A stretch of 64,000 nt of DNA from positions 704,001 to 768,000 of the forward strand of contig CBDHDG010000007.1 in assembly GCA_965261595.1 (NCBI GenBank), written 5' to 3'. The notes beneath the pieces were generated by a model that made no database searches, was not told where the DNA came from, and saw only the letters and a program-made list of their open reading frames with translations. Of this stretch, positions 1 to 64,000 are shown in pieces. The translations under genes and the position numbers were made by a program. This DNA is from a bacterium. GTDB taxonomy: Bacteria; UBA8248; JACPRG01; G963555815. Each line of letters begins with the position of its first letter. Position 1 is the first letter of the stretch.

Positions 1-85
1 GAGGACCCGACAGGGCGTCGAAGGAAACCTCTCCGTTCGCCATAATATGGCGCCCGGCGACCCGGGTGTCCAGACTCCGGTTTCA

Positions 86-1222
86 TCATCCGCCGCTCTC
101 CCCCGGCTTCGGCTCCTCCCGCCGGCTTTCGGGCCGGTAATGCCCCTGCGCCTCCCGAAGCTCCCGCGCGACGGCCCGGCGGAGCTCCTCAGGGGAGACC
201 ACCTCCGCCCCGCCGCCCAGACTCAACACCCAGGCCCGGATCGAGTTCAGGTCGGACGCCGAGAGCCGGACGAGCGACGCCCCCTCTTCCCCCGAGCCGC
301 TCCCGGCGGGATCGCCGGCGCGCCCGGAGGGCTCAGGCGATTCCAGGGAGATCCCCGGAAGCCAGCCGCGCTCGATCGCCTCCCGGACCCGCTCGACGGC
401 GTCGCCCGAACAACGGACGAGCACCTCGCCCCCGGGGGAAGGCGCGCCGGAGGGCCCCGCCAGCCTTCCGGTCAACACCGATTGAAAATCGATGTCCAAG
501 GGGAGTTGAAAGACGTCTTTCGTCGCCCGGACTTCGCGGATCGATTCGAGGGGAAGGAGCTCCAGGCTCCGGGTCTCGTGCAGATAACCCATCAACAGCG
601 TCCGGCCGAGCTGGTGCCAGACCCCGTAAGGGTCCATTCGGCGCCAGGAGGCGCGCCGCCTCCCGGACGGCAGGACGCGGACCTCCACGCACCGGCGCTC
701 GTCCGCGGCCCGGGTCATCTCCTCCAGAACCTCTTGATGGAGGGCGAGAGACTTCACGGCGGGCAGATAGGGTCCGAAGTGTTGATCCAACCGATCGAGA
801 AAGTCCCGGACCGGCGCGGGCAGCAGCTTCTCCAGGGTGATCAAAAAAGATTGGAACGTCCGGCGGAAGGGGGTCTCGCGAAATGCGTCGAACACCCGGC
901 GCGCATAATAAAGGGCCATCAGCTCGGAGAGGGGAAAAGGGCCGGGGATGGTGTTGCGATACCCCTCGGGAAACCGCCAGCGGACGCCTCCCTGCTCCTG
1001 CTTCAGGATGGGAAACCCGGCCTGGATGAGGTCTTCCAGGTCACGCCGGATGGTGCCCTGGCTCCACCTTCGCGGACCGCCCTCCCCGGACCCGGCTCGG
1101 CCGTCGGACCGGTCATCCGACGGGCGGATCAACTCGGCCAGGTCGGCCAGGGTCAAGGCGCCGCCGGCTTCCAGATACCGGACAATCTCCCATTGCCGCT
1201 GAATCTGGTGCCGGCGCGACAC
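86..1222 (-). CDS. WYL-domain transcriptional regulator (N-terminal HTH, WYL and WCX domains)
   Basis: N-terminal wHTH-like segment 'LTLADLAE...TIRRDLEDL'; WYL-like 'RRMDPYGVWH...LLMGY...LESIREV'; C-terminal 'WVLSLGGGAEVVSPEELR'. GTG at 1222 follows GGAGGGGAG; the ORF track extends to 1312. Confidence 0.85.
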   Translation of the reverse strand: MSRRHQIQRQWEIVRYLEAGGALTLADLAELIRPSDDRSDGRAGSGEGGPRRWSQGTIRRDLEDLIQAGFPILKQEQGGVRWRFPEGYRNTIPGPFPLSELMALYYARRVFDAFRETPFRRTFQSFLITLEKLLPAPVRDFLDRLDQHFGPYLPAVKSLALHQEVLEEMTRAADERRCVEVRVLPSGRRRASWRRMDPYGVWHQLGRTLLMGYLHETRSLELLPLESIREVRATKDVFQLPLDIDFQSVLTGRLAGPSGAPSPGGEVLVRCSGDAVERVREAIERGWLPGISLESPEPSGRAGDPAGSGSGEEGASLVRLSASDLNSIRAWVLSLGGGAEVVSPEELRRAVARELREAQGHYRPESRREEPKPGESGG

Positions 1223-1262
1223 GACGCGCTCCCCTCCCCGCCACCGCCCGGCTCGGCCGGTT

Positions 1263-2186
1263 TCAGCCGGCCGCCCGCAAAGCGGCGGCCTTCGCTTCCA
1301 GCACTTCGACAAACGACGCGGGCCCGCGAACCGATCCCATCAGGACGTGCGGGTCGTCTCTGCCGTGACAGTCGGACCCGCCGGTGACGAGCAGCCCCCG
1401 GGCCTCGGCCAGGCGCCGGTAGGACTTCGCTTCGGCCTGGCTGTGGCTGGAATGATAGGCCTCGATCCCGCAAAGCCCTTCGCCGGCGAGCCTCGGGATC
1501 AAGTGGTCCTTTCCACCCCGCCCGGGATGGGCCATCACGGACACCCCGCCCGCACATCGGATGATCCGGAGGGCCTCGGCCGTTGTCAAGGCGTCGACGG
1601 GCTCATAGGCCGGACAACCCATGCCCAGGTACCGGGAGAAGACCTCTTGTTTCGAAGGGACCAGGCCCGCCGAAACCAGGTACGTCGACAGGTTCAACCG
1701 GCCCGCCAGCCCCTTCGGGTGACTGGTGAAATAGGCGTCGGGGTCGGCCGGCACGCCGAGATTGCGCAGCTTTTCAATCATCCGGAGAATGCGCTCGCGC
1801 CGCCGGACTTCGATCCCGGATAAGGCCGTGATGAACTCCGCGTCCTCGATGTCCACGAGGTAGCCGAGAAAGTGAACGTCGCCGTCCTCCGTGGTCGCGC
1901 TGATTTCGACGGAGGAGATCAGGCTGAGTCCCAGCTCCCGGGCGCGGGCGAGGGCGGGGGCGACGCCCTGGACGGTGTCGTGATCCGCGATGGCCAGAAA
2001 GGACATCCCGAGGGCGGCAGCCCGCTCGACCACCTTCTCCGGGGAGTGAACGCCGTCTGAGAAATGGGTGTGGACGTGAAGGTCGCCGAATGGCTCATCG
2101 GGGCCGACGAGGACGTGCCGGGCGGGTCCGCTCTTTCGTCTTGCCGATGAATTCGGGCCGGACACGCTTTCCCTTATCTTCCGCAA
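1263..2186 (-). CDS. PHP-domain phosphoesterase (TrpH/YciV-like)
   Basis: Motifs DLHVHTHFSDG, AIADHDT, VHFLGY, MAHP, GIEAYH, TGGSDCHG. Confidence 0.9.
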   Translation of the reverse strand: MRKIRESVSGPNSSARRKSGPARHVLVGPDEPFGDLHVHTHFSDGVHSPEKVVERAAALGMSFLAIADHDTVQGVAPALARARELGLSLISSVEISATTEDGDVHFLGYLVDIEDAEFITALSGIEVRRRERILRMIEKLRNLGVPADPDAYFTSHPKGLAGRLNLSTYLVSAGLVPSKQEVFSRYLGMGCPAYEPVDALTTAEALRIIRCAGGVSVMAHPGRGGKDHLIPRLAGEGLCGIEAYHSSHSQAEAKSYRRLAEARGLLVTGGSDCHGRDDPHVLMGSVRGPASFVEVLEAKAAALRAAG

Positions 2187-2304
2187 CGGCCGCCACAGGG
2201 CGGGGAGGAGGAGGGGGCGGCAAGCCGCCTGTCCCGCGACACAAAAAACGAGGCCCGCCCCGGATGCCTGGTTGCCCGTGGACGAGCCGCGTCAGCGCTC
2301 AAAA

Positions 2305-2379
2305 TGGAGCGGGCGATGGGAATCGAACCCACGACGTTCAGCTTGGGAAGCTGACATTCTACCTCTGAATTACGCCCGC
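2305..2379 (-). tRNA. tRNA-Gly (anticodon CCC), CCA encoded
   Basis: Reverse complement GCGGGCGTAATTCAGAGGTAGAATGTCAGCTTCCCAAGCTGAACGTCGTGGGTTCGATTCCCATCGCCCGCTCCA: acceptor stem GCGGGCG/CGCCCGC, anticodon arm TCAGC-TTCCCAA-GCTGA, T-loop GTTCGATTC. Confidence 0.97.
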
Positions 2380-2486
2380 CCGGAATGAATCAATCGATTG
2401 CGCTCACCTCTAAAAAAAGACTGTAATGCAATGCCTCCGGAAAGATCAACCCCCGCTCCCCCCCGGTCTCGAATGCCCGTCGGCCG

Positions 2487-2918
2487 TTACACCACACCCT
2501 CGACATTCACTTCGCTCTCCTCGACCCACACGACGCCGTCCTCGCCCGTTTCCTTTTTCCAGATCGGGACAATCTGCTTGATCCGGTCGATGGCGTACTT
2601 GCACGCCGCGAACGCCTCCGCCCTGTGGGGAGAGGCCACGGAGATGACGACGGCCGTGTCGCCGATCCGGAGCCGGCCAACCCGGTGGACGATGGCCACG
2701 GCGTCCGTGCCCCATTTTTCCGCAATCTCGCCGCCGATCTGACGGAGCTTCTTCTCGGCCATGGGCTTGTAAGCGTGGTACTCGAGCGCGACGACCTTCC
2801 GCCCCCGGGCGTGGTCGCGGACGATGCCGAAGAAATCCACGAGCGCCCCCTGGCCGGCGCTCAGGACGGCGCGGTGGAGCTCGTCCACGTTGATCGGCGT
2901 TTCGGAGATCTTAAACAC
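2487..2918 (-). CDS. moaE: Molybdopterin synthase catalytic subunit
   Basis: GA..F.GIVRDH, LEY.AY.PMAEK, HRVGRL.IGD, SPHRAEAF, K..VPIWKKE. Confidence 0.95.
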   Translation of the reverse strand: MFKISETPINVDELHRAVLSAGQGALVDFFGIVRDHARGRKVVALEYHAYKPMAEKKLRQIGGEIAEKWGTDAVAIVHRVGRLRIGDTAVVISVASPHRAEAFAACKYAIDRIKQIVPIWKKETGEDGVVWVEESEVNVEGVV

Positions 2919-3165
2919 CGCAGCCTCCGGAGATCGGCGGGATCAGGGCGACCTCATCCCCCGCGCTCAATGAAAAATCGGGCCCCACGAACTCCTCGTT
3001 GACGGCGATCGTCAAGGCCTCGACCCGCGCGGCGAGCCTCGGGTGCGACTCCGCCAGTTGGCGCATCAGCCCCTCGACGGTCGCGCCCTCGGGCGCCTCC
3101 GCCTGGATCCGTTCGGCCCCGATCGCGTCCTTCGCCCACGCGAAAGCCAGCACATGAACCCGCAC
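2911..3165 (-). CDS. moaD: Molybdopterin synthase sulfur carrier subunit
   Basis: Ubiquitin-like fold, 'AVNEEF...GDEVALIPPISGG' followed by a short CGV extension; overlaps the moaE start. Confidence 0.92.
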   Translation of the reverse strand: MRVHVLAFAWAKDAIGAERIQAEAPEGATVEGLMRQLAESHPRLAARVEALTIAVNEEFVGPDFSLSAGDEVALIPPISGGCGV

Positions 3166-3434
3166 GCCCCATCCCTTTCCCGCAAGCCCGTCCAGCCAAA
3201 CCCTTTCATAAGATCGTAGGTTCCGGAACGCGGTCTGTCAATCCGCGCATACGCAACGCCGAATCGAAAACCGGCGGACTCATGGGGCGCCGGCAAGGCG
3301 CACGTCTTGAAAACGCCGTGTGGTATACTTACCTGAAAAATTCTTCCCCAATCCGATTCAGCCTGGATCTTGGAATCCAGGGCGGTTCACGCCACGACAA
3401 CGGGCCCGATCACGCGGCCAGGGGGTGGATGGAG

Positions 3435-3581
3435 ATGAAACGATCCGTCCGGATGACCATCAACGGCGAGTCCCATGAGCACGAGGTGGAGCCACTGGAG
3501 GACCTGTTCGCCTCCGGGGAGTTCCGAGCGCACTTGGCCCGCGTCCACTGCCGGCGGGCGATTCGCGCGGCGGCCGGCTGA
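3435..3581 (+). pseudogene. 48-codon deletion remnant fusing a CoxS-like N-terminus to a CoxM-like C-terminus (xanthine/CO dehydrogenase family)
   Basis: MKRSVRMTINGESHEHEVEP resembles the 2Fe-2S subunit start; LEDLFASGEFRAHLARVHCRRAIRAA resembles the FAD subunit end. Confidence 0.65.
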
Positions 3582-3666
3582 GACCGTCGTCCGTTTCCAC
3601 TGAGATCCGAACGGCGCGCGGGTCCCGAAGTCCAACCGGGCTTTGGGCGGACGCGCCGGGTTGAGC

Positions 3667-4872
3667 ATGGAAAAAACCTTTACACAGATCATCGAATCCT
3701 ACCGGCCCTGGCTCGTCGAGATCCGGCGTGACCTCCACCGTCACCCGGAGCTGGCCTTCGAGGAGGTCCGCACCGCCGGAATCATGGCCAAGAGTCTCAA
3801 ATCCTTCGGCCTGGAGTTCCGGACGGGCGTGGGGAAGACTGGCGTCGTCGGCCTGCTCCGGAAAAACCCGGACGGCCCCACCGTAGCCATCCGCGGCGAC
3901 ATGGACTGCCTGCCCATCCAGGAAGAGAACGACGTCCCCTACGCCTCCACCCGGCCGGGGCTCATGCACGCCTGCGGCCACGACGCCCACACGACGATCA
4001 TCCTGGGGACCGCCCGGTTCCTGTCGGAGAACCCGGAGTTCCTCGAAGGCGTCCCGGGACAGGTGAAGTTCATCTTCCAGCCGGCGGAGGAAGGCCGGGC
4101 CGGCGCGGCGGCGATGATCCGCGACGGCGTCCTCTCCGACCCGCCCGTGGACGCGATCTTCGGCGCGCACATGGTCCACACCCTGCCCGCGGGCGCCATG
4201 GGGCTGACCCCCGGCGCCGCCCTGGCGGCGTTTGACCGGATCGAGATTCACGTGACCGGCAGGGGCGGGCACGCGGCGAGGCCCCAGTCCACCGTGGACC
4301 CCGTGGTGACGGCGTCTTATCTGGTCACCGCGCTTCAGTCCATCGTCAGCCGGAACATCAACCCGCTCGAGAGCGCTGTCCTCACCATCGGGAGCATCAA
4401 CGCCGGCAACGCCTTCAACGTCATCCCCTCCTCCGCCGTCCTGGTCGGGACCCTCCGAACCATGAGCGAAGAGGTCAGGCTGCTCGCCCGGAAGCGGATT
4501 CAGGAGATGTCGGAACAAGTGGCGGCCGCTTTCGGGGCGACGGCCGAGGTCGAAATCGAAGATGGCTACCCCATGATGTACAACGACCCGGACATGACGG
4601 CCTTCTTTGGCCGCGTGCTTCGGGCGGAGTGGGGGGAAGAACCCGTCAAGGACCTCCCGCCCATCATGGCGTCCGAGGATTTCGCCTATTACCTGGAACA
4701 GGTCCGGGGGACCTATTTCCGGCTGGGATGCGGCAACGTTGAAAGGGGAATCACCCACAGCATGCACACTTCGAGGTTCGACATCGACGAGGACGTCCTC
4801 CCCTTCGGCGTTACGGTCTTCGCGTATCTCATTCGGGAATATCTCAAGCGGGCGCAGGGGACCGACGCTTAA
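3667..4872 (+). CDS. M20D family amidohydrolase
   Basis: RRDLHRHPELAFEE, RGDMDCLP, MHACGHDAH, FQPAEEG, GRGGHAARP, SEDFAYY. Confidence 0.95.
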   Translation: MEKTFTQIIESYRPWLVEIRRDLHRHPELAFEEVRTAGIMAKSLKSFGLEFRTGVGKTGVVGLLRKNPDGPTVAIRGDMDCLPIQEENDVPYASTRPGLMHACGHDAHTTIILGTARFLSENPEFLEGVPGQVKFIFQPAEEGRAGAAAMIRDGVLSDPPVDAIFGAHMVHTLPAGAMGLTPGAALAAFDRIEIHVTGRGGHAARPQSTVDPVVTASYLVTALQSIVSRNINPLESAVLTIGSINAGNAFNVIPSSAVLVGTLRTMSEEVRLLARKRIQEMSEQVAAAFGATAEVEIEDGYPMMYNDPDMTAFFGRVLRAEWGEEPVKDLPPIMASEDFAYYLEQVRGTYFRLGCGNVERGITHSMHTSRFDIDEDVLPFGVTVFAYLIREYLKRAQGTDA

Positions 4873-5100
4873 ACCGCATTTTTCGCAAGGAAGGACGGTT
4901 CAGTGGCGAGTGTAACATCCTATCTTTGAGGAGGGCGGGTACAGAGCCCCGCCCCTACATTTTCAGGGCCTCGTCCATCAAAGCCGGTGTAGGGGTCGGG
5001 CGAGAGTCGGTTGACTCCCGTACCGCCCCGAAGCGTTGGCCAACAATCCAATGGCCGATCCTACGCGGGCCTGTAACGGAACCGTAGTGGGAAATGCGGG
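4873..5100. mobile_element. MITE with IS1380-like ends carrying an inverted GTAG REP pair (copy A)
   Basis: Ends ACCGCATTTTTCGC / GTGGGAAATGCGGG; internal ...GCCCCTAC and GTAGGGG...; strong similarity to 61758-62028. Confidence 0.7.
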
Positions 5101-5145
5101 CAGATCTCTCCGCCGTCCGAATCTGATTCCGGGAGGAAGATCCAC

Positions 5146-6330
5146 ATGGTGAAAATGGAGGGAGCGGGGACGCCCCAATCGGAGATCCCCGGCCGGCTGG
5201 ATCGCGCCCGCGAGGCCATGGCAGAGCGGGACCTGGATCTCCTCCTCGTCATCGGCCGGTCCTTCTACGACCGCATGGGCGACCTGACGTTTCTGACCAA
5301 CCACTTCCCGCCCTTTCCCGCCGGGGCGTTCACCAAGGAGAGCCGCGGCGCGGGCCACGGCGTCCTCCTCCTCCCCCGGACCGGGGACCCCATTCTTCTG
5401 GTCGACCGGACCGGCCACCGCAAAGACCTCGTCCCCATCGAGGACGTGCGGCCCACACCGATCATCGCCCCCACGGTGAAGGAGGCCCTCGCCGAGCGGG
5501 GCCTGACCCGCGCGCGCGCCGGCATCGTGGGCGAGGACATCCTCCCCCTGGCCCTGTACCGGGACCTGACGGCGGCCCTGCCGGACGTTACCTGGGCGCC
5601 GGCGGATGAAATCGTGCGCGGCCTTCGCAGTATCAAGACCGAGGCGGAGATCGCCCTGTTGAAAACGGCCGCCGAGATCGCCGACACGTCCCTGGCGGCG
5701 GCGATGGCCGCGTGCGTTCCGGGACAGACCGAGGCCGACGTGTGCGCGGCCGCCATCGCCGAGGGGATGCGCCGGGGGGCCGACTTCGTCCGGTACGTCC
5801 GGGTGCACTCCGGGCCCTGGTCCACCATGGGGATCCGCTGGCCCCAGGCGACACAGCGGGCGCTCGAGGAAGGCGACGTGGTCCGGGTCGATGTCATCGG
5901 GGCCTTCGAGGGCTACCAGTACGATGTCCTGCGGACGACCTGCGTCGGCGAGCCGTCCGGCAAGGTCTTGAAGATCTTCGAGATTTGCGCCGAGGCGACC
6001 GAGGCGGCCGTCGCGGCGTGCCGGCCGGGCGTGAAGAGCGACGACATCTATCAGACCTCCCAGGCGATTTTCGAGCGCGCGGGATACGGCCGACACAGCC
6101 GCGCCTTCATGGGCCACGGCATCGGCCTGGAGACGGTGGAGTCCCCGCTCATCCAAAAGGGCGTCCAGGACGTGATCGAGGAGGGGATGGTCCTGTGCGT
6201 CGAGCCGGGCGTCTCCGTCCCCGACGTGGCGGGCGCGTGCATCGAAGAGGAAATCATCGTCCGGGGGGACGGTCCGGAGCTCATCACCCACGCCCCGACC
6301 CGCCCCTGGCGGAAGGACGGGGGCGGGTGA
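5146..6330 (+). CDS. Xaa-Pro peptidase (M24) family protein
   Basis: LRSIKTEAEI, D..G...GYQYD..RT, GHGIGL, EPG, IEEEI. Confidence 0.92.
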   Translation: MVKMEGAGTPQSEIPGRLDRAREAMAERDLDLLLVIGRSFYDRMGDLTFLTNHFPPFPAGAFTKESRGAGHGVLLLPRTGDPILLVDRTGHRKDLVPIEDVRPTPIIAPTVKEALAERGLTRARAGIVGEDILPLALYRDLTAALPDVTWAPADEIVRGLRSIKTEAEIALLKTAAEIADTSLAAAMAACVPGQTEADVCAAAIAEGMRRGADFVRYVRVHSGPWSTMGIRWPQATQRALEEGDVVRVDVIGAFEGYQYDVLRTTCVGEPSGKVLKIFEICAEATEAAVAACRPGVKSDDIYQTSQAIFERAGYGRHSRAFMGHGIGLETVESPLIQKGVQDVIEEGMVLCVEPGVSVPDVAGACIEEEIIVRGDGPELITHAPTRPWRKDGGG

Positions 6331-6373
6331 GCGTCCCCGTCCGCAACCGGCATACACACGAGGGAGAGAAAAG

Positions 6374-7360
6374 GTGGTCGACTTCGGACTGACCCTGCCG
6401 AACCGGGGCGTCATCGTCGGAATCGTGCAGGCCCGGGAGCTGGTGGACATGGCCGTGAAGGCGGAGGAGACGGGCGTCCTGACGGACGTCTGGGTCGGGG
6501 ACAGCATCCTGAGCAAGCCCCGGCTGGAGTGCATCCCCCTGCTGGGCGCGATCGCCGGGCGGACCGCCCGCGTCAAGCTGGGCGTGGCGTGCATGGCCAC
6601 CATCGTCCAGCGCAACCCCGTGGTCTTCGGCCTTCAGTGGGCGAGCCTGGACGTGCTCTCCGAGGGCCGGGCGCTCCTGGTGGCCTGCATGGGCTACCCG
6701 GCGAGCCAGACCCCGGCGGCCGCTAAGGAGCTGGACGTCATGGGGATCCCCAGCAAGGAGCGGCCGGGCCGGATGGTGGAGATGATGGCGGCCCTGCGGG
6801 CGCTCTGGTCCGGCGAGCACGCGACGTACGCGGGGAAATACTACGCCTTCGAGGACGTGAATCTCCTGCCGAAACCCGTCCAGCAGCCCTGCCCCATCTG
6901 GATCGCCGCCACCCCGCGCGAGCGGAACATCGGCGAGAAAGGCGTGGAGCGTTCCCTGCGGCGCATCGCCCAGCACGCCGACGGGTGGCAGACCACGCTG
7001 CTGACGCCCGAGATGTTCAAGGATTACCTGGGCCGCATCCAAGCGATGCGAAAAGAAGAGGGTCTGGACAAAGCCGGATTCAAGACCTCGCTCTACTACA
7101 ATCTGCACGTCAATCCCGACCGCGAGGCGGCTTATTGGGAGAGCAAGGCGTTTCTGGACGAATATTACGATCGGGACTGGCCGAAGGACATGGTGGAGCT
7201 CTGGACGGCCCACGGCTCCGTCCGGCAATGCGTCGAGACCCTGAAAGGTTATATGGATGCGGGCGTCGACCACATCACCATCCGACTGACGGCCCGGGAT
7301 CAGGCCCGGCAGTTCGAGATTTACGTGAAAGAGGTCCTGCCGGAGCTGGGGATTCGATAG
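6374..7360 (+). CDS. LLM-class flavin-dependent oxidoreductase
   Basis: VWVGDS, RT.RVKLG, ASLDVLSEGR, PKPVQQP..IWIA, HADGW. Confidence 0.92.
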   Translation: MVDFGLTLPNRGVIVGIVQARELVDMAVKAEETGVLTDVWVGDSILSKPRLECIPLLGAIAGRTARVKLGVACMATIVQRNPVVFGLQWASLDVLSEGRALLVACMGYPASQTPAAAKELDVMGIPSKERPGRMVEMMAALRALWSGEHATYAGKYYAFEDVNLLPKPVQQPCPIWIAATPRERNIGEKGVERSLRRIAQHADGWQTTLLTPEMFKDYLGRIQAMRKEEGLDKAGFKTSLYYNLHVNPDREAAYWESKAFLDEYYDRDWPKDMVELWTAHGSVRQCVETLKGYMDAGVDHITIRLTARDQARQFEIYVKEVLPELGIR

Positions 7361-7512
7361 TGTCGCGTCTCGGAGATAACTTCACGAATTCTGAACCTCC
7401 TCAAAGAAGCGTGCCACTGGCGGCTTGCTCGCCGGTGCCTCAGTTTTCGGGAAACCCAAAGGGCATCCTGTCATCTGAAACTTATTGAAACCATTTCTGA
7501 GACGCGACAGTA
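7358..7512. mobile_element. MITE with ~20-bp imperfect TIRs; the left end provides the TAG stop of the LLM gene
   Basis: TAGTGTCGCGTCTCGGAGAT ... ATTTCTGAGACGCGACAGTA; internal palindrome CACTGGCGGCTTGCTCGCCGGTG. Confidence 0.7.
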
Positions 7513-7665
7513 GAACCTATCTCAAAATGGGTAGTGCCCGAACCGTCATGCCCGCGTGTCGTAAGCGGGCATCCAGAAAAGCTTGAAAACACTGGTTTCC
7601 CGCTTTCGCGGGAATGACGACCAAAAGCCCAAGGAGTGGGAAATCTGTTTTTGAGATAGGTTCTA
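7511..7665. mobile_element. MITE with perfect 17-bp TIRs, enclosing a CGTC-type REP (7544-7619)
   Basis: TAGAACCTATCTCAAAA ... TTTTGAGATAGGTTCTA; internal CGTCATGCCCGC...GCGGGCATCCAG...CTGGTTTCCCGCTTTCGCGGGAATGACG. Confidence 0.75.
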
Positions 7666-7766
7666 GAGATCCGGGCGGACGTCGGGGGAGGAGAGCGCCC
7701 AGCAGAATCCGGACGCGCCTTATACTTTTTTCCTGAACGGAAAAGCGAGAGGAAAGGGGGAGGAAA

Positions 7767-8153
7767 ATAGCGACTTACAAATATGACCACATCCACTTTC
7801 GAAGCGAGGACCCGCACGCCGCCCGAAAATTCTGGGAGGAGATGTTCGGCGCGGAATGCACCCGGGAAAGAGAGCTGGGGGGCGCGCCGTCGTTCACGAT
7901 GGACCTGAACGGCATGATCTTTCAGGTGTCGGGCCGCGCGGAGGGCGAAGACCCCGTCCGCACGGGAAGCGAGCCGCGCTACGGCCTCGACCATTTCGGC
8001 CTTCTGGTGGACGACATGGACGGCGCGGCGAGCCACCTCCGCGGGAAAGGCGCGGAATTCATCTGCGAGCCCTGGGAGCTCCGCCCCGGCGTCAAGATCG
8101 CCTTCATCAAGGGGCCGGACAACATCAGCATCGAGCTGGCCGAACGAAAATAA
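7767..8153 (+). CDS. VOC/glyoxalase family protein; start codon is ATA, either mutated or non-canonical
   Basis: The frame upstream of the ORF-track start (7842) reads ATA-ATYKYDHIHFRSEDPHAARKFWEEMFG after GGAGG; downstream GLDHFGLLVDD and AFIKGPDNISIEL. Confidence 0.8.
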   Translation: MATYKYDHIHFRSEDPHAARKFWEEMFGAECTRERELGGAPSFTMDLNGMIFQVSGRAEGEDPVRTGSEPRYGLDHFGLLVDDMDGAASHLRGKGAEFICEPWELRPGVKIAFIKGPDNISIELAERK

Positions 8154-8189
8154 CCGCCCTCATCCCTTCATTCTCCGAAGGGCGAAAAG

Positions 8190-8312
8190 AACGGCTCTCA
8201 TTTGGGAATGACGGTTTTGTGGGAGCGGTTGAAGAGGCATTGGGGCGTATCCTGCAACGGCAGAAGCGCAGGACGAAAAGGGGGGATAAGCGGAAATAAG
8301 TATGGTGTCCCC
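8190..8312 (+). mobile_element. Y1 (RAYT/TIRYT-type) transposase 3' remnant plus right terminal repeat, copy 1
   Basis: Encodes FGNDGFVGAVEEALGRILQRQKRRTK, followed by AAATAAGTATGGTGTCCCC; homologous to 9240-9349 and 12030-12142. Confidence 0.7.
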
Positions 8313-8345
8313 TTAATTCCCTTAATTCCCTTAATTCCCTTAATT
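8310..8345. repeat. Tandem repeat (CCCTTAATT)x4
   Basis: Four exact 9-mers directly continuing the terminal repeat. Confidence 0.95.
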
Positions 8346-8374
8346 CACACGGGCCCGCCAACGGACCTTAGTGA

Positions 8375-8890
8375 CTATAGCGTCGGTTGGAACTTGTAGA
8401 TATATATCCATCCGGTCATGACAATCGCAATGACGGCGAAAAAGATATAGCAGGACCATAGCCCCGCAGGTCGAAAATCGTCCTCAATTCCGGTGACGTT
8501 CAGATCTTTCAAAGTTCGTTCTCTTCGTTTAGATAGTTTTTTGATTATAGTCAATTCTCAGAAAAGCACTACAGAATACGTAATTGAGAACACAACACCC
8601 ATCACAACCATAAGAATCCTGTACTTTGTAAATTCGCTATCTAGTGCGTACCTGAAAAGCAAACCGTTAATCCCCAAAAACACGCCAAACGCCTTTACAT
8701 GAATGTCGTAGTACTTGTGAAACTGATCAATGACCAACCGGTATTCCGTCAGCCAGAATTCCCTGGCGTCAGTGCTTTGGGTTTGGCTATGTTCCCGCTG
8801 AACTCGTTCAGTTCGCTTGGTAGATTCTGTTAAAGCCGCGCTACCGGCTCGTGTGGTCGTAGCCGGCACATTCCTAGATTTCATAGACAT
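8375..8890 (-). pseudogene. Low-GC membrane protein (about 3 TM) interrupted by an in-frame TGA at 8558-8560
   Basis: After ...YSVVLF* the same frame continues 60 codons (ELTIIKKLSKRRERTLKDL...WSCYIFFAVIAIVMTGWIYIYKFQPTL*). Confidence 0.7.
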
Positions 8891-9015
8891 AATTGAGAAT
8901 TTCCCATTTCAACTTCCGCCGATGTTCTTCCGGTCCCTTTTGCGGTTTGAAAACACTAGCCCCCCCCCAATGGTCATGTCAAGAGCTTCTCGAAGGCGCC
9001 AACTAAGTGGATTCT

Positions 9016-9349
9016 AGGGACAGCATACTTAATTCTTGACTTTTGGCTTGTGCCGCTATCGTGTCGGTGCATGCCAAGAATCGCACGGGTCGTGCCCCAG
9101 GCCTGCCCATCATGTCACAGCGGGCCAATCGAAGGTCAAGCCCTTGCTTGAAAGGGTCGGGAATTGGAGGGAGTTTCTTCCGGTTGGCGTATCCGAGGAG
9201 AAGATCGAGAGGATAGGCCGTAATGAGAGGACAGGCGGACCCTTGGGAAATGACGGTTTTGTCGGAAAGCTTGAAGACCCATTGGGTCGTATCCCGCAAC
9301 GGCGGATGCCGGGACGAAAATGGGGGGATAAGCGGAAATAAGGATGGTG
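9016..9349 (+). mobile_element. Internally deleted Y1 transposase element with inverted terminal repeats, copy 2; right repeat split by IS3
   Basis: Left repeat AGGGACAGCATACTTAATT (9016-9034). ATG at 9071 gives MPRIARVV.. then HHVT (frameshifted HUH-transposase N-terminus), joined to the C-terminus VKPLLERVGNWREFL...ERTGGPLGNDGF. Right repeat AAATAAGGATGGTG|TCCC. Confidence 0.75.
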
Positions 9350-9395
9350 TGGACCGCCCCTGGGTTATTGGACACTCGGGTGAGGGTATTCGACC

Positions 9396-10313
9396 TCATG
9401 CGGCCTCCGCAACTTGAGCGAGTTTTTCCTGCCTTGCCTGGGCCGGCGTTCGGTAGCCGTAGCCCTCGAGAATCCAATGATGGTTGTACAGGTTTTTGAA
9501 CTCAAGCAGCGCCCACCGCAGTTCCTCTACGGTGGCGAAAGAGCGCACCCACAGGAGATTCTCCTTCAAGATGCGGATGAACCACTCACAGTAGCCATTT
9601 CCCTCGGGCGCCCGCACGAAGCTGGGCGAACTGGTCATGCCCAGGTAGGCGATCTCCCGCTGAAAGTCATCGGACAGATAGGCGGGGCCGTGGTCGTGAC
9701 GAACTTTAAGCCCCTCGGCGACGTCCGCCTCCAAGCCGGCGAAGCGCTCGGCGACCCCCTGCCGGATCGGCTCCAGGGCCTCGAAGCGGTTGCCGCTCTT
9801 GGCCGCATGGATCCCCACGCAGTCCACCGAGCAGTGATCCACCGCCACGAACACCGAGGCCACCCCCTCCTCGGTGGTCACCGTCGTCGTCATGTCCGTG
9901 CCCCACATTCGGTCGGGCCGCTCGGTGCGGATGGTCCCGTTGTGGGCCTTGGGACCTCGGGGTTTGCCCACCCGGTGGGGGGCCTGAAGCCCCGCCTCCC
10001 GCATCAGGCGACGCACCCGCTCCTTGCTGGTGCGGATGCCCGCGAAGCGCAGCCTCGCCCACACCTTGCGGTAGCCCTCGCCATGGAAGGGAGAGTCCTC
10101 CAGGACCTGCCGGATGTGGCCGAGGAGTTCCGCATCGGTGCACGGGCCCACAGGGCCGCGCTTATGGGGCGTGGGGCGTTCATGAACGGGGACCGCCTCT
10201 CGCCGCCGTTGCGCGTAGACCGTGGAGCGCGCCAAGCCCCAAAGGGCGCACACCCGCTTCAGGCCGTAGGCTCTGCCCGTGGAGGTGAAGCGGGCCTGAC
10301 TCATCGCCTCCAC
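9396..10313 (-). CDS. IS3-family transposase OrfB (DDE/rve)
   Basis: GYRKVWARLR, WGTDMT, RHDHG..Y.S, PEGNG..E..IR.LKE. Confidence 0.92.
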   Translation of the reverse strand: MEAMSQARFTSTGRAYGLKRVCALWGLARSTVYAQRRREAVPVHERPTPHKRGPVGPCTDAELLGHIRQVLEDSPFHGEGYRKVWARLRFAGIRTSKERVRRLMREAGLQAPHRVGKPRGPKAHNGTIRTERPDRMWGTDMTTTVTTEEGVASVFVAVDHCSVDCVGIHAAKSGNRFEALEPIRQGVAERFAGLEADVAEGLKVRHDHGPAYLSDDFQREIAYLGMTSSPSFVRAPEGNGYCEWFIRILKENLLWVRSFATVEELRWALLEFKNLYNHHWILEGYGYRTPAQARQEKLAQVAEAA

Positions 10314-10715
10314 CTCCTGCCGGCTAAAGGGCGGCCGGCCTCCAGGCGGTCGATCTTCTCCCGCAGGACCTCGCCCTCCATCGTGAGTTCGCCCACCTTG
10401 GCCTTGAGCCGGGCGTTCTCCTCGTCCCGCTCATCCGCCGGGCGGGCTTTGAGCGCCGCCTCGCCCGCGCGAAGGAACGCCTCGCGCCAGGCGGAAAGCC
10501 GAGCCGCTGTCGTGCCCAACTCGCGGCAGAGCGTCTCCAGGCTCTCGCCCCGCAAAAGACGCAGGACCGCCTCCCGCTTGCGCCTGGCAGGAGAACCGAC
10601 CCCGCTCACTGCGATGCCCTGGGGCCTTGGCTCCGTTCGCCCTGCGGGCGCCCTCCGCCAAAGCCCCCTCTTGCTTTTGTTCGTTCATCGCGACACCCCT
10701 TTCTCCATGAATCAT
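10301..10715 (-). pseudogene. IS3-family OrfA (HTH), split by a +1 frameshift
   Basis: One extra G (TGCCAGGCGC vs TGCCAGCGC in copy 2) splits the 137-aa ORF seen at 33167-33580. Confidence 0.85.
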
Positions 10716-10768
10716 GGATCAATCGAGTGTCCAACAAAACCCTAGAGCGGGGGAAGTGTCCCTGCGAT

Positions 10769-11059
10769 TCAGCGCGTGGGGAGCTTCTCGATCTCTTCGC
10801 CGACCTCTTGGGCCGCAAGGCGAAGCTCATATGATTTTTGCAGGTTCAGCCAGAATTCCGCCGACATGCCGAACCAGTGGCCCAGCCGCAACGCCGTGTC
10901 GGCGGTGATGCCCCGCCTTCCGGCGACGATCTGGCTGATCCGGTTGGCCGGGACATGGATCTCCCGGCTGAGGGCCTCGGCGCTGAGGCCGAGTTCTTCA
11001 AGCTCGTCTTTGAGGACCTCGCCGGGGTGGATGGGCGCCCTGCTCATTTCATCCCTCAA
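10769..11059 (-). CDS. higA: HigA-family antitoxin
   Basis: PIHPGEVL, RISQIVAGRRGITADTALRL..WFG.SAEFWLNLQ..YEL. Confidence 0.95.
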   Translation of the reverse strand: MRDEMSRAPIHPGEVLKDELEELGLSAEALSREIHVPANRISQIVAGRRGITADTALRLGHWFGMSAEFWLNLQKSYELRLAAQEVGEEIEKLPTR

Positions 11060-11340
11060 TGGTAGTCGGTGATTTCAACGTTGATCGGCCCAGCCGCTCC
11101 CCTGGGCCATTCAAAGCAAATCCTCCACTGCTGGTTAATGCGGATGGTGCATTGCCCTTTCCGGTCGCCACGCAACTGCTCAAACCTGTTGCTCCGCAGG
11201 GCAATGAGGTCTTGGATGCTGGTGGCGGCGTCCAATATCTCCAGCCGTTTTTCAGCCTGCCTTTTGAAGCCTTCGAAGGCTTTCAGAGAGCCATCTTCGG
11301 CGAACCGTCTCGTTCGTTTGTCTCGGTAGCTCTGAATCAT
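11056..11340 (-). CDS. higB: HigB-family (RelE-like) toxin
   Basis: MIQSYRDK, NRFEQLRGDRKGQ..IRINQQWRICFEW, VEITDYH; toxin-first order with a 4-nt overlap. Confidence 0.95.
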   Translation of the reverse strand: MIQSYRDKRTRRFAEDGSLKAFEGFKRQAEKRLEILDAATSIQDLIALRSNRFEQLRGDRKGQCTIRINQQWRICFEWPRGAAGPINVEITDYH

Positions 11341-11345
11341 GAAAG

Positions 11346-11388
11346 AAGATAGAACATAAAACGTCGTACGTCAAGCGTCGTACGTACG
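11346..11388 (-). promoter_or_regulatory. Putative sigma70 promoter and operator of higBA (probably leaderless)
   Basis: Minus strand TTGACG-17 nt-TATCTT, 5 nt before the ATG; CGTCGTACGT occurs twice around the -35. Confidence 0.55.
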
Positions 11389-11531
11389 GAATATCTATAA
11401 AAACGCCTCAAAGCTCTGTACGGATAGAGGAGCCGCCCGTGGCACACGTTCAATCCCACGAGGCGGGGCCGCCTCTACATAACGGGCGTAGAGAGCCAGT
11501 TGTAGCGACTGCCCACTTCGTCAAGGGTGAA

Positions 11532-11864
11532 GCCGGATTTCTCACAAAGCCAAACACCCGAACGCGGCAGGTCGAGTGAACCGCTTATATCTCAATGATT
11601 TGCCCAACGAGCGTGTGTTGACCAAACCCCGACATTCTGTTCCCCGCGGGAGTGTGACGGGCAGGGACCCCCTGCTTTCGCAGAGGGCAGGCTTAGCCCC
11701 TCCCCTACGACGAAAAAACCCTGTACGGGTGTAGGGCGGGTCCCCGTCCCCGCCCGGAAACACGACCGTTGCCTGTATCCCGCGCTTTCAAGGAAACACA
11801 TCCGCCGATGGCCATCCCGGCGGTAAGGGAAACAGGAAACCATGAGCTTGGTGAGAAATGCAGG
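11532..11864. mobile_element. MITE with IS1380-like ends and a GTAG REP pair (copy B)
   Basis: GCCGGATTTCTCACAAAGC ... GCTTGGTGAGAAATGCAGG; internal CCCCTCCCCTAC / GTAGGGCGGG. Confidence 0.65.
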
Positions 11865-12151
11865 TTATCCATGTAACAGCGCGGCGGCGCATATCTCAGG
11901 CAAAGGCAACGATTGGGTGAAGGTCAAGCCCCTGCTTGAAAGGGTCGGGAATTGGAGAGACTTTCTTCCGGGTGGCGTATCCGAGGAAGAGATCGAGAGG
12001 ATAGGCCGTCATGAGAGGACAGGCAGACCCTTGGGAAATGACGGTTTTGTTGGAAAGCTTGAAGACCCATTGGGTCATGTCCCGCAACGGCGGAAGCTTG
12101 GACGAAAATGAAGGGATCAGCGGAAATAAGGTTGGCGTCCCCGCGATTCAG
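11865..12151 (+). mobile_element. Y1 transposase 3' remnant plus right terminal repeat, copy 3
   Basis: YPCNSAAAHISGK (compare YPWSSA of RAYT-type transposases)...VKVKPLLERVGNWRDFL...RHERTGRPLGNDGF, then AAATAAGGTTGGCGTCCCCGCGATTCAG. Confidence 0.75.
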
Positions 12152-12289
12152 TCGGAATGCTTTGGAGATGGAAATTCAAGACTCAAGATGTGACCCTGGC
12201 CGTCCCCGCAAAGTTCGCCGGAAATCTGGGAAATGTTAGAATGTAAGACCTGACCCTGTGCCTTTCCATTTTAGCGCCCCCCATCAATC

Positions 12290-12697
12290 ATGACGAAAGG
12301 AGAAGATATGCCTAGGGAAATTCTTCAGCCGAAAGGGCTCCTCGATCCTCGCCCCCGCTACTCTCAGGTCTCCCGATTCGGAAAGAAGGAGGTGTTCCTG
12401 GCGGGGCAGTTGGCCAGGGACGCCCGGGGGAACCTCGTTGGGACGGGAGATATCCGGGCTCAGACCCGTCAGGTCTTCGAGAACATCAAGAAGTGCCTTG
12501 AAGCGGTCGGGGCCGGCTTCGAGAACGTGGGGAAGATCAACGTTTACCTGACGGACATCGATAATCAGTTGGCCGCCGTTGGGGAGGTCAGACAGGAGTT
12601 TTTCTCGGAGCCCGTCCCCAGCACCACAGTCGGGGTGGCTCGCCTGGCGGAGCCTGACGCCCTGGTGGAGATCGAGGTGAATGTGATCTTCGAGTGA
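12290..12697 (+). CDS. RidA/YjgF family protein
   Basis: YSQV, VFLAGQ, QTRQVFENI, VGKINVYLTD, P.ST.VGVARLA.PDALVEIE. Confidence 0.93.
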   Translation: MTKGEDMPREILQPKGLLDPRPRYSQVSRFGKKEVFLAGQLARDARGNLVGTGDIRAQTRQVFENIKKCLEAVGAGFENVGKINVYLTDIDNQLAAVGEVRQEFFSEPVPSTTVGVARLAEPDALVEIEVNVIFE

Positions 12698-12729
12698 CCG
12701 GGGACCTGGCGGGCTTCCATAAAAACCAG

Positions 12730-12958
12730 CCCGCATTTCTCACAAAGACCGCGATGGGGCCGCACCACACGCTTATGGCTCCCGCGCCGGCTAACGGGGG
12801 AGGGCCGGTGCAGGAGTCAACCGACTCGCGCCCGGCGCCTACATGGGAAAGTGCGCACGGCCGCTCCAGTGTAAGGGCGGGGCGCCGCACCCGCCCCGAT
12901 GCGTTGCAAGGCCCGCTCATACACAGGCCTGTAACGGAATCGTTGGGAGATATCGAGG
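12730..12958. mobile_element. MITE with IS1380-like ends and a GTAG REP pair (copy C)
   Basis: CCCGCATTTCTCACAAAG ... CGTTGGGAGATATCGAGG; shares GGCCTGTAAYGGAA near the right end with copies A and D, and GGAGTCAACCGACTCG (inverted) with copy A. Confidence 0.65.
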
Positions 12959-13017
12959 CTGAATCGTCGCCGGCTTTTTCACGGGTGGGGAACCCCTGAA
13001 AAGAAACGCCGACGCGA

Positions 13018-14472
13018 CTACTGGAATCCTTGACCGAATCCAAGATGGTGGGCCGCCGAGGCCCCCGCCACCCGGCCGGAGAAGATCGAGGGGCCCAGCA
13101 TGGTCCCTTCAAGGCCGGCTTCCCCGTTGATGTGTCCCCCGGCCATTCCGGCGACCTCCCCGGCCGCGTAGAGCCCCGGGACGGCCTCGCCCAGCGGGTC
13201 CAAGACCCGGCAAGTGAGATCCGTCCCGACCCCCCCCAAGTTCTTCCTGGCCAGGGGCATGAATTGAATCGCGTAAAACGGCGGCTTCTCAATCTTCTTC
13301 AGCCCCCGCAGGTCTTTTCCGAACGCGGGATCTTCCGTCAGACCGTCATCCAAATATCGGTTATAGCCGTTCATGGTCTTTTGGAACTCACCCCGATCCA
13401 CGTTCATAACCTTCGCCAAGTCCTCGATTGACGACGCCTTCTTGATGTCAGGCGAGCCTTCGAGAAGCCCCATCACCATGTCGGAAACGGCCTCGCTCCC
13501 CGCCCGGTAGGAAGGATCGGAGACCACGATCTCCCCGATCATGGACGAGTCGATGACGGCCCAGCACATCGGGGGGGTCTGACTCAAGACCGCCGGCGTC
13601 CCGGTCGCGCCTCCGGACAGGTCTTCATTATGAAACCGTTTCCCTTGAAAATTGACCCAGACGGCGTGCTTCAGGCCCCTGATCACCAGACCTCTCTTCC
13701 CGTCCCGATCCTTGGGGTCGGGGGTTGCGAACGCGTACATCCAGATATCTTCGAGGCGCCGGAAACTGCCTCCCGCGTCACCGATCAACCCATGCCCGGA
13801 GCCCAGAGCGCCGGGACCCCCGCCGGCCAGAAACCTCACATCTTTCAATCGGGGCGAATTTGTTCGGACCATGTCGTGGTTGGAGCAGAACCCCCCGGTC
13901 GCCGCGATGACGGCTTTGGCCTCGATCACCTCCTCGCCGGATTCCCGCTGAACCTCCGCGCCCCTGACCGCGCTCTCCTGATCCTTGAGAAGTCTTTTGA
14001 CTGACGTCGAATAGGCCCATTCAACGGCCTCCGACTTGACGGCCTCTTGATAGAGGCAGCGAACGATTTCTTCCCCTCCCCCTCCCGGCCTATGCCACCG
14101 GGGGACGGAGTTGCCTTCTTGATCCATCAACACCGTCCACTCGACGCCGAGCCCCGCCGTCCAGTGATAGAGATCGGGCAGGCTCCTTTCGATATAGAAC
14201 CGAGCCCACTCCATATCTGCGGTCCCTTTGGACCATTTGCGCCAATCTTCACAAGCCAGCTCGATGGAGTCTTCGACACCCTTTTTCCGCTGAAGGGGGG
14301 TGTCCACCATCAAGACCCCGCCGCCGGAGCCAATCGCCGTCCCGCCATGCGTGGGGGCCTGATCCACAATCTTGACCCGGGCCCCTCTGGATGAGGCCTC
14401 GATGGACGCCGACAGCCCCGCCGCTCCCGTGCCGATGATGAGGATGTCCGTGGAGGTATCTTTGGAAACCAT
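13018..14472 (-). CDS. FAD-dependent oxidoreductase (FAD_binding_2; flavocytochrome c/KstD-like)
   Basis: DILIIGTGAAGLSA, ATGGF, VN..GKRF.NE, PPFYA, PGLYAAGE. Confidence 0.9.
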   Translation of the reverse strand: MVSKDTSTDILIIGTGAAGLSASIEASSRGARVKIVDQAPTHGGTAIGSGGGVLMVDTPLQRKKGVEDSIELACEDWRKWSKGTADMEWARFYIERSLPDLYHWTAGLGVEWTVLMDQEGNSVPRWHRPGGGGEEIVRCLYQEAVKSEAVEWAYSTSVKRLLKDQESAVRGAEVQRESGEEVIEAKAVIAATGGFCSNHDMVRTNSPRLKDVRFLAGGGPGALGSGHGLIGDAGGSFRRLEDIWMYAFATPDPKDRDGKRGLVIRGLKHAVWVNFQGKRFHNEDLSGGATGTPAVLSQTPPMCWAVIDSSMIGEIVVSDPSYRAGSEAVSDMVMGLLEGSPDIKKASSIEDLAKVMNVDRGEFQKTMNGYNRYLDDGLTEDPAFGKDLRGLKKIEKPPFYAIQFMPLARKNLGGVGTDLTCRVLDPLGEAVPGLYAAGEVAGMAGGHINGEAGLEGTMLGPSIFSGRVAGASAAHHLGFGQGFQ

Positions 14473-14637
14473 TCTCAGACCAGCCCTTCCCTGATCCAAC
14501 CACCTGGGTTTCTCATCAACTTAAACACCCGAACGGGGTAGTTCAATTGAACCGGTTAGCTTTCAATCATTGACCCAACGGACGGGCGCTGACCAAGTTT
14601 CAGCATTCTGTTCCTCAATGGCGGAATTGATAGGATG

Positions 14638-15102
14638 CTATATTTCGAGCAGTTTCTTCTTCTCCAGATTAAACTCCTCTTCTGTTAGAATTCCTTCATC
14701 CAATAATCCCTTTAACTTTTGAATCTCATCCGCCTTCGAGACGCTTGAACCTGAATTGTGAGATCCGACCTCTGAATAGTCCTGAACATATTCCTTTATT
14801 TTTACAGCCACTTTGTATGATACCGGATCCTTCAATATAACAGAATTTTCATCCAGGAGCGCTCCAAAAGATCCCCCGGTTAATGTATATGAACTATCCC
14901 TCGCTATTCCCCCTGCAATGGAAAACTGAATAAACCCAACTATCAATGGACCGGGCTTCTTTACTTCAACAGAAGTAACATTTCTGATTGGAATTGTTTT
15001 CTCGCGGTCGGAACGAAATAACCCTCCTTCTTTTATGATTCTAATAGTGCTGCCTCCAACTTCAAGGATTTTTCTCTGCTCGCCTCTTAGGACAAATGTC
15101 AT
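14638..15102 (-). CDS. SHOCT-domain protein (low GC)
   Basis: C-terminal ADEIQKLKGLLDEGILTEEEFNLEKKKLL; N-terminal IPI.NVTSVEVKKPG...GFIQF. Confidence 0.85.
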   Translation of the reverse strand: MTFVLRGEQRKILEVGGSTIRIIKEGGLFRSDREKTIPIRNVTSVEVKKPGPLIVGFIQFSIAGGIARDSSYTLTGGSFGALLDENSVILKDPVSYKVAVKIKEYVQDYSEVGSHNSGSSVSKADEIQKLKGLLDEGILTEEEFNLEKKKLLEI

Positions 15103-15419
15103 AACTTTCTCCCAAGTGGAACGGCTATAGTGTCACCGTGAACCCAGTCAGTTCCATCTCTAATCTCAAGGGACACTCCCAGGCACTATGACCCTCCATA
15201 AAGGACCAAAATATCATATCTTTAGTTTTCGAGTCCCTGTTTAGCCTATTTCTCTCACAAACCATTCTTTTTGCTGGCAGGAGCGGCTTAGCAACTGAAG
15301 ATTCTTCGCTTCCCCTTCACACGAGATTCGAGCCGGCATAGGCCGGCTCACCCGAATGACATATCGGGAGCGCTGGTCAATCACAACCGGCATTCCGAAC
15401 GATGGTCAACCCATCCGCG

Positions 15420-15560
15420 TGAGGAATCTGCTCAAACCGATGATCCCTGCGAAGGTGGCGGCCACGACGATCACGGGCACGACGTTGGGCAGGATGTGCA
15501 TAAGCATGACGCGGACCTTCCCGGCGGCCGTCGCCAACCCTAACAGGGCGGAGGCCTACC
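15420..15560 (-). pseudogene. Fragment of a DppC/OppC-type ABC permease
   Basis: Minus frame reads ...KVRVMLMHILPNVVPVIVVAAT; no complete ORF; boundaries approximate. Confidence 0.5.
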
Positions 15561-15720
15561 CCATGGTGCAAAATAAAGCGATGACCCCAATCCTTCCCCA
15601 TTGGGAGGAGTCCGGATCGGGAAATATTAGATTGTAAACCCTGACCACATTCCCCCCTGCGACATAATTATTGCCCGCCATAGGATTTCATCTTTTTAAC
15701 GGCTCGGGAAATTGCTGAAT

Positions 15721-16242
15721 TCATTTCATTGTCGTAGAAAAGAATTCCGTACCATCTGATAGACTTGATAAACGAAGAAAATAACTACTTCCTCGTGCAG
15801 AGATATAGAATCCGTATTTAAACCCAGATGTGGCGTTGTTATAAACTTCGTGATATTCAAGGAGACGGGATTTTGCGAGTCCTTTGTAGTCACGATTAAT
15901 ATTGGGTATTGCCTTTTGCAAACTGATTGCCTCACCAAGGTCTAAAGTGTCCGTTCTGTCACCGTATTTATGCTTTTTTGCGAACGTTAAACCTACACTT
16001 ATTTGACCAAAAGCGAAATCTTCGATGTACCCAACCTCAATGGAGACTGGAGATCCAAATCGCACTGAAACTCGCCCGATATCTAAGATGACTTTTTTTA
16101 GGACAACCCCCTTGCAAGAACCAAATCGCTCATACTTGGTCTGTACTACGTCAGCAACCTCCTTCTTTTGAGCAAGTGTGGCAGTTGATAAGGCGGATAC
16201 TGCACTAACTAAAGTAAACGCAAAAATCAAAACCGTTGAAAA
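15721..16242 (-). pseudogene. Low-GC exported hypothetical protein whose start is replaced by an IS1380 remnant
   Basis: Signal-peptide-like FSTVLIFAFTLVSAVSALSTATLA begins at the IS end (16243); upstream residues in the ORF track come from the IS. Confidence 0.6.
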
Positions 16243-16800
16243 CCCAGATATCCCATATGGATCATAACTTTTGTCGGACCGGAGGACATTTTCTGGAGTA
16301 AAATCAATGCATGAGCCTCCCCGAGCCATCCTCTCGCGGGGTAATCCAATGGGTGAAGCGAAAAAGTGGGCGTTGAAGGTCCGTTTTGAGCGTCGGCTGA
16401 GGCTTGAGTTTCACGGAACCAGAATGACTTCGGATGCGGGATTGCTGGCCTGCCGAGAGGGATCAAGCACTGGTCGTTACGCGGCCTTCAGCTTAAGCTC
16501 CTCAAAATGGGCGGCCGGCTCGTGCGGTACGCCCGCCACATCACCTTCCAGTTGGCCGAGGTCGGTGTATCCAGGAAGACATTTGCCCTTATCTTGGAGA
16601 GAATCAAGCGATGATGCCCGGTGCCTGTCTAGCGACCCTAAGCGGAGTCCACACAAGGGCAAAATGACGAAGACTCCAAACCTGGTGGTCAAGCCCGTTT
16701 ACACGCCGGCGCTGACATGGTTTTCCAATGGCGGATACCGCTCCGATCAGGGTTTCAGGCGCCCGAAATGGTGTTGACAGCCCCGGTAAAGAGGGCTCTA
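16243..16800 (+). mobile_element. Internally deleted IS1380-family element
   Basis: Left end [57 protein letters not shown] (from 16349) joined near 16460 to IKHWSL...ARHITFQLAEV...ILERIKR*; right boundary uncertain. Confidence 0.8.
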
Positions 16801-17091
16801 ATTGAGTTAAAGAGCAACGGGTGGTCAATACAAGAGTTGTCTTGATTTAAACCGGGATTTCCCAGATGACCACTCTTAGCCATCCTGCGGTCCTCCTGTG
16901 TCATCAAAGTACCCCATTTTACTACAGATTCAGGGTCTCTTTGCAGAACCCTCTGCTCAATCGAGGGGCAACGGCCGTCCTAAAGCCGCAATCCCTTGAA
17001 AACCCAGCTCTACCGGCACACTCAGGGGAGTTCGGCGCAGACTGATCCCCCGTCTCCACCACGTCACTAAGCTTCCGGGCCATCTGCTCCG

Positions 17092-18453
17092 TCATCCGGT
17101 ATCTGGTACGGGAGGCGGTAACCACAACCGTCGAATTCGTTCAAGGATTGCCCTGAACAGTTGACGCGGCACGGCCACCTCGGCCATCTGGAAGGTGGTG
17201 TACCGGGCGTGGGTGACCACCTTGGCCCCAATCTTAATCAGCTTCTCGCGTAACGTCGTCAGCGACCAGTGCTTCACCGCTCTGGGCAACGCCAGCCGCC
17301 GCAGGAAGTTTGCCAGGTTGTACGCCAAGGCAAATAGTTGCAAGCGGACCTGGTTCTCTTCAAAGCCGTGGCAGGACAGGCGCGTCCAGTTCAGGGCGTA
17401 CTTGCCCTCCTTGATCCACTGCTCCGCCGTCCCACGCTGGTTGTAGAACCTCACGACGTTCTCTTCCCGCCAGTGCAGGTTGGTCACGATGAAGCTGACT
17501 CTTGGAAACAACTCGCCCTGGTGCCACTCGACCGCCACCACCACCCGGCGAGGCTTCTCCCAACTAGCCGCCTGATAGGAGACGCTGTGGTAGAAGATAA
17601 TGGGCCTTTTGGGCGGTCGGCCAACCGGCCGGGTCAGAAGGCATTCGATGTCCCTGTACAAGATGGCGTTGGCCGGAAGCCGAATCGCATAGGAGTAGCC
17701 CTCCGCCTCAAGGTATCGGTACACCTCCGGCTTGGCAAATGCCGCGTCGCCTCGAAAAAACCGACAGACCTTCGCATCCCGGTAGCGAGCTACCACCGGC
17801 TCCAATACAGACCACCAGTCATCAGCGCTGTGGACCTTGCCGTTGCGCAACAGCGCCCGCTCCAGATCGCCAAACTGGTTGAAGCAAAACAGTGGGTGAT
17901 AGCAGGTGCAGCCGAAGTGGCCGTTGTAGGAAGAGCCTTCCTGCTCACCGTGGGTCGGGCTGACCGAACTGTCCATGTCCAGGATCAGCTTGCGAATCGG
18001 CTTGCGTTTGCGGACACGATCCACCAACACACCGGGCAGACCGCTCAGCGCCTTGAGGTTAAGGGGCCGGGTGAGGGTCTGCGTCTCGAATCGGCTCATC
18101 TGGCTGGTGGAGGCAGCGGTGTGATACTTCGCTCGCCCCCCAACCACCTGACGCATGGCGGGATCGACACAGAGCCGCTCGGCATCATTGGTGTCTTTAT
18201 ATCCTGCCAGGCGGCTGTAGACCGACTGGCGCACCAAAGCGGTGAGGCTGTGCCGGGTGTTCCCGCCCGTCCGTGAATCGGACAGAAACCCCTCGGCCGC
18301 CTTCGTCAGCCCCAACACCTCATCCAGTTCACGATAGGCAAGCAAACCGGCGTCACTCGTAACCTTTGCTCCGTGAAACTCCAGCCTGAGCCGACCGTCG
18401 AATTGGAGCCTCAACGGCCTCTTTTTCGCTTCACCCATCGGGTCCCCTCGCAA
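17092..18453 (-). CDS. IS1380-family transposase (DDE_Tnp_1_4), intact; likely start MGEAKK at 18438
   Basis: [19 protein letters not shown]...[27 protein letters not shown]. Confidence 0.95.
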
Positions 18454-18544
18454 GATGATGGCAGGGAGAGGCCAACACTTTGATTTTACACGAGAAAACG
18501 GCCTTCGGGGCGTTAAAAATTATCATCCATATGGGAAATGCGGG

Positions 18545-19403
18545 ATAATGGGCCTTTTGGGCGGTCGGCCAACCGGCCGGGTCAGAAGGCATTCGATGTC
18601 CCTGTACAAGATGGCGTTGGCCGGAAGCCGAATCGCATAGGAGTAGCCCTCCGCCTCAAGGTATCGGTACACCTCCGGCTTGGCAAATGCCGCGTCGCCT
18701 CGAAAAAACCGACAGACCTTCGCATCCCGGTAGCGAGCTACCACCGGCTCCAATACAGACCACCAGTCATCAGCGCTGTGGACCTTGCCGTTGCGCAACA
18801 GCGCCCGCTCCAGATCGCCAAACTGGTTGAAGCAAAACAGTGGGTGATAGCAGGTGCAGCCGAAGTGGCCGTTGTAGGAAGAGCCTTCCTGCTCACCGTG
18901 GGTCGGGCTGACCGAACTGTCCATGTCCAGGATCAGCTTGCGAATCGGCTTGCGTTTGCGGACACGATCCACCAACACACCGGGCAGACCGCTCAGCGCC
19001 TTGAGGGGTTAAGGGGCCGGGTGAGGGTCTGCGTCTCGAATCGGCTCATCTGGCTGGTGGAGGCAGCGGTGTGATACTTCGCTCGCCCCCCAACCACCTG
19101 ACGCATGGCGGGATCGACACAGAGCCGCTCGGCATCATTGGTGTCTTTATATCCTGCCAGGCGGCTGTAGACCGACTGGCGCACCAAAGCGGTGAGGCTG
19201 TGCCGGGTGTTCCCGCCCGTCCGTGAATCGGACAGAAACCCCTCGGCCGCCTTCGTCAGCCCCAACACCTCATCCAGTTCACGATAGGCAAGCAAACCGG
19301 CGTCACTCGTAACCTTTGCTCCGTGAAACTCCAGCCTGAGCCGACCGTCGAATTGGAGCCTCAACGGCCTCTTTTTCGCTTCACCCATTGGGTCCCCTCG
19401 CAA
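18545..19403 (-). pseudogene. Truncated, frameshifted duplicate of the IS1380 transposase
   Basis: Matches 17597-18453 with a 2-nt insertion near 19005 (TTGAGGGGTT vs TTGAGGTT). Confidence 0.9.
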
Positions 19404-19494
19404 GATGATGGCAGGGAGAGGCCAACACCTTGATTTTACACGAGAAAACGGCCTTCGGGGCGTTAAAAATTATCATCCATATGGGAAATGCGGG

Positions 19495-20048
19495 TTAAAT
19501 ACCAAGTTCCGATGAGGGTGAGTCTTCCGAAGCTTCGCCGTGCTCTTGAGACGTTTATCAGTGAGCCGAGCGGCGGCCTTCGCCCCCTCGCTGTTAGTGC
19601 CGCCTTGATGGACGTGTTGGGAAAGGGGTTCTCGATATTCTCCCGTGTCACTTCTCAGGGCGTGAATGAGTCCGACATCATTTCGGGAGCTCCAGGAGAT
19701 GTCATGTGTTATGACGAGAATGACAACATGGCCATGGCGGTCGAGGTCAAAGATCGGGATTTGACACTTTCCGATGTCAGAAGCTCTACTAGGAAGGCGA
19801 TGGAATCCGTCGATAAATTGTCCAATTTGCTGTTTGCCACCCCAGGCATTCGAGTAGAAGAGCGTGGCCCTATTCACGAATCGATGACGACAGCATGGGC
19901 TTCAGGACTGAATATTTACCAGATCGATGTCATAGAACTCGCTGTCGCGGCATTTATGCTTCTTGGTGAAGAATGGCGTCTCGTGTTTCTACGAGAGATC
20001 GGCAGGGAACTCGACAACAGAGGCGACCACGCGCATCGTCACGAATGA
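19495..20048 (+). pseudogene. C-terminal half of a SacI-family-like PD-(D/E)xK restriction endonuclease
   Basis: SGG.RP.AV.AAL, G.NESD..SG.PGDV, AVEVKDRDLT..DV; the N-terminus is absent at the IS boundary. Confidence 0.6.
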
Positions 20049-20086
20049 CACGACATTCTATCCAAGCTTGCGGAGGATAACGAAGA

Positions 20087-20272
20087 ATGACCGAAAAAGA
20101 GACACAGAAACCAGAAGTCCGCATGAAACCTCACATCTATCAGCCATCAAAGGCTGAACTGGAAGAGGAAATTAGCATTCCTGCCACGCCAGAGAGCCTT
20201 ATGAAGGCGACCGTTCAGCCTGTCAAGATCGTCTGGGACAAGGATGAAAATTTCCAACTCGACCAGATTTGA
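20087..20272 (+). CDS. Small hypothetical protein
   Basis: GGAGG upstream; motif KPH.YQPSKAELEEEISIPATPE. Confidence 0.65.
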   Translation: MTEKETQKPEVRMKPHIYQPSKAELEEEISIPATPESLMKATVQPVKIVWDKDENFQLDQI

Positions 20273-20284
20273 ATGGAGGATGTA

Positions 20285-20494
20285 ATGGCAAGCTACTACG
20301 TGAACCAGAACGCACAACCGAATGGAGATCATAAAGTTCACACGACAGGATGTGCTTGGCTGCCGAAGAACGAGAATCGAATTTACCTTGGCGAATTCAT
20401 CTCATGCCACCCCGCGGTTGCTGAAGCACGCAACAAACACTATCGGCAGGTGAATGGATGCGTGCACTGCTCGTCCGCATGTCATACGGGCTAA
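20285..20494 (+). CDS. Small Cys/His-rich conserved hypothetical protein
   Basis: GGAGG RBS; YYVN.NAQ.NGDH.VH..GC...YLG.F.SC..AV...VNGC.HCS..CHT. Confidence 0.8.
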   Translation: MASYYVNQNAQPNGDHKVHTTGCAWLPKNENRIYLGEFISCHPAVAEARNKHYRQVNGCVHCSSACHTG

Positions 20495-20775
20495 AGCGCG
20501 AGGGCTTTCTTCCAAGCCTCATCTGTTTCTGGCTCTTTTTGGATAAACAGCACCCGCCTATCTTCTAGCTTGATGGCGCCTTTCATCTCTCCATGTCCAC
20601 AGCAACTAAACGTGGTGCGGATCCCTCCGGCATTAAGAGCCGCGACGATTTGGTGAATACAAAAGTCAATACATTGCACACGACCGTTGAGTGGCATGCA
20701 AACCTGATTTTGCAGTGTCTTTTCCCCACCCGGAGAATCGCAATGTTGACAGGCTGCTATGTTACTTTGCGACAT
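20491..20775 (-). CDS. Hypothetical protein with an ID.CI...LN..GI.T..SC.GH motif
   Basis: AAAGGGA RBS; Cys-rich; the motif is reminiscent of TYW3-like/phage proteins. Confidence 0.65.
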   Translation of the reverse strand: MSQSNIAACQHCDSPGGEKTLQNQVCMPLNGRVQCIDFCIHQIVAALNAGGIRTTFSCCGHGEMKGAIKLEDRRVLFIQKEPETDEAWKKALAL

Positions 20776-20798
20776 AATTCCCTTTCTTTTATTACTTC

Positions 20799-20921
20799 TT
20801 ACATCTTTAATAGCATGGCGTTCGCTTTGCGATTCGGGTTCGTCGTCACGCCTGAGACGAATCCGCGCTCGAGCGCCTGCTCGATCTCCGAAAGGTTCGC
20901 GGAGTCCACGAAAATTTTCAT
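20799..20921 (-). pseudogene. tal: Transaldolase/FSA N-terminal fragment
   Basis: MKIFVDSANLSEIEQALERGFVSGVTTNP, then unrelated sequence and a stop; not in the ORF track. Confidence 0.85.
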
Positions 20922-21170
20922 CCCGATTCGCTTCCTATCCCATCGGTCAAACGTGAAACCGCTTCCCGGCCCGCCACACGCCTCAATTTACCACCGGACG
21001 GATGATTCCACAATTTCCGAAAATCGCCGCGCGCACCGCGTCTCGGAAAGGTTCAACCCGATATGCGCGATTCTCTGCCCTGGTTTTCTAACCAGCCATT
21101 CGTCGTAGGAAGTTACGAGGAATCAATGTTCTACCGCGGGTTGGTTGACCCTCAGCCCCCCGCCGGCCCG

Positions 21171-22061
21171 TCAGAACAGGCTGGCTAGGGCCCCGCCGCC
21201 CACCGTGAGGATCGCGCCAATCGCCAGACGCGGGGTGACCCGCTCGAGTTGACGAAGGAATAGGACGGATATCAAGACCACAATGAGCGGCGAGGTCTGC
21301 GCGAGCGTCAAGACGATGGAAGCCTGCCCGCCGCCCAGGGCGGAAATGAAGCCGTACATGGCCAGCGTCGCGGATGTCCCCGCCAGGAGGAGCCAGGGGA
21401 TGGACGGCAGGCCGATGCTGAAACGCCGGTCCGCCGTAAACAGAAAGGCCGAGAGCGGAAAAAAAACCAATCCCACCACCGTGCTGGTCCATGCGCCCAG
21501 AAGCGCGGAGGGCAGTTTCGCCATGCCCACCTTGAAAAAGACGGCTGCCACCCCGGCCACCACCCCGGCCAACAGGGGAAATACGGCGTCAACCTTTCTC
21601 CAGGATTTCCCCGCGGCCTCATCCCCCGTTTTCCCGATGCCCTCGGTGGAGATCACCACCACCCCGGCCACGATCAGCGCGATTCCCAGATATTGGAGGG
21701 GGTGGAGACGCTCCCCGAGATAGGGCCAAGCGAAGATCACCGCGAAGATGGGCGCCGAGCCCTTGATGGGTGCGGAACGCGCAACCCCAATCCGCTGCAC
21801 GCCGATAAGGTAAAAAACCAGGAAGAGGTAGGGGTTGAAGAATCCCGCGACCGCGAACCAGAGGAATCCGGAAAGGCTGAGGCCGGAGAATCCGGTCGTG
21901 CCCAGAATCAAGGCCGATAAAAAGACAAACTGGACCGCCATCACCGTGGTGGAAGTCATCATCGGCGTCGCCGTCCGAAGGGCGTTGCGCATCGCGACTT
22001 CCGTCACGGCGAAGAAAAAGGCCGATCCGATGGCCATCGCAATCACGGAGGCGGGCGTCAT
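21171..22061 (-). CDS. DMT/EamA family transporter
   Basis: About 10 hydrophobic helices; RIGVARSAPI, LGERL. Confidence 0.9.
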   Translation of the reverse strand: MTPASVIAMAIGSAFFFAVTEVAMRNALRTATPMMTSTTVMAVQFVFLSALILGTTGFSGLSLSGFLWFAVAGFFNPYLFLVFYLIGVQRIGVARSAPIKGSAPIFAVIFAWPYLGERLHPLQYLGIALIVAGVVVISTEGIGKTGDEAAGKSWRKVDAVFPLLAGVVAGVAAVFFKVGMAKLPSALLGAWTSTVVGLVFFPLSAFLFTADRRFSIGLPSIPWLLLAGTSATLAMYGFISALGGGQASIVLTLAQTSPLIVVLISVLFLRQLERVTPRLAIGAILTVGGGALASLF

Positions 22062-22279
22062 GATGGAGGCGGAAAGCCCGGCGAAGTCATTGCCGTCACG
22101 CCGAAGCTGAATGAAAGGGGGTCCATAATCATACCGATCCCCAGTGCGCGGTTACCGAGGGGAGGGGTCCACGAAGCGTCTTCGTCACCCCGGGGAACGG
22201 GCCGTCCGCCCATCAAGAGGGCGAGAGGCGGGCTTCTTCAAAGCGCTCAACGCCGCATTTCAAGGCCGGATCGCCTTCT

Positions 22280-23200
22280 TCAGTGGATCACACTCGCCAG
22301 GATCCCCCCGCCCACCGTCAGGATCGCCCCGGCCGCCACCCTCAGCGTGACCCGTTCCAGTCGCCGAAGAAAAAGGACCGAAAGAATCAAGACGAACAGG
22401 GGAGAGGCCTGATTCAAGGTTGTGACCACGGAGACTTGCCCAAGACTGAGGGCGAAAATTAGGGCGTACACGGCCGCGGTGACGGCCACGCCCCCCAGGA
22501 TGAGCCAGGGCAAGGCGGGCGCCTGCAGGCCGAACCGCTCTCCCGGCGGAAAGATGAAGGCCAGGAGGGGAAAGAGCACCAGAGCCACCGTCACGCCGAT
22601 CCAGGCGGCCAGCAGGGGAGAGGGCATTTTCGACAGGCCGATCTTCAGCATCACGGAGGACACACCCGCGGCGCCCCCGGCCAAAATGGGGAAAAGGTAG
22701 TCGATCTTTCTCGGCCGCGAAAGCCCTTGGAACCTGGAAAACCCGGAGAGATCGGTCTCACCGGATGGCTGGACCCAACCTTCCGTGGAGATGATGCCGA
22801 TTCCCCCGATGGCCATCGCGATTCCGACGTATTGGCCGGTCTCCAGCCGCTCGCCCAGGACGAGAAAAGCGCAGACCACGGTGAAGACGGGACTCATTCC
22901 CTTGAGGGGGGCCGAGCGGGCGACCCCGATTCGTTGAAAGCCGATTAGATAAAACACCAGGAACAGGACGGGATTCAAAACGCCCGTGACGGCGAACCAG
23001 ATCACCCCGGCCGGATTCAATCGGGAGAACGTCCCCGCCGCGAGGATAACGGTCGTGTAGAGCACCCACTGGACGGCCACGGTCACCAAGGAGGCCGTGA
23101 TCAGCGTCGTGAACGGAAGCGCTTTCTTCATGCAGATATCGGCCAGGGCGAAGAACAGGGCGGCGCCCAGGACGGCCAGGACCGCGGTTGCGGGGGTCAA
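22280..23200 (-). CDS. DMT/EamA family transporter (tandem paralog)
   Basis: Same motifs as the neighbour (FLVFYLIG.QRIGVARSAP.KG, LFLR.LERVT). Confidence 0.9.
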   Translation of the reverse strand: MTPATAVLAVLGAALFFALADICMKKALPFTTLITASLVTVAVQWVLYTTVILAAGTFSRLNPAGVIWFAVTGVLNPVLFLVFYLIGFQRIGVARSAPLKGMSPVFTVVCAFLVLGERLETGQYVGIAMAIGGIGIISTEGWVQPSGETDLSGFSRFQGLSRPRKIDYLFPILAGGAAGVSSVMLKIGLSKMPSPLLAAWIGVTVALVLFPLLAFIFPPGERFGLQAPALPWLILGGVAVTAAVYALIFALSLGQVSVVTTLNQASPLFVLILSVLFLRRLERVTLRVAAGAILTVGGGILASVIH

Positions 23201-23261
23201 GATGGGGCCGAAAGATTAGAAGCGATAGACATGCGGTTCTCATCCCAGCTCAAAGGGTTTC

Positions 23262-24278
23262 TCACCCGTTTTCCGTCAGCGCGGCGTCGATGCCGAACAA
23301 TTTCCCGGGTGTCTCCGTCAGGATGGCCCGCCGGTCCGCGTCGGAGAGGCGCTCGCAATCGTTAACGGCGGCCAGGCACTCGCGCAGGTTTTGCTCGCCG
23401 AAGAACGGGCTGTCCGTGCCGAAGACGATCTTCTCCACACCGGCGAAGCCGACGCCGAACGCGAGGACCTCCGGCTCATAGGCGATCGTGTCCAGGTAAA
23501 ACATCCGGAAGTAATCCCTGGCGTCTCCCGAGATTTTCTTCTCGATCCCCTCGAACGAATCGGACCCGCTCGCGAGGCGTCCGGCGAGGAAGGGCAGCGC
23601 CCCCCCCAGGTGGGAGAGGATGAGTCTCAGGTTGGAATGGCGCTCCAGAACGCCGCTGAAGACCAAGCGGGCCGCCGCGAGGGTGGTGTCCACGGGGAAG
23701 CCCAGGAGGATGTCCAGGCGGTAGTCCCGCATCCGCTCCCGCCCGGCGGGGAGGATGGGGTGCACGTACGCCGGAACGTCCGCCTCGCTCAGGGCCGCGA
23801 AGAAATCTTCGAAAGGTTCTTCGTCGAGGTCCCGGTCCCGGATGTTCGAGCCCAGCAGGCACCCCCGCATGTCCAGATCCTTGACGGCGCGCTCCAGCTC
23901 CCGGATGGCCGAGGGCGGGTCCTGCAGCGGCAGAGCGGCCAGGGCTACGAATCGGTCCGGGTGCGCCCGGACAACCGCGGCCAGGGTGTCGTTGAAGACT
24001 TGACAGAGCGCCCGCCCCAGGTCCGGGTCGGCCCAGAAGACCATCGGCGGCGCGATGGAGAGGACCTGGAAGTCCACCCCCGCGGCATCCATCTCGGCCA
24101 GACGGATGTCCACGTCGTAAAATCCCGGAAAGAAGGTGAAGAACTCCCGGTTGTCGAAGAGGAGGATGCGCAGGCCCTCCGCGTTCCGGCCGATCCGGAC
24201 GGGATACTTGTCCCCTTGGGCCTCGATGAGGTCCAGGAAAGCCTCGGGATACAAATGCGCGTGCGTGTCGATGATCAC
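23262..24278 (-). CDS. Amidohydrolase_2 family protein (ACMS decarboxylase-like)
   Basis: IDTHAH, LPLQDP, YVHP, LSHLGG.LP, VFGTDSPF. Confidence 0.92.
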   Translation of the reverse strand: MIIDTHAHLYPEAFLDLIEAQGDKYPVRIGRNAEGLRILLFDNREFFTFFPGFYDVDIRLAEMDAAGVDFQVLSIAPPMVFWADPDLGRALCQVFNDTLAAVVRAHPDRFVALAALPLQDPPSAIRELERAVKDLDMRGCLLGSNIRDRDLDEEPFEDFFAALSEADVPAYVHPILPAGRERMRDYRLDILLGFPVDTTLAAARLVFSGVLERHSNLRLILSHLGGALPFLAGRLASGSDSFEGIEKKISGDARDYFRMFYLDTIAYEPEVLAFGVGFAGVEKIVFGTDSPFFGEQNLRECLAAVNDCERLSDADRRAILTETPGKLFGIDAALTENG

Positions 24279-24578
24279 GGTTAAAACCTCAAAGAGGAAA
24301 TAATAAAACCCTTGGAGGACATCACAATGTACGTGATCCGCGCGGTGCGGCAGTCATTCGGCGATTAGGCCCCACCGCGCGTGGGCCGGCATGCCATGCA
24401 TCCCCGCACCCACGGCGGTTGAGGGCGGCGTTATTGGATTCGGTGATCAGGATCAACCATCGGAGAAAAACTCCACAGGATTATCGTCTTGACGAAGGAC
24501 ACCAGCCCTGATATTAGCGGGGCATGGAAAGAGTATACACAACAACGCCTCATGGAGATTTAGTATAGGGGGTTCTAT

Positions 24579-24659
24579 TGCCATGATTTCCAGGACAACC
24601 AAGTTCGCCTGCAGCTGCCTGCTTTGTCTTACAACCCGGCCAACCTCCTACGGTGGTTG
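24579..24659 (+). mobile_element. IS1380 transposase micro-remnant
   Basis: CHDFQDNQVRLQLPALSYNPANLLRWL versus [27 protein letters not shown] in the intact transposase. Confidence 0.75.
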
Positions 24660-24931
24660 CCGGCTCTGATGCCGAACATCGGATAACGGAGCCGATGCCT
24701 GGAAGCTTTGAGACGTGATGGAGGCGGGCGGATCAGTCTGTGCTGACCCGTGGTCGGGGCGCATGAAGGGCGAGAATTGCTAAGGAATTGTGACCCGTGA
24801 TGGCCCCCAGCCATACAAATGAACTGAAGATTCCCGAAAGGTCTTGACATGGTGCGCAACGTGTGGCCCGATAGAAGACAGTCTTGTCAGGACTGCGGTT
24901 CTGTAGCTTACCTGGAAAATCCCGGCTTGTC

Positions 24932-26270
24932 ATGAAATCCAGTAGAATCTTTCACATCTTATGGCTGTTATTAACCATTCTTATGGTGCCCTTGTTGTTC
25001 CATAACAGCAGTGAGCACGATATTCTTCATTATTCTTATGCCTACTTCATGTTTGATCCTGTTCAGTTTGCTTTTTTATGGGTTCATCTCATGGTTGAGA
25101 TTTGCTCCCGCGAACCTGACGCGAACTGTTTTTCTAAGATTGACATTCAATCCGGTTACTCTCCTTCTCTTTGGTGTGTTAAGCGCGTTGGTCGGCGGTG
25201 AGATCATCTTGCAAATTCACGATTTTGGGTATGTCCTTCCATCCGCATTTATCCGAAATGGAGGTTGTCCTTCGCGGAAGCCGCATTCAGAAGTCATTTA
25301 TCAAGGAATCCCGGTTCGCCGTCGTGAATATACTGTCCACCTGGAGTACAACGGTGCGGGGTGGCATGATTGGGACTATCCCTTAAGCCCCGCCCCGAAG
25401 GTCACACGCATTGCCTTCCTGGGAGATTTCTGGGTTCGAGGCCAAACAGGTTGAAGCTCACAATAATATTTTACAGGCTCCTGAGCGGAAACTCAACCAA
25501 ACGCTCTCGGGAAAGTATAAGGTTTTGGCCTTTGGAAGGGGGGGACTTCTCCAAGATTTCACCTAAAGGTGCTTCAAGATCAAGTCATTAACTATGCTCC
25601 TGACCTCGTCATCGAGATCTTTTTTCCGGACAATGATGTCTACGATGAACATCCGGAGCATGCCGGTGGCAGCGAATGGCTGGAAATCGCCCATGGCAAG
25701 CGGGAGTTTTGGAGACCGTCGGTACTTTACTTCTATCTTGAGGCTAGTTTGTTGGAAAAGGGATATAACCTCATTCCATTTTTGGGTCAAAACATTCGCA
25801 CCTTTATACACCGATTCGGAGCCTTGAATAAGAGCAATTACGTTTATGTTGAGCACCTAAGAAAAGTAAAAAATAGGATCTGGTGGAAAGAGGCCTGGGA
25901 TTCGACGTTCAAAAATCTATTACAGATGAATAGTATAGCCAAGGGGAAAGGAGCCGAGTTCGGAATCATTGGGATTCCGAAAGGCCCACTTATGATCGAC
26001 GCTTATCGGCCCAATAAGTCTGAACCGCTGAGATCGTTGTTGGAAAAGGTGCAAGGGAAGGATGGAGTTGCTCTCAATTTCCGTTATCCCATGGCCCGGA
26101 CCCGTGCCTTCGCCAGAGAGAATGGGATCCGTTTTTACGATTTCGCCGAGGTGCTGGCACTTAAGGAAAGGGAGCAAGTTCTCAATATGTACGGGGATCA
26201 CTGGACGCCGCGAGGGCATCAGGAATTTGCAAAATTCCTCTACAACAAGCTCTTGCCTCTGCTCCGATGA
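24932..26270 (+). pseudogene. Frameshifted membrane-anchored SGNH/GDSL hydrolase (AlgX/AlgJ-like), low GC
   Basis: Pieces in successive frames: TM segments, YN..GWHD, RIAFLGD, Y.PDLVI..FF..NDV, DHWTPRGH...A. Confidence 0.7.
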
Positions 26271-26439
26271 TCCAAGTAAGGGAAAATTTAATTCCATACG
26301 GACGTGATCCTGGGCGGTCGCTTCGACATGGGGAGGCCACTTTTGTTTGGAGGGGGTGGAACACCATGGACGCACCCCATCCTTGGGTCACCCCGTGGAT
26401 TGGCCTTGATTTTTTTGCAGGCGAATCTCGCATACAATT

Positions 26440-26871
26440 TTTGGAGCGGTTCATCGACAGCCGATTGAAAGTGTTCGAGCGCCGCCGCCGGAATTTCCGC
26501 CGACTCTATGAAGGGTTGAGGGGGCTTACGGAGTATTTGGTTCCGCCCGAGTGGAGCCCCCGAAGGCGAATCCGTCCTGGTTCGCCTTCCCCCTCACCCC
26601 GCAGGAGGGGCTGGAGCGCAGCCCCTTGATCGCGTTCCTGGAGGGCCGGAAGATCGAGACGCGGCTGCTCTTCGCGGGCAACGCAGCCCGCCAACCCGCT
26701 TTCCGCGGCGAGCCGATCCGCGCGCCGTTCCCGTTGAAGGTCTTCGACGCCGTTCCGGAGCGCTCGTTCTTCGTGGGGATCTTTCCCGGTCTGACCGATC
26801 CGATGCCGGATGACATGATCGAATCGTTTCGCCGACCTGCCCCGCGGAGCGCCGGAGGCCGTTCCGGATAG
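26440..26871 (+). pseudogene. rfbH: C-terminal remnant of RfbH/DdhC (CDP-4-keto-6-deoxyglucose 3-dehydratase)
   Basis: RRRNFRRLYEGL, then a frameshift, then PSWFAFPLT...KIETRLLFAGN..RQPAF...FFVGIFPGL. Confidence 0.75.
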
Positions 26872-26893
26872 CGCGGACGAAGAGTCCGGGTTC

Positions 26894-28534
26894 ATGAGAG
26901 GCGGAATCCGACGCCTGTTCTTTTGCATCGCCCTGCTCCGATGGCTCGCCCTCGCCGGCCCGGCCGCCGCCCCGGCGCAATCCGCCGCCTCCGGATGGCT
27001 CGACGTGCTTCACAATGCGGACCCCGCGTCCGTATCGAAGCTGCGGGCGCTCGGCGAAAGGCTCGATCCGGCGAACATCTCCGGCCTGTTCGAAATCGTG
27101 GACTCCATCCGCCGGGGTAATTTCCGGATTCCCGAGAGGCAGGTGCCCAACCCCTACATCGGGCTCTACTTTCCCGGCCTGGCCGCCGCCCGAGATCCCC
27201 GCGTGACGGCCCTCAACGCCTTCCGGCGGACCCGGGAAATATGGGGGCGGCGGATCTATTCCGCCTCCGCATATACGTCCCTGAAGTGGCGCGTCGAGAA
27301 GATGATCAAACGGAAGCGCGACCCCTATGTTCCGAGCGCCCGCATCCGGATCGCCGACAGGTTGCCCGGCGAGGGCCCCCTGATGGAATTGAAAGCCGGG
27401 ATGAGGCGCAAGGAGGAGAAACTCTTCGATTCGTGGTTTCGAAGCAGACCCGACCTGGTCCGCGGGCTCCGTGACGGCGGATATCTGAGGACCGAGGCCG
27501 GGGGGGGGGTGGCGCTCGGCCACACCCGGGCGGACGCCCGAAAGCTGTTCGACCACTTCCTCGTTCGGATCACGAATCTGCCCCTGAACCAGGCCGTGGT
27601 CGCCCGGAAATACCAGAAATTCCATGTCCCCCGAATCCGGCGCGGGCTGCGCCGGAAAAGCGGGGCGGCGGCGGCGCGGTTCATCCAAGGGGCGAAGGCC
27701 GCCGCGGAATGGGCGGTCAGGCAAATCGATGTGGTCCCCGAGGCATTGTGGCTGGAGGTTCGCGCCTGTGGGCCGGTTCTCCAAACGGACGGGGTCTGCG
27801 CACGATACGCCTACGCCGTCATGCCCGGTGTCCGGCATGGGATTTCCATCAGGTTCACGAGGAATCAGGGCGAGATCCTCTCGGAGAAACGGGTTGAAAA
27901 CCTCGCCGGCCGGCCGGGCCGGGAAGTCCGGGAATTACGCCTGCCCGGCGTGCGCCTGCCCGGGCGGTACGTCGTCTCATTGACCGTTTGGACCCTCTCC
28001 GGGAAATCCGCGAAAATATCCAGGGGGTTCGACATCGGCGGTCCGCGCGAGACCAACGCCCAACTGGTGAAAACGCTGCAAGCGCTTTCCCGCGACGCCG
28101 ACGCGCGGCGCAAGCGCGCCTGGGAGGAAATCAAGGCCCTGTCCGAACAAAACAGGCGGCTTGGCCGGGAAAGGGAGGCGTTGATCCAGGCCCTTCATGC
28201 GGACAAGCAATCGTTGGATGAGATGAAGGCCGGGCTTGCGAAAGACAAACAGGCGGGCCGTGAACACAACAAGCGGGCACTCGCCATCAACGAGAAGGTG
28301 AAGGGTCTGCGGGAATTGCAGGCCCTCAGAGGAGAGATGAAGGCTGAGGCGGAAACGCTTGGAAAATCGCTGGACCGGTACAGAACCCTGACCCAGGGCC
28401 TCACGGACACCCTTCGGAAGAAAGACCTGGACGCCGCCCTCCACATGGCCCTCCGCTCCGCGGTGACCCGGGACCTCGGTTATTACGGCCGCCTTAAGAA
28501 TCTTCAGGATCGAAGATCGCCGCGGGGACGCTGA
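26894..28534 (+). CDS. Exported hypothetical protein with a C-terminal coiled coil
   Basis: Signal-peptide-like N-terminus; heptad-rich last ~150 aa; contains a G10 tract at 27500-27509. Confidence 0.7.
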   Translation: MRGGIRRLFFCIALLRWLALAGPAAAPAQSAASGWLDVLHNADPASVSKLRALGERLDPANISGLFEIVDSIRRGNFRIPERQVPNPYIGLYFPGLAAARDPRVTALNAFRRTREIWGRRIYSASAYTSLKWRVEKMIKRKRDPYVPSARIRIADRLPGEGPLMELKAGMRRKEEKLFDSWFRSRPDLVRGLRDGGYLRTEAGGGVALGHTRADARKLFDHFLVRITNLPLNQAVVARKYQKFHVPRIRRGLRRKSGAAAARFIQGAKAAAEWAVRQIDVVPEALWLEVRACGPVLQTDGVCARYAYAVMPGVRHGISIRFTRNQGEILSEKRVENLAGRPGREVRELRLPGVRLPGRYVVSLTVWTLSGKSAKISRGFDIGGPRETNAQLVKTLQALSRDADARRKRAWEEIKALSEQNRRLGREREALIQALHADKQSLDEMKAGLAKDKQAGREHNKRALAINEKVKGLRELQALRGEMKAEAETLGKSLDRYRTLTQGLTDTLRKKDLDAALHMALRSAVTRDLGYYGRLKNLQDRRSPRGR

Positions 28535-28685
28535 GCGGAGGACGTCCGGTTCCGGCGCGGGACTCCCCCCTCCCGCTTCTTGTCATTCGGCCCGGCTCGA
28601 AAGGGCATCGACGGACGATTCCGTTGGGTTTACAATTTGTGGCGCGGCCGGACGTTCACGCCGCACCGCGTCACCAGGGAAAGCG

Positions 28686-29411
28686 ATGGACCCGAGAATC
28701 GAACAGAAATTCGCCGCACTCGAAGATTCCTACTGGTGGTATGTGGGGAAGTCCCGGATTGTTCGGGAATGGGCCGATTCGTGCGGGAGGGTTCTCGACC
28801 TGGGGTGCGGGACGGGAGCGCTCTTCCAACAGATCGCCCGCCAGGCCCGGGCCGTCTTCGGGATTGATTTCTCCGAAGTCGCCATCGCCGGCTCCAGGAA
28901 GCGGGTTCCCGATGCGGGTCTCTCCCGCGCGTCGGTGATGGATCTTCCCTTCCGGAAATCTTCTTTCGACACCCTGGTGGCTTCGGAGATCCTCGAGCAC
29001 CTCCCGGACGACCGGAAGGCCCTCTCTGAATGGCGGCGGGTCCTCAAACCCGAAGGCCGGCTCGTCGCGACGGTTCCGGCGCACCCCCACCTGTGGGGGC
29101 ATCATGACGAGCTCTGCCATCATGAGCGGCGCTACCGGAAATCGGAGCTCGGCGGGAAACTCTCAGAGGCCGGGTTCCGCGTCGATCGGCTGAGCTATAC
29201 GTTCTCGTACCTCTACCCGGTGATGGCGGCGCTGCGCCCGCTGAGGAGAGATGTGAAGGAATCCAAAGCCCGGCTCCACGACGATTTCCTCCCGGTTCCG
29301 GCCGCTGTGAACTGGGCCCTGATCCGTCTCTCGGCCCTCGAGGCCCGCTGGCTCCGAAAGGCCTCCCTCCCTTTCGGCGCGTCACTGATCGCCTTGGCGC
29401 GAAAAGCTTAA
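28686..29411 (+). CDS. Class I SAM-dependent methyltransferase
   Basis: E..YWWY, VLDLGCGTG, LEHL.DD, RVLKPEG, TVPA...LW..HDE..HH.RRY. Confidence 0.92.
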   Translation: MDPRIEQKFAALEDSYWWYVGKSRIVREWADSCGRVLDLGCGTGALFQQIARQARAVFGIDFSEVAIAGSRKRVPDAGLSRASVMDLPFRKSSFDTLVASEILEHLPDDRKALSEWRRVLKPEGRLVATVPAHPHLWGHHDELCHHERRYRKSELGGKLSEAGFRVDRLSYTFSYLYPVMAALRPLRRDVKESKARLHDDFLPVPAAVNWALIRLSALEARWLRKASLPFGASLIALARKA

Positions 29412-29421
29412 AACAGCAGGG

Positions 29422-29499
29422 GGGCGCTTGCGCGCCGGCCATGAGGCGGTTGGAGGGGGTTGTGCTTATGACAACCCTTCTGGCGCGCGGATCTCCGAT
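29422..29499. repeat. Dispersed repeat, copy 1 (copy 2 at 32885-32987)
   Basis: GGGCGCTTGCGCGCCGGCCA...GGAGGGGGT(T)GTGCTTATGACAACC...TCCGAT is shared. Confidence 0.75.
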
Positions 29500-29620
29500 G
29501 GGCTAGCGTGGTAAGTCGGCAGTCTGTGGAAAGTGGACGCCTCCCCTGTTTTCCAATTAGCAAGTAGGTCCTTTGGCCGCGCCATTCAGACACCCGGAGT
29601 GTAGACACTCCTCCAAGCGT

Positions 29621-29700
29621 GGGTAAGGCCAAGCCATCGGCTTGGCCGCAAAAAGTTTTCGAGGGGGGTCGGGGGGACAGTTTTCAAAATGTCCCCCCGG
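29621..29700. repeat. Double-hairpin intergenic repeat between convergent genes (relatives at 63103-63148 and 63262-63343)
   Basis: GGCCAAGCC-ATC-GGCTTGGCC, AAAGTTTT, GGGGGGACAGTTTTCAAAATGTCCCCCC. Confidence 0.75.
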
Positions 29701-29706
29701 GGACTT

Positions 29707-30450
29707 TCATCCCCCATGCCGCCCTTTAGAAAATGTTTTCGCCGCTTGGAGAAAGGCCTTGAAGAGCGACGCGGCGGCAGCGTCCTTTCGGTACAGAAGC
29801 TCCGGGTGCCACTGTACGCCGACCGCGAAGGGGTGGTGATCGCCCTCGATGGCCTCGATCACATCGTCGCCGGCCCAGGCCGTTGAACGAAAGGACGGGG
29901 CGACCTCCTTGACGGCCTGGTGATGGCTGGTGTTGACCCGGCCCGTAAGGCCCCGGAAGAATCGTGCGAGCTTCGATCCTTTCAGGATCGAGACCCCGTG
30001 CCGGACGGACCGGGGCGCGCGGTGCCGCAACGCGCCCGGCGCCTGGGCGGCCAAATCCTGGAACAGCGTTCCCCCGGCCACAACGTTCAGGGCCTGGCAG
30101 CCTCCGCAGATCCCCAGGATGGGAGCGCCTTCATTCAGGGCGCGCCGGATCAGGTCGAGTTCGAAGCGGGTCCGGACAGGGCTCAGTGGGCCGAGTTTCG
30201 GGTGGGGGCGCTCACCGTAGTGCCGGGGATCGACGTCGATTCCTCCCCCCGAAACCAGGAGACCGTCCAGGATGTCGAGCGTTTCGTCCGCGCAGGGCCC
30301 GGTGGGGAGCGCGGGGAGGAGGATCGGCACGCCTCCCAGGTCGGAAATCGCGGCCGCGTAGTCCTCCCGCAGGAGCGAGAAGGGCCCGCCCTTTTTTTGA
30401 ACGTCCCGGTCGCAGGTGATTCCGATGCGCGGCAAGGACCTCATGACCAT
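29707..30450 (-). CDS. Peptidase C26 / gamma-glutamyl-GABA hydrolase family
   Basis: DGLLVSGG..DVDP..YG, PILGIC.G.Q.LNV..GG.L.QD, VN..HHQAV, GVQWHPE. Confidence 0.93.
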   Translation of the reverse strand: MVMRSLPRIGITCDRDVQKKGGPFSLLREDYAAAISDLGGVPILLPALPTGPCADETLDILDGLLVSGGGIDVDPRHYGERPHPKLGPLSPVRTRFELDLIRRALNEGAPILGICGGCQALNVVAGGTLFQDLAAQAPGALRHRAPRSVRHGVSILKGSKLARFFRGLTGRVNTSHHQAVKEVAPSFRSTAWAGDDVIEAIEGDHHPFAVGVQWHPELLYRKDAAAASLFKAFLQAAKTFSKGRHGG

Positions 30451-30519
30451 CGCGTCCCTTGTGGCGGCCCGCCGCGCTCCGCTCAGAAGAATTCGCGGCG
30501 TCCCAGATTCAATCCTTCT

Positions 30520-30798
30520 TCAATCCGTTCCCAGCAATTCCCGGACGGCCGGGGGCAGGAAGATCTCTTCCAGGTCCAGCCCCTTCATGGCCGAGCCCAG
30601 GGCGCGTAGCCTTTCCGCCGGGTTCAGCGCGCGGTCGACGAGGATCAGCTCGCGCCCATCGAGGCGGCACCGCCCGGAGGCCGGTCGGAGTTCATCGGCG
30701 GTGAAGTCGGCGTAACGGATCTCGACGCCCAGCTTCCCGCAGGCCTCTTCCAGCGCTTGCAGGGCCAAATCCGGGTCCGCCTTCGGTCGGTTCCCCAT
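30520..30798 (-). CDS. Conserved hypothetical protein
   Basis: LEE...KLGVEIRY...SG.CRL.G...I.VD..L...E...IFLPPAVRELL; this is the C-terminal part of the long ORF-track ORF. Confidence 0.75.
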   Translation of the reverse strand: MGNRPKADPDLALQALEEACGKLGVEIRYADFTADELRPASGRCRLDGRELILVDRALNPAERLRALGSAMKGLDLEEIFLPPAVRELLGTD

Positions 30799-30845
30799 GC
30801 CCGCCGTGTTCTCCCCCCCCCCCCCCCGCGTCGGCGCGCGCGCTC

Positions 30846-32819
30846 TCAGCCCGCCGCGATTTCCCGCCCGCCCGGCTTGGGCGCGGACGATTTCGGTCGC
30901 TCGCCGTACAGCCGCCAGCCGTAGCTGTCGGTGGGGGAGATGTCCACGTTGACCAGGTCCCCCCGCTCGTTCCAGCGTTCCAGGTCCCGCCGGTCGAAAT
31001 ACGTCCTCACCGGCGCGGAGAGCCGGTCGAACCAGTCGGAGTAATTCGCCCAGAACGGGTACCGGTCGTACAACCGGATGCGGGGCCGCACCTTCTTCTG
31101 GACGAGGGGGATCCGCCGGAGGACCTTGATGGGCAGGAAAAAGAACGTTAAGACGAAGGTGGAATAATCGACGCAGGCGCACAGGAAGCAGATCTTCTTC
31201 AGGGTGAAGAAGGGCAGGCGGAGCGTGACAAACCGGAACGCCTCGACGATCCGGTTTGTCAGGCGGCGCTTCCTGCTGTACACCCAGACGATCACCGACC
31301 CGCCCGGTTTCACGAATTCCAGCAGAGAGCGGAATCCCCGCTCCGGCTCCGGCAGGTTCTGAAGGGCGCCCAGCGTGTAGACGAAATCGAACGATTCCCG
31401 CTTGAAGGGCATGCGGAACAGGTCGCCCTTGACCAGGGAGACATTGGACTGGTCCCGCTGGCTTTCCCGGGCCGAGAAGATCAGGTTGCTGAAGTCCATC
31501 CCCACCATCCGGCGGGGCCTGTAGCGCGACGCGAAATACAGGTGGCGGCCGTACCCGCACGAGGCGTCCAGGCCGCCCTTGTCCTGAAAAAACTCCGGTT
31601 CCACGGGGTGGATGAAATTCAAAAAGTGCGCCTCGTCGGCGGGACCCAGGTTTCGGAACTGGCTCCATTTGAAATCCAGGGTGCGCTGCGTCGCCCGCTG
31701 GAGCCGCTGGAACCGCTCGGCGTCCTTGCGAAGAGGGCGGGAGGAGGCGGTCTCGAGGATGGTGAAAAACCCCTCCTCGTTCGCCCGGACCGAGTAGCTT
31801 TTCTCAATCGTCATCCGCCCTTGCCGCCCCATGCGCTCGCGCAGGTCCGGGTCTTCCAACAGATTCCGAAGGCGGTCGATCCACTCCCGCGTCGAACCCG
31901 CCAGGAATCCGTTCACGCCCTCCTGGATGATCGTCGTGTTCACGCCGACCGGCGAGCACACCACTGGGGTTCCCACGCTCATATAAAAAAGGGCCTTGAA
32001 GCCGCACTTGTAACGCTCCCAGACGTCGTCCTTCAGCGGCATCACCCCGATGTCGAAGGCCTGGAGCGACTCCTGTTCTCCATCCAGCCGCCAAGGGATG
32101 TTCCGGACCCGGTCCTCGTAGCCGGCGAGCTTGTAGGGTCCCCCGACGACGTGGATCTCCAGGGAGGGAAACTCGTCCAGCAGCTCCCGGAAGGTGTCGT
32201 CCAGATAGCCCAGGTATTGGGAGGTCGAGTGGCTTCCAATCCAACCGATGACCAAGCCGTCCCGTGTTTTTTCCCCGCCGTCGGGTTGGTAAGTTTCCGT
32301 GTCCACGGGCGTGGGGAGGATGTGAACGTTCGGGTTGAGCCGGCGGGCGTATTCGGCGAGGGACTCGTTTCCGGCGATGACCTCCGTGCTCCAGCGGAGG
32401 ATCTCCTTCACCTGCTTGGACTGGCCGAGCAGCGAGGAAACATCCCCCAGAACGCCGCCCGGGGCCCCGGCGAGAAATACGGCGTCGTCGAAATCATAGA
32501 TGATCGGGCGCCGGATGCGGCGGATCAGGTAACCGGCGAACGGAAACCAGAGTGGAAAGACCCGTCTGTGAATCACAACCAGGTCGTAGCGGTTCGCCCG
32601 CAACAGGACGGCCAGACGCCGCGCGAACGAGCCGATCAGGCGAAGGAGCTTTTCGAGAAGAGATCCCTGGCGGTACAGGATGGAGTAAAGCCGCGTAGAC
32701 ATGAACGGCCGGACATCCGCCTCCAGGCCGCGCCGCTTCAGGTGGGGCAAGTACTGCTCGATCCGCAGCCGGTTGCTGGCGCCCTCGGTCGGGTAAGGGA
32801 CGAGGTAAAGAACCCTCAC
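30846..32819 (-). CDS. GT4 glycosyltransferase fused to a C-terminal class I methyltransferase
   Basis: GT4: IIYDFDDA, IGWIGS, DIGVMPL, KCGFK..YM..G.PVVCSPVGVN. MTase: LDASCGYGRH, FDFVY..G.L, VKPGG..IVWVY, WFDRLSAP. Confidence 0.88.
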   Translation of the reverse strand: MRVLYLVPYPTEGASNRLRIEQYLPHLKRRGLEADVRPFMSTRLYSILYRQGSLLEKLLRLIGSFARRLAVLLRANRYDLVVIHRRVFPLWFPFAGYLIRRIRRPIIYDFDDAVFLAGAPGGVLGDVSSLLGQSKQVKEILRWSTEVIAGNESLAEYARRLNPNVHILPTPVDTETYQPDGGEKTRDGLVIGWIGSHSTSQYLGYLDDTFRELLDEFPSLEIHVVGGPYKLAGYEDRVRNIPWRLDGEQESLQAFDIGVMPLKDDVWERYKCGFKALFYMSVGTPVVCSPVGVNTTIIQEGVNGFLAGSTREWIDRLRNLLEDPDLRERMGRQGRMTIEKSYSVRANEEGFFTILETASSRPLRKDAERFQRLQRATQRTLDFKWSQFRNLGPADEAHFLNFIHPVEPEFFQDKGGLDASCGYGRHLYFASRYRPRRMVGMDFSNLIFSARESQRDQSNVSLVKGDLFRMPFKRESFDFVYTLGALQNLPEPERGFRSLLEFVKPGGSVIVWVYSRKRRLTNRIVEAFRFVTLRLPFFTLKKICFLCACVDYSTFVLTFFFLPIKVLRRIPLVQKKVRPRIRLYDRYPFWANYSDWFDRLSAPVRTYFDRRDLERWNERGDLVNVDISPTDSYGWRLYGERPKSSAPKPGGREIAAG

Positions 32820-32884
32820 GCCTCATGAACTCCTATGCAATCAGAATCCAGCCCTTATATCACAGCCCCGATCGAACCGCCAAT

Positions 32885-32987
32885 GGGCGCTTGCGCGCCG
32901 GCCAAGCGGGGCACTTGCGTGCCGGCCAAGTTGCGGATGGAGGGGGTGTGCTTATGACAACCTCATCTTGCGCACGGTGGTCCGATT
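32885..32987. repeat. Dispersed repeat, copy 2, with an internal duplication
   Basis: CTTGCGYGCCGGCCAAG occurs twice, then GGAGGGGGTGTGCTTATGACAACC. Confidence 0.75.
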
Positions 32988-33027
32988 ATCTGACAAGTCA
33001 GGGGCGCGTAACGTCAAAAAACGTCAA

Positions 33028-33126
33028 AGGGGTCAAGTCTTTTGTTAATAGACAGGGGAAAAAATTACCTTTACCCGCGTTTTGAACTTTCCCAACAAGA
33101 ATTAGCCAACAAAAGATTTGACCCCT
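33028..33126. mobile_element. Mini-element bounded by GGGGTCAA-type 19-bp inverted repeats
   Basis: AGGGGTCAAGTCTTTTGTT / AACAAAAGATTTGACCCCT (1 mismatch); related half-sites near 12185-12197 and 12245-12257. Confidence 0.75.
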
Positions 33127-33166
33127 TTCCCCCGCTCTAGGGTTTTGTTGGACACTCGATTGATCC

Positions 33167-33580
33167 ATGATTCATGGAGAAAGGGGTGTCGCGATGAACG
33201 AACAAAAGCAAGAGGGGGCTTTGGCGGAGGGCGCCCGCAGGGCGAACGGAGCCAAGGCCCCAGGGCATCGCAGTGAGCGGGGTCGGTTCTCCTGCCAGCG
33301 CAAGCGGGAGGCGGTCCTGCGTCTTTTGCGGGGCGAGAGCCTGGAGACGCTCTGCCGCGAGTTGGGCACGACAGCGGCTCGGCTTTCCGCCTGGCGCGAG
33401 GCGTTCCTTCGCGGGGGCGAGGCGGCGCTCAAAGCTCGCCCGGCGGATGAGCGGGCCGAGGAGAACGCCCGGCTCAAGGCCAAGGTGGGCGAACTCACGA
33501 TGGAGGGCGAGGTCCTGCGGGAGAAGATCGACCGCCTGGAGGCCGGCCGCCCTTTAGCCGGCAGGAGGTGGAGGCGATGA
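33167..33580 (+). CDS. IS3-family OrfA (HTH)
   Basis: RFS..RKREAVLRLLRGE.LE.L.RELG, LKAKVGELTME. Confidence 0.88.
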   Translation: MIHGERGVAMNEQKQEGALAEGARRANGAKAPGHRSERGRFSCQRKREAVLRLLRGESLETLCRELGTTAARLSAWREAFLRGGEAALKARPADERAEENARLKAKVGELTMEGEVLREKIDRLEAGRPLAGRRWRR

Positions 33581-34485
33581 GTCAGGCCCGCTTCACCTCC
33601 ACGGGCAGAGCCTACGGCCTGAAGCGGGTGTGCGCCCTTTGGGGCTTGGCGCGCTCCACGGTCTACGCGCAACGGCGGCGAGAGGCGGTCCCCGTTCATG
33701 AACGCCCCACGCCCAATAAGCGCGGCCCTGTGGGCCCGTGCACCGATGCGGAACTCCTCGGTCACATCCGGCAGGTCCTGGAGGACTCTCCCTTCCATGG
33801 CGAGGGCTACCGCAAGGTGTGGGCGAGGCTGCGCTTCGCGGGCATCCGCACCAGCAAGGAGCGGGTGCGTCGCCTGATGCGGGAGGCGGGGCTTCAGGCC
33901 CCCCACCGGGTGGGCAAACCCCGAGGTCCCAAGGCCCACAACGGGACCATCCGCACCGAGCGGCCCGACCGAATGTGGGGCACGGACATGACGACGACGG
34001 TGACCACCGAGGAGTGGATGGCCTCGGTGTTCGTGGCGGTGGATCACTGTTCGGTGGACTGCGTGGGGATCCATGCGGCCAAGAGCGGCAACCGCTTCGA
34101 GGCCATGGAGCCGATCCGGCAGGGGGTCGCCGAGCGCTTCGCCGGCTTGGAGGCGGACGTCGCCGAGGGGCTTAAAGTTCGTCACGACCACGGCCCCGCC
34201 TATCTGTCCGATGACTTTCAGCGGGAGATCGCCTACCTGGGCATGACCAGTTCGCCCAGCTTCGTGCGGGCGCCCGAGGGAAATGGCTACTGTGAGTGGT
34301 TCATCCGCATCTTGAAGGAGAATCTCCTGTGGGTGCGCTCTTTCGCCACCGTAGAGGAACTGCGGTGGGCGTTGCTTGAGTTCAAGAACCTGTATAACCA
34401 TCATTGGATTCTCGAGGGCTACGGCTACCGAACGCCGGCCCAGGCAAGGCAGGAAAAACTCGCTCAAGTTGCGGAGGCCGCATGA
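33568..34485 (+). CDS. IS3-family transposase OrfB
   Basis: Near-identical to 9396-10313. Confidence 0.92.
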   Translation: MEAMSQARFTSTGRAYGLKRVCALWGLARSTVYAQRRREAVPVHERPTPNKRGPVGPCTDAELLGHIRQVLEDSPFHGEGYRKVWARLRFAGIRTSKERVRRLMREAGLQAPHRVGKPRGPKAHNGTIRTERPDRMWGTDMTTTVTTEEWMASVFVAVDHCSVDCVGIHAAKSGNRFEAMEPIRQGVAERFAGLEADVAEGLKVRHDHGPAYLSDDFQREIAYLGMTSSPSFVRAPEGNGYCEWFIRILKENLLWVRSFATVEELRWALLEFKNLYNHHWILEGYGYRTPAQARQEKLAQVAEAA

Positions 34486-34662
34486 GGTCGAATACCCTCA
34501 CCCGAGTGTCCAATAACCCAGGGGCGGTCCACTCCCTGTCCCAATCCAATGAATTTTTCATGCCGGCAGGTGCAATCCATATAACGAAATTAATACGAAA
34601 TAAATCTCTCGGCAACCATTTTTTTGATCTGAGTGAAGGGGCGGGACCTCATGATCGGATTT

Positions 34663-34715
34663 AATCGGGGGACACCAGACCTAATCCTGAAATTAAGTAT
34701 GGTGTCCCCGTAATT
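34663..34715. mobile_element. Minimal element consisting only of two inverted GGGGACAC-type terminal repeats
   Basis: GGGGACACCAGACCTAAT-CCTGA-AATTAAGTATGGTGTCCCCGTAATT. Confidence 0.75.
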
Positions 34716-35087
34716 CGCCCCCGGCGCCAGCCAACGGAAGCAGTGTTCCCATACCTTATCCAATTCCGCAAGAAATTCTTCGTAGTCTGCAATCGCACCC
34801 AACTGGCCCTCGGAATGATGATAATCCTTCAGTGTCCAATAGGGGGGGGAAGTCAGAATCAGGTGGACGCTACGAGGTTCAAGCATGAACAATTCGCGGG
34901 CGTCGTGAAGGTGCAGGTCGTGGCGGGTGGGAATTCCACGAAGGGTGGCCTCGATAAGCGCCATGAGCCTGCAGTCTTTAGCAATCCGGGGCAACGCTGT
35001 CTGCAGGGACTCAATCTCGCGCAATTCATCCGGGAGGAACTGGGCAACGTCTTCTTTTGCCGAAGAATCGGCCATCAGCCTGCCCAT
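34716..35087 (-). pseudogene. N-terminal fragment of an N4/N6 DNA methyltransferase
   Basis: SVHLILTSPPYW.LK.Y...LDKVW..CFR.L.PG, then the frame runs into the repeat at 34715. Confidence 0.85.
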
Positions 35088-35164
35088 CCGTGTTTAATCA
35101 AAATTCGTTGGTTGAACTCCATAACCTCAGCCTATCACAAACCCGCGTGTCGCTCGCCCATCGA

Positions 35165-36028
35165 TCATTGGTCACACCTCGGTTCTCCTGTGTCCGATGA
35201 TTGTTCTCCCGGCGAGCAGTGCACCCAGCTCAGGTCCGCCTGCCGGAAAAATCCGAGGTCCTCGAACAGCCGCTCCGAGGCGTGGTTGCCCTCGACGATG
35301 AAGCAATAAGGCGCGCGGCCGGCGCGAAACCGCTTTTCCACCAGGGCGGACACGACGGCCCTCGCATAGCCCTTCCGCCGGTGAGCCTCCAGCGTGTGGA
35401 CCATCCCGATGGACCCGTCGTAATGGACCAGCGCCCATGCCGCCGGGACGCCCTCGACGCGGACGCATGCCGTGGGGGCGCCATCGATCCGGCTGAGGGG
35501 ATATTCCTCGCCGTCTCCATAGTTCCAGTGGCGGGCGACGAGGGCCGCGTCCTCCCGCCGGAGGGGCTCCACAAGACAGGCGTCGGGACCGGCGGCCCGA
35601 AACGGCCGAAACGCCGCGTGCTCCAACCGGTACATGCCGCAGGGATGTTCGGACACCTCATTCGTCCTGACTTTGAGGAGGGGGAGAAACCTGTGATCCA
35701 GCCCGGAGAACCGGACCTCCCGGCACCAATCAATGCCCTCCAGAAGCCGTTCCGCCGCCTCCTCGTCCGCCGCGAATAACGAGAAGGCCCGGCGGCCCCA
35801 GCACAAAGCCGCCCGGGGGCGGGGCCAGCGCTCCGTCCACCACTGACCGAAGTCCCCGCCCTCTTCCTCGAGTTGGCCGATGAATTTCACGCTCGCGGGC
35901 CAGTACTCCCGCAAGCAGGCATGCATCGCCCCTCCCTCCCCCGGGGTCACCCGGTGAAGGCCCGTCACCCCCGTTTCAGACGCTACGTCGGACGGCACGG
36001 CCTTGACGCTCCCTTTTCCTCGTTCCAT
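35165..36028 (-). CDS. GNAT-family acetyltransferase (start uncertain, possibly 35926)
   Basis: IGMVHTLEAHRRKGYA, N.AS..LFE.LGF. Confidence 0.85.
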   Translation of the reverse strand: MERGKGSVKAVPSDVASETGVTGLHRVTPGEGGAMHACLREYWPASVKFIGQLEEEGGDFGQWWTERWPRPRAALCWGRRAFSLFAADEEAAERLLEGIDWCREVRFSGLDHRFLPLLKVRTNEVSEHPCGMYRLEHAAFRPFRAAGPDACLVEPLRREDAALVARHWNYGDGEEYPLSRIDGAPTACVRVEGVPAAWALVHYDGSIGMVHTLEAHRRKGYARAVVSALVEKRFRAGRAPYCFIVEGNHASERLFEDLGFFRQADLSWVHCSPGEQSSDTGEPRCDQ

Positions 36029-36038
36029 GCGGCCTTCG

Positions 36039-36848
36039 TTACGTGCCGACGCGCACGGGGTCCACTATGCCGCGTATTGTCGCCAACACGGACAGACCGA
36101 CCAGGTGGCTCGTTTTGGGGTTGTCCGGCGACAGGACGTTCTCGGTCCGGGTGACGAAGCGGCCGAATTCCCCTTCCACCTCGATCTCGTTGACTGTCCG
36201 GTCGGCCGCCGGGTCGACGACGACCCGGGCGATCGTCCGGTCCGGCCCGACGCCGGCCAGGCTCAGCGCGCAGGAGATGTTCACGTTGGCCGGAAACTTC
36301 GTGATGGCCTCGCGGGCCGGCCCCTCGAAAAGGACGCGGGGGGTGTCCAGGCTGTCCAGGTCGATCCCCTGCCGCAGGACCTCCGGGTCGCCTTGAAAAG
36401 ACTTGCTGGATTTCGTGCACGTGAGCACGACCCGATCGATCCGCCCCACCGCCGCGGATTTCACGCTGTCCAGTCCGACAATCGCCCCGGAGGGGACGTG
36501 GATCTTCCGGCGCCGCTCGCGCGCCAGGTCGATGAGCTCCGGATGGTTGATCAACGCGCCGACCGTCAAGACCATGATGTCCCGGTCCGCGCGGAGGATC
36601 TCCTCGATAACGTCCCGGGCCGATTCCGGCGAGACCGCCTCGACGATCAGATCGGAGACGGCCGGCAGGTCCGGCAGGTCCAAAACGGGCGGGGAGGCGT
36701 CCAGCTCGGCGGAAAGGGCCGCCGCGCGTTCCCGCGTCCTCGAGACCAGCCCCGTCACACGGGCGGGAAAATCGTCCCGGTCCACCCCTTTGGCCACTTC
36801 GCGGCCAATCGCGCCGCACCCGACAAGACCGATTCGAAGGTCGTTCAT
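36039..36848 (-). CDS. nadX: L-aspartate dehydrogenase
   Basis: IGLVGCGAIG, PSGAIVGLD, FEG.AREA...FPANVN, SPDNPKTS.L. Confidence 0.92.
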   Translation of the reverse strand: MNDLRIGLVGCGAIGREVAKGVDRDDFPARVTGLVSRTRERAAALSAELDASPPVLDLPDLPAVSDLIVEAVSPESARDVIEEILRADRDIMVLTVGALINHPELIDLARERRRKIHVPSGAIVGLDSVKSAAVGRIDRVVLTCTKSSKSFQGDPEVLRQGIDLDSLDTPRVLFEGPAREAITKFPANVNISCALSLAGVGPDRTIARVVVDPAADRTVNEIEVEGEFGRFVTRTENVLSPDNPKTSHLVGLSVLATIRGIVDPVRVGT

Positions 36849-36917
36849 CCAACACCTCGCGGGATTTTCGGAACCCTCCGGGGTGAGCGATCCCGAGACC
36901 TGAAATCGGACAATCGC

Positions 36918-38315
36918 TTACTCGGATTCCACGGTGACAAAAGTCGTCCTCGAGCCGCGCTGAATGAGAAGCATCTGGGAGGACCGGCCTGGAAACAGGG
37001 CCTTCCGGTACTCCTCCACGCTCTTCACGGGCTTGCGGTTGACCTCGATGATCACGTCCCCCTTCCGAAGCCCGGCCCGGGCCCCGTGGGCGGCGCCGGC
37101 GACGTCCGTGATGAGGACCCCCCGGCTCGCCGCAACGCCCGACTTGAGCGCAAGCGCCTGGGTCAGCGTCCTTACGGATAGGCCCAGTCCGGGGTCCGGC
37201 CGCAGGTCAGGAGTCACCCGTCTGCCGCCGGACGCCTCCGCCAAGACCACGGTGAGGCCGATTTCCTTCTTGTTCCTGACGAGGCGGATCTGAACCTTTT
37301 GGCCCACCCGGGAACCGGCGACCCCCAGCGGCAAATCGTGGGCATCCACGACCGGGGTTCCGCCGAAGGAGAGGATCACGTCTCCCCGCCGGAGGCCGGC
37401 CGCTTCCGCGGGACTGTCGCCGACCACGGCGGAAAGCAGCGCGCCCTCGGGCTTGCGCAGCCCGAGCAGGCGGATCATCGACGCCGCCACGTTCTGCACC
37501 TCGACGCCCAGATAGGGCCGAACCACCCGCCGGTGGACCTTCAAGTCCTCAACGACCCGCCGGACCCACTTGATGGGAATCGAGAAGCCGATCCCCTGGC
37601 TGCCCCGGCGGATGGCTGTATTGACGCCCACCACCTCCCCCCCCAGGTTGAAAAGGGGCCCGCCGGAGTTCCCCGGGTTGATGGAGGCGTCCGTCTGGAT
37701 GAAATCGTCGAACGTCCCCGCGCCGATGACCCTCCCCTTGGCGCTGACGATGCCGGCGGTGACGGTGTGACCCAGGCCGAAGGGGTTGCCGATGGCCAGG
37801 ACCCATTCCCCCACCTTGAGTTTTTCCGAGTCGCCCAACGCGGCGGCGGGGAGCATGCGGTCCGGCTTGACCTTGAGCAGGGCCAGGTCGGTCCTCCGGT
37901 CAATCCCGACGATCACGGCTTTCAGAACGGTGCGATCCCACAGGCGGACCTGAATCGCGACGGCCTTGCGAATGACGTGCTCGTTGGTCACGACGTAACC
38001 GTCGCCGGTCAGGATGAAACCCGAGCCGCGCGAAAACCGCCGGATGGACGGGGCCGCCCGGTCGGTTTTCTTGCCGCGCAGGAAACGCTCGGAGAATCTC
38101 TCCGGCGCCGTCCGCCTGACGGGCAGGGTCTGCACCCGGACGGCGTAGATGCTGACCACGGTCCGTTTCAACCTGTCGGCCAACTCCACAAACGAAGGAA
38201 CGGCGGAGGGTTGGGCGAAACCGGGGCGCGCCGGCAAGGCCAAGGCGCCTACCCCGAGGGCCAGCGCCAAAATCATCCCTTTTGAGCAAACGTCCGATCT
38301 TGATACGGAAGCCAT
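36918..38315 (-). CDS. Do/DegQ family serine endoprotease with two PDZ domains
   Basis: GSGFI, VTNEHV, DLALLK, IQTDASINPGNSGGPL; ATG at 38315 follows GGGAGG. Confidence 0.95.
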   Translation of the reverse strand: MASVSRSDVCSKGMILALALGVGALALPARPGFAQPSAVPSFVELADRLKRTVVSIYAVRVQTLPVRRTAPERFSERFLRGKKTDRAAPSIRRFSRGSGFILTGDGYVVTNEHVIRKAVAIQVRLWDRTVLKAVIVGIDRRTDLALLKVKPDRMLPAAALGDSEKLKVGEWVLAIGNPFGLGHTVTAGIVSAKGRVIGAGTFDDFIQTDASINPGNSGGPLFNLGGEVVGVNTAIRRGSQGIGFSIPIKWVRRVVEDLKVHRRVVRPYLGVEVQNVAASMIRLLGLRKPEGALLSAVVGDSPAEAAGLRRGDVILSFGGTPVVDAHDLPLGVAGSRVGQKVQIRLVRNKKEIGLTVVLAEASGGRRVTPDLRPDPGLGLSVRTLTQALALKSGVAASRGVLITDVAGAAHGARAGLRKGDVIIEVNRKPVKSVEEYRKALFPGRSSQMLLIQRGSRTTFVTVESE

Positions 38316-38586
38316 TTCTTTCGCCTCCCAAAGCGGAGCCCCCCGGCGGACCGCGGGAACGGCTGGGTCCGGAAATCTGTCTTGAGCGATGAGCGACCCA
38401 TTGATCATATGTACCGCACCGGACAAATCAAGCCGAGGTTGCCGGACGGACGCGTGCTGGGTTAGACTTTCGGAAGAGGTTCCCGCCTGCCCTGCCAATT
38501 GTTCCGGAACCTTGGCCCCCCGCGTTCCATCGGGGGAACCTTTCACCGACAGAGGACGCGGCGTTATCGAATCCGCATCGACCGGC

Positions 38587-39099
38587 TTGATCCTCGGCAT
38601 CGATCCGGGCCTTTCGGTCACGGGATACGGTCTGATCCGCCCGAAGCCGTTCCGCCCGTCCGCCCCCTCGGGGGCCGAGTTCGTCGAGGCCGGCGTGATC
38701 CGGACCTTGGACGCCGATCCCCTGTACAGACGCCTGTTGGAGATCCAGCGGGGCGTCGAGGAGGTCCTGTCCGAGTATTCCCCGATCGCCCTGGCGGTCG
38801 AGGCCCTTTATTCGCATTACGCCCATCCCCGGACGGCGATCCTCATGGGCCACGCCCGGGGGGTGATCTGCTGCGCGGCCGCCGCCCGGGACATTCCGGT
38901 TCTGGACTACGCCGCGACCTACATCAAGCGGTCCCTGACCGGAAACGGCCGGGCGCCGAAGGATCAGGTCCAGCGGGCCGTCGCCTTTTTCCTCGGATTG
39001 CCCTCCGCGCCGGAGCCGCCCGACGCCGCCGACGCCCTCGCCATCGCCCTCACCCATCTCGAGGACCGATCGAGGGAAGCCGCCCTCAACCCGTCATGA
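38587..39099 (+). CDS. ruvC: Holliday junction resolvase (start approximate)
   Basis: ILGIDPGL..TGYG, AVE, G.ARG, TGNGRA.K.QV, DAADALAIA. Confidence 0.95.
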   Translation: MILGIDPGLSVTGYGLIRPKPFRPSAPSGAEFVEAGVIRTLDADPLYRRLLEIQRGVEEVLSEYSPIALAVEALYSHYAHPRTAILMGHARGVICCAAAARDIPVLDYAATYIKRSLTGNGRAPKDQVQRAVAFFLGLPSAPEPPDAADALAIALTHLEDRSREAALNPS

Positions 39100-39755
39100 T
39101 CTCGACCATCACCGGAATCTTGGCTCGCGTGGACGAGGATTCCGTCCACCTGCGGGTCGGCGGAATCACTTACCGGATTCTCGTGCCCGCCTCTCTCCTG
39201 GAGCGCGTCCAGGCCCGGTGGAGGAGCGGCGCCGGCCCAGAAGGCGAAGCCGGGGAAGAGATGACCTTTCACACCCTGTACTACATCGAGGGAAGCGCCG
39301 GCATGGGCAACGCCTATCCCCGGCTGGTCGGGTTTCTTCATCCGAAAGACCGCGAGTTCTTCGAGCGCTATACGGCCGTGCCCGGCCTGGGGGTGCGGAA
39401 GGCCCTGCGGTCCCTGACCCTCTCCGTCCGCCGGCTGGCCGAAGCCATCGAGCACGGGGACACGGCCGCCCTGGTCAAGCTCCCCGAGATCGGAAAGCGG
39501 ACGGCGGAGAAGATTGTGGCCGAGCTTCGAGGCAAGGTCTACGAGTTCGCCCTCATCCCGTCCGAGGGAGATGAGGGTCCGGCCGCGCCCGCGCCGGAGG
39601 AGGACGGCCTGCGGCCGCAGGCGATTGAGGTGTTCACCCAGTTGGGCTATAAGGGGGCCGACGCGGACGCGCTGGTTCGGGACGCCCTCGACCGAAACCC
39701 GGCCCTGGATTCGGTGGATGCCATCGTCAAGGAAGTCTTTCGCAAGAGGAGCTGA
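39096..39755 (+). CDS. ruvA: Holliday junction branch migration protein
   Basis: MISTITG, VGGI.Y, V.G.G...A, PEIGKRTAEKIVAEL, LGY; lies between ruvC and ruvB. Confidence 0.92.
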   Translation: MISTITGILARVDEDSVHLRVGGITYRILVPASLLERVQARWRSGAGPEGEAGEEMTFHTLYYIEGSAGMGNAYPRLVGFLHPKDREFFERYTAVPGLGVRKALRSLTLSVRRLAEAIEHGDTAALVKLPEIGKRTAEKIVAELRGKVYEFALIPSEGDEGPAAPAPEEDGLRPQAIEVFTQLGYKGADADALVRDALDRNPALDSVDAIVKEVFRKRS

Positions 39756-39766
39756 GGGGTTCCCGG

Positions 39767-40888
39767 ATGGTCCGTGAACGACTGGTGATGGGTGAGCCTC
39801 TCTCGGTGGAAGAGGAGGTCGCGAACGCCGCCCTCCGGCCCCGGCGCATGGAAGAGTTTGTCGGCCACCGCAACCTGGTGGAACGGCTCCGAATCGCCGT
39901 CGATGCCGCCCTCCAGCGCGGCGAGCCTATCGATCACATCATCTTTTACGGCCCCCCCGGTCTGGGGAAGACGACCCTGGCCCATATCATCGCCCATGAG
40001 ATGGGCGCCCACCTTGTGACCGCGTCGGGTCCCGCCATCACCCGTCCCGCCGACTTGATGGGGATTCTCACCAACCTGGATGACTCCAGCGTCCTGTTCC
40101 TGGATGAGATCCACCGCCTGCCCGTGACCGTGGAGGAGTTTCTCTTTCCGGCCATGGAGGACTACCAGGTGGACTTCATCATCGACAAAGGGCCTTTCGC
40201 CAAGAAGATCAACATCCCCCTGAAACCCTTTACGCTGATCGGCGCCACCACCCGGGCCGGCTTGCTGTCCGCGCCGCTCCGGGAGCGGTTCGGCATTTTC
40301 CACCACTTGAATTTTTACCCCCCCGAAGACCTGGCGCGGATCATCCGCCGCTCGGCTGGCCTGCTGGATTTCCCGTTCGAGCCGGAGGCGGCCGACCTGC
40401 TGTCCGTCCGGTCGCGGGGCACGCCGCGCGTCGCCAACCGGCTCCTCCGCCGAGTCCGGGATTACGCGGAGGTGAAGTCCGACGGAAGACTGACGCCCGT
40501 CACCGTCACCGATGCGCTCGCCCTGGAGGGGATTGACGAGGCCGGCCTGGATGAGCTGGACCGCCGCGTCCTGAGAACCATGCTGGAGGTCTACCGGGGA
40601 GGGCCCGTAGGCCTCGAAGCCCTGGCGGCCACCTTGAACGAAGAGCCGGACACCCTGTCCGATATGGTCGAGCCCTTCCTCCTCAAGTGCAAGCTCCTCA
40701 TCCGCACGCCCCAGGGCCGGCGCGTCACCGACGCGGGGCGCGGACACCTGGGGCTGCCGCCCATGGATTCCGACGACGTGGGGCGGGACCGCGAAGACCC
40801 GGATCCCCCTTCTCCCTCCCCCCCTCCCCAGGAAAAACTCGCGTTCGGCTCCGAAGCCGCGGGTGGACGGGACATGTCCAACGGATAG
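39767..40888 (+). CDS. ruvB: Holliday junction branch migration helicase
   Basis: LRP, GPPGLGKTTLA, DEIHRL, GATTR, RGTPRVANRLLRRVRD. Confidence 0.98.
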   Translation: MVRERLVMGEPLSVEEEVANAALRPRRMEEFVGHRNLVERLRIAVDAALQRGEPIDHIIFYGPPGLGKTTLAHIIAHEMGAHLVTASGPAITRPADLMGILTNLDDSSVLFLDEIHRLPVTVEEFLFPAMEDYQVDFIIDKGPFAKKINIPLKPFTLIGATTRAGLLSAPLRERFGIFHHLNFYPPEDLARIIRRSAGLLDFPFEPEAADLLSVRSRGTPRVANRLLRRVRDYAEVKSDGRLTPVTVTDALALEGIDEAGLDELDRRVLRTMLEVYRGGPVGLEALAATLNEEPDTLSDMVEPFLLKCKLLIRTPQGRRVTDAGRGHLGLPPMDSDDVGRDREDPDPPSPSPPPQEKLAFGSEAAGGRDMSNG

Positions 40889-40940
40889 ACATTTCGCTCG
40901 ACGCGTCGCGAAAGAACCAGGGGAGGGGAGGTCTTCCAGG

Positions 40941-41162
40941 ATGGGATTCGGCGGGATCGGAAAGGCCCTGATGATCCTGGGCGCCGTGCTCTTCGCCCTG
41001 GGGGGACTTCTGGCGCTCGGCGGAAAGATCCCTTGGCTGGGCCAACTCCCGGGAGACATTCACATCAAAAGAGAAAACTTCCAATTCTACTTTCCCCTGG
41101 GAACCGGTTTGGTCCTGAGCGTGGTTCTGTCTCTGCTCCTCTCGGTGTTGTTCCGGAAGTGA
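40941..41162 (+). CDS. DUF2905 membrane protein
   Basis: LG.LPGDI.I....F.FYFPL; usual position after ruvB. Confidence 0.9.
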   Translation: MGFGGIGKALMILGAVLFALGGLLALGGKIPWLGQLPGDIHIKRENFQFYFPLGTGLVLSVVLSLLLSVLFRK

Positions 41163-42418
41163 TCCGCGCCTCGAAAATCGTCTCCGGCCCGGCCGGGCCG
41201 GTTTGCCGGTTTCTCGCCCTCGCGGCGCTTCTCGCCGTCTTGGGATTTTCGGGGCCGGCGCGGGCCGGTCTGCCGGTTCGGGTGCTCCTGGTCCGGGGAG
41301 GGTTCTCCGTCCGCGTGTTCGCGGACGCGACGCTGAGAATTTACGCACTGGCGGAAGAGCGTCTTCTCTACGCCGCCGAAGGAGGCGGGCCCCTCCTCGT
41401 GCGCGCCCGGGGAGACCGGGTTCTGATCGGGGAAGCGGGCGGACGCTCTCTGCCCGCCGGCGGGGTCAGGTTTCGCGCGTTCGGCGGCCCGATCCGGATG
41501 AACGGGACACCCTACCGGGGCGCCATCGACGTCGCCGCCTCCGGGGGCAGGCTCTGGGTCGTCAACACGGTTCGGCTCGAGGATTACCTGCGGGGGGTCG
41601 TCGGCCGGGAGATCCCCTCCGGATGGCCGCGGCCCGCTCTTCGCGCCCAGGCCGTGGCGGCGCGCACCTTCACCCTGTTGATCCGGGCGCAAGCGGATAA
41701 AAAGGCGAAAGGGCGCGCCCTGTTCCACCTGACGGCCGGGACCGGAGACCAGGTTTACGGCGGCATACCGGCCGAGAACCCGGCCATCGACGCCGCGGTC
41801 GCCGCGACCGAGGGGCTGGTCGTGACGTATCGAGGGAAGATCGCCCGGGCCTTCTTTCACGCCTCTTCCGGCGGGCGAACGGAAGCGGTCGGGGCCGTCT
41901 GGGCCTCCATCGGGCTCCCTTACCTCCGGGGCGTCTCCGTTCCGCTGGAGCGCGGCGACCCCGCGCAGGAATGGCGGGCCACGGTCGGGTTGGGGGCCCT
42001 TCGCCGGGCGCTGGCGGGGACGGGCCGGTTTGTGGGAAGGATTCGGGCCGTCACCGTCGTGGGGCGCACCGCCTCGGGCCGGGCGTCCCGGGTGCGCATC
42101 GACCACCGCGGCGGGCGGCTCACCGTCCGGGCGGCCCTGCTCCGTCGGGTCCTGGGCTATGCGCGGGTCCGAAGCACGCTGTTTCGGATCGATCGAAACC
42201 GGGATGTCCTGATCTTCCGCGGACGCGGGTTCGGCCACGGCGTCGGGATGTCCCAACAGGGGGCCCGACTCCTGGCGGAAAGCGGCAAGTCTTACACCGA
42301 GATTCTGGCCTTTTTTTATCCGGGCACATCCCTTCTACGGGCCGAAGAAGCCGCCTTTCCCGACGCGGAGCTTCTTGTTCCCCAGGAAATCGACGACCTG
42401 AGCCTGCTTCTTCGGTGA
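41159..42418 (+). CDS. SpoIID/LytB domain protein
   Basis: VN...LEDYLRGVV..E, AQAVAART, QVY.G, G.G.GHGVGMSQ.GA. Confidence 0.93.
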   Translation: MIRASKIVSGPAGPVCRFLALAALLAVLGFSGPARAGLPVRVLLVRGGFSVRVFADATLRIYALAEERLLYAAEGGGPLLVRARGDRVLIGEAGGRSLPAGGVRFRAFGGPIRMNGTPYRGAIDVAASGGRLWVVNTVRLEDYLRGVVGREIPSGWPRPALRAQAVAARTFTLLIRAQADKKAKGRALFHLTAGTGDQVYGGIPAENPAIDAAVAATEGLVVTYRGKIARAFFHASSGGRTEAVGAVWASIGLPYLRGVSVPLERGDPAQEWRATVGLGALRRALAGTGRFVGRIRAVTVVGRTASGRASRVRIDHRGGRLTVRAALLRRVLGYARVRSTLFRIDRNRDVLIFRGRGFGHGVGMSQQGARLLAESGKSYTEILAFFYPGTSLLRAEEAAFPDAELLVPQEIDDLSLLLR

Positions 42419-42721
42419 AGGCGCGGAGGCGCCATAGACGCGGCCCCGGATGGTTTCACGGATCGGGGCGGCCGTGTTGGCAGGGCGAAAGCTCCGTCCA
42501 GGGGCCTCTCCGCGGGGTGTCCTTTCCCTCGATCCGGCATCCCGGATAAAACAAGGCAGGATTCCCCGCTACGTCCGGAATGACATCAACCGCGATTTTG
42601 CGGACCTTCAAAAATTTTGTTTGGCAACCTGTGGGGGTGAACGGATGGGGACGCCGGTTGGTTTCGGGATCACGGCGCGCGGTTTCCCCGGCCGGTCCCG
42701 TGCGTTCGCGGAGGGTTCCCC

Positions 42722-43762
42722 ATGAATCTTTCGGATCTCGATTTCGACCTGCCGGCGGATCGAATCGCCCAAGCGCCCCTGCCCGAGCGGGACGCGTCAA
42801 AGCTCCTTGTCCTGGACCGGCGTTCGGGAGAGATCGCGCATCACGCCTTCCGGGATCTCCCGGACCTGCTCGACCCGACGGATCTGGTGGTCGTCAACGA
42901 CACGCGCGTGATCCCCGCCAGGCTGTTGGGCCGGAAAGAAAAGACGGGGGGGCGGGTGGAAATCCTGTTGGTCCGGGAGCGGGAAGAAGGGCTCTGGGAC
43001 TGTATGGCCAAGGGAACGGGCCGTCTGCGGCCGGACACGATCCTCGCGTTTGAAGACGGCGTCCGGGGAGTCGTCGAGACCCGACCCGATGCGGACCGGG
43101 TCCAAGTGCGGTTTTCCCCGAAAGCGGATTTTCGCCAATGGGTCGGCCGGCGGGGCCATGTTCCTCTCCCGCCCTACATCCGGCGTCCCGAGGCGCCCGA
43201 GGACCGGGAGCGCTATCAAACGGTTTTCGCGGAGAACGCGGGCGCGATCGCGGCGCCCACGGCGGGCCTTCACTTCACCCCCCGGCTCTTGAAACGGATC
43301 GCGGCTCGCGGAATCGGCCGGGCCGCGCTGACGCTGCACGTCGGACCGGGGACCTTTCGACCCATCCGGACCGCCCGGGCGGAAGACCACGTGATGGAGG
43401 CCGAAGAAACCCACATCCCGCCGGAGACGGCGCGGAAGATCCTGGAGACCCGGGCGGTCGGCGGGAGGATTGTGGCGGTGGGGACGACGGTGGTCCGGAC
43501 ACTGGAAGGCAGGGTCGAGGCGGGCCCGCGTGGGGAGGTTTCCCTCGGGTCCGGTCGATCGGGGGTGTCTCTATTCATCACGCCCGGCCACCGGTTCCGT
43601 CTGGTCGGCGGGCTGGTGACGAATTTCCACCTGCCCGGCTCCACGCTGCTTTTGCTGGTTGCGGCGTTCGCGGGGCGCGAGCGAATCCTCGAGGCTTATG
43701 GTGAGGCGCTTCGGAAGGGTTACCGCTTTTACAGCTACGGCGACGCGATGTGGATCCGCTGA
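42722..43762 (+). CDS. queA: S-adenosylmethionine:tRNA ribosyltransferase-isomerase
   Basis: NDTRVIPARL, PLPPYI, AAPTAGLHFT, TNFHLP.ST, YRFYSYGDAM. Confidence 0.98.
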   Translation: MNLSDLDFDLPADRIAQAPLPERDASKLLVLDRRSGEIAHHAFRDLPDLLDPTDLVVVNDTRVIPARLLGRKEKTGGRVEILLVREREEGLWDCMAKGTGRLRPDTILAFEDGVRGVVETRPDADRVQVRFSPKADFRQWVGRRGHVPLPPYIRRPEAPEDRERYQTVFAENAGAIAAPTAGLHFTPRLLKRIAARGIGRAALTLHVGPGTFRPIRTARAEDHVMEAEETHIPPETARKILETRAVGGRIVAVGTTVVRTLEGRVEAGPRGEVSLGSGRSGVSLFITPGHRFRLVGGLVTNFHLPGSTLLLLVAAFAGRERILEAYGEALRKGYRFYSYGDAMWIR

Positions 43763-43826
43763 ACCGTTACGTCCCCGGATCGAGGGACCCGTTGTCCACC
43801 GCGCCGGCGCCGCGAATCCGGCCGGG

Positions 43827-44129
43827 CTAAAGCTCGAAGGAAGAAGCCGATTGATCCCCGTTCACCGCTTCCCTGAAATGCTTTCCCGACTTGAACCGGA
43901 CGACCTTCCGGGCCGGGATGGGGGCCTCTTCGCCTGTCTTCGGGTTTCGGCCGATGCGGTCCGATTTGCTCCGGACCCGGAATGATCCGAACCGCCTCAG
44001 GATGACAGGCTCGCCGTTTTTCAGGGTTGCTTTCACGACATTGATGATGGTCTCGACCGCTTCTTCGGCCTTGACCTTCGTGAGTCCCGTATCCTCCGCT
44101 ACGCGGCTGATAATCTCGATCTTGGTCAC
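43827..44129 (-). CDS. HU/IHF family DNA-binding protein
   Basis: MTK.E, FG.F, GRNPKTGE, V.FK.GK. Confidence 0.95.
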   Translation of the reverse strand: MTKIEIISRVAEDTGLTKVKAEEAVETIINVVKATLKNGEPVILRRFGSFRVRSKSDRIGRNPKTGEEAPIPARKVVRFKSGKHFREAVNGDQSASSFEL

Positions 44130-44420
44130 AGAACGCCCCTCCCCTAAAGCCGCTTAAGCACGTGAACACCTCGGATGACTCACCCGGCCCATCCGAAACA
44201 CGTTATTCTCTTCCTGCGAGATGTATGATTTATATCGTAGAACTCGAAAAAAAATCAATGCCTTTCGATCATCTGGAAACGCTTCGCCGGTGCGGCCGCA
44301 AAGGGTCCGGCAACCATGGAGACCAAAAAAGCCCCCCCCCAATTTCCGGAAGTATCCGACAATTCTGAAAAGGCCCGGTCGATTTTTGATGAGCTTATCA
44401 AGATGAAATCGGGCCGCGTC

Positions 44421-44453
44421 ACGGGTCAACCGACCCCACGGGTCAACCGACCC
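44421..44453. repeat. Two tandem 17-bp hairpin units ACGGGTCAACCGACCC(C)
   Basis: Each unit is a GGGTC-N4-GACCC palindrome; same family as 49622-49672. Confidence 0.85.
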
Positions 44454-44592
44454 GCGCGCTTCGGCCCGAGAATGTCGCTTGCGGAGACCGACACCCCGCA
44501 GGCGGGGGCGCCAGGGGGGGGGAGGGGGGAATCTTCAGACCCCCTCTGGATGAAAACAGCGATTCACCCGCATCCCCGGTTCCAGGAATTGA

Positions 44593-44835
44593 TCAGGATT
44601 CCTCCAGCGGGGCCTGCACCTCGTCGACCGGGAGATCCCCATCCTTGACGTCCCATTTGAGCTTCCCTTCGACGATCTCCTTGAGGGCGATTGTTTCGTA
44701 ATCCTTGTCCTCCGTTTCGATCAGCGGCTCCGAGCCTTTGAGGAGCTGCATGATTCGCTTGGCCAGCAGGTTGGTCAGCAGGAAACGGTTTTGAACACGG
44801 TCCATTGCTTGGGTCAGCAGAGACTGATCCGCCAT
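44593..44835 (-). CDS. rpoZ: RNA polymerase omega subunit
   Basis: NRF.L..L.AKR..QL..G..PL, IAL.EI.EGKL. Confidence 0.88.
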   Translation of the reverse strand: MADQSLLTQAMDRVQNRFLLTNLLAKRIMQLLKGSEPLIETEDKDYETIALKEIVEGKLKWDVKDGDLPVDEVQAPLEES

Positions 44836-44916
44836 CGATGATTGCTCCCTTTCGCCCAGATCTTCTTTTGTGGTGTCGGCTCAAGCGTTCGTCGCGGCTC
44901 GCGTGCGGGGCCGAAA

Positions 44917-45375
44917 TCAGGCCCCTGAAACGGGCGCGGCGGGACCGCCGCTTCCAGCCGAACGCACGACGTCGACAAATCGCATTTTCAACTCGGCCAG
45001 GATCTGCTCGAAAAGCCGATCTTCTTCCTCGGTCAGGTTTCCCTGGGTCTTCTCCCGGAGAATGCCCAGGATGTCGATCATCTGTTTGGCGCCCTCGATG
45101 TTGGCTTCCGGGCGCCCTCCCGCCGGGTCCGGGGCCACGCCCAGGTTGATCAAGGCCGTGTTCGCGAGTGAAAGAATAAATCCTCCGAAATCCGGCTGCG
45201 GGACGCCGCCCGGCGGCGCCTCCCCGGCCTCCGCTTCGGGCGGGGCGGCGGGCTCGGGCTCGGCTTCCGCCCGCTCCGGCCGGGGCGCCTCCTCCGCACT
45301 CTCCTCTTCGTCGCGTTTTGATTGGCGCCGGTCGGTTACGGTAAAGCCTCGACCCTGTTCTTCCTCTTCCGACAT
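44917..45375 (-). CDS. DUF1844 domain protein
   Basis: F..FILSL...A...LG, A...ID.L..L.EKT.GNLT.EE. Confidence 0.88.
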   Translation of the reverse strand: MSEEEEQGRGFTVTDRRQSKRDEEESAEEAPRPERAEAEPEPAAPPEAEAGEAPPGGVPQPDFGGFILSLANTALINLGVAPDPAGGRPEANIEGAKQMIDILGILREKTQGNLTEEEDRLFEQILAELKMRFVDVVRSAGSGGPAAPVSGA

Positions 45376-45456
45376 TGCCCCTCTCCCCTTCCACCAACGG
45401 TTAATCAGAAGCTTCGCCGCCGATTGTGCGCGATGTGGCCGACCGCCGTCCGAGGG

Positions 45457-46608
45457 TCAGCCGAACAGCTTCCGCTTCTTCCGGCCTATTTCCGGCGCTT
45501 CGCCCTCTTCCCCCGGATGGCCGGCGCCCGAATCCGTTTCGGCCAATTCGATCTCCCGGAACTCCTTCATCAGGTCTCGAGCCCGGGAGGACAGTTTCTT
45601 GGGCGTCTCGACGTAAACTTCCACAACCAGGTCCCCGGGCGACCCCCCGTGGACGTCCGGAATACCCGCTCTTCGCACCCGGAACCGCTCGCCCGATTGC
45701 GTGGCCTCCGGCAGGGTGACCCTTTGGTCTCCGTTCAGCGTGGCGACCTCCACCTTCCCGCCCAGCGCCGCCAGACCGAAAGAGATCGGCACGCGGCAGA
45801 ACAAGATTTTTCCGTCGCGCTGGAAGAAGGAATGGGGCTCGACGGTGACGTAGACGTAGAGATCCCCCGGGGGACCCCCGCCCGCCCCGTCCTCGCCTTC
45901 GTCCTGAATGCGGAGGCGGGAGTCGGTGTCGATGCCGGCCGGAACCTTCACCTTCAAGGATTTGGTTTGTTCCGTCCTGCCCGCCCCGCCGCACTCCCGG
46001 CAGGGATGCTCGAGCACCCGTCCCGCCCCGCCGCATTGCGGACAGGGCGTCGCGATGGAAAAGAAACCGCTCGAATGCTGCACCTTGCCGCGCCCGCCGC
46101 ACGTGGCGCACGTGGCGGGAGAGGTGCCAGGCTCCGCTCCGCCGCCCCCGCAGGGCTCGCACGTCTTCAGCCTGGGAATTTCGAGGGTGATTTCCGTCCC
46201 CAGCGCCGCGTCCTCGAACGGAAGGCTCAAATCGTACCGCAGGTCGTGACCCCGCTGCGGTCCCCCGCGCCCCCGTCTTCGCCGGCCGCCCCCCTCCCCC
46301 CCGCCGAACAGGTCGCCGAAGATGTCTCCGAAGGACGAGAAGATGTCTTCGAACCCCCGAGGACCCTGAAAACCGGACCCTTCGAGCCCCTCGTGGCCGA
46401 ACTGGTCGTAAATCCTCCTCTTCTCCGGATCTTGGAGGACTTCGTAGGCTTCGGAAGCCTCCTTGAACCTGTCTTCGGCTTCCTGGTCGTCGGGGTTCCG
46501 GTCGGGGTGAAACTCCTTGGCCTTACTCCGGTAGGCTTTCTTGATTTCCGGCTGGCCAGCCCCCCGGTCGACCTCCAGGACCTCGTAGTAATCGCGCTTG
46601 GCGTTCAT
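45457..46608 (-). CDS. dnaJ: Chaperone DnaJ (class A)
   Basis: J-domain HPD, G/F region, four CxxCxGxG repeats. Confidence 0.97.
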
Positions 46609-47234
46609 GAACTCTTCCGCTCGCGCTCGGGGGGGCCGTCTTTCAATTCCTCAGGGGGTGGACCGGCTGGCTTACCGACCCGTACGCGGGCCGGCCGCAA
46701 CAATCGGCCTTTGAGTAAATAACCCGGAAGCACCTCTTCGGCCACCTGATTTTCCTTCGCCGGGTCATCCACGGAAACGACGCCCACGGCCTCATGGACG
46801 TTCGGGTCAAAAGGCCCGCCCGTGCTTTCCACCCGCTCCAGGCCGTGGGCCTGAAGCGTCCCAACCAGCCGGCCGTGAACAAGCCGGACGCCCTCCAGAA
46901 GGACGGCGGCGCCTCCGGACGCTCCGGTCTCAAGAGCCCTGTCCATGTCGTCCAGGACCCCGATCAGCTCCTCCACCAGGCCGCCCAGGGTTTCCTCGGC
47001 CCGCCGGTCCGCCTCCTTGCGGATTCGCTCCCGAAAGGCCTCGTTCTCGGCGCGCTGGTTCTCGACGAACGTCTTCAGCCGCTCTTCGTTTTCCCGGGCG
47101 CGCGCCTCAATCCGCTCGATGTAGGTGGGGAGGACGGACGGCACCTCCGCGTCTCCATCACCCCTTCCCTTCGCCCAGTGTCTCCGGTCAACGACCGAGA
47201 CCTTGGGCCGCTCCTCTTCTTCCTTTTCCGGCAT
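46605..47234 (-). CDS. grpE: Nucleotide exchange factor GrpE
   Basis: LD...[25 protein letters not shown]. Confidence 0.93.
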
Positions 47235-47239
47235 CTTGA

Positions 47240-47710
47240 TCAGTCCCTTCCGATTTTCGTCTTCTCGCGGTGGACTTCAACCTCCGGAGGCCGCGGGACG
47301 GCCGTCTTGACTGGGTCACGGCCGCTTCTCCGGAAGGGGACGACGCCCTGATGAGCCACCGGCGTCAGGGCCGTCGAGGTCTCCCCGTACTTTTCCTTGA
47401 GCAGGGTCCACATCTCCCGGCGGATGAACTCCTTCATTTCTTCCATGCGCTCCTGTTGGTCTTCCATGCGCTCCAGGAGGTTGAGGATGACCTGGACGCC
47501 GGCCAGGTTGACCCCGAGCTCCCGGGTCAGGTTCAGAATGGTCTCGAGCCGCTCGATGTCCCGCCGGGAGTACATGCGCGTGTTGCCCGGCGTCCGCTGA
47601 GGTGAGACGAGACCTTCCCGCTCGTAGAGGCGGAGGGTCTGTTGGTGGACGCTCAGCATCTCCGCCGCCACGCGGATCGTGAACCGTTCCTTGTCCCCGT
47701 CGGCGCTCAT
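47240..47710 (-). CDS. hspR: MerR-family heat-shock repressor HspR
   Basis: I.VAAEML..H.QTLRLYEREGL..P.RT.G.TR.YS, LT.ELGVNLAGV..IL; located in the chaperone operon. Confidence 0.9.
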   Translation of the reverse strand: MSADGDKERFTIRVAAEMLSVHQQTLRLYEREGLVSPQRTPGNTRMYSRRDIERLETILNLTRELGVNLAGVQVILNLLERMEDQQERMEEMKEFIRREMWTLLKEKYGETSTALTPVAHQGVVPFRRSGRDPVKTAVPRPPEVEVHREKTKIGRD

Positions 47711-48720
47711 CGGATCACGTCCTCGATTTCCTCTCTCGGATCGGTGGGATTCATCCGCCCCAGCTCCCGGACGAGGGCCTTGGATTCGTCGCTCAGGTCC
47801 TTTGGAACGATGACATGGGCCGTCACATACAGGTTCCCCTGTCCGTTGCCTTTCAGGTGGGGCATGCCTTTTCCCCGAAGCCGGAAGGTCTGGCCGGTTT
47901 GCGTCCCCTCGGGGACGGTCATTTTGGTCTCCCCCTCCATGGTGGGCGCGACGACGCGCGCCCCCAGAACGGCCTCGGGGAAGGTGACGGGCAGCTTGAC
48001 GTAGAGGTTGTCGCCCTTGCGCTCGAACCGGAGATGCGGCCGGACCTTGACGACGATGTACAGGTCCCCGCCCGGCCCGCCGTTGTAGCCGGGCTCGCCC
48101 TTTCCGGCCAGCCGGATCTTCGAGCCGTTGTTCACCCCCTTGGGGATCCGGACCCGCAGGCGCTCTTGCCCGATGCCTCCGTCCTCCCGGCGCCGGTTCA
48201 GGGAGATGCTGACCAGTCGTCCTATGAAGGCGTCGTCCAGGCTGACCTCCAGGGTGTAGTTGATGTCGTTGCCGCGCAGGTTCCGCGGCCGGGGAGGGGC
48301 TTGCTCCCGGGCGGCGCCGAAGATGTCGCTGAAGATGTCGCCGATGCCCCCTCCCCCTGCTCCTCTCCTGCCGGCGCTCCCGCGGCCGCCGCCGAAGATG
48401 CCGCCCAGGATGTCGTCCAGGTCCCCGAATCCCCCTCCTCCCCCCGCCCCCCCCCGGGCGCCGGACCTGAAACCGGCGAAGGGATCGAATCCGGGGCCGA
48501 AGGCGTCGTGGCCCATCAAGTCGTACTTTTTGCGCTGCTCCGCGTCGCTGAGGACGGCGTAGGCTTCGCTGATCTCCTTGAACCGCTCTTCGGCGGCTTT
48601 GTCGCCGGGGTTGACGTCGGGATGGTGCTTCCGGGCAAGCTGGCGGTAGGCCTTTTTGAGATCCGCCTCGGAGACCTTCTTGGGCACCCCCAGGATCTCG
48701 TAGTAATCACGCTTGTTCAC
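47707..48720 (-). CDS. cbpA: Class B J-domain protein (CbpA-like, no zinc finger)
   Basis: HPD J-domain, G/F region and DnaJ_C without CxxC; overlaps the hspR start. Confidence 0.85.
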   Translation of the reverse strand: MNKRDYYEILGVPKKVSEADLKKAYRQLARKHHPDVNPGDKAAEERFKEISEAYAVLSDAEQRKKYDLMGHDAFGPGFDPFAGFRSGARGGAGGGGGFGDLDDILGGIFGGGRGSAGRRGAGGGGIGDIFSDIFGAAREQAPPRPRNLRGNDINYTLEVSLDDAFIGRLVSISLNRRREDGGIGQERLRVRIPKGVNNGSKIRLAGKGEPGYNGGPGGDLYIVVKVRPHLRFERKGDNLYVKLPVTFPEAVLGARVVAPTMEGETKMTVPEGTQTGQTFRLRGKGMPHLKGNGQGNLYVTAHVIVPKDLSDESKALVRELGRMNPTDPREEIEDVIR

Positions 48721-48869
48721 GTTCGCTCACCGCCTTCGGACGTTTCACGCATCGTTCTGTTGAGAACGAACCAAAGTGGTTGATGCCGAAAAACCCCCTG
48801 AGAAAAGATCAAACCGATGGTTGGATGGAACTTCTTTCAATAAAGGGTTCTTCAGCAACTTGGAAGGAT

Positions 48870-49028
48870 TTATTCACCAGATTTCTTCTTCTGCTCCTCC
48901 ATTTCACGATCGGGATTGAGCCCTTTCCCTAAATAGCTCGTCAACCGCGGATCAGGTTGAATCTCCACCGCGGTTTCCGTCTCTTCCGCCTCATCTTGAC
49001 TTTGGTTCTCTTTATCCTTCTCGGCCAT
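48870..49028 (-). CDS. 52-aa acidic peptide (below the ORF-track cutoff)
   Basis: AAGGAGG RBS; MAEKDKENQSQDEAEETETAVEIQPDPRLTSYLGKGLNPDREMEEQKKKSGE. Confidence 0.65.
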   Translation of the reverse strand: MAEKDKENQSQDEAEETETAVEIQPDPRLTSYLGKGLNPDREMEEQKKKSGE

Positions 49029-49042
49029 TGTTCAATCCTCCT

Positions 49043-49513
49043 TCACGGGAGCGAAATCCAAATCCAGTTTGCGATGATGAACGCGACACCGACTATCATG
49101 AGATAGATGGACAATTGTACGTAACGTGCTTTAAAGCGGTTCTTTTTGCGAACCTCTTCATAAGACTCCACCATGTTGTCAATCAGCGTAGACAGGACCT
49201 CTCTTTTCTTTTTCTGAGAGTACCATCTGCGAAGTTGTCGGAGATCGGGGTCTCGGCGGTACTTTCCCACTTAAAAAGAGATTCCTCCAGAGACTAAGGA
49301 TAAGAACAGAGCGATCAGACCGACTCGAAAAGGCCATAAGGCATCTCCGGCTTGAACCTGAAAGAGCACGGCGAGAATCACTCCGTTAAAGCCGATTAGC
49401 ATCCCCGCTTTGCTGTCCATGCTGTCCACAGCGCCAATCTCTATATCCAACCGCTCTTTGACCGCCTCATATATGATTTCTATGGTCTCAAGGGCTTCAT
49501 TTTCTTCTGTCAA
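49043..49513 (-). pseudogene. Low-GC 3-TM membrane protein with an in-frame TAA at 49271-49273
   Basis: The 80-aa and 75-aa ORFs are in the same frame, separated only by TAA; motif D.KAG.LIGFNGVIL. Confidence 0.7.
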
Positions 49514-49621
49514 CGAATGAGGATCCCTTCAGGCGGAAACCCTGGTATGAACAGTTGTAGCGCGGGGGCTTCAGCCCCCGCTCCATCCCCTACCTCAATG
49601 ATGCTGTTCTCAGCGGAGGCC

Positions 49622-49672
49622 AAGGGTCCGCTGACCCCAAGGGTCCACCGACCCCAAGGGTCAACCGACCAC
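49622..49672. repeat. Three tandem 17-bp hairpin units downstream of dnaK
   Basis: AAGGGTCCGCTGACCCC, AAGGGTCCACCGACCCC, AAGGGTCAACCGACCAC. Confidence 0.85.
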
Positions 49673-49706
49673 CGCTATCGAGCGTGTCTTCAGTTTGAAG
49701 CGGGCC

Positions 49707-51647
49707 TCACTTCTTGTCCGTGTCCTCGAACTCGGCGTCCACGACCTCGCCTTCGACATCCGGTTCACTCGCGCTTTTGGCGTCCGCCGGGCCCGGGCCG
49801 TCGGCCGGGGCGGAGGCGCCGTTGCCGTCCGGGGCCGCGCCGGTCTCGGCGGTCTGCTGGTAGAGGACCTCGGCGAGCTTGTGGCTGGCCGCCATCAACT
49901 CATCCCGGGCCTTTTCGATCGTTTCCTTGTCGTCCCCTTCGAGGGCCTTCTTGGTGTCGGCGATGGCCGACTCCAGCTTGGATACGTCCTCGGCCGGGAT
50001 CTTCTCCTTGTGCTCGCCCAGGTTCTTCTCGGTCTGATAGAGGAGGGAATCGGTCTGGTTGCGGACCTCGATCATATCCCGCTTCTGCTTGTCCTCATCG
50101 GCGTTGGACTGGGCATCTTCCACCATTTGGTCGATCTCCTCGCTACTGAGACCGCTGGAGCTGGTGATGGTGATGGCCTGCTCTTTGCCGGTAGCGTTGT
50201 CTTTGGCGGAGACGTTCACGATGCCGTTGGCGTCGATGTCGAACGTGACCTCCACCTGCGGGATCCCCCGCGGGGCGGGCGGGATGCCCACCAGGTGAAA
50301 CTTGCCGAGGGATCGGTTGTTGGCGGCCATCTTGCGCTCGCCCTGAAGGACGTGGATCTCCACGCTGGTCTGGTTGTCGGCGGCGGTGGAGAAGGTCTGC
50401 GTCTTGCGCGTGGGGATGGTGGTGTTCCGATCGATGAGCGCCGTGCGGACCCCGCCCAGCGTCTCGATGCCCAGGCTGAGGGGCGTCACGTCCAGGAGCA
50501 GGACGTCCTTGACGTCTCCCGCCAGGATCCCGCCCTGAATGGCCGCGCCCACCGCGACCACCTCGTCCGCGTTGACCCCCTTGTGGAGCTCTTGGCCGAA
50601 CAGCTCGGCGACCAGCTCCTGAACCTTGGGGATGCGGGTGGAGCCGCCCACCAGGACCACCTGGTCGATCTGGTCCGGCTGCAAGTCGGCGTCCTTGAGG
50701 GCCCGTTTGCACGGATCGAGCGCCTGCTCCAGAAGATCCATGACCAGTTGCTCGAACTTGGCCCGCGTCAGCTTGAGGTTCAGGTGCTTGGGGCCGGACT
50801 GGTCCGCCGTGACGAACGGCAGGTTGATGTCGGTCTCCTGCGTGCTCGAGAGCTCCACCTTGGCCTTTTCGGCCCCTTCCTTCAAGCGTTGGAGGGCCAT
50901 CGGGTCCTTGCTGAGGTCGATGCCCTGGTCCTTCTTGAACTCATCGACCAGCCATTCAATGATGCGCTGGTCGAGATCGTCCCCGCCCAGGTGGGTGTCG
51001 CCGCTGGTCGCCTTGACCTCGACGATGTTGTCCCCGACCTCCAGGATCGAGATGTCGAACGTCCCCCCGCCGAAGTCGAACACGGCGATGGTCTCGTCCT
51101 TCTTCTTGTCGAGACCATAGGCCAGGGCCGCCGCCGTGGGCTCGTTGATGATCCGCTTCACGTCGAGCCCGGCGATCTTGCCGGCGTCCTTGGTGGCCTG
51201 GCGCTGGCTGTCGTTGAAGTAGGCGGGCACGGTGACGACCGCCTCGGTGACGGGCTGGCCCAGGTAATCCTCGGCCGCGCTCTTGAGCTTCTGGAGGATG
51301 AGGGCCAAGATCTCGGGCGGCGAATTCTCCACGCCCATGATGTCGACGCGGGCGTCCGAGTTGGCGCCGCGAATGACCTTGTAGGGGACCTCCTCGATCT
51401 CGCGGGCGACTTCCTCGTAGCGCCGCCCCATGAAGCGCTTGATGGAGTAAACGGTGTTCGTCGGGTTGGTGATGGCCTGCCGCTTCGCCACCTGCCCCAC
51501 GAGCTTTTCCCCGTCCTTCGTGAACCCGACGACCGAAGGGGTGACGCGGCTCCCCTCGGCGTTGGTGATGACGGTCGGGTCGCCCCCTTCCATCACCGCG
51601 ACGACGGAGTTGGTTGTCCCCAAATCGATGCCGATGACCTTGCCCAT
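49707..51647 (-). CDS. dnaK: Chaperone DnaK
   Basis: [34 protein letters not shown]. Confidence 0.99.
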
Positions 51648-51734
51648 CTTTTCAATCCTCCTCGGGTTTTGAACGATCCGGTTTTTCTTGAGCCTCGGGA
51701 ATGACGCCCCCGGCGATCCATCCGCCGTCCGCTG

Positions 51735-54392
<2,658 letters not shown>

Positions 54393-54536
54393 ATCGGTTG
54401 TCCCGCCGTCCCCATTTCCGGCCTCATCGGGTGTCTCGCATGGTTTGAAACCGCGGGGCGGAAAACCCTTTGGGTCCGCCCCCGGTTTTTCACCGGAGGG
54501 GGAATATGGGAAATCTCGTTTATATTCGCAGATTGG

Positions 54537-54566
54537 AATTTATAATCTTAGTGTATTAATGTCAAG
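54537..54566 (-). promoter_or_regulatory. Sigma70 promoter of the clpB operon overlapped by a HAIR-like HspR operator
   Basis: Minus strand TTGACA-17 nt-TAAATT in an AT-rich patch; plus strand TCTTAGT-N7-TGTCAAG resembles CTTGAGT-N7-ACTCAAG. Confidence 0.7.
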
Positions 54567-54744
54567 TAATTTGATTGTGTTTAAATAAAAAAATGTTGTT
54601 GTTTTAGGTTTATAGACATTATTTCAATGTGTTACGGGTGTTTTCGTATTTTAAGTACGGGTGCTGAGTTAATGTCCGGCGGGTTCGCTTTCCCGAAATG
54701 TCCGGTGACAAGCTCCGCGGGCGAGCCGAAAACGTCCACCCCGA

Positions 54745-54830
54745 GCGGGAATGACAATCGGGGGGCGTTGGGGAATGACAGCGGGCTGTCAAGGCTCAGA
54801 AGATCGCTTCTCAGGGCGGGAATCACGATG
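54745..54830. repeat. Degenerate CGTC-type REP half-sites (GGGAATGAC x2, GGGAATCAC)
   Basis: Same terminal motif as near 7610-7619, 42577-42584 and 51697-51706. Confidence 0.55.
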
Positions 54831-54975
54831 GATCCTTCGGGGCCGCGTTTCTTCAAGCGCCGATAACCGGGGAAGACTCGGACTTGCGTCCCCTTGACTC
54901 GACCTTGCGGCTTGATAAAACTGGACACGGGGGGAAAATTCACCCGCGACCGAATCCCGAAGGGACGACTCATTC

Positions 54976-55800
54976 ATGAAGAAGCTCGCCGCTCTTTCAT
55001 CTCTCTGCCTCCTGGCCGCGCTCCTTCCCGCGGCCATTCCGGTTTTGGGGTTTCAAAAAATCCGGGGCGGATACCGGGAGGTCGCCGTTCAAAACGGAGG
55101 CGTCATCTCCGGCGTGGTGAGGTGGTCGGGCCCCCGGCCCGCACTTCCGCCCTTTCCGGTCAACCGTGATGAGGGCGTTTGCGATCGGGATGGGTCCGGG
55201 AAAAAGATTTCCCCGCGGCTCGTGATCGGCCCGGGAGGCGGCGTGGCCAACACGGTCGTTTATCTCTCGAAGATCGCCCAAGGGAAGCCGATGGGGCCGC
55301 GCGGCCTCCGGGACGCCGGAAGGTGGGTCATCCGGGGATGTGAATATCGCCCGCACGTCCTCATCGCGCCCGTGGGCGGCTACCTCTGGATGCTCAACGA
55401 AGACCCCGTGCTTCATAACATCCGGATGTTCGGCGCGGCCGCGTACAACCTGCCCATGCCCGAGAAGGGCACGCTGTTCGTCAAGCGGCTTCCCCGGTCG
55501 GGATTGATTACGGTGCGAAGCGACGCCGGCCACGGCTGGATGAGCGGGGTGATCCATGTGACGGAACACCCCTACTTCGCCGTCACCGACGCCGAGGGCA
55601 GGTTCTCCCTCACGGAAGTTCCCCCGGGGACGTACACCGTCATGGCCTGGCACGAGGGCTGGAAGGTCAAGCGCGTCATACGGAGGGGCGGAAAACCGGC
55701 CTTCTACGAATTTGAAAAGCCCGTTTTTCTCTCAACCGATGTGACGCTTCCGGCCGGGGGCGGACAGAAGATCGAATTCAGGTTTTCAGAAAAGCGCTGA
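54976..55800 (+). CDS. Exported carboxypeptidase-regulatory-like domain protein
   Basis: Signal peptide; GG.I.G.V, C.Y.PHV, N.D..LHN, H.WM, HPYFAVTD..G.F.L..VPPG.Y...AWHE. Confidence 0.85.
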   Translation: MKKLAALSSLCLLAALLPAAIPVLGFQKIRGGYREVAVQNGGVISGVVRWSGPRPALPPFPVNRDEGVCDRDGSGKKISPRLVIGPGGGVANTVVYLSKIAQGKPMGPRGLRDAGRWVIRGCEYRPHVLIAPVGGYLWMLNEDPVLHNIRMFGAAAYNLPMPEKGTLFVKRLPRSGLITVRSDAGHGWMSGVIHVTEHPYFAVTDAEGRFSLTEVPPGTYTVMAWHEGWKVKRVIRRGGKPAFYEFEKPVFLSTDVTLPAGGGQKIEFRFSEKR

Positions 55801-55817
55801 ACCGCGTCCGAGCCGTG

Positions 55818-55862
55818 AGGGGGGGGGGGAAGCGCGTCTCATCTCTCCGGCTCCCCCCCCCC
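55818..55862. terminator. G11/C10 stem-loop between convergent genes
   Basis: G run at 55819-55829 can pair with the C run at 55853-55862; no U-tract. Confidence 0.4.
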
Positions 55863-55865
55863 TTC

Positions 55866-56798
55866 TCACCCTCCGGGGCCGACCGCCTTGCGGTGATACG
55901 TCAGGTCGATGTACTTCTCCGCCGAGGGAACGAGCGTCGCCAGATGGCCCATTTCGGCCCTGAGGTCCAGCGCCGCGCCGATGCCCGCAACGTTGAGATC
56001 GGCCCGGGGATAGAGGCCCTCCTCCGGGTCCAGAAGCACCGCCAGCGTCCGCTCCGCGGCCCGCCCCTCGATTCCGCTCTTCTCCGCCAAAAGCTCCAGG
56101 CAGGTGCCCCGGTTGGCCGGATCGAAGCACCACGCCGTGGCCTCGACGTAGGCTCGAATGTACCGGACGAGGGTGTCCACGCTCTCCTTCGCCCAGGTCC
56201 GCCGGGCCGCGCCGCATGTCGCCTGGTAGACGGGCATGATCTCCGACCCCCGGGCCACGACGTGGCAGCCCGCTTCCACGGCTTCGCCCACGAAGGGTTC
56301 GGTCAACAGCGTGCCCGCATGGGTTCCGTCCAGAAGCGACCGGTATCGGCTCTCCCACCCCCCGACCTCGACGAGGTCATACTCGTCCGGGCTGATCCCG
56401 TTCATGCGGAGCATCTTTTCCAGGATGAAGACGAACCCGGTGACCTTCGAGTCCACGGCCAGGGATTTCCCCCGGAAGGACTCGATGTCGGCCGACCCGG
56501 GCGCGCCCACCAAATCCAGAAGACCGCTGTGCAGGCCCATGAAGAGGAAGATGTCCGATCCGCCGGTCAGGCCGAGGGTCCGCCCCTCGACTTCGGCGAT
56601 CACGTCATCGGCCGAGGTGTGGCCGATCTCGAAATCCCCGGCTTCGAGACCGTCGGCCAGAAAGGTGGAGTTCGGGGTGTAGGTGACGTCCACCTCGAGG
56701 CCGTGGCGGGCGAAGCCCCCATGGGAGGCGGCGACGTGGACGGGAAGGTTGTATCCGGCGCCGAACTGGATCAGGCGCAACCGGTTCAAAGGGCTCAT
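55866..56798 (-). CDS. ABC transporter substrate-binding protein (SsuA/NMT1-like)
   Basis: VA...G.FA.HGLEV, GK.LAVD...TG, RAY.EA; no obvious signal peptide. Confidence 0.8.
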   Translation of the reverse strand: MSPLNRLRLIQFGAGYNLPVHVAASHGGFARHGLEVDVTYTPNSTFLADGLEAGDFEIGHTSADDVIAEVEGRTLGLTGGSDIFLFMGLHSGLLDLVGAPGSADIESFRGKSLAVDSKVTGFVFILEKMLRMNGISPDEYDLVEVGGWESRYRSLLDGTHAGTLLTEPFVGEAVEAGCHVVARGSEIMPVYQATCGAARRTWAKESVDTLVRYIRAYVEATAWCFDPANRGTCLELLAEKSGIEGRAAERTLAVLLDPEEGLYPRADLNVAGIGAALDLRAEMGHLATLVPSAEKYIDLTYHRKAVGPGG

Positions 56799-58519
56799 TC
56801 CTTGGGGAGCGGCTTTCCCGCTTTCAGCGCCTTGCCCTTCTTGCCCAGCGCTAGCGATTCCTCCTCCAGGGCCGAGTCGTCCCGCTGCGTGCCGAGCTTG
56901 TAGAGGATGCCGGACGCCTCCTCATAGGCCTCGTACCGGTTCGGGTTCAGGGCGATCGACTGCTTGTACTTCGCGACGGCTTCCTCGGACTGTTTGTTGC
57001 TAGCCAGCGCGCGCGCGCATTCGAAAAAGATGTCCGGGTTGTTGGGCTGGAGCTTCGCCGCCCGCCCGAAGCGCGGCATGGCCTCATCGAAGCGGTTCAG
57101 CTTGACCAGGGCCTTGGCGAGCTCCAACTGGTAATCGAACCGCTGCCCGTCGAGATCGCCCGCCTTCTTGAAGCTCACCGCCGCGGCCCCCCAGTTGCTC
57201 AGCTTGGCCTGGGCCCGTCCCAGGTCGAAGTGGGCCTGGCTGAGGTTGGGGTTGATCTGCGCGGCCCGGGCAAAAAGCTGCACGGCCCCGGCATAGTTCC
57301 CGTCACGGAATGCGGCGAGTCCTTTTCGGTATTCGCCCATGCCGCTCAAGGGTTTCAGGACAAGCTCCCGCTTTTTCCCCTTCTCGAGCGGGAAGTTCTC
57401 GTTCAGCGTCTCGTATCCTTCCTTCTCCACCCGGACGCCGACAAACTTGCCTTCCAGGAGGGCGGGCACTCGGTCGAACAAAACGCCGCCGTCGCTCTTG
57501 GACCGCTTTCGGGGCGTCCGTTTGTCGGTGTTCAGGGTGACGATCGCTCCCTCGATCTCCTTGCCCTTGGGATCGACGATCCTCGCCCGGATCACCATGA
57601 ACGCCCGCTGGAGGCGGATCTCGAACGGCTCCATGGTGGCGGTCAGTCTTTCTGTCCGGACGAATTCCCGGTAACCCCGCATCTTGATCCGGAGCTTGAC
57701 TTCCTTATTGATGTTGGACTTCAGGGGTTTGAGGAGGAACCGGCCTTCGGATTGGCTCCTCTCGCTCACCACCGGGGTGGTTTCGAGCAGCACCTGCGCC
57801 CCCTTCAGCCACTTGTCGGATTCCGAATCGCGAATCCGCCCTTTCAAGGGAAACCAGTCCCGCTTCGGCTCCAACCCGATTCGGAGCGCGCCGGTGGACT
57901 CGGCCAGGGCGACCTGAGACTTGGTGTACGGCTCGTACTCGCCTTCCTTGGTCACCCGAAGGGTGGGCGCCTTGCCCTCGTCCATGCCCCGGATCGTAAA
58001 GCGGAATGTCCCGTTGGCGTCCGTCGTCGTGTACCGCAGGGGGGCGAGGTTCAACTCGACGGTCGCCCCTTGGATTCGCTTGCTGGTGTTCCCTTTCTCG
58101 AACACGTCTCCGCTCAGGACGAACTTCTTCGCCGCCTGGGCGGGATCGAATGTGCCCGACGCGACGCCCGCGGCCCCGGCCACCATCTGGGCGTACTGTT
58201 CTTTGGTGATGAGCTGGTTGGCATAGGCCTCGCAGATCCGCCAGACGATGATGTCGAAATCGGCCGCCTTCGGAGAGACCTGCCGTATCCGCTGCCACTT
58301 GGTCTCCGCCGAGACGCTGCCCTTGACGATGCTGAGGACGCTTTTGAACGAGCCGCTCACGGCGAAGACGCGCTTGGCCTCCTCGCCGGGAGGGTTGCAT
58401 TTAATCTCTTGACCTTTGACTTGCCTTTTGATGGCTTCCTGCTGGGCGGCGCAGCTCGTCAAAAAAAACAATCCCGCCCATGCGAGGATCAGCGCTTTCC
58501 TTGCGGGCATTTTGCACAT
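56795..58519 (-). CDS. Lipoprotein with three carboxypeptidase-regulatory-like beta domains and C-terminal TPRs
   Basis: Lipobox LTSC; three 'G...D....I.GA.V.L...G.F' repeats; TPR pattern 'A..INPN..AHFDLG.A'. Confidence 0.85.
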   Translation of the reverse strand: MCKMPARKALILAWAGLFFLTSCAAQQEAIKRQVKGQEIKCNPPGEEAKRVFAVSGSFKSVLSIVKGSVSAETKWQRIRQVSPKAADFDIIVWRICEAYANQLITKEQYAQMVAGAAGVASGTFDPAQAAKKFVLSGDVFEKGNTSKRIQGATVELNLAPLRYTTTDANGTFRFTIRGMDEGKAPTLRVTKEGEYEPYTKSQVALAESTGALRIGLEPKRDWFPLKGRIRDSESDKWLKGAQVLLETTPVVSERSQSEGRFLLKPLKSNINKEVKLRIKMRGYREFVRTERLTATMEPFEIRLQRAFMVIRARIVDPKGKEIEGAIVTLNTDKRTPRKRSKSDGGVLFDRVPALLEGKFVGVRVEKEGYETLNENFPLEKGKKRELVLKPLSGMGEYRKGLAAFRDGNYAGAVQLFARAAQINPNLSQAHFDLGRAQAKLSNWGAAAVSFKKAGDLDGQRFDYQLELAKALVKLNRFDEAMPRFGRAAKLQPNNPDIFFECARALASNKQSEEAVAKYKQSIALNPNRYEAYEEASGILYKLGTQRDDSALEEESLALGKKGKALKAGKPLPKE

Positions 58520-58767
58520 GGCCGGCGTCCTTTCCGAATTCGGCATGTCCTCGGAATCCGTGCGAGGAGATGAACGCGAATTATACGTCCCGATGGAAAA
58601 CCTCCGCAAGACCCAATCCGGCCGGGACCCGTGGGGATCGAGGCTCCGCCCGCTCCAATTTTCCTTGCGGGCGCCCGCCGGGATTGCTATACATTGACTG
58701 CCGATAAGATGTTGAATGATCTCACTGGATCGATCCGACCTTTACCGCGCGCTCTCTTTTTCAAGCC

Positions 58768-59481
58768 ATGGAATCTATCGGACAAAACCTGGAGCGTGTT
58801 CGGCAACGCATGGCCGATGCCGCGCTGCGGGCCGGCCGGGACCCTTTGTCCCTCAGGCTTGTCGCCGTGACCAAAACCGTGCCCCCCGAGAGGATGCTGG
58901 AGGCGATTTCGTCCGGCGCGGACCTCCTGGGTGAGAACCGCGTCCAGGAGGCGATGGAAAAGGCCCCGGCTGTCCGGCAGGCCCTCGAATCTTCCAATGC
59001 CGGCGCCGCGGCGCCCCGTTGGCATTTGATTGGACACCTTCAACGCAATAAAGTTCGCCATGTGTTCGGCCTGTTCGAGGCCGTCCATTCGGTGGACAGT
59101 CTCCGGCTCATCGAAGCGCTCGAAACCCGCGCCGCCTCCCGGGACGAGCATATGAGGGTTTTCGTAGAAGTGAACGCCGCGGGCGAGGAGGGGAAGAACG
59201 GCTGCCGGCCCGAAGAAGCCGAGGGCCTGGCCGCCGCCGTGGAGCGCAGTCCTCATCTCACCCTGGAGGGGCTCATGACGATGCCTCCTTTCACCCGGGA
59301 CCCGGAGGACAGCCGTCCGTGGTTCCGGAAGCTCAGAGAGCTGCGGGACAGGCTTGCGGACGCCGGACGCGGCGGGCTTCGGGAATTATCCATGGGCATG
59401 ACGGCCGATTTCGAGGTTGCCATTGAAGAGGGCGCCACGGTGGTCCGCGTGGGGTCCGCGATTTTCGGACCGAGAACTTGA
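58768..59481 (+). CDS. yggS: PLP homeostasis protein
   Basis: LVAVTK, GENRVQE, WHLIGHLQRNKV, LSMGM..DF..AIEEGAT.VRVG. Confidence 0.97.
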   Translation: MESIGQNLERVRQRMADAALRAGRDPLSLRLVAVTKTVPPERMLEAISSGADLLGENRVQEAMEKAPAVRQALESSNAGAAAPRWHLIGHLQRNKVRHVFGLFEAVHSVDSLRLIEALETRAASRDEHMRVFVEVNAAGEEGKNGCRPEEAEGLAAAVERSPHLTLEGLMTMPPFTRDPEDSRPWFRKLRELRDRLADAGRGGLRELSMGMTADFEVAIEEGATVVRVGSAIFGPRT

Positions 59482-59513
59482 ATCGTCGAAAGGCGGAGGG
59501 GGGGAAAGCCTCC

Positions 59514-60374
59514 ATGGCCAAAACGCAAAGAACCCGGAAAACCGGCCGCTCCGGCGCGCTGAAGACGGCCGGCATCGCGTTCATCGGGGGGGGGAACATG
59601 GCGGAGGCCCTGATCCGGGGTCTCCTGGAAGCCGGCATCGCCAAGGCGGGGTCCATCTGCGTCTCGGACGTGGCGGCCGGGCGGCTGACGCACCTCCGGG
59701 ATCGATACCGCGTCCGGACAACATCCGATAACGCCGAAGCCGCCGCGCGGGCGGACATCGTTTTCCTCGCGGTCAAGCCCCAGAACATGGAAGAGGCCCT
59801 GGAAGCCGTCGCGCCCGGCCTGAAAGATTCCTGCCTGGTGGTGAGCATCATGGCGGGCGTCCCGACGGGAAAGATCGAGGAACGGCTCGGCGGAAAGGGG
59901 CGCGTCGTCCGCGTGATGCCGAACGCGGCCGCACTGGTGGGGCGGGGGGCGGCCGGCGTCGCCGGGGGGAAGCGCGCGCGCGGACGGGATGTCGAGACGG
60001 TGGTCGGGTTGCTGGCTTCGGTCGGACGGGCCATCGTGGTGAACGAGGCCCAGATGGACGCCGTGACCGGGCTTTCCGGGAGCGGCCCGGCCTACGCGGC
60101 GGTGGTCATCGAGGCCCTGGCCGACGGGGGCGTCCTCATGGGGCTTCCCCGCGAGACCGCCTTGATGCTCGCGGCGCAGACCGTCGCCGGGACGGCGGCC
60201 ATGATCCTGGAAGCCGGCGAGCGCCCGGGGCGCATCAAAGACCAGGTGGCCTCTCCGGGCGGCACCACCATCGAGGGGCTCGCCGTCCTGGAAGACGGCG
60301 GGCTGAGAAGCGCTCTCATCCGGGCGGTCGAGGCAGCGACGTTGCGGTCCAGAGAGCTGGGAAGAAAGGGGTAG
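59514..60374 (+). CDS. proC: Pyrroline-5-carboxylate reductase
   Basis: FIGGGNMAEA, AVKPQ, RVMPN, SGSGPAY, SPGGTT. Confidence 0.97.
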   Translation: MAKTQRTRKTGRSGALKTAGIAFIGGGNMAEALIRGLLEAGIAKAGSICVSDVAAGRLTHLRDRYRVRTTSDNAEAAARADIVFLAVKPQNMEEALEAVAPGLKDSCLVVSIMAGVPTGKIEERLGGKGRVVRVMPNAAALVGRGAAGVAGGKRARGRDVETVVGLLASVGRAIVVNEAQMDAVTGLSGSGPAYAAVVIEALADGGVLMGLPRETALMLAAQTVAGTAAMILEAGERPGRIKDQVASPGGTTIEGLAVLEDGGLRSALIRAVEAATLRSRELGRKG

Positions 60375-60383
60375 GGGAAAGGT

Positions 60384-60704
60384 ATGTTTGTCCTGGGCAA
60401 TCTTCTGGGGGCCGTCGCCTTCATCCTTGATTGGATTCTCAACATCTTTCTCTGGATGGTCATCATCCGGGTCATCCTCTCGTGGGTCGGGGACCTCCCG
60501 TCGAATGACCAAGTCCGAATCCTCATGCAGACCGTCGCCGAAATCCTGGACCGCTTTACGGAACCGGTCCTGGCCCCCATCCGTTACAAGATGCCGCCCG
60601 GTCTGGGCCTGGACATCTCCCCCATTGTGGTGATGTTGGCCGTTTATTTCCTGCAAATATTTGTGGTGAGATCATTGCAACAAATGGCGGCGAGCCTACA
60701 ATAG
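60384..60704 (+). CDS. yggT: YggT family membrane protein
   Basis: ILSWV, TEPVLAPIR, GLDISPIV. Confidence 0.93.
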   Translation: MFVLGNLLGAVAFILDWILNIFLWMVIIRVILSWVGDLPSNDQVRILMQTVAEILDRFTEPVLAPIRYKMPPGLGLDISPIVVMLAVYFLQIFVVRSLQQMAASLQ

Positions 60705-60770
60705 GAGATGGAGTGGACGGCGTCCGCCGAGCGGCGGTCCGGCCGGATTCCGAGGCAAGGAGGCAGATGG

Positions 60771-61421
60771 ATGAAAATCGCCCCCATCGACATACGCCAG
60801 CAGCGATTTTCAGTCAAATTCCGGGGCTTCGATCCCCGGGAAGTGGACACCTTCCTGGAAATGGTGGCCGATGAGCTGGAAGACATGGTGCGGGAAAACG
60901 ACCGGTTAAAAGAACGGCAAAAGAAGCTGGAGATGCAAGTCGAAGAGCTGGGCGTGAACGAGGCCGGCGTCAGAAAAACCCTCCTCGCCGCCCAAACGCT
61001 CAGAGAAGACATTTCGGTCAACGCCAAGAAGGAAGCGGAGTTGATCATCCGCGACGCGCGCTCCAAGGGCAGTGAGATCATCGGGTCCATGAAGGAAGCC
61101 GCCTCCGGGGCCCGGGAGGATCTGGCCGCCCTGGCGCGCAGGAAGAAACAACTGATGCTGAACATGCGCTCGATGATGGAGACGCATCTGCGCATGCTGG
61201 AGGCGGAAGAGAGGAACGATGTTTCGGTCAACGAAGCACACCCCTCAATCGGGGCCGGCCCCGGCGCCTCCGAAAATCCACCCCCGGGGAAGCCCCGAAA
61301 GGTGGAGGGTCGTGAGGCGGGTTCTTCCTCGCCGCTGAAAGCCGAACAGGCGCTGGGGCCGTCGGGTCCCGAGGCTTCCCTCTCCATGTTCCTCCAGAGC
61401 GACCACCGAGCGGACGACTGA
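60771..61421 (+). CDS. divIVA: DivIVA domain protein
   Basis: P.DI.QQ.F...FRGFD..EVD.FL followed by a coiled coil. Confidence 0.9.
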   Translation: MKIAPIDIRQQRFSVKFRGFDPREVDTFLEMVADELEDMVRENDRLKERQKKLEMQVEELGVNEAGVRKTLLAAQTLREDISVNAKKEAELIIRDARSKGSEIIGSMKEAASGAREDLAALARRKKQLMLNMRSMMETHLRMLEAEERNDVSVNEAHPSIGAGPGASENPPPGKPRKVEGREAGSSSPLKAEQALGPSGPEASLSMFLQSDHRADD

Positions 61422-61422
61422 G

Positions 61423-61734
61423 ATGTCCCGCGCGGACGTCTCGCCGTCGTTCCTCCAGGAGACGCCGGACGGCGCCATCCTCCTCAGGGTCCGGGTCCAT
61501 CCCAGGGCCTCGAAGGTGTGCGTGGGGCCGGCCGGGGAGGGTGTTCTTCCCGTCCGTCTGACCGCGCCGCCGGTCGACAACGCCGCCAACCGACAGTGCA
61601 TCCGGGCCCTCGCCGACGCCCTGGGGGTTCGGCCCCGACAGCTCGCCATTGTCTCCGGCTACAAAAGCCGTGAGAAGCGGGTCCGGGTGGAAGGCGTCGA
61701 CGCGCGCCGGATTCGAGAAGCGCTGAAGATTTGA
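61423..61734 (+). CDS. yggU: DUF167 (YggU) family protein
   Basis: VRV.PRAS, LTAPPVD.AAN, IVSG.KSREK. Confidence 0.92.
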   Translation: MSRADVSPSFLQETPDGAILLRVRVHPRASKVCVGPAGEGVLPVRLTAPPVDNAANRQCIRALADALGVRPRQLAIVSGYKSREKRVRVEGVDARRIREALKI

Positions 61735-61757
61735 TTTTTTTGATTTGAATCCTTGAG

Positions 61758-62028
61758 CCCGCGATTTTCGCCAGGAAGGACGGTTCAGGGGTGTCCATTC
61801 GAGAAATTCTTTGAAGATCAACTGATTGTCCGAAAGATGGAAACCGAGGCGAGTGGAATACCCTGTCCTTGAGGGGCGGGTACAGAGCCCCGCCCCTACA
61901 TTTCAGAGCCCCTACCATCGAATCCGGTGTAGGGGCGGGGCTCTGCACCCGCCATCGATCCGCTGGCCAACAATCCAATGACCGATTCCTACACGGGCCT
62001 GTAATGGAATCGTTGTGAGAAATCCAGG
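61758..62028. mobile_element. MITE with IS1380-like ends and a GTAG REP pair (copy D)
   Basis: CCCGCGATTTTCGCCAGGAAGGACGGTTCAG ... CGTTGTGAGAAATCCAGG; internal GGCGGGTACAGAGCCCCGCCCCTACA / TGTAGGGGCGGGGCTCTGCACCCGCC. Confidence 0.75.
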
Positions 62029-62042
62029 GTGGAGGCTACGGA

Positions 62043-63083
62043 ATGGTCCAAACCATCGCGTTTGAAGACGGGGCGCTCGTTCTCATCGACCAGCGCAAGC
62101 TGCCGTTGGAGGAAACTTACGTCCGCTGCACGAGCCACTTGGAGACGGCCGAGGCCATCCGAAGCATGGTCGTCCGCGGCGCGCCGGCCATCGGTGTGAC
62201 CGCCGCGTTCGGCATGGCCCTGGCCGCACGGGAAATACAAGGATCGGACGCCCCCGGGTTTTTCCAACACCTGGAATCCGCCGGGAAGACCCTCGGGGAA
62301 ACCCGCCCCACGGCGGTCAACCTGTTCTGGGCCATCAAGCGCTGTCTGGACTCCGCCCGCGCGGCGTCGGCCGAAGGCCGGACGCCCTTACAGATCGCCG
62401 AAGGTCTGCTTCAACTGGCCCATCGAATGCATGCTGAAGACATCGCCATGAACCGCCGGATGGGCGATCACGGCGCGGCGCTTCTCCCAGAGAGCGCACG
62501 GGTCCTGACCCACTGCAACGCGGGCGCGTTGGCCACGGCCGGATACGGAACGGCGGCAGGCGTCATCCGCTCGGCCCACGCCCGAAACAAAATTGCGGAA
62601 GTCCTCGTGGACGAGACCCGGCCCTTCCTGCAGGGGGCGAGGCTGACGGCCTGGGAGCTTCACCGGGAAGGCATCCCCGTGACGCTGATCTCGGATAACA
62701 TGGCCGGCCATTGCATGAACCGGGGCAAGGTGGACTGCGTGGTGGTGGGCGCCGACCGCATCGCCCGCAACGGCGACGTGGCCAACAAGATCGGCACGTA
62801 CTCCCTGGCCGTTCTGGCCCGGGAGAACGGCGTCACCTTTTATGTGGCCGCGCCGACCTCGACCATCGACTTCTCGCTGGATTCCGGCGAGGGCATCCCC
62901 ATCGAGGAGCGCAGCCCCGATGAGGTCACGCACTTCGCGGGCCGGCGTGTCGCGCCCGAAGGCATCGGCGTCTTCAACCCGGCCTTCGATGTCACCCCCG
63001 CCCGGCTGGTGGACGCAATCATCACGGAACAAGGCATCGTCCGCCCCGCCAAAGGCGAGACACCGGAAATCTGGATGTCATAG
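62043..63083 (+). CDS. mtnA: S-methyl-5-thioribose-1-phosphate isomerase
   Basis: [48 protein letters not shown]. Confidence 0.97.
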
Positions 63084-63102
63084 AGTCAAGGGCTAAGACC
63101 TT

Positions 63103-63343
63103 GGGGGACATTTTGAAAACTGTCCCCCAATACCCCCTCGAAAACTTTCATGAGGCGCAAGAGGGCCGCCCTTACTGGGCGGCCCTCTTGCGCAAAGAGC
63201 TTGAAATGGCTTCTGGGTCCGCGCCGGAAAATCGAGGTATAAGCATTGAACCCCCATGCACGGGTAAGGCCAAGCCGTAGGCTTGGCCACAGAAAGTTTT
63301 GCTGGGGGGTGGTGGGGGGGGCGCTTTACAAAAAGCGCCCCCC
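63103..63343. repeat. Two oppositely oriented hairpin repeats between convergent genes
   Basis: GGGGGACATTTTGAAAACTGTCCCCC...CCCCCTCGAAAACTTT (inverse of 29652-29697) and GGCCAAGCCGTAGGCTTGGCC...AAAGTTTT...GGGGGGCGCTTTACAAAAAGCGCCCCCC. Confidence 0.75.
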
Positions 63344-63353
63344 GCGAATTTGC

Positions 63354-64000
63354 CTAATCCGGGATTTTGTTCAAGCAGTTTCCAATCCCCGGGTCTGTGA
63401 CCAGCTCGCCTTCCTCTACAACCACCTCGCCGCCCTTCACCACCGTCACCGGCCAGCCCTTCAGCGTCCGTCCTTCCAGAGGCGTGAATTCCGCGCGCGA
63501 GCCGCCGTCGGCCCCGTGGACCACCTTCTCCAAATCCTGGTCGATGACGACCAGGTCGCCGTCCGCGCCGATCTCGAAGGAACCCTTGCGGGGGTAGAGG
63601 CCGAAGATTTCCGCCGGGCGGCGGCTCATCCGGTCGGCCAGGAGGGGGAGCGGCAGGCCGTGCTCGTGGATTCCCATATGCAGGATCTGGGGCGTGTGCC
63701 AGGGAAGGCACGGCATCCCCCCCCGATTCTCCCGGAACGTCCCGGTGAAGTTGTTCTCCTCGGCGTTGGCCGTCACGTTGTCCGTCCCGAGGGTCTCGAT
63801 GGCGCCGTCGGCGACGCCCGTCCAGAGGGCGGCCCGGGCGGCGGGGGTCCGGACGGGTGGTTGGCGTCTGAGCATCATCCCCGCCGGATCGGTGGTCTCG
63901 AAGAACAGGTACGTCGAAGTCGATTCGCAAAAGAGAGGCGCGCCCGCTGCCTTGGCCTCCCGGACGGCTTCCAGGCCCGGGGCGGAGGAGAGATGGACGA
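63354..64000 (-). CDS. Cyclic amidohydrolase (dihydroorotase/dihydropyrimidinase-like); 5' end lies outside the window
   Basis: VHLSS, PPVR, LGTD, PA.IFGLYPRKG...GADGDLV, G.P..T.V.G. Confidence 0.88.
   Translation of the reverse strand, partial: VHLSSAPGLEAVREAKAAGAPLFCESTSTYLFFETTDPAGMMLRRQPPVRTPAARAALWTGVADGAIETLGTDNVTANAEENNFTGTFRENRGGMPCLPWHTPQILHMGIHEHGLPLPLLADRMSRRPAEIFGLYPRKGSFEIGADGDLVVIDQDLEKVVHGADGGSRAEFTPLEGRTLKGWPVTVVKGGEVVVEEGELVTDPGIGNCLNKIPD

Follow-up and report, generated by a model that had tools for sequence, protein, structure and literature searches.

RAYT-like Y1 transposase genes located between terminal inverted repeats (TIRs) with the motif GGGGWSAS have been described as TIRtrons or TIRYTs (Di Nocera et al. 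2013, PMC3733652). In the available part of a later survey, TIRYT was equated with subclass 2.1 of TnpA_REP, and a C-terminal HTH-type domain was reported, namely, Bac_DnaA_C, HTH_23, or HTH_28 (Quentin et al. 2018, PMC6006769). The 64,000-nt stretch of bacterial DNA analyzed here (the window) contains, at 8202-12262, three right arms of one repeat family in the same orientation (8202-8321, 9131-9349, and 11865-12142), which are the 3' ends of a gene for a 222-aa RAYT-like Y1 (HUH) transposase and have TIRs of the GGGGACAC type. These three gene ends had been recognized in a preliminary description, which assigned the terminal repeats to a TIRYT-type Y1 element, and both assignments were borne out, the former by a repeat search and the match to a full-length element and the latter by the properties of the intact copy described below. 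The repeats are thus the ends of a TIR-bounded Y1 element of the TIRYT/TIRtron kind, i.e., a TIR-flanked tyrosine transposase of a type already known, and the copies in the array are worn-out. The region as a whole is probably a graveyard of nonautonomous TIRtron remnants in a variable accessory stretch, into which the higBA genes and an orphan gene came independently.

The scan of the genome for the repeat and for a full-length transposase, as had been proposed, identified 41 loci and a single intact copy of the family, situated on another contig than the array (G000:C6:336154-336909). Its ORF (L041:2681-3346, reverse strand; 222 aa) matched PF01797 (Y1_Tnp) with 46.8-48.3 bits (cut-off, 23) and the TnpA_REP structure 4ER8 with an E value of 6.8e-6, whereas the NCBIfam model REP_Tyr_transpos gave 69.6 bits, under its 80-bit equivalog cut-off; at least 8000 homologues bear the name transposase or REP-associated tyrosine transposase. 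The translation contains NHVHLIV and RYVELNPV, aligned with HMHCI and DYIYINPV of TnpA_REP, which we take to be the HUH motif and the site of the catalytic tyrosine, respectively. The element has GGGGACACCATACTTA at both ends in inverted orientation, and its TIR starts with GGGGACAC, which fits GGGGWSAS. A tail of ~85 aa follows the Y1 domain, and Y1_Tnp was the only family listed by Pfam at E <= 1e-5. There are five PF01797 matches in the genome and none inside 8190-12260, where pseudogene fragments but no intact transposase gene are found. The suggested HMM check against PF01797 was therefore positive for the intact copy and negative for the fragments, which lack a Pfam match because they cover the C-terminal tail beyond the Y1 domain; it is their DNA identity of ~85% to the intact gene that assigns them to the Y1 transposases.

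Matched to the full-length element, which was extracted together with 41 bp of flank, the arms extend over 8202-8321, 9017-9135 plus 9135-9350, and 11865-12142. Copy 1 is a solo TIRtron right arm (8202..8321, forward strand; query positions 676-796) with its TIR core at 8297-8312, and it is followed at 8313..8348 (forward strand) by three tandem 9-mers TTAATTCCC and one TTAATTCAC, a "stutter" of the terminal heptamer. Copy 2 (9009..9349, forward strand) is a MITE-like internal-deletion derivative. Its left end consists of the heptamer (9009-9015), the TIR core (9016-9031), and a TTGACT box (9036-9041), the deletion junction lies near 9131-9135, and the right arm extends from there to 9349. The inverted left repeat, the TTGACT box, and the N-terminus MPRIARVV (ATG at 9071) are present as previously noted, but the sequence is frameshifted, so that HHVT is in a different frame from MPRIARVV. 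Copy 3 (11865..12151, forward strand; query positions 510-787) is a 5'-truncated right arm that ends with the TIR core at 12127-12142 and the heptamer GCGATTC plus AG at 12143-12151. Its truncation coincides exactly with the end (11867) of MITE-C, an unrelated MITE (11506..11867, forward strand; arms at 11530-11550 and 11846-11866) with about 15 copies of 70-85% identity. The terminal pattern given in the preliminary description matched at 8291-8311 and 12121-12141, and none of 100 shuffles had any match. A terminal repeat accordingly follows copies 1 and 3 as claimed, whereas the third expected match is missing because an IS3-family element splits the terminal repeat of copy 2.

This insertion sequence of 1405 bp (9350..10754, reverse strand) lies within the right TIR of copy 2, the remainder of which (AGTG TCCCT GCGATTC AG) is found at 10755..10772 (forward strand). 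It is a member of the IS3 family: it contains orfA (10301-10609) and orfB (9396-10313) with the Pfam domains HTH_Tnp_1 plus rve/HTH_21, has inverted arms at 9365-9383 and 10719-10737 and flanks GGTG and AGTG, and scored 158.2 bits with NCBIfam transpos_IS3 (cut-off, 160). The element is unrelated to the TIRtron family and has about 190 copies in the genome, 177 of them full; a 4-bp target duplication was present at 109 of the 177, and no TIR specificity was evident by eye among these full copies. The array also contains a fragment of an unrelated ~108-bp repeat family (8894..9004, forward strand; about 12 copies), cut off beside copy 2, and the solo end (GGGTCAGGTCTTACATTCTAACAT) of a third MITE family (12209..12262, reverse strand; about 25 copies).

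Two cargo units, each single-copy in the genome, are associated with the arms. After copy 1 there is, as described before, a membrane-type ORF of low GC content (0.41-0.46) on the reverse strand (8375..8890), but it is interrupted by an in-frame TGA at 8558-8560, where its sole relative, P0123, has Cys. No relatives were present in the genome contig collection searched. This orphan gene gave nothing above cut-off in Pfam and nothing in NCBIfam or PADLOC, so that the characterization of the cargo as toxin or defense type applies to one of the two units, higBA. The higA antitoxin gene (10769..11059, reverse strand; TIGR02607, 100.4 bits; HTH_3) is preceded by the higB toxin gene (11056..11340, reverse strand; PF05015, 56.2 bits) with a 4-nt overlap, and the two form a HigBA type II toxin-antitoxin (TA) pair. 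The observation that the repeat tail supplies the higA stop proved correct, since the complement of 10769-10771 falls in the terminal heptamer GCGATTC plus AG of copy 2. The IS3 insertion, the frameshift and deletion in copy 2, MITE-C at copy 3, and the TGA in the orphan gene had all been missed.

TIR-loop-TIR dimers account for about 12 of the 41 loci of the family, and there are eight clusters; 20 loci have another one no more than 10 kb away (mean of 2000 simulations, 5.1; maximum, 17), and at 11, a copy of the IS3 element is found within 500 bp (simulated mean, 3.1; maximum, 10). MITE subfamilies have common deletion junctions, of which 327/660 (query coordinates) recurs at two loci and 187/442 recurs at three, and this multiplication of deletion derivatives implies that the enzyme acts in trans. 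A strand bias of TIRtron loci is possible, given the agreement with the sign of the GC skew at 16 of 21 loci, and inspection of four elements by eye revealed no target-site duplication. In a scan of 350 of the 369 ORFs neighboring the 41 loci, the genes most often identified were those for other transposases, of the IS3-type, Mutator, IS1595, and IS1380 families, and those of the FGE-sulfatase/caspase kind; FGE-sulfatase/caspase/SH3 genes occurred at five loci.

These data can be accommodated by the following scenario. A TIRtron is an element of ~750 bp in which a RAYT-like Y1/HUH transposase (TIRYT) is encoded between TIRs of ~25 bp (GGRATYNN-GGGGACACCATACTTA), and the enzyme, of which contig C6 carries the single master copy, acts in trans on deletion derivatives. 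No empty insertion site was recovered, so that we infer the insertion chemistry: integration would leave no target duplication and would follow a single-strand HUH mechanism, as in IS200/IS605 and REP/RAYT. Copies would survive mainly in dispensable spacers at gene 3' ends in accessory islands and would later be truncated by other insertions or deletions, here probably by MITE-C at 11867 and the IS3 element at 9350. The higBA genes and the broken orphan gene would be accessory DNA acquired independently between the remnants rather than cassettes recruited by the transposase.

The preliminary description had instead proposed an iterative, integron-like capture by a HUH nuclease. In such a process, formally analogous to attC x attC recombination, right ends would be live recombination sites, and TIRYT acting in trans would join right ends or circles carrying one, so that units of gene(s) plus right arm would be gained and lost singly. 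The comparison of relatives is in part favorable to it. The congener G001 has copy 1 at the same site followed by unrelated DNA, and its synteny with our genome breaks about 10 bp beyond the copy 1 terminus, a position that chance placement of a breakpoint does not predict. However, no second right arm follows the variable DNA of G001, and a third genome, G006, has a glyoxalase gene and then a permease gene at this site without a repeat, indicating that the site was rearranged in all three genomes. Also against capture, the contigs of the near-identical strains of runs X15, X18, and X19, which are blind to rare forms, contain the same array except for the IS, with a contig of X19 joining 9346 to 10756 (the IS-free allele), and the tandem at 8313-8348, which has two units (18 bp) fewer in X18 and X19. 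This variable stutter is likewise compatible with capture; tandem copies of the terminal 8-mer occur at 13 of 51 termini (control mean, 1.6; maximum, 4) and point to an activity at the ends that the graveyard reading leaves unexplained. The uniform orientation of arms inside every oriented cluster (2/2, 2/2, 4/4, 2/2, and 3/3) likewise speaks against the graveyard reading and for capture. In favor of the graveyard reading, cluster E is kept element for element in G001.

The cargo provides further arguments on both sides. Both units have their 3' ends within 7-60 bp of the terminus of a right end on the same strand, and of the 13 toxin-family matches in the genome, 3 are no more than 40 bp away from a TIR element. 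This count speaks against the graveyard reading and exceeds a back-of-the-envelope expectation of ~0.03 for random whole-genome placement, calculated without simulation. TA families were, however, found at just 2 of 29 TIR regions. A second strain-specific island (L039 1994-6845), absent from G001, contains two ParE modules as well as orphan ORFs, with TIR mini-palindromes between them, but there is no TIR at its borders. The synteny break, the ParE island, and the toxin proximity keep capture under consideration, but a common accumulation of both kinds of DNA in accessory islands would predict them just as well. Against capture also stand the lack of a transposase gene in the array and the unevenness of the units, since copy 2 retains its left end, copy 3 is cut by MITE-C, one arm is split by an IS, and the arms differ in truncation point and age (74-91% identity). 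Moreover, higBA has its own promoter-like site, TTGACG-17-TATCTT (9/12 to the consensus, by a consensus scan alone), and an adjoining palindrome, both at 11346-11384, and the cargo was found nowhere else with a TIR: the best relatives of higB are 72% identical and from other phyla, and of 80 kept loci encoding such relatives, one had a TIR-like match, with 3 mismatches and at chance level. Capture is consequently unlikely and the claim is not supported.

Similarly improbable is a target preference, by which insertion would be favored beside existing copies or at hairpin-forming 3' ends or operators, such as those of TA operons, and the clusters and TA adjacency would mark integration sites rather than places where junk survives. 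Clustering at very short range would fit, as seen for two minis 33 bp apart (C7:582965-583088) and for a solo TIR with a mini (C7:558240-558315), and at the five loci mentioned above, 4-120 bp separate an element from the stop codon of an FGE-sulfatase/SH3 gene. Single-stranded hairpins are the substrates of Y1 transposases, and the mini-palindromes fold into hairpins (-14.4 kcal/mol; z, -3.8). However, the sequences flanking the four copies of one mini subfamily had nothing evident in common, the empty site that would define a target was not recovered, and the equal co-localization with an IS of no evident specificity is more simply explained by shared tolerance. An origin of the three arms from a single ancestral insertion, by tandem or segmental duplication at the locus, is scarcely credible: the arms share one orientation, copies 2 and 3 have the same 9 nt (GCGATTCAG) past the TIR core, and the stretch 11974-12187 at copy 3 is duplicated on contig C4 (98.6% identity, running 45 bp past the TIR), but copies 2 and 3 (91% identity over 220 nt, 9131-9350 versus 11919-12138, in the repeat search) are no closer to one another than either is to C6:527968-528147 (91-92%), copy 1 (8201-8319) is only 74-75% identical to them over 119 nt, all three truncation points differ, and nothing between the arms is repeated.

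Clear differences emerge when the array, read as a graveyard of remnants, is compared with known systems. Integron cassettes are promoterless and rely on a common promoter, and a dedicated recombinase gene adjoins their array. The present locus resembles such arrays in its genes of one orientation with a repeated recombination-type site at each 3' end and in the content beside the first site, which differs between relatives, but it has no adjacent recombinase, its sites are unequal in length and age, one cargo unit has a promoter-like site of its own and the other is broken, and shared or exchangeable cassettes were not found. Classical IS200/IS605 members, e.g., IS608, carry subterminal hairpins instead of terminal inverted repeats; the Y1 HUH transposase, the lack of target-site duplication at the four elements viewed, and the possible strand bias are common to both, whereas the TIRs set the present element apart. 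With REP/RAYT systems and REPINs (Bertels et al. 2017, PMC5581495), the family shares a single transposase gene per genome that acts in trans on short noncoding derivatives, a tendency of copies toward extragenic spacers near gene ends, and, in its smallest derivatives, TIR-loop-TIR hairpins of 41-50 bp, a resemblance to REP doublets. It differs from them in its long inverted repeats in place of a GTAG-tagged palindrome, its low copy number of about 40 loci, and its larger MITE-like derivatives that retain gene parts. Compared with TIRtrons, the family is lineage-specific, with the TIR 16-mer present in 6 of 31 related genomes, five of them in one family; its C-terminal tail gave no match to an HTH family at E <= 1e-5; and the single master, the junction-sharing MITEs, and the stuttered termini go without mention in the available parts of the TIRtron descriptions. 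It nevertheless agrees with those parts in having a RAYT-like Y1 gene between TIRs, with GGGGACAC as its version of GGGGWSAS, a C-terminal extension past the Y1 domain, and TIRs that recur in moderate abundance as singles, as dimers, and in clusters.

The array is probably an accumulation of decayed, trans-dependent TIRtron remnants in an accessory island, where an IS and three other families of small repeats have amassed as well and which also holds higBA, acquired horizontally, and an orphan gene that is broken. RAYT-like genes with flanking terminal inverted repeats (TIRs) containing GGGGWSAS have been named TIRYT and the units TIRtrons, and TIR families occur as singles, dimers, and clusters (Di Nocera et al. 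2013, PMC3733652); TIRYTs have been equated with TnpA_REP subclass 2.1 (Quentin et al. 2018, PMC6006769). With the sequence of the second remnant in the window (copy 2) as query, 25 places were found in the genome holding the window (G000), and a PF01797 search of this genome returned 5 places, the best being an open 225-aa frame (C6:336483-336806). This locus on contig C6 is a complete element of ~750 bp with a 222-aa ORF and an inverted GGGGACACCATACTTA at either end; its left end includes a TTGACT box. The ORF matched Y1_Tnp at 46.8 bits and the solved TnpA_REP structure 4ER8 at E 6.8e-6, with the HVH and the RY(V/I)..NPV tyrosine region aligned; against the NCBIfam REP-associated tyrosine transposase model it scored 69.6 bits, under the 80-bit cut-off. 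It has at least 8000 homologous proteins at E <= 1e-10, many of which share 65-70% identity with it across phyla and carry the name "transposase" or "REP-associated tyrosine transposase". The window fragments by themselves gave no Pfam match, but given the Y1_Tnp and TnpA_REP matches of the intact copy and the agreement of GGGGACAC with the GGGGWSAS motif, the preliminary description was right in identifying the repeats as TIRYT-type Y1 transposase ends, and their assignment to this family is correct.

In plus order, read from the sequence and the ORF listing of 7500-13000, a glyoxalase-type gene (7842-8153) is followed by right arm 1 (8202-8321), four 9-mers TTAATTCCC (8313-8348), a low-GC gene on the minus strand (8375-8890), a fragment of another repeat (8894-9004), and element copy 2, with both ends present (9009-9349). 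An insertion sequence of 1405 bp (9350-10754) separates copy 2 from the final 18 nt of its right end (10755-10772). Then come higA and higB on the minus strand (10769-11340), a further MITE, termed MITE-C (11506-11867), right arm 3 (11865-12151), the end of yet another MITE (12209-12262), and a RidA-type gene (12290-12697). The three same-orientation copies described previously were confirmed by a repeat search, which aligned 220 nt at 91% and 119 nt at 74-75%. The terminal pattern proposed for them occurs twice in the stretch and was absent from 100 shuffles; a third occurrence is interrupted by the IS and therefore goes unmatched. An IS-free allele, represented by a contig of sequencing run X19, joins 9346 to 10756, with 4 letters shared, and restores a continuous terminal repeat beside higA. 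Joints with a short side of 20-26 nt (for example, 8312 to 9350 and 10754 to 11765) were left uncounted, as they derive from other genomic repeat copies. Coverage of the stretch by run X1 extends to parts of it only, to which no meaning is attached. At gathering thresholds Rfam had no match in the array stretch, and its sole match was a tRNA gene on the minus strand at 2308-2379, ~6 kb upstream of the array. A small MITE-like insert at 7360-7719 has perfect 17-bp inverted arms (7511-7527 and 7649-7665; GGGAATGAC..hairpin motif) and is missing from the congener G001, which has 61 bp there compared to 360 bp in G000.

A catalogue based on BLAST and motif searches placed the family at 41 loci in G000. 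The scan for the repeat and a full-length transposase thus yielded a single intact copy, that on C6, along with copy 2 and six others that make up about 7 MITE-like deletion derivatives (335-425 bp), solo arms, and ~12 TIR-loop-TIR palindromes of 41-50 bp. One of the latter, a 50-bp mini-palindrome at 34668-34717, folds at -14.4 kcal/mol (z -3.8); it lies 133 bp from another IS3 copy and adjoins a partial N6_N4 DNA-methylase ORF (34593-35087, minus strand). In two MITE subfamilies, deletion junctions are common to different loci, and the derivatives therefore multiplied in trans. Aligned termini showed that the repeat reaches outward to GGRATYNN, and inspection by eye of four elements revealed no target duplication. 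No clean pair of filled and empty sites was obtained from locus L061 of G001 compared to C4:820620-820820 of G000, the flanks of the master copy on C6, the flanks of the window's mini-palindrome, or the TA-1 remnant in G001:C49. When at most 1 mismatch was allowed, the TIR 16-mer had 38 occurrences in G000, 8-9 in each of G001, G003, and G006, and one each in G002 and G014; it was absent from the other 25 relatives searched, and the reversed control gave zero hits anywhere. Two EamA-family transporter genes (C2:125864 and C6:528367; L032:3422-4369 and L037:6134-7087 of the extracted loci) start just beyond the left end of MITE-like derivatives that belong to different deletion subfamilies.

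The outer 8-mer was found in tandem at 13 of 51 TIR termini, whereas random positions gave 1.6 on average and 4 at most. The repeated unit, of 9-23 nt, consists of the terminal heptamer and the first G's of the TIR, as exemplified by window 8313-8348, C6:211786-211815, and C6:529352-529381. In runs X18 and X19 the stutter of copy 1 (window 8310) lacks 18 bp, so that the repeat number is strain-variable.

The preliminary description had proposed an integron-like cassette array driven by a HUH nuclease. In this unlikely alternative, solo TIRtron right ends would serve as attC-like sites for a single TIRYT HUH nuclease, and single-strand recombination between right ends would add or remove units of gene plus right arm, giving arrays that prefer addiction modules in strain-specific islands; stuttered heptamers would have been left behind by recurrent rounds of cutting and rejoining. 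The PF01797 search of the genome found no intact transposase at the array, and copy 2 carries a frameshift and an internal deletion. The right arms are unequal, with lengths of 120, 220, and 278 nt and identities of 74-91% that indicate differing age, and they align with frameshifts and one insertion when inspected for coding constraint. Copies 2 and 3 resemble C6:527968-528147 at least as closely as they resemble each other, and copy 3 ends exactly at the terminus of MITE-C. The segment 11974-12187 has a 98.6% duplicate on contig C4, which extends 45 bp past the TIR and is therefore a segmental copy and not a product of transposition. A small RelA_SpoT-domain gene, spread over two frames (L040 3400-4076; G000:C4:868400-869076), adjoins both this right arm 3 duplicate and a transposase of IS1380 type.

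Neither of the cargo stretches (8346-8893 and 10760-11505) has a second copy in the genome. The sole relative of the low-GC gene among 5.8 billion proteins is distant (P0123, 163 aa); it covers both halves of the gene and has a Cys at the position of the window's TGA. The best relatives of HigB are 72% identical and stem from Burkholderiales and many other phyla, and among 80 loci of HigB relatives one had a TIR-like 16-mer, with 3 mismatches. A promoter-like site and a palindrome are kept upstream of higBA. Contigs of runs X15, X18, and X19 contain the same array at >= 99% identity, the differences being the IS and the 18-bp stutter alone in such contigs, in which rare forms are invisible. 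G001 is syntenic with the window for the LLM gene, the glyoxalase gene, and copy 1 (7720-8321 versus L031 1817-2417, 89%). Homology between G000 and G001 ends ~10 bp past the copy 1 TIR and resumes at 13005, so that one breakpoint lies at a right-end terminus. In the intervening 2.2 kb, G001 carries different ORFs along with an IS1380-type remnant, and a further arm is absent. In G006, which belongs to a different genus, the glyoxalase gene is followed by a permease gene, with no arm. The array site has been remodelled in all three genomes.

Six-frame searches of the genome for families of toxin-antitoxin (TA) genes gave 13 toxin matches (six HigB-like, two ParE and one weaker by Pfam, three PIN, and one PemK), while antitoxin searches gave one Unstab_antitox and no PhdYeFM match. 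Three of the 13 toxin matches, namely, the window higBA and two ParE modules of a TIR-element cluster on contig C7 (cluster G), have a TIR element no more than 40 bp away. Cluster G is inside a clean 4.85-kb segment (L039 1994-6845; G000:C7:291356-296207) that is missing from G001 and has no TIR at its borders. Besides both ParE-type TA modules, this segment carries an internal direct repeat of 217 bp, in which small ORFs of antitoxin-like character are encoded, and a pair of 68-bp mini-palindromes (91% alike). ORFs of >= 55 aa no more than 600 bp from any of the 41 loci number 369, and 350 of them went through an exhaustive Pfam scan; the remaining 19 surround the array, and ten ORFs of that stretch were covered by a separate Pfam scan. 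TA families were found among the scanned neighbours at higBA and cluster G alone, corresponding to 2 of 29 independent regions, and PADLOC gave domain-level matches only. TA genes are therefore commoner beside TIR elements than genome-wide, yet they are a small minority of neighbours, and both TA-bearing places are strain-specific islands, where TA and TIR DNA are both expected. Other transposase families (IS3-type, Mutator, IS1595, and IS1380) are neighbours near several loci and EamA genes at two. At five loci, the 3' ends of FGE-sulfatase, caspase (Peptidase_C14), or SH3 genes are ~4-120 bp from a TIR element (L032 C2:128772-129194, L038 C6:1665396-1666327, L041 C6:336900-338639, L160 C6:1229224-1229640, and L155 C5:406544-407187); these genes form a multi-copy family, for which co-duplication and target preference are both candidate readings.

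TIRtron loci are clustered, since 20 of the 41 have another less than 10 kb away (mean 5.1, maximum 17 in 2000 random placements), and 11 of the 41 are less than 500 bp from a copy of the IS3-family element (random mean 3.1, maximum 10). This 1405-bp element (window 9350-10754) is present in 177 full copies, with a 4-bp duplication at 109 of them and varied flanks. Its ~194 pieces at ~99.4% identity amount to 4.3% of the 6.17-Mb genome, an abundance that marks a massive and recent expansion of this IS. The window has two more copies, at ~33127-34535 and near the repeats from 14500 onward. Two other MITE families repeatedly adjoin TIRtron pieces, and the simplest reading is that TIRtron pieces, the IS3 element, and other MITEs all persist in the same dispensable DNA. 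Targeting of TIRs by the IS3 element was rejected, since its 177 full copies have varied flanks and just 2-3 lie within ~25 bp of a TIR; its excess near TIR loci is treated as shared tolerance, with a weak TIR preference still conceivable. Orientation is uniform inside each oriented TIRtron cluster. Of 21 loci, 16 are oriented in accordance with the 200-kb GC-skew sign, as are 11 of the 15 that are independent (binomial ~0.06), which hints at, and is not claimed as, a strand bias of the IS200/IS605 kind.

The accumulation of remnants leaves unexplained the G000/G001 breakpoint at the copy 1 terminus, the uniform orientation inside clusters, the stuttered termini, and the co-localisation of TA genes with TIR elements, and HUH-driven capture therefore retains a slim chance of being correct. 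As it stands, the locus is ordinary, consisting of debris of mobile elements within an accessory island, in a genome ridden with ISs. For the TIRYT group, which is poorly studied, the family nevertheless offers a compact series from nature, with one master gene, junction-sharing MITEs, hairpin-sized derivatives, and strain-variable terminal stutters, and could guide the biochemical definition of the cleavage site. In the literature searched on TIRYTs, TIRtrons, and RAYTs with toxin-antitoxin cassettes, no description of gene capture by such elements was found. If true, capture at TIRtron right ends would represent a second, HUH-driven route to cassette arrays.
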